Source: Candidatus Thorarchaeota archaeon
GTDB lineage: Archaea > Asgardarchaeota > Thorarchaeia > Thorarchaeales > Thorarchaeaceae
Direction of reading: 5' to 3'
Length of the DNA stretch: 17,550 bases
NCBI GenBank assembly: GCA_048882045.1
Contig: JBHLRZ010000048.1
Coordinates: 1 to 17,550, forward strand
A model generated the notes under the pieces. The model had not been told where the DNA came from. It worked only from the letters and a program-made list of their open reading frames with translations, and did no database searches. Positions 1 through 17,550 of the stretch are shown here, piece by piece (position 1 is the first letter of the stretch; every line of letters starts with the position of its first letter). Both the position numbers and the translations under genes were made by a program.

Positions 1-354
1 GATAAATCTCCGCGAGGAACAGACCAGAATCGTGCGCTCCTTGATTTAGCACGAATTGAGAATTCTATGGCAACCCACTCAAAAGATGATATGAAAGTTG
101 CAGCTCCTAGAAAATGGCTTTCCACCCTAGAAAAGCGCGCATGTGATCATGACCTACCTGGCATCAGAATGTATGCAGGCTTGCTCAAATCTGAGCTCTA
201 TCAAAACAATGGACAACTCAAAGATGCATTGGTCACACTTCAAGATGCGTTAACTATCACTGATTCTCTGGGTGTTCAAACCCTTAGAAGAAAGATAACT
301 AAGCAAATACAGAATCTTGAACAACTTCTCCAACAGGAGGGCACGATTTCTTGA
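1..354 (+). CDS. TPR-like helical repeat protein, array copy 1 (5'-truncated, C-terminal fragment)
   Basis: Frame 1 is open from base 1 (DKSPRGTDQNRALLDLARIENSMATHS...). It aligns with the C-termini of copies 2-5 (NRxLLDL, KWLSTLEK, DLPGIRMYA, ITDSLGVQTL). The ATG at 67 is internal. Confidence 0.9.
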   Translation, partial: DKSPRGTDQNRALLDLARIENSMATHSKDDMKVAAPRKWLSTLEKRACDHDLPGIRMYAGLLKSELYQNNGQLKDALVTLQDALTITDSLGVQTLRRKITKQIQNLEQLLQQEGTIS

Positions 355-1856
355 GACCAATGGGGACCATAACAAAGTACTACCCGTTCATCGATGAGGA
401 AAGTAAGTCTATACTCGACTCAATCATGGAAGATTCGAGTAGCTACAATGAATTTGTACAGCAACTATGTAGTATAGTTCTCGAGAATGAAGTCCCTGTC
501 AATCTAGCATATGTCGCTGCAGTTCAGGCTTGGTGGTGTAGATTTGGAGAGACCATGAATCAGATCCAAGAGAAATACAATGAAGTATTATGGATCAAAC
601 CTTGGGGCTATTATCACGGGTCCTTGGAGAGAGACCAAATACAGCAACATGACGCACTCGTTGGCTCGATAGAAAGAGCACTCGACTGGTCTCATGATGA
701 GTGGATAGAAACAGAGCTTCACTTGCTTCACGCGTTCTTTCATCATCCCTTTGGTGATGTCGAAAGCGTGCTGGAGCCACTTGAGAAAGCAAAGGTTTTG
801 ATTGATACACATCCTCAATTGAGGTGCTTTGAATCTCTCATCTATGCATTCGAAGGCTTGACAAAAGCGAGAGAAGGGGACATGAAGGGATGTCTTAGCG
901 ACCTTCGAAAGGGTAGGGTACTTGCTGAAGCGCATGATGATTCGCTATACAAGTACATGAACATGCTCCAAGAGGGAAACATCCTGCGAGTTTTTGATGT
1001 TCAGAATGCAACGCTGGTTTTTGAAGATCTCTATGACCTAGTTCAGGACTTGGATGTACCGTATTTTCTAGGTGAAGTTTTGAACGACTATTCAATCTTG
1101 TTTGAAGCAACAGGTGAGTTTGATTTGGCTATTTCAAGCCAATATGAAATCATGAATATGCAGCTGCAACAACCTCTAAGTGACACTCTTTACATACTAC
1201 TTGCTCGGAGTTACGCAACACTGGGTGATGGTCCACACGCTCTTGAATGGATTAACAGAGGACTCGAAACTTGCGGTCCTCTTGACACTCCAACAATGTA
1301 CAATACAAAAGCTTGGGCATTAGCATTACTAAATCAATTAGATAAAGCCGAAAAAACTCTAGAAATTGCATATTCATTGACAATAAAATCTGGCCTGGAA
1401 ATTCATTTGGGAAACTACTATCATATTTCTGGAGTTGTCGAGTTAAAGAAGGGGAATCTTCTAGATGCCTTGGACCTTTTTAAAAAAGCATGGGAATTTG
1501 CTGAACGCCGTCCTAGAGTTGATAGAGATAATCGTTTGCTCCTTGATTTAGCACGAGTCGAGATTTTGATTGACAATCAATCAATCGATAAAACGAAAGT
1601 TGTCGTTCCGGGAAAGTGGCTCTCCAAGCTTGAAACACACGCAATGGAAGGTGACTTGCCTGGTATCAGAATGTACGCCGCACTCCTCAAGTCAGAATTC
1701 TACCAGAACCATGGCCAACTCCAAGACGCACATGCAGTACTGGTTGATGCTTTGGGCATCACTGACTCCCTGGGAGTCGTGACTTTGAAGAAAAGAATTA
1801 CAAGCCAAATTCAAGAGATACAACAACTTCAACGAGATAAGGAGTTGGCGTCATGA
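351..1856 (+). CDS. TPR-like helical repeat protein, array copy 2 (501 aa)
   Basis: The TTG start overlaps the previous stop (TTGA), with CAGGAGG upstream; an alternative ATG lies at 360. N-terminus MRPMGTITKYYPFIDEE. TPR-like helix pairs: GEFDLAISS, LARSYATLGDGPHALEWINRG, KAWALALLNQLDKAEKTLEIA, KGNLLDALDLFKKAW. No signal peptide or TM segment seen. Confidence 0.88.
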   Translation: MRPMGTITKYYPFIDEESKSILDSIMEDSSSYNEFVQQLCSIVLENEVPVNLAYVAAVQAWWCRFGETMNQIQEKYNEVLWIKPWGYYHGSLERDQIQQHDALVGSIERALDWSHDEWIETELHLLHAFFHHPFGDVESVLEPLEKAKVLIDTHPQLRCFESLIYAFEGLTKAREGDMKGCLSDLRKGRVLAEAHDDSLYKYMNMLQEGNILRVFDVQNATLVFEDLYDLVQDLDVPYFLGEVLNDYSILFEATGEFDLAISSQYEIMNMQLQQPLSDTLYILLARSYATLGDGPHALEWINRGLETCGPLDTPTMYNTKAWALALLNQLDKAEKTLEIAYSLTIKSGLEIHLGNYYHISGVVELKKGNLLDALDLFKKAWEFAERRPRVDRDNRLLLDLARVEILIDNQSIDKTKVVVPGKWLSKLETHAMEGDLPGIRMYAALLKSEFYQNHGQLQDAHAVLVDALGITDSLGVVTLKKRITSQIQEIQQLQRDKELAS

Positions 1857-3361
1857 AGGCGATGGGGACAATCACAAAGTACTATCCGTTTATAGATGAG
1901 GAATCAAAGTCGATACTGAGCTCTCTAATGGAAGAGTCGAGTAGCTACTATGATTTTGTTCTTCGATTATGTGAAGTAGTTCTTGAAGATGAAATCCCAG
2001 TCAATCTTGCATACATCGCAGCAGGTCAGGCATGGTGGTGTGGGATGAACGCAACTATGAAGTTAGTTGAAAAGAAGTACGGAGATGTACCTTGTATAAA
2101 GCCATGGATGCATATTGTTAAAACTGGTGAAAGAGACCAAATGCTCTACCACGACACCGTGGTTAAAGCTATAGAGAATGCAATAAAATGTTCAATAGAT
2201 GATTGGATAGAAACCGAGCTTCACATTCTTCATGCGTTATTTCATTATCCTATGGGCGAGGTCATAAGTCAATTTGAACCCCTTGAGAAGGCAAAAGGTT
2301 TGATTGATGCGAATCCACTGCTGGGTTGTTTTGAATCTATGATATATGCATTCGAAGGGATAGCAGCAATGAGAGAGGGGGACATGAAGCATGCTCTCGA
2401 TGTCCTCCAAAGAGGGAAAGATCTTGCTGAATTACATGATGATGCATTATACATGTACTGGAACAAGCTTCAAGAGGCAGCTGTCTTAACCTGGGGCAAT
2501 ATTTATGAAGAAGCAGCAGCCGTCTTCGAAGACCTCTATGAGCTAGCTCAAAATCTTCAAGTACCAATTCTTGTATGCGAAGTTCTGAACGATTCATCAC
2601 TTGTATATGAAGCAAAAGGTGAGTTTGATCTAACGATTTCAAGTCATCACGAAATAATGAATATTCTGGATGATGAACGTCTGTTTGATACGACTTACAT
2701 AATACTCTCAAGAACTTATGCCACACTAGGTGATGGCCACCAGGCTTTAGAATGGATTAACAGGGGTATCGAAGATAATGCGCCATTTGAAAGCCCATTC
2801 ATGTATAATTGGAAAGCTTGGGCATTAGCATTAGTTAACAGATTGGATGATGCTGAACGAACTTTGGAAACTGCTTACTTACTGATAGTTAAATCTGGTC
2901 TGGAACGTCATTTAGGAGACTACTATTATGTTTCAGGAGTAATTGAATTGAGAAAGGGTGAACTCCTGAATGCGTTGGATTTACTAGAAAAAGCATGGGA
3001 TGTTGCAAATCAGTATCCTCGAGGAAACAACCAAAATCGACCTCTTCTCGATTTGGTACGAGCTGAGAATTTGATTGCCAGTCAATCAAGAGATAATACC
3101 AAGGTTGCGGCTCCAGGCAAGTGGCTTTCCACTCTTGAAAAGTATGCGTTTGATCGTCACTTGCCTGGTATTCGAATGTATGCGGCTCTACTCAAATCGG
3201 AATTCTATGAAAGTCAAGGACAAATCAAAAATGCGCTTGCGACACTTCAGGACGCATTAGACATCACAGACTCTTTAGGTGTTCAAACTCTTAAGCGAAA
3301 AATCACTACTAGAATAAAACGAATTAATCAACTAAATCAAGATGCGGGAATGGATTCATGA
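1853..3361 (+). CDS. TPR-like helical repeat protein, array copy 3 (502 aa)
   Basis: ATGA overlap with AAGGAG upstream. MKAMGTITKYYPFIDEE N-terminus; collinear with copy 2 along its whole length. Confidence 0.9.
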   Translation: MKAMGTITKYYPFIDEESKSILSSLMEESSSYYDFVLRLCEVVLEDEIPVNLAYIAAGQAWWCGMNATMKLVEKKYGDVPCIKPWMHIVKTGERDQMLYHDTVVKAIENAIKCSIDDWIETELHILHALFHYPMGEVISQFEPLEKAKGLIDANPLLGCFESMIYAFEGIAAMREGDMKHALDVLQRGKDLAELHDDALYMYWNKLQEAAVLTWGNIYEEAAAVFEDLYELAQNLQVPILVCEVLNDSSLVYEAKGEFDLTISSHHEIMNILDDERLFDTTYIILSRTYATLGDGHQALEWINRGIEDNAPFESPFMYNWKAWALALVNRLDDAERTLETAYLLIVKSGLERHLGDYYYVSGVIELRKGELLNALDLLEKAWDVANQYPRGNNQNRPLLDLVRAENLIASQSRDNTKVAAPGKWLSTLEKYAFDRHLPGIRMYAALLKSEFYESQGQIKNALATLQDALDITDSLGVQTLKRKITTRIKRINQLNQDAGMDS

Positions 3362-4842
3362 AGCTGATGGGGACCATCACAAAGTACTATCCCTTCATCG
3401 GTGAAGAAACACAGCGGATTCTAGACACAGTAATGGCCAAATCAAGTAGTTATTTTGATCTTGTACGACAGTTATCAACTACGGTGCTTGAAGATGAGGT
3501 TCCGAATGACTTGGTATATATCACTACAACACTGACTTGGCTAATTAGAGAACAGAAACTAATCAACGAAATTACGAAAAAGTATGGGGATCTAGCCTGC
3601 ATCAGACCATGGAAAACATCATCCAACTCTCTTCTGTTTACTCAAAGAAACGAGTATCAGAAGATAAAGGAGGCTTTGGATGAACTGCATAATTCCTCTA
3701 TCTCTGATTGGATGATTGTTGAACAAATTCTCAATCATATAGTCACTTTACAAATGCCCCTCGAATCAATACGCTATCTTTCATTAGCTGAAGGGATGAT
3801 AAGTCAAGAGTCCAACTTGAAGTGTTTCGACCCTCTGGTCCAACTTGGCTACGGACATTTTTCATGGTTCTCTGGAAACTCATCTAATGCGGCTACTCAC
3901 ATTCAACGAGGTCTGGAACTCGCCAGAGATTATGATGATGCTGTGTATGAATACTTCGGTCTCTTACTCTCAGCAAACTTCAAGAAGCAGCAAAACTATC
4001 GGGAAGGCCTTGACATATTTGAACAAGCCTATTCTATTGTACAGAATCTTGATGTTCCCTTCTTTGTTGCTGAAATATTGAATGATTCTTCGACAGCGTA
4101 TGAAATTGGTGGAGAGTATGATCTGGCTATATCAAGCCAGATTCAAGGTATGAATTCATTCGATGGTGATGTTGGTATCGAGATTTGTTATGTAATACTG
4201 TCCCGGCTCTATGCAAATTTAGGTGAGGGTCACCATGCTCTTGAGTGGGCTGATCGAGCATTGAATATGTCTTCCTATGACTATGGACATCTCGTGAAGG
4301 CACGAGCTCTGGTAGTCTTAAACCGCCTCGAGGAAGCTGAGAAGTTCTTGGATATTGCTTATCGTAAAACTCTCGAAACTGGGTATGATATCCCATTGAG
4401 TAGGTATCACCTCACATCGGGTCTGTTTGAAATGGCAAGAGGTGAATTGCTTGCCGCCCGAGGATCTCTGGAACAAGCATATGACATAGCTTCTCAAATA
4501 CAAGGCTTACTAACTCTGAATGAAATATTGATAGCTCTTGCTCAAGTAGAACTGGCTCTACTAAAGGAGTCTGAAAGCACTGATGAAGCAATTTCAGGAA
4601 AGTGGCTGAAAATCCTTGAAACCCATGCACGAACCTACGATCTACCAGGTATTGCAATTCAAGCCTCCATGATAAGATCTGAGAGGTTCCAGATTCAAGG
4701 ACAACTCAAGGATGCACACGAAACTCTTCAACAGGCTCTAAAAATATCCGAGTCACCCGGAGTCAACACTCTTAGGAAGAGAATCTCAATACGAATCAGT
4801 GAGATTAAGCGTCTTATGCATGATGAGGAGTTGGCCTCATGA
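3358..4842 (+). CDS. TPR-like helical repeat protein, array copy 4 (494 aa, most divergent)
   Basis: ATGA overlap. MKLMGTITKYYPFIGEE N-terminus; retains LDVPFFVAEILNDSS, GEYDLAISS, LSRLYANLGEG, GKWL and DLPGI. Confidence 0.9.
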   Translation: MKLMGTITKYYPFIGEETQRILDTVMAKSSSYFDLVRQLSTTVLEDEVPNDLVYITTTLTWLIREQKLINEITKKYGDLACIRPWKTSSNSLLFTQRNEYQKIKEALDELHNSSISDWMIVEQILNHIVTLQMPLESIRYLSLAEGMISQESNLKCFDPLVQLGYGHFSWFSGNSSNAATHIQRGLELARDYDDAVYEYFGLLLSANFKKQQNYREGLDIFEQAYSIVQNLDVPFFVAEILNDSSTAYEIGGEYDLAISSQIQGMNSFDGDVGIEICYVILSRLYANLGEGHHALEWADRALNMSSYDYGHLVKARALVVLNRLEEAEKFLDIAYRKTLETGYDIPLSRYHLTSGLFEMARGELLAARGSLEQAYDIASQIQGLLTLNEILIALAQVELALLKESESTDEAISGKWLKILETHARTYDLPGIAIQASMIRSERFQIQGQLKDAHETLQQALKISESPGVNTLRKRISIRISEIKRLMHDEELAS

Positions 4843-6350
4843 AGCCGATGGGGACAATCACCAAGTACTATCCATTCATCGATGAGGAAACCAGGTCTAT
4901 ACTTGATTCAATCATGGAGGATTCGAGTAGCTACTATGATTTTGTACAGAGTCTATGTCATGTTGTTCTTGAGAGTGATGTTCCAACCAATCTGGCTTAC
5001 ATTGCAGCAGTCCAGGCTTGGTGGTGTAGACTAGAGGATGAAATGGGGCGCATAAATCAGAAATTCAAAGATATTCTTCACATAGTTCCATGGGGAAATA
5101 TTCACGCTTCCCTTGAGAGAGATCAAATCCGATTTCATGATGCTGTAGTCAAAGCCATAGAGCAATTAGTAGAAGAATCCACGGGTGATTGGGTTCTAAC
5201 GGAGCTCCATCTTCTCCATGCCCATTTCCACTGGCCTGCTTTTGGCGACATTCCCAGTCAACTCGAACCAGTTCGGAAGGTAAGGGAACTGATAATTGTG
5301 AATCCCCTTCTGGAATGTTTTGAGGCTCAAGCTTGTTTCTACGAGGGGTGGGCAAAAAGAATCGAGGGTGAAATCGAGGATGCCATTGCTATTTATCAAA
5401 ACGGGATAGAACTTGCTGAAGCTCATGATGAATCCTTACACATGTACCTGAACCTCGGAGGTCAAGCTGATGCTTTAAAGAGCGTCAGTATTAAGAAAGC
5501 AATAGCTCGGTTCGAGGAGTCCTACCAGCTTACTCTAGACCTTGAAGTACCATATCTAGAAGGCGAAGTCTTACATGATTCGGGATTAGTCTTTGAAATC
5601 GCAGGTGAGTACGACCTTGCACTCTCAAGCTACCAAGAATCAGGGAAGGCTTACCAATTCGATGGTTTTCTACACTACCAATATGCGCCAATCTCTAGGA
5701 TCTATGTTACACTTGGTGATGGTGAAAAGGCTCTGAAAATGGTCAATCTTGTTCTTGAAGATTATGAAGTTTCCGGGATTCAGTTTCCATACTTGGCAAA
5801 AGCATCTGCTTTAGCGCTACTCAATAGAATAGATGAAGCCGAAGTCAACCTTGAAGAAGCTCACAAACTAGTAATCAAGAGTGGTTTAGATCGCCAATTG
5901 GGAAGGTACTACTTGACTGCAGGACTTGTCGAATTTGTGAAGGGTGAATATTTGTCTTCCATGGACTGGTACGAGAAGGCTTGGGAAATCTTTGAACGTG
6001 TGGGTCAGGTGTATGGAGAGCAGAATCTTGCACTCATTGGTCTAACAAGAGCAGAGATTCTACTTGACAGTCAAACCTCGGATGTCAAGAAGACCATTAC
6101 GCCAGGAAGGTGGCTCTCCAAGCTTGAGAAATATGCAACTGAAAGGGACCTGCCAGGAGTCAGAATGCAAGCTGCCTCCCTCAAGTCCGAATTCTATCAA
6201 AATCATGACCAACTCATAGATGCCAAAGCAGTCCTTCAGGATGCATTGAATATCACTGACTCGCAAGGTGTTGCATCACTTCGAAAGCGGATTTTAGACA
6301 GGATCGATGCGATTGACAGTCTTCTTCAAGGTCTGGAAACGCAGTCATGA
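4839..6350 (+). CDS. TPR-like helical repeat protein, array copy 5 (503 aa)
   Basis: ATGA overlap with GAGGAG upstream. MKPMGTITKYYPFIDEE N-terminus; same scaffold motifs as the other copies. Confidence 0.9.
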   Translation: MKPMGTITKYYPFIDEETRSILDSIMEDSSSYYDFVQSLCHVVLESDVPTNLAYIAAVQAWWCRLEDEMGRINQKFKDILHIVPWGNIHASLERDQIRFHDAVVKAIEQLVEESTGDWVLTELHLLHAHFHWPAFGDIPSQLEPVRKVRELIIVNPLLECFEAQACFYEGWAKRIEGEIEDAIAIYQNGIELAEAHDESLHMYLNLGGQADALKSVSIKKAIARFEESYQLTLDLEVPYLEGEVLHDSGLVFEIAGEYDLALSSYQESGKAYQFDGFLHYQYAPISRIYVTLGDGEKALKMVNLVLEDYEVSGIQFPYLAKASALALLNRIDEAEVNLEEAHKLVIKSGLDRQLGRYYLTAGLVEFVKGEYLSSMDWYEKAWEIFERVGQVYGEQNLALIGLTRAEILLDSQTSDVKKTITPGRWLSKLEKYATERDLPGVRMQAASLKSEFYQNHDQLIDAKAVLQDALNITDSQGVASLRKRILDRIDAIDSLLQGLETQS

Positions 6351-6368
6351 ATACATGGCCAAAATAGG

Positions 6369-6378
6369 TTTATTATAA
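6369..6378 (+). promoter_or_regulatory. Putative archaeal TATA box for the 6399 gene (probably a leaderless or short-leader transcript)
   Basis: TTTATTATAA preceded by purine-rich AAAATAGG (BRE-like), 20-30 nt upstream of GTG 6399 / ATG 6408. No SD motif seen. Confidence 0.5.
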
Positions 6379-6398
6379 CTTAACAGCAGCTATTCTTT

Positions 6399-7055
6399 GT
6401 GAAGAAGATGCACTTGCGACATACGAACCTATCAATCGTGGCGGTCCTCACGATACTCCTGCTGACGGGATTCATGCAGACACCTGTTTCAGCACATTTA
6501 CCCGAAGACATGACACTTGTCTACGATTTCGGCTCGCAGATGCTTTCAGTGAATGTTTCGCACTATACTCCGAACACGAAGACCCACTATATCGAGCAGA
6601 TTGAAATATTGAAAAATGGTATCTCAGTTCAGAACAGGACCTACGAAAACCAGTCACTCGACTATGGCGTCTATGAAACATTTAGCGTTCCAACCGTTGT
6701 TGATGACAACCTCACTGTTACAGCCTTCTGCTCCAAGGATTACTCCCTGACGAGTTGGTTGATTGTCACTTCCACTACTGCAACCAATCCTCCATCAACT
6801 GAAACAACCACTAGTACAGAACCTACCGATGGTACACCACCACCAGCAGATGGATCATTGGGAGCTGGTGTTGCAATTGCTGCAGGTGTCGGAGTTGTGC
6901 TCTTCCTCATCATATTCTTCGCGTGGCTCAAACCTGACTCTGTTCCTGATTCGCTCAAACAGCTTGGATCTCGGATAAGACCAGGCGCTGCTTGGATTGG
7001 TGAGAAGTTGAGCAGTCTTTTCCAGCAGATCAAGACGAGAATACCATCTCGTTGA
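6399..7055 (+). CDS. Secreted, C-terminally membrane-anchored protein with a His/Cys beta-sandwich (superoxide-reductase/desulfoferrodoxin-like) domain
   Basis: Signal peptide (basic N-region, hydrophobic core, VSA|H). ~90-aa beta-rich domain with HLP, SHYT, THYIEQIE and AFCSKD, then a Thr/Pro/Ser-rich linker, a TM helix (GVAIAAGVGVVLFLIIFFAWL) and an amphipathic tail. The CDS is solid; the domain call is tentative. Confidence 0.7.
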   Translation: MKKMHLRHTNLSIVAVLTILLLTGFMQTPVSAHLPEDMTLVYDFGSQMLSVNVSHYTPNTKTHYIEQIEILKNGISVQNRTYENQSLDYGVYETFSVPTVVDDNLTVTAFCSKDYSLTSWLIVTSTTATNPPSTETTTSTEPTDGTPPPADGSLGAGVAIAAGVGVVLFLIIFFAWLKPDSVPDSLKQLGSRIRPGAAWIGEKLSSLFQQIKTRIPSR

Positions 7056-7084
7056 TATCATAATCCGACGAAGAAGATTGGCTA

Positions 7085-8728
7085 CTACCTATACGCATCG
7101 AGAAAGGTCTGCACAAATAGTTCTTTCATACTTTTCTTCTCAGCCCTTTCTTTTGGAACCTGCGAAAGCAATCGCTTACTGTACGAACTGGCCCCAATCC
7201 TTGGATCGTCATCAATCTTTGAAACGTATTCCAGAGCCTTGACAAGTTCATCATCAAAGGGCTGTTGGAGATGTTGATTCACAAGCTGAAGACTGTCCAA
7301 AATTCGCCTTGTCAAAGTGTTCTCCCAATGGGTCCAGCGGTGGGTGGAACCATAGCTGCTTCTTCTTCGTTTCCAACTCTGAAACCGTCTTCCATGCTTC
7401 ATGATCTGTTTGGCAAAGTATTGATGGACTCCCTCGTTTTTGCCAATGCCTCGGATGGTCATCATCTTGCTGAAGACCCTTCTCGATGGCCTGTCAGTAC
7501 CAATACGTGTGATCACTGTGGGTGCATTCTTTCTGATTGCCGCAAGTCCTTCACGACCTTGATTCATCAGCGCCAACACACTGGCTCTGACAACTGGTCT
7601 ACTACTGTGGGTTAGATATGGTGAGATGATGTCTACGAGTCCAGTACTCTCCTGTCTGGCTATGGCTCTAATCGCAGCCGCCTTGACTGTGTTTCCGGCC
7701 TCTTTCAATACCTCAACGAGAGTTTCTCTACAGGTCGGTGAGTAGATTCTTCCTATTGCCTCAACAGCTACCTCTGACTCCTTTGTGACATAACGTCTTT
7801 CACTGAGCTTGGCTCTCTCCTTTAGGAGGTCAATGGAGGATGCATGCCCTACATAGCCAAGTGCCTCGACGATGCTCATCCTCACTCTGCTGTTCTCCTC
7901 TATACCGAGTCTATGGTTGAGGAATGGAAGCGTCCTCGAGTCTTCTGTTCTCCCCAGTTGGTATGCGGCACTGCTTCGGTTCCCAGGCCTCTTGTAGAAC
8001 GAGAGACGGACAGCATTGGCCAGAATGTCAGCTGTTTTCTTCGTGCATCGATCCTTGAAGATACGACTGCTTCCTAAGGTCTTGTAGGTCTTGTCCATGT
8101 CTACTGACTCTGCAAGCTCGCCGGTGAGTTGCTTTATCGCATTGACTGCAGAGTCCGTCAAGCTCTCATCAAGCCAGGTCCTCCTTCTCCGATATCGGTA
8201 ACCATACGTTGAGATCTGGGACTCCATGTATGTTGAGCCCTCGATCATGAGAATGGAGAATCCATAGAATGTTCCAAGCACATCAATCCTCGATGGGTTG
8301 GGTCCCAGCTGTTCAAGCTCGCGCTTTCGAGCCTCGATGACATCCTTCACTAGGATCGCATATGGTGTGAGGGCCATAGCATCCACATCTAGGAAGTAGG
8401 TATGCTTGCCTGAAATCTGTGTCCTGAGAATCTCTATGGCTTTGTCACGAGCCTGTGCTCTGATCTGAGGGAGTGTAGTTCCCTCTAGGTTCTTGAACTC
8501 CCTGAAGATGTCCGAGTCGGTCCCACCCACGGTCTCTAGCTGCAAGAGGTTTACCAATGCGTCGCGGGCCTTTCCCCCTGCATGTGACCGACGGTCATAA
8601 TCAATATCATCGAGAAGCCTCCTCCAATCACCGGTTTCGATGTATTCCTTGGTCTGTTCCTCCAGTTCGGAGTACATTCTCCTCTGTACAAGTTCAGAAA
8701 TTGCTGTATTGCCCATCATAACTCCCAT
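7085..8728 (-). CDS. HEAT-repeat (PBS-lyase-like repeat) domain protein
   Basis: 547-aa ORF. Tandem HEAT-like units: RSSAAYQLGRTEDSRTLPFL, VRMSIVEALGYVGHASSIDLL, AVEAIGRI, VKAAAIRAIAR, VVRASVLAL. The start could instead be ATG 8719 or 8716. Confidence 0.8.
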   Translation of the reverse strand: MGVMMGNTAISELVQRRMYSELEEQTKEYIETGDWRRLLDDIDYDRRSHAGGKARDALVNLLQLETVGGTDSDIFREFKNLEGTTLPQIRAQARDKAIEILRTQISGKHTYFLDVDAMALTPYAILVKDVIEARKRELEQLGPNPSRIDVLGTFYGFSILMIEGSTYMESQISTYGYRYRRRRTWLDESLTDSAVNAIKQLTGELAESVDMDKTYKTLGSSRIFKDRCTKKTADILANAVRLSFYKRPGNRSSAAYQLGRTEDSRTLPFLNHRLGIEENSRVRMSIVEALGYVGHASSIDLLKERAKLSERRYVTKESEVAVEAIGRIYSPTCRETLVEVLKEAGNTVKAAAIRAIARQESTGLVDIISPYLTHSSRPVVRASVLALMNQGREGLAAIRKNAPTVITRIGTDRPSRRVFSKMMTIRGIGKNEGVHQYFAKQIMKHGRRFQSWKRRRSSYGSTHRWTHWENTLTRRILDSLQLVNQHLQQPFDDELVKALEYVSKIDDDPRIGASSYSKRLLSQVPKERAEKKSMKELFVQTFLDAYR

Positions 8729-8747
8729 GTATTGTGTCCGGCTAGGG

Positions 8748-8755
8748 TATATTAA
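8748..8755 (-). promoter_or_regulatory. Possible TATA box for the HEAT gene
   Basis: TTAATATA on the minus strand, 20-30 nt upstream of the candidate ATGs, within a 49-nt intergenic gap. Confidence 0.35.
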
Positions 8756-8777
8756 CCGCTACGAATTTGGAATATTT

Positions 8778-9545
8778 CTATAAACTCTGAAGGAACTCTA
8801 TAGTGCACGCAAACAGATTGTCCTTGAATCTGTCATCGCTCATGATTGCGTGAGGTGCTCCTTCAACAATGACTAACTGCTTGTTCTCGGAGGCTATACC
8901 ATCAAAGATCTTCTGAGCGCTATCTCGAGAGACTCCATCATCATTTGTACCTTGAATGATGAGTGCTGGGCAGGTCACGTCTTTGAGTGACCTCTTCAGG
9001 CGCGCTAGAATCTCACGTATAATGAAACCTATGTTGGTTGGTATCCACTCGTATCCTACCCACCCCTTATCTCGCACAGATTTAGGAGCAAGCGATTGGT
9101 GTCGCTCAGGGATGGCTCGTTTCATGAGTGGAATCCTTCCTATGATTGGGAGTAGGGAAAACAGCCTGTTCTTGACATTGTATACTGCTGCCCACGTCAC
9201 GATGCCATTGACCTCGGGTCTCTCTGATGCTGCAAGTAGAGTAAGAACACCTCCTACACTGTGGCCAACAATGAACACGCGCTCACAGGTCTCTAGAAGC
9301 CGGTCGAGTCCCGAGTACACATCATTGAGCCAGTCATCTTCGGTGATGTCAAGCAGGTCTTCTGGTCTGGTCCCGAATCCAGTGAGAGATGGCAACCACA
9401 CGGTCATTCCAGTCTGTTCATGCAGTATATTCGCAAACTCCTTCTCGTCCCAAGCCGACCCGCCTCCTGCACCATGGAGGATAAGACAGCCTCTCATATT
9501 GCCTTCGATGAAGAGTGGCTCTGCTCCAGGGAGATACTTGGTCAC
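8778..9545 (-). CDS. Alpha/beta-hydrolase, carboxylesterase / monoacylglycerol-lipase-like (Est30/YvaK type)
   Basis: GAEPLF N-terminus, LILHG oxyanion region, GHSVGG nucleophile elbow, LIIQGTNDDGV (Asp) and APHAI (His). The GTG start overlaps the MFS stop (GTGA), with GAGGAG upstream. Confidence 0.88.
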   Translation of the reverse strand: MTKYLPGAEPLFIEGNMRGCLILHGAGGGSAWDEKEFANILHEQTGMTVWLPSLTGFGTRPEDLLDITEDDWLNDVYSGLDRLLETCERVFIVGHSVGGVLTLLAASERPEVNGIVTWAAVYNVKNRLFSLLPIIGRIPLMKRAIPERHQSLAPKSVRDKGWVGYEWIPTNIGFIIREILARLKRSLKDVTCPALIIQGTNDDGVSRDSAQKIFDGIASENKQLVIVEGAPHAIMSDDRFKDNLFACTIEFLQSL

Positions 9546-10897
9546 GTCTCCTCACTGCCTCCGTGTTCCTGTTTGAGTGCTTCGAAGTCTGGATCAATAT
9601 CGATGTAGCGAAGGATAAAGGCGGCTATCAAAAGGAACGGAGCAAACACTGGTCCCCACCACATGAGGCCGGTCAGTTCTTCTCCCGTCAGAATGACAGA
9701 GAACTGCATCAGTGCTCCCAGCAGGAGACTTGAGGCTGCCTGGAACATGTTCAGGGGTACACCTATGAACCCGGTATATATTCCCGCCCGACTCTCTCCT
9801 GTGACAATCTCATCGACCTGTGCTATATCTGCTGGAACAACATAGCTCATGAGATAGTAGATCGACATGCCTGCTCCTATGGGGACGAAGAACAGCACTG
9901 CAGCCAGAGTGAATCCGACAACCTCACCGACGTTTCGAAGTACAGCAGAAAGGGGTGTGAACAGAGCAAGCAACACCAGTCCGATGATCAGAGACCGCCT
10001 TTTTCCCAGTTTCCTGATTCCAGTCAGCCAGAGATAAAAGAATACAATTGTAGATCCCAACATGGCGAGGGCTGCTGGCGCGAGTTGCATGATATCATTG
10101 AGGAACATCACCTGTTGGAGAAATCCCACCAGAGACTGGTTTATTGCAATCAGCGTGAACGATAGAAAGCCAACTACCAGTGTCCATCCCACAAATGTGC
10201 GATTTCCAACAGCAACTTTGGTCTCCTCTCTCAGACTGCGTGCAATGGGTTCGATGCCTGGTTTCGCTCGTATCACGGTCATCGATGGGAGCATGAAGAG
10301 GAGAGTGATGAAACAGAAGAGCAGGAGAAGGTTGAGACCTGTGGGACTCAACTGTTCTGGAGGTCCTGCAATGAACAACAGGGGAGTCATGAAACCCAGG
10401 ATGCCTCCGGATGAGTCAGCTGCGAAGTTGAAGGTGTTCATGAATCCTGAAACAAGGGGTCTCTCGGTCTCGTCTGTTATCTCTGGCAACCATGCCTGAT
10501 GTGCGGTCATCACAAAGGCATAGAAGAACTTGAAGAGGCACAGGAGGACAATGTAGTAGCCAAACACACTTAGCTCGAGGGCTGGATTTGCTGTGTCGAT
10601 AAACCAGTTGGGCACAAATAGAAAGAATGCCGATATCACTATACCCGGGGTACCGAGAATGACAAAGGGTCGTCTTCTACCCCATCTGCTTTGCATCGTA
10701 TCACTATAATAACCGGAGAACCAGTGGGTCAGTCCAATTACTATGTACGACGCTGCCAGTGAGATGCCGTTCAGGAACCAGTTCAGCTGGAAGCTCGTGC
10801 CATACACGTAGAAGACAGTCATGGTGATCATGGTCATCAGGAAGGATGGTCCGAACCTTCCCATCGAGTATCCCAGTTTCTTCGGTAGAGACAGCAT
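9542..10897 (-). CDS. MFS transporter, GPH/MelB-like (MFS_2) family
   Basis: About 12 hydrophobic segments. Family signature GYYSDTMQSRWGRRRPF, plus AWLPEITDETER and ADIAQVDEIVTGESRAGIY. Confidence 0.88.
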   Translation of the reverse strand: MLSLPKKLGYSMGRFGPSFLMTMITMTVFYVYGTSFQLNWFLNGISLAASYIVIGLTHWFSGYYSDTMQSRWGRRRPFVILGTPGIVISAFFLFVPNWFIDTANPALELSVFGYYIVLLCLFKFFYAFVMTAHQAWLPEITDETERPLVSGFMNTFNFAADSSGGILGFMTPLLFIAGPPEQLSPTGLNLLLLFCFITLLFMLPSMTVIRAKPGIEPIARSLREETKVAVGNRTFVGWTLVVGFLSFTLIAINQSLVGFLQQVMFLNDIMQLAPAALAMLGSTIVFFYLWLTGIRKLGKRRSLIIGLVLLALFTPLSAVLRNVGEVVGFTLAAVLFFVPIGAGMSIYYLMSYVVPADIAQVDEIVTGESRAGIYTGFIGVPLNMFQAASSLLLGALMQFSVILTGEELTGLMWWGPVFAPFLLIAAFILRYIDIDPDFEALKQEHGGSEET

Positions 10898-11063
10898 TAT
10901 TATCGTCGCTACCTATTCAGGTCCTACTATTGAGCTTGCTGCTTCTTCAGTAGAAGTTTGGAACACGTGTTCTAAGATATTACTCAAAGGGCGGGGAAGC
11001 CCATGTCCTTCAGAATGAGAATTCCTATATCCCTTCAGGAGTAATCAGACCTGTGAGGAGAAA

Positions 11064-11591
11064 TTGAAGGAAAGTAGCGATTCACCTACAATCTACATTT
11101 CTGGGGACTCCTCCAAGGTGGCTACATGCAAATGGTGTGGGTCAGTTGAGAGTGATGACTGGAAACTGGGTCGTGGAGCGTATTGCTCACGGGAATGTAA
11201 TTATGCTGATCGGTCAGAGAGCTACCTGGTTAGCATTCTATGTTGGGTTCCTCTTTTCTCTTTGGTTATAATCTTCGCAATGCCCTCACTAAGCATCACC
11301 TCATTCGCCATAGCGTTGGCAATATCTTTTGTACTCCTTGGATGTCCCTCCATGCTCTTCGGTTTTGCAGGAAGGGCATACAGAAAGGAAATCCCTAAGG
11401 GGTCTCGGAAAACTGAGGGTAGAGTATCTGAGTTGGCTCTCCTGAGGTCAGTGACGTCGAGTGTTTCATGCCCCACATGTGATGCGAGTATAGACCTTTC
11501 AGATATCAGAGAGGATAAACTATACCACTGTGATTATTGTGGGGCTTCGGGGATTGTTGAACTACTCAAGACTGAGAAACGAGTCAGATGA
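11064..11591 (+). CDS. Two-TM membrane protein with N- and C-terminal zinc-binding motifs
   Basis: TTG start with GTGAGGAG upstream. CKWC-x15-CSREC (TRASH/treble-clef-like), two TM helices, then CPTC-x16-CDYC. Confidence 0.8.
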   Translation: MKESSDSPTIYISGDSSKVATCKWCGSVESDDWKLGRGAYCSRECNYADRSESYLVSILCWVPLFSLVIIFAMPSLSITSFAIALAISFVLLGCPSMLFGFAGRAYRKEIPKGSRKTEGRVSELALLRSVTSSVSCPTCDASIDLSDIREDKLYHCDYCGASGIVELLKTEKRVR

Positions 11592-11653
11592 AATTAAGCA
11601 TCTCCTCTGTACTGTTGACCTCTGACAAGCTTTTGAAGTGGTCAATGGAGGTG

Positions 11654-11730
11654 TTCTCTAAGTTAGCTTATGCTCCCTTTTGAGAAGAACGAGACCAGAT
11701 ATCTATCAGGGTCTCTAGAGGTGAACTCCC
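11654..11730. repeat. Imperfect direct repeat, copy A (matches 13734-13810)
   Basis: CTAAGTTAGCTTA(t/c)GCTCCCTTTTGAGAAGAACGAGA...GTGAACTCCC is present at both loci. Confidence 0.9.
11663..11730 (-). pseudogene. Remnant of the 3' end of a VOC-family gene (paralog of 13743..14126)
   Basis: Translates as EFTSRDPDRYLVSFFSKGSIS* versus EFTFKDPDGYLISFFSKGSVS* in the intact gene. An in-frame TAA lies three codons upstream of the E, and there is no start codon. Confidence 0.85.
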
Positions 11731-11822
11731 CAAGTTATACGCAGACATCTAGTTATGATATATGTGAGAACCATAGGTGCTCCGCTAAGGATGCTGACCT
11801 CTGCTGTCTTTATCATTCTCTA

Positions 11823-12191
11823 TTAGGGATGAGTCATGTACGCGTACAGGTACAGAATGAAGAAGATGACACACAGTGAGAGATAGAGCCCTACAGCCAT
11901 GATAGGTAGGGTAGCGTCTACAGCCATCATCCAGACAAACGCGATGGAAGCAAACAGGCACCAGACTATGTCTGCAATCACGATTATCTTCACTTCACTC
12001 CAGTCTGTCGCTCTGTACCCAAAGAATGAGGCAAATCCATATCCTAGGAACATAGCGCCTATCACCCGTCCTGCCACTGGGTCCAGATACGGCCAAGCAG
12101 TCATTGTTGAAATATATTCAGGACTCAGGAAGAAGCTAATCCCGAAGATCAAACAAACGATGAAGTGAATCAGGAATATGTACTTCAGCAT
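11823..12191 (-). CDS. Small 4-TM integral membrane protein of unknown function (122 aa)
   Basis: ATG at 12191 (MLKYIFLIH...) is preferred over the TTG at 12239, which lies within the repeat/hairpin. Four hydrophobic helices; motif PE..WPYLDPVAGRVIGA. Confidence 0.75.
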   Translation of the reverse strand: MLKYIFLIHFIVCLIFGISFFLSPEYISTMTAWPYLDPVAGRVIGAMFLGYGFASFFGYRATDWSEVKIIVIADIVWCLFASIAFVWMMAVDATLPIMAVGLYLSLCVIFFILYLYAYMTHP

Positions 12192-12237
12192 GTTAGATAT
12201 CGTCAACCACGAACACCTCTCTACTTCGATCACGGTC

Positions 12238-12296
12238 AATCGAAGTGTCGTTTGATAGGATTACAGTCTGCTAAATGCGTTCGTTTGGTTAGCTAA
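12238..12296. repeat. Imperfect direct repeat, copy B (matches 13706-13750)
   Basis: AATCGAAGTgtCGTT...GTCTGCTAAATGcgTTCG....GTTAGCT versus AATCGAAGTCGTTgGTCTGCTAAATGgaTTCG....GTTAGCT. Confidence 0.8.
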
Positions 12297-12318
12297 TGAA
12301 CGAATTTTCATAGGTTTT

Positions 12319-13677
12319 ATGTTGAAAGGAGTTCCATATATCACCAATCGTAAGGAGATGAGGGATCTGGAACGATTTTCTGATGCACTCTCCAAGATGT
12401 ATGCAATACTTCTTGCTGGTTGTCTATTTGTGAGTCAGGTAGGAGCTGTGCCCTTCTCATTAGCTGCTGATGATCTTAGTTTGGAAGGACCCAACAACCT
12501 CTGGGTGGAAATCTACAATTATACCAGTGTTTTGGATCACATCGATATCAGTCGAACCGAAGGTGGCTACATCATTAGTGGGCTATATTACAACTATAGC
12601 AGTTCCGATCCCTATCGGGGAATAATCATTGAAGTTTCTTCAAACGGATCTGTTTTGCTTCAGGAATATCTAGGGGGAGGAAATTATGATGAGATTCAAT
12701 CAATAGTACAATGCAGTAATGGGGACTTTGTGATAGTTGGGAACACCGAGAGCTTTGGTGCTAATGAAACAGGTGACCCTTTGCCCAAACTATGGCTTGT
12801 GAGACTCTCTAACAACGGGAGCATTATCTGGAATAAGTGGTATGATAATATCTATGGGGGCTCTTCACTTGCAGAATGTCAAGATGGGAGTTTCATAATA
12901 TCTTCTGCAACTCCTCATCTCGTTCATGTTGACGAAAATGGATCGCTCTTATGGTCCAAATCATATCAGGATTGGGACATCTCAGAGGCAAGAAGCGTAG
13001 TCGAATGTACGGATGGTGGGTTTGCCTTTGCTGGTATCGTGTGGACAATGACAACATCTGATGTTGAATCTTGGGCGTGGCTTGTTCGTACGGACTCTGA
13101 TGGGACCATGCTCTGGAATCAGACATACGATGGTTCTGCAGATTCATTGATCCAATGCAGTGATGGTGGCTTCGCAATTGCAGGGGAATCGGAAGATTGG
13201 ACTCCCCAGTTGCTCAGGACCAATGAGGACGGCGACCTGCTCTGGGCCAAGACATACGCTAGTGCTTATGTCCCTGGACGTGCTCACTCTGTTGTACAGT
13301 GTTCCGATGGTGGTTTTGGAATCGCTGGCTCTATTGATGAGAGTTGGAGTTCCCTGGTTTCAGACGCCTTATTTCTAAGGACTGATGAAGAAGGCAATGA
13401 GCTTTGGCGTAGCATCTGCTCAAGCTCTGAAGAAGACTATGCTAGTTCTTTAGTGTTAAGTAATGATGGGTTTGCAGTTGTAGGTACAACTCTTCAGGAC
13501 GACTTTTCTTCCAAAGCATTTCTTTGGGTTCTCACTGATTACTATGTTCCACCAACACCCACAAACGGAGGCCCTCTTCTGGGTGTCACAGTGATAGTAT
13601 CCTTGGGTATCTGCACTCTGTTTGCGATAATTATCTGGAATCAAAAGAAGAAGGTTGATTACTCGCCCGAATTGTGA
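12319..13677 (+). CDS. Secreted, membrane-anchored beta-propeller repeat protein
   Basis: Signal-like segment (MYAILLAGCLFVSQVGA); the true start is possibly ATG 12358. About 7 repeats of Sxx(Q/E)CxDGGFxxxG...WLVRTDxxGxxLWxxxY, then a PPTPT linker, a TM helix and a KKK tail. Confidence 0.82.
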   Translation: MLKGVPYITNRKEMRDLERFSDALSKMYAILLAGCLFVSQVGAVPFSLAADDLSLEGPNNLWVEIYNYTSVLDHIDISRTEGGYIISGLYYNYSSSDPYRGIIIEVSSNGSVLLQEYLGGGNYDEIQSIVQCSNGDFVIVGNTESFGANETGDPLPKLWLVRLSNNGSIIWNKWYDNIYGGSSLAECQDGSFIISSATPHLVHVDENGSLLWSKSYQDWDISEARSVVECTDGGFAFAGIVWTMTTSDVESWAWLVRTDSDGTMLWNQTYDGSADSLIQCSDGGFAIAGESEDWTPQLLRTNEDGDLLWAKTYASAYVPGRAHSVVQCSDGGFGIAGSIDESWSSLVSDALFLRTDEEGNELWRSICSSSEEDYASSLVLSNDGFAVVGTTLQDDFSSKAFLWVLTDYYVPPTPTNGGPLLGVTVIVSLGICTLFAIIIWNQKKKVDYSPEL

Positions 13678-13700
13678 CCTATCGCTCAAATGTCTACATC

Positions 13701-13810
13701 TAGCTAATCGAAGTCGTTGGTCTGCTAAATGGATTCGCTAAGTTAGCTTACGCTCCCTTTTGAGAAGAACGAGATTAGGTAGCCATCTGGATCTTTGAAC
13801 GTGAACTCCC
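13701..13810. repeat. Repeat copy C: combines elements A and B, with an imperfect palindrome at 13701-13748
   Basis: TAGCTAA-T-CGAA...TTCG-ctaag-TTAGCT lies between two convergent genes and overlaps the VOC stop codon. Confidence 0.75.
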
Positions 13811-14126
13811 TGTCCCCCCATGGTTTGTTCTCAATATCATCAATTATGTCCACTTCATTTCGATATCTCTCATATATCCTGTCCACATCTGGGACTCGAA
13901 TATAGAACTGCACTCCAGAACCGTCGACTCCTCGTGGATGCAGCTTGTGATGGATGTCTGAGAATGTCTTTCCAATCCCAAACAGGTCATCTCCGATGCG
14001 GATGCAGACCCAGGTGGGATTCTCGCTGTCGGGATAGTATTCGTCAACTTCAAACCCCAAGGTATCCCGATAGAATTCAATTGATCTCTCAAGATCTGCG
14101 GTGTATATCATAGGTTCCAATCTCAT
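13743..14126 (-). CDS. VOC family (glyoxalase / bleomycin-resistance-like) protein
   Basis: DLERSIEFYRDTLGF, FYIRVPDVD and PWGDREFTFKDPDGYLISF signatures. ATG 14126 has AGGTGG 5 nt upstream and lies 1 nt after the upstream gene's stop. Confidence 0.9.
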   Translation of the reverse strand: MRLEPMIYTADLERSIEFYRDTLGFEVDEYYPDSENPTWVCIRIGDDLFGIGKTFSDIHHKLHPRGVDGSGVQFYIRVPDVDRIYERYRNEVDIIDDIENKPWGDREFTFKDPDGYLISFFSKGSVS

Positions 14127-14127
14127 T

Positions 14128-14994
14128 TCAACCACCTTTTCCCCGATGTTGAGAATATCTCCACCCTGTCACTATGATTGCCAGTCCCATAGTGACCATT
14201 GCGAGCCAGACAGGTAATGACCCAAAAGACAAGACCCCAGCTGCGATACCATGAGTTGTCTGAAAGATGAACAAGTAAAGGTAAGGCACCAGGACTAGAC
14301 CATTCATCGTGTCTGTGACCTTCTCACTGGTCGATTGGATTGGCATTCGAGCTTTGTATCTATAGAGGTCAAAGAGTAGTACTGTCAAGACGCTCGTCAA
14401 GAACCACCCGAGGAAGTTTGACAATGGAATTCCATCTAGGCTCAGTCCAAGAAACTCAGTTGGATCGGTCCAGACCCAACTACCAAGCCCGACCATATAG
14501 GGGTCGTTGATCAGGTCCCATGAAACCATGAATAGACCGGTGATAACCGAGGTGACTATCATCCGAGGAACCATCAGAGAGAAGTTTGAAATTTCAGCTT
14601 CATCCACCGAATCATCACTCCTGGTGAGAATGATGTTCGTCATCAAATAACAGACATAGAGTACATTGAACCACTGAACGGGAATGACGACTGGCACATC
14701 CAAGATCAGTGGCCCGAGTTGGTTTGTGTAGTAATAATGACCAAAGGGAATGCCATAATGGGTGCCAAGCCACTCCATGACATAGGTCACCAATGCTGTG
14801 ACTCCAAATAAGACAGAGATCGCCTTTCCTCCTATTGTCTGAAAGCCATGGGTGAAACTGAAGCCAAAGAAGAACGTAACGTACAGGGTGAGCATTATGA
14901 TCATCATATACAATGGCGGATTCAGGAAGACAGACATGGACACACCAATCATGAGAATGAGGAAAATAATGGGAGCGCCAGTACCTCGGTTCAT
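14128..14994 (-). CDS. CruF-like membrane protein (carotenoid biosynthesis / 1,2-hydratase family, Caroten_synth)
   Basis: EWLGTHYGIPFGHYYYT, LGPLILDVPVVIPVQW, WDLINDP, WVW and GIPLSNFLGW match recalled family motifs. Multi-TM protein. Confidence 0.82.
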   Translation of the reverse strand: MNRGTGAPIIFLILMIGVSMSVFLNPPLYMMIIMLTLYVTFFFGFSFTHGFQTIGGKAISVLFGVTALVTYVMEWLGTHYGIPFGHYYYTNQLGPLILDVPVVIPVQWFNVLYVCYLMTNIILTRSDDSVDEAEISNFSLMVPRMIVTSVITGLFMVSWDLINDPYMVGLGSWVWTDPTEFLGLSLDGIPLSNFLGWFLTSVLTVLLFDLYRYKARMPIQSTSEKVTDTMNGLVLVPYLYLFIFQTTHGIAAGVLSFGSLPVWLAMVTMGLAIIVTGWRYSQHRGKGG

Positions 14995-15094
14995 TGCGTT
15001 TTACCCCCTATGGTATGTACTGCCATTTCCAAGGACTCCACTTCAATATCTTCTTTTTGAACTCAGTCCACAGAAAAGAACCTCATCATATTCT

Positions 15095-15445
15095 CTAGAT
15101 CCTCTCAAGCTGTGCTCTCACTGTTGAACCACAATAGTTGCATTTTGCCTCAAGGGGTCCAGTCCATTCGATGTCCTTTGAGGAAAGCTGTGCACCGCAA
15201 TTGGAACATTGGCTGGGTAGACGTACTGTCCTGATTTCAGTCCCGTCTGTTCTCGTCTGACCACGGTGCTTCTCTGGAATTGCGAAGCGCGGTGCCTCCA
15301 TACAAACACCATCAAATCTTCTTCTTCTTCCGCGTCGGAAAAATCTCATCACCATCATCAAGATGAACATCACTATAATGACTGGCACCCAGAAGAACAT
15401 TGAACCCATAGTTGGGAAAAAATCCCAAGGACCTGGCATCTGCAT
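15095..15445 (-). CDS. Single-TM protein with Arg-rich cytoplasmic stretch and C-terminal zinc ribbon
   Basis: ATG 15445 with GAGGTGA upstream. TM helix, then RRGRRRR, then CSNC-x18-CNYC. Confidence 0.78.
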   Translation of the reverse strand: MQMPGPWDFFPTMGSMFFWVPVIIVMFILMMVMRFFRRGRRRRFDGVCMEAPRFAIPEKHRGQTRTDGTEIRTVRLPSQCSNCGAQLSSKDIEWTGPLEAKCNYCGSTVRAQLERI

Positions 15446-15495
15446 CGTTCTCACCTCAAGATGATAAACAATGTACCGGCAAACGCTGATTACTC

Positions 15496-15503
15496 TTTAT
15501 ATA
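15496..15503 (-). promoter_or_regulatory. Putative TATA box for the 15445 gene
   Basis: TATATAAA on the minus strand, ~50 nt upstream of the SD-led ATG. Confidence 0.45.
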
Positions 15504-15553
15504 TGGCCTTCTGGCTCTACACCGATTGCTCCGATTAAACCTGTGATATGGGA

Positions 15554-16213
15554 TTAATGGATACGTCTATAGACCACTATTTGCCACATACTCATCTCTC
15601 GATAGAAGAGTCGCTCAAACCCATTCCTGCGAACAATCTCTTCAACCACCTCTGTGGGATGCACGAAGAAACGAAACGATCTTCGACGAAGACGATAGGT
15701 AAGATTCTCCAATACACCGGCAAACCTGACCTTCCAGTTGTTCAGCGGATAGACCACGCCATATAGTTTTCCCGCCAACGCTGAGGACTTCTCCACAAGT
15801 CCTTTAACGTCGTGGTAGCAGCAGATCACTCTGTCCAAAGTCACAATGTCACACTGGGGGATGTTTCCGGCCAAGTCAACGAAGTTCCCACATTGATGTT
15901 CTATGCTCTCTGTATGTCCCTGACGCTGTGCCTCCTCCTTTCCTGCTTCGATATATGCTGACGATGCCTCCACGTTGATGCAGCTACTCACTCCAGCTCT
16001 CAGTAACTCATGTTGGATGACACCGAATCCTCCGCCAATGTCAAGGAGGGTCATCTCAGATACGCCCTCTGCAAGGAGGGCATCAATCAGCACCTGAGTC
16101 GACTCCTCTGGCCCCTTCTCACGATACTGCTTGAGCTCTTTGGCGACATACTTCAGATCGAAGTGCTTTTCGATCCCACAGCATTGCTTGCAACTCATCG
16201 TTTCACTTCTCAT
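15554..16213 (-). CDS. Class I SAM-dependent methyltransferase, BchM/ChlM-like
   Basis: Motif I LLDIGGGFG, acidic motif II INVEAS, and DIVTLDRVICCY. The start may be ATG 16198 (MSCKQCC). Confidence 0.82.
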   Translation of the reverse strand: MRSETMSCKQCCGIEKHFDLKYVAKELKQYREKGPEESTQVLIDALLAEGVSEMTLLDIGGGFGVIQHELLRAGVSSCINVEASSAYIEAGKEEAQRQGHTESIEHQCGNFVDLAGNIPQCDIVTLDRVICCYHDVKGLVEKSSALAGKLYGVVYPLNNWKVRFAGVLENLTYRLRRRSFRFFVHPTEVVEEIVRRNGFERLFYREMSMWQIVVYRRIH

Positions 16214-16220
16214 TTCCTTA

Positions 16221-17492
16221 CTACGTAGTTTCCTCCTTATGTCCGGTTTCAGGGATGGTCATGATCAGGACTGTAGCAATCACCATGACCACAACGAGGT
16301 AGACAATCGAGTAGAAATACGAGCTTCCCACTCGAAGGGCTTCTAGGAGGATGGTACCCAGGAACCCACCAAGGTTGCCAAACCAGAACGCGAGACCAGT
16401 GCTTGCTCCAGCCAGCTCTGGACCCACTGTCTTGAACTCCTCAAGCATCGAGAGGGCGATGGGCATGACGGATATCAGGAAGAAACCAAGGACTGCTGAC
16501 GACACGTAAGTCAGCTCCGTGATTGTACTTGTTCCGACCAGATAGGTTGTGATGATGCCCACTATCAGGGAGACCATGAGGAACGGCTTCCTCCGTTGCA
16601 CCTTGTCTGAGATTGCTGGGACCACGATGGCTCCGATGATACCAAACACCATGAGCAGCACCATGACGATGACCGGGCTTCCGAGACCGGCGACAACGGG
16701 GATACCGAGGCTGATGAGGAGTTCCTCGATTATCGCTGTGAGACCGATGAAGATCCCGAATCCTGCGAAGAAGCCCAGGGAGATGAACCAGACGTTCCTG
16801 TCCTTCAGCATCTTTCGGACACTGGGTGTGGCTTCTGCCAGTACATCGATGTCTGGTGGAACGGGTGGTTTGTCCCGAGCCACAGCAAAGAAGGCGACCG
16901 TCAGGATCGTGGCTAGGATTGTGTCCATGTACAGGATTGTATTGATGTTTGCCTGGGCTGTGGCAGCGGTGAAGCCGGGTTCTCCGTAGAGTGGAGTCGT
17001 CCACAGTATCAGGCTCAGGGCTGTCCCTAGGAGCATTCCGAGCAGCATGAAGAGGGTGCTGACGCCAGTGGCGAGTCCGCGCTCACCCTTTGGGAACCAG
17101 CTCACACTCAGGTACACTATACAGTTCTGGATCATGACGGAACCGATTGAGAGACCGAACTGACACACGAAGACCATGAGGAAGTCGTTGAGCAGGAATA
17201 TCCTGATGGTTCCGAACAGGACCTGAAGGATTGCACCGAGACCGGCCACGATGACCAGTCCCTTACGGTCGGCCAGCCAACCCACGGGGATTGACAGGAT
17301 GATGAACGCCAGCGGCTGTGAGGCGGTCAGGAGCACGACGCTCGGGTCGCCTGCTGCCAGTCCGAACACGGGAGTCACCTCGTTCCGAATCAGGGAGAAT
17401 GTCAGCCACATCATCTGGCCCACCATAAAGATGAGGCCAAAGACAAGGAGCACTGCCCAACGGTAGCTATAAACTTTAGTTTCCTCAGTCAC
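16221..17492 (-). CDS. MFS transporter, FLVCR/SLC49-like
   Basis: About 12 TM segments. KVYSYRWAVL start, WLTFS, motif A GWLADRKG, SWFPKGERGLATG and ISDKVQRRKP. GTG start with AAGGTG upstream. Confidence 0.85.
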   Translation of the reverse strand: MTEETKVYSYRWAVLLVFGLIFMVGQMMWLTFSLIRNEVTPVFGLAAGDPSVVLLTASQPLAFIILSIPVGWLADRKGLVIVAGLGAILQVLFGTIRIFLLNDFLMVFVCQFGLSIGSVMIQNCIVYLSVSWFPKGERGLATGVSTLFMLLGMLLGTALSLILWTTPLYGEPGFTAATAQANINTILYMDTILATILTVAFFAVARDKPPVPPDIDVLAEATPSVRKMLKDRNVWFISLGFFAGFGIFIGLTAIIEELLISLGIPVVAGLGSPVIVMVLLMVFGIIGAIVVPAISDKVQRRKPFLMVSLIVGIITTYLVGTSTITELTYVSSAVLGFFLISVMPIALSMLEEFKTVGPELAGASTGLAFWFGNLGGFLGTILLEALRVGSSYFYSIVYLVVVMVIATVLIMTIPETGHKEETT

Positions 17493-17550
17493 GCAAACAC
17501 CTTCTTAGAAACAACTGGAGAACATTGCTACAACCGTCTAAAATTAATTC

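Follow-up and report, generated by a model that had tools for sequence, protein, structure and literature searches.

The window, which is the whole stretch of DNA analysed (positions 1 to 17,550 of contig JBHLRZ010000048.1, assembly GCA_048882045.1), opens with an array of TPR genes that fills positions 1–6350. It starts inside a gene: the 3′ end of copy B, comprising its last 117 codons, occupies positions 1–354 and is followed by copy C (351–1856, 501 amino acids, TTG start), copy D (1853–3361, 502 amino acids), copy E (3358–4842, 494 amino acids) and copy F (4839–6350, 503 amino acids), which is the final gene of the array. All five reading frames lie on the forward strand and are free of internal stop codons. 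The end of contig C42 is identical to the start of the window over 77 nt, and the frame joined across this stretch, which begins with a TTG codon at C42 position 22406, encodes a copy B of 503 amino acids that is 92% identical to the full-length homolog P0016. Given this exact overlap and the joined frame, the array consists of six co-oriented copies (A–F), and the six tandem paralogs are predicted to form one operon.

Each junction within the array is an xTGA start/stop overlap of four nucleotides on the forward strand, with the sequence TTGA at 351–354 and ATGA at 1853–1856, 3358–3361 and 4839–4842. A GGAG/GAGG-like Shine–Dalgarno motif is located 8–14 nt 5′ of each start, inside the final codons of the gene before it. 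Together, the overlaps and these motifs imply coupled and roughly stoichiometric synthesis of the products, and no pro-peptide gene would fit between genes that overlap in this way. Only a six-codon open reading frame is found 3′ of copy F. A TATA box precedes copy A, and the sequence beyond position 6350 is rich in T. The earlier note had described at least five translationally coupled TPR-like paralogs, a description that the reading frames, overlaps and Shine–Dalgarno motifs bear out with one copy more than was claimed. The paralogs are 39–60% identical to each other in pairwise comparisons. Copy E belongs to a divergent A/E type and shares 47% identity with copy A and 39% with copy D, while copy C is 84% identical to a single-copy ortholog at locus L062.

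Fold and range of the TPR proteins

In Pfam the copies match TPR families only. TPR_12 exceeds its gathering cut-off in P0001, P0003 and P0004 (for copy C 30.7 bits against a cut-off of 30.1), and TPR_MalT stays below threshold in all four copies (16–29 bits against 45). The AlphaFold2 model of copy D (pLDDT 92, pTM 0.90) contains 26 helices, and the whole chain is modelled as a helical repeat. TPR_12, this model and the structural matches found with Foldseek and VIA-align agree on at least three tandem helix-turn-helix repeats of ∼34 residues wound into a superhelix, as in the TPR repeat superfamily. Each product is thus, as modelled, a cytoplasmic all-α TPR superhelix.

The nearest solved folds are ligand-sensing TPR domains. 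The best match of the copy D model in VIA-align is domain III of MalT (PDB entry 1hz4; Z = 21.7 with 337 residues aligned), followed by the RRNPP receptors phage φ105 Rap with its peptide (20.9), AimR (20.3), NprR (19.1) and RapH (18.5) at a sequence identity of 10–12%, although unrelated TPR proteins (LGN, APPBP2 and APC subunits) reach the same Z of 18–21 as Rap, AimR and NprR. The atlas search retrieved TPR regions from LuxR/GerE, CHAT and AfsR proteins with TM scores of 0.6–0.7 (0.69–0.70 for GerE-TPR proteins), and the top Foldseek matches include CNOT10 and the TPR subunits of APC/C.

The TPR_MalT sensor domains of STAND/LAL regulators such as MalT, AfsR and LuxR/GerE-TPR proteins resemble the array proteins in being right-handed TPR-like superhelices of ∼350–450 residues. 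Unlike these regulators, the array proteins are stand-alone and archaeal, carry a distinct conserved N-terminal module of ∼60 residues and have neither an NTPase (no Walker A motif) nor a DNA-binding output domain. In Pfam and NCBIfam no NTPase or P-loop family is hit at an E-value of 1 or better, and no HTH, enzyme or catalytic domain is found. The view put forward in the earlier note, of TPR solenoids that are cytoplasmic and stand-alone, are conserved at both ends and have no catalytic, NTPase or HTH domain, therefore stands. They are also close in size and shape to the RRNPP receptors (HTH-less Rap, AimR and NprR), likewise stand-alone cytoplasmic TPR proteins. Like Rap they lack a DNA-binding domain, and any effect of theirs would have to run through a regulator that they bind.

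RRNPP receptors carry at their N-terminus a DNA-binding HTH domain or, in Rap, a three-helix bundle that binds effectors. The N-terminal module of the array proteins matches no Pfam family above threshold, and a search of its profile against the PDB returned nothing relevant, the matches being repeat artefacts. A weak similarity to DUF7557 is seen in 26 of 44 members (best E-value 6.6 × 10^-4), and we found no mention of DUF7557 in the literature. The idea that this N-terminus is a ribbon-helix-helix (RHH) domain was dropped, given the weak DUF7557 similarity, the empty PDB profile search and an hhalign probability of 0.6% against the RHH-like neighbour of 107 amino acids that is described below.

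A profile of the module matches 237 clusters (50% identity level), and almost all of these are proteins of ∼490–510 residues with the module at residue 1. Some family members reach ∼650 residues through an additional C-terminal segment of ∼140 residues, which, as no more than a guess, might be longin-like and connect the family to small GTPases. The family is present in 58 of the 85 genomes of one GTDB family of Thorarchaeota (Asgard archaea) at 0–17 copies per genome, and it is found neither in the sister family (0/1) nor in any of ten other families of the phylum.

Conservation and history of the paralogs

The copies share the N-terminal motif M-x-x-[ML]-GTITKYYPF and a C-terminal KWL/LPG/SE/ITDS-GV block, as had been noticed earlier. 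The most conserved surfaces are indeed located at both ends of the protein, at residues 5–13 (0.2 bits), residues 444–452 (0.43 bits) and the amphipathic helix 475–501. Between these ends the earlier note had pointed to hypervariable loops at fixed positions, which in copy D correspond to residues ∼265–279 and 385–393. Both are B-to-A inter-repeat loops, and across 126 family members they are the two most variable loops (2.7 and 2.9 bits). This part of the claim holds, but the two segments rank only third and fifth among about ten comparably variable nine-residue windows, several of which are helical, and they are well conserved inside ortholog clades. The entropy is 1.37 bits in helices and 1.49 bits in loops. 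The A and B helices do not differ (1.36 versus 1.44 bits, p = 0.38); they were assigned to the concave and the convex face, respectively, by the register of the repeats, with A and B helices taken from Pfam, rather than from coordinates. The variable residues are thus scattered.

Selection on the genes was assessed from ortholog pairs, which give dN/dS values of 0.31, 0.21 and 0.31 (pairwise Nei–Gojobori estimates only). No window of 50 codons in these comparisons has a meaningful excess of non-synonymous change. Among the array paralogs pS is 0.63–0.80 and saturated, so that dN/dS between the six copies is uninformative. Copies B, C, D and F and the paralog on contig C43 have relatives in other genomes (63–92% identity, the lower value being that of the nearest outside relative of copy F) that are closer to them than their own paralogs. 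Gene conversion was considered as a source of the conserved 5′ ends in this array and rejected, as the first 20 codons carry synonymous differences (pS 0.24–0.85).

These results bear on the proposal that the array is a repertoire of diversified intracellular receptors, for immunity or for RRNPP-like peptide signalling, that contact their ligands through hypervariable loops. The kinship in fold to MalT domain III and the RRNPP receptors, the richness of the family in paralogs, its variable copy number per genome and the top rank of the flagged pair among the loops agree with such a repertoire. So does a PADLOC match in the TPR region to the candidate system PDC-M71B, which is weak (E-values 2.6 × 10^-6 and 9 × 10^-4) and comes without partner genes; the PADLOC search gave no credible match. 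Against it stand the low dN/dS, the conservation of the flagged loops in ortholog clades, the equal variability of A and B helices and the missing NTPase, effector and HTH domains. In addition, no defence genes are found in the 15 kb upstream or the 11 kb downstream, where the neighbours are housekeeping-like, and no effector gene was found. The array also differs from RRNPP systems in that no small secreted-peptide gene adjoins it and its paralogs are not receptor–peptide cassettes; the host is neither a Firmicute nor a phage. In place of a cognate pro-peptide gene, the only conserved small neighbour is that of a membrane protein of 127 amino acids with an invariant tail. We consider the receptor repertoire very improbable, and scattered variable residues without an excess of non-synonymous change were the outcome that the earlier note itself had named as refuting it. 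Tandem paralogs with conserved ends and variable loops can mimic an immune-receptor repertoire by eye, and caution is warranted: here the paralogs are old, under purifying selection and have recognisable orthologs elsewhere. They look like old, stably retained binding or adaptor proteins and not like a fast-evolving set of receptors.

At the syntenic locus the number of copies is 1, 2, 3 or 6, depending on the species, and the array is therefore expandable. A broken TPR copy is seen in genome G002 and a fragment of 166 amino acids in G003. The history of the array is one of slow birth and death of old paralogs and not of rapid diversification.

Old and retained paralogs made in a coupled, roughly stoichiometric manner could also be the subunits of a hetero-oligomeric scaffold, in which the copies, present in fixed ratios, build one multi-subunit TPR platform. 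They would contact each other by the N-terminal peptide, which is invariant, by the last repeats and by the long helix at the C-terminus, and the small neighbouring genes would be incidental. The platform would be comparable to the TPR subunits of APC/C or to CNOT10/11, and the concentration of conservation at both ends as well as the CNOT10 and APC/C matches fit with it. The changing copy number at the same locus, with a single copy in many genomes, means however that a fixed hetero-complex is not conserved, and we regard this scaffold as unlikely.

The TPR cassette and its promoter element

The first TPR gene is arranged head-to-head with a conserved gene for a protein with two transmembrane segments (2-TM protein) in at least 13 genomes from four genera. 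This protein has ∼127 amino acids, with a hydrophobic hairpin of two helices and, at the C-terminus, an invariant tail (R-T-x-PKDQF-V/T-K/R). Its gene is followed downstream by that for a very conserved protein of ∼107 amino acids. The same arrangement recurs in the independent contexts L055, L057 and L062 of our synteny tables. In its ancestral form the small cassette comprises one TPR gene divergent from a 2-TM gene, followed by the 107-amino-acid gene. Among close relatives, part of this linkage could be plain synteny.

For both small proteins the Pfam and PDB profile searches were empty, and an atlas search yielded no named relatives for the 2-TM protein. The monomer model of the 107-amino-acid protein consists of a coil (residues 31–38), helices 41–52 and 59–73 and a long helix 75–103. 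The protein resembles ParD/CopG-type repressors in its strand-like segment, two helices and long C-terminal helix. Its fold matches are weak (Foldseek E-values of 0.6 or worse, VIA-align Z of 5.4 or lower) and are mostly to ParD, PrpA, MazE and NikR; the atlas leads are RHH_1 and MetJ, with scores below 0.9. Unlike the ParD/CopG-type repressors it reaches no significant sequence or fold score and has no toxin gene beside it, and DNA binding is putative. This neighbour is a candidate ParD/CopG-like protein and probably binds DNA.

The same tandem GTAT element, with a repeat unit of 7 bp, is present in the promoter of the 107-amino-acid gene and in the intergenic region shared by the TPR and 2-TM genes. 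An exact 15-mer of it occurs only at C42 positions 20277–20291 and 20831–20845 in the whole genome of 3.6 Mb, the heptad region around the second site spanning 20824–20852, and the heptads, TATA box and Shine–Dalgarno sequence are conserved in nine genomes. ParD/CopG-type repressors bind tandem repeats, and the omega repressor binds heptads. The head-to-head TPR/2-TM pair, the ParD/CopG-like gene beyond it and the heptad element that they share are newly found here. That the locus is made up of tandem coupled TPR paralogs that are old and under purifying selection, in a cassette with a shared heptad element and with a copy number that changes at the locus, we regard as highly probable.

Proposed regulation of the cassette

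The explanation that we tentatively favour, plausible though a little short of probable, is a locally regulated cassette with a multiplied gene for a TPR adaptor or sensor of putative function. In this mechanism the 107-amino-acid protein would be an RHH (ParD/CopG-like) repressor on the heptads and, by binding them, would control the TPR operon as well as its own gene and that of the membrane protein. With their MalT domain III or Rap-like shape, the TPR proteins would be protein- or peptide-binding adaptor or sensor subunits. A common interface may be formed by their nearly invariant N-terminal peptide together with the last repeats, and the more variable middle repeats may give each old paralog a separate partner. 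Their output would pass through partners, most plausibly the long C-terminal helix of the RHH-like protein and/or the tails of the membrane protein. Taken by itself, the mechanistic part, with an RHH repressor on the heptads and TPR adaptors or sensors that act through partners, is possible, if rather doubtful.

A more specific and in our view unlikely form of this cassette mechanism is an undescribed archaeal signalling module. Here, TPR sensors would dock onto the long C-terminal helix of the ParD-like repressor, in a manner reminiscent of toxin–antitoxin or Rap–regulator binding, and tune the occupancy of its private heptad operator. The invariant tail of the 2-TM protein would serve as a membrane-derived input, and one to six TPR copies would multiply the inputs onto one operator. 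A complex prediction for copy D with the 2-TM tail (residues 78–127) returned a score of 0.00, which is no verdict and counts neither way. With its fixed architecture, narrow range and high-confidence predicted structure, the Thorarchaeota TPR family is a tractable case among the α-solenoid proteins of Asgard archaea, in whose proteomes they are unusually numerous and of unresolved function (bioRxiv 10.64898/2026.10.28.762692). The copy-number change at a single locus, the few candidate partners and the private cis element lend themselves to binding and regulation experiments.

This same abundance of α-solenoids would also suit generic TPR proteins of this lineage that serve as co-chaperones or assembly factors and have no dedicated partners, for which the shared element would be a strong local promoter module. 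Most other paralog loci have no conserved neighbours. In the genome studied here these loci are found on contigs C43, C20, C22 (three copies), C13 and C10, all of them without a 2-TM or RHH-like neighbour, and around ten paralog loci of this genome no partner gene recurs at an E-value below 10^-5. Of the five RHH-like genes, two are located away from any TPR gene, and at the related locus L059 an unrelated membrane protein takes the place of the 2-TM protein. Because of these partnerless loci, the two RHH-like genes and L059, the cassette cannot explain the whole family. The generic reading is nevertheless quite unlikely: the TPR and 2-TM genes stay paired head-to-head over four genera and rearranged flanks, and the 15-mer is confined to the cassette's two promoter regions. 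Moreover, a scan of the paralog loci for small open reading frames picked up an RHH-like neighbour at C37 only, where the gene for a paralog of the 107-amino-acid protein lies immediately upstream of a further TPR paralog and is transcribed away from it.

A six-gene array of TPR paralogs

The window opens contig C48 of a 3.6 Mb assembly of 93 contigs, and its first 77 nt are an exact match to the terminal 77 nt of contig C42 from the same genome. Across this join, copy B reads as an uninterrupted frame of 503 amino acids with 92% identity to a full-length database homolog. Upstream of copy B, C42 holds one further copy, bringing the array to six genes, A–F, one above the earlier minimum of five. 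Copy A (C42:20934-22409) is followed by copy B, which starts at C42:22406 and ends on the plus strand of the window with its last 117 codons (1-354). Copies C (351-1856), D (1853-3361), E (3358-4842) and F (4839-6350) are complete plus-strand ORFs of 494-503 codons. Pairwise identity between the paralogs is 39-60%, and both the ORFs and the alignment agree with the earlier description of an array with conserved N- and C-terminal blocks.

Every junction in the array is a 4 nt xTGA overlap, with a GGAG/GAGG-type motif 8-14 nt to its 5' side, inside the terminal codons of the upstream gene. Judged from the sequence, this is the classical layout for translational coupling. The end of copy F (6347-6372) repeats the TC-ATG-A motif of the internal junctions, and the overlapping ATG there opens an ORF of only six codons (MNTWPK). 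This may be what remains of a junction that once led into a seventh copy, now lost, or a by-product of the conserved Ser-stop ending.

The first 20 codons are conserved among the copies and carry synonymous differences all along. The N-terminal conservation is therefore at the protein level, and recent gene conversion is ruled out as its source.

Fold and range of the TPR family

Pfam and NCBIfam return TPR families only: TPR_12 just passes its threshold, and TPR_MalT stays under its own in each of the four complete copies. No P-loop, HTH motif, enzyme domain, signal peptide or TM segment was found in the copies. An AlphaFold2 model of copy D (41 homologs) is all helical, with 26 helices, a pLDDT of 92 and a pTM of 0.90. 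The domain searches and the model thus support the earlier view of stand-alone TPR-like proteins lacking TM, HTH and Walker A motifs. Foldseek retrieves generic TPR superhelices, among them CNOT10, OGT, APC/C subunits and MalT domain III. In an exhaustive VIA-align search MalT domain III ranks first (Z = 21.7), followed by phage phi105 Rap with peptide (20.9), LGN (20.9) and APPBP2 (20.7), with AimR (20.3), NprR (19.1) and RapH (18.5) as further RRNPP-type matches. Neighbours in the ESM Atlas are the TPR portions of GerE/LuxR, CHAT, AfsR and kinase proteins. Alignments of the model to several solved proteins begin already at residues 13-15, which places the 'non-TPR' N-terminal ∼130 residues inside the same modelled solenoid. 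In shape, the model is a sensor solenoid of the kind that binds ligands or partners, with no output domain attached.

The family is thus a known kind of protein. It is not classed with RRNPP, because no adjacent pro-peptide gene and no HTH were found, nor with STAND, because no NTPase was found; it would work most like the sensor halves of both. Our literature search found no paper on the family, the cassette or the 15-mer element described below.

Homologs are labelled Thorarchaeota or Promethearchaeota. A search of 1.84 billion representatives with a profile built from residues 1-140 yields 237 clusters, nearly all of 490-510 amino acids with the module starting at residue 1. The family is present in 58 of 85 genomes and 11 of 17 genera of one GTDB family (0-17 matches per genome), and was not found in whole genomes of the sister family or of ten other families of the phylum. 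The genome studied here holds about 15 members in three subgroups.

Six family forms of ∼650 amino acids (P0163, P0199, P0208, P0217, P0233 and P0267) carry an added C-terminal domain of about 140 residues with a β-β-α-β-β-α pattern. By eye its sequence looks longin-like, the E-value for Fuz_longin_1 being just 0.14. It occurs 18 times in the own genome (including C3:122236-122574, C6:108170-108535 and C8:67357-67707), where its fusion partners include an Arf/Ras-like GTPase (652 amino acids), a winged-helix protein (203) and another TPR protein (622).

Variation between copies and history of the locus

The earlier note had proposed a receptor repertoire with hypervariable loops. The two loops that it singled out vary more than any other loop. 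Among about ten similarly variable windows, however, they come 3rd and 5th, and within ortholog clades they are nearly constant; between copy B and its 92%-identical ortholog, for instance, they do not differ at all. Averaged per column over 126 members, entropy is 1.37 bits for helices against 1.49 for loops. Inner (A) and outer (B) helices, told apart by the Pfam repeat register, show no difference in variability (1.36 and 1.44 bits, p = 0.38), and dN/dS is 0.31, 0.21 and 0.31 in three close ortholog pairs. The same note had named such outcomes as speaking against hypervariable receptors. It had named fixed one-to-one orthologs as well, and these are not seen, as copy number at the locus varies.

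The syntenic locus holds one copy in L055/L056, L062 and G013, one plus a 166-residue fragment in G003, two in G007 and L057, three in G006 and in G002 (one split into 184 + 256 amino acids), at least three in G010 and L061, and six in the own genome. Synonymous sites between paralogs A–F are saturated (pS 0.63-0.80), and copies B, C, D and F and a paralog on contig C43 have their nearest relatives in other genomes, not in one another. The history of the locus is one of slow birth-and-death evolution. Two ortholog pairs diverge far more at synonymous sites over their first 50 codons than over the remainder of the gene: 0.61 against about 0.03-0.18 for copy B and L061:445-1956, and 0.52 against about 0.06-0.26 for the C43 paralog and L063:818-2308. 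These mosaics suggest that paralogs occasionally recombine at their conserved 5' ends.

The N-terminal peptide is nearly invariant (0.2 bits) and the last repeats are conserved (0.4-0.6 bits), while the middle repeats differ between old paralogs. The two conserved parts would form a common interface, the TPR proteins acting as non-enzymatic binding or adaptor subunits with output via partners. Less probable rivals are that the paralogs assemble into a hetero-oligomeric scaffold, that the family consists of generic co-chaperones, and the receptor repertoire of the earlier note.

Downstream of the array, a plus-strand gene (6399-7055) encodes a protein of 218 residues, in which a signal-like N-terminus and a Thr/Pro-rich linker precede a C-terminal TM helix. 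The gene is kept in the close relatives L038, L040, L057 and L062 and not in L055 or L041, and looks like general synteny, not a cassette member. Genes for a HEAT-repeat protein (547 amino acids; 7085-8728, minus strand), an overlapping α/β-hydrolase and MFS transporter pair (8778-10897, minus strand) and a LysW-like zinc-ribbon protein (11064-11591, plus strand) are syntenic in close relatives. Two internally repetitive proteins of ∼450 amino acids, about 30-34% identical to one another, flank the array region (window 12319-13677, plus strand; C42:12843-14186, minus strand, with a weak Mycoplasma adhesin P1_N match). C42 also carries two Kelch-propeller paralogs.

Divergent neighbours and GTAT heptads

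The earlier note had suggested inspecting the upstream flank for an effector; the 15 kb upstream and 11 kb downstream of the array contain no effector-like gene, and PADLOC reports nothing beyond a weak TPR match. The nearest gene upstream of copy A runs in the opposite direction and encodes a 127-residue 2-TM protein, whose acidic N-terminus is followed by a two-helix hydrophobic hairpin and an invariant tail. In at least 13 genomes, from four genera, full-length homologs stand head-to-head with the 5' end of a TPR gene, 100-600 bp apart; these include L055, L041 and L043, loci where the wider flanks are unrelated.

Downstream of the 2-TM gene follows a gene for a protein of ∼107 amino acids. 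Its identity between genomes is 86-90% where the TPR proteins share just 55-75%. As the own-genome gene contains a run of 101 N (C42:19881-19981; L017:11881-11981), the sequence was taken from L040, L041, L055 and L057. The monomer model consists of coil, helices 41-52 and 59-73 and a long helix 75-103. Matches from Foldseek (E 0.6 or worse) and VIA (Z 5.4 or lower) are weak and nearly all ribbon-helix-helix (RHH) proteins (ParD, PrpA, MazE, KacA and NikR), and the Atlas leads are RHH_1 and MetJ. The protein is a putative RHH protein, probably of the ParD/CopG type. The own genome has five members, of which three, at two loci, adjoin TPR-family genes.

The 15-mer TTGCGTATCG[CT]GTAT occurs exactly twice in the 3.6 Mb genome (about 0.01 expected by chance): 45-58 nt upstream of the 107-residue protein gene and in the 137 bp that separate the 2-TM gene from copy A. 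It falls within a series of GTAT heptads, which in the divergent intergenic region precede a CTATATAT TATA box and a GGAGGG Shine–Dalgarno motif. All of these are kept in nine genomes; the heptad element upstream of the 107-residue protein gene is kept in six of the nine. Tandem 7 bp repeats are typical targets of RHH repressors, for example the omega repressor. By analogy, the heptads would fit autoregulation and control of the divergent promoters by the RHH-like protein.

Of the readings considered, the best supported is that the TPR component of a small, locally regulated cassette has expanded to give the array. The cassette does not explain the other TPR subfamilies, at whose loci no such neighbours were found.

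One RHH-like paralog lies directly upstream of, and divergent from, the TPR paralog on contig C37. Between the two (L064:4847-5043) are GTAT/ATAC half-sites (ATGTATCAGTGTAA ... ATACATCAATACA), which may be an operator related to the main-cassette heptads or chance occurrences in AT-rich DNA.
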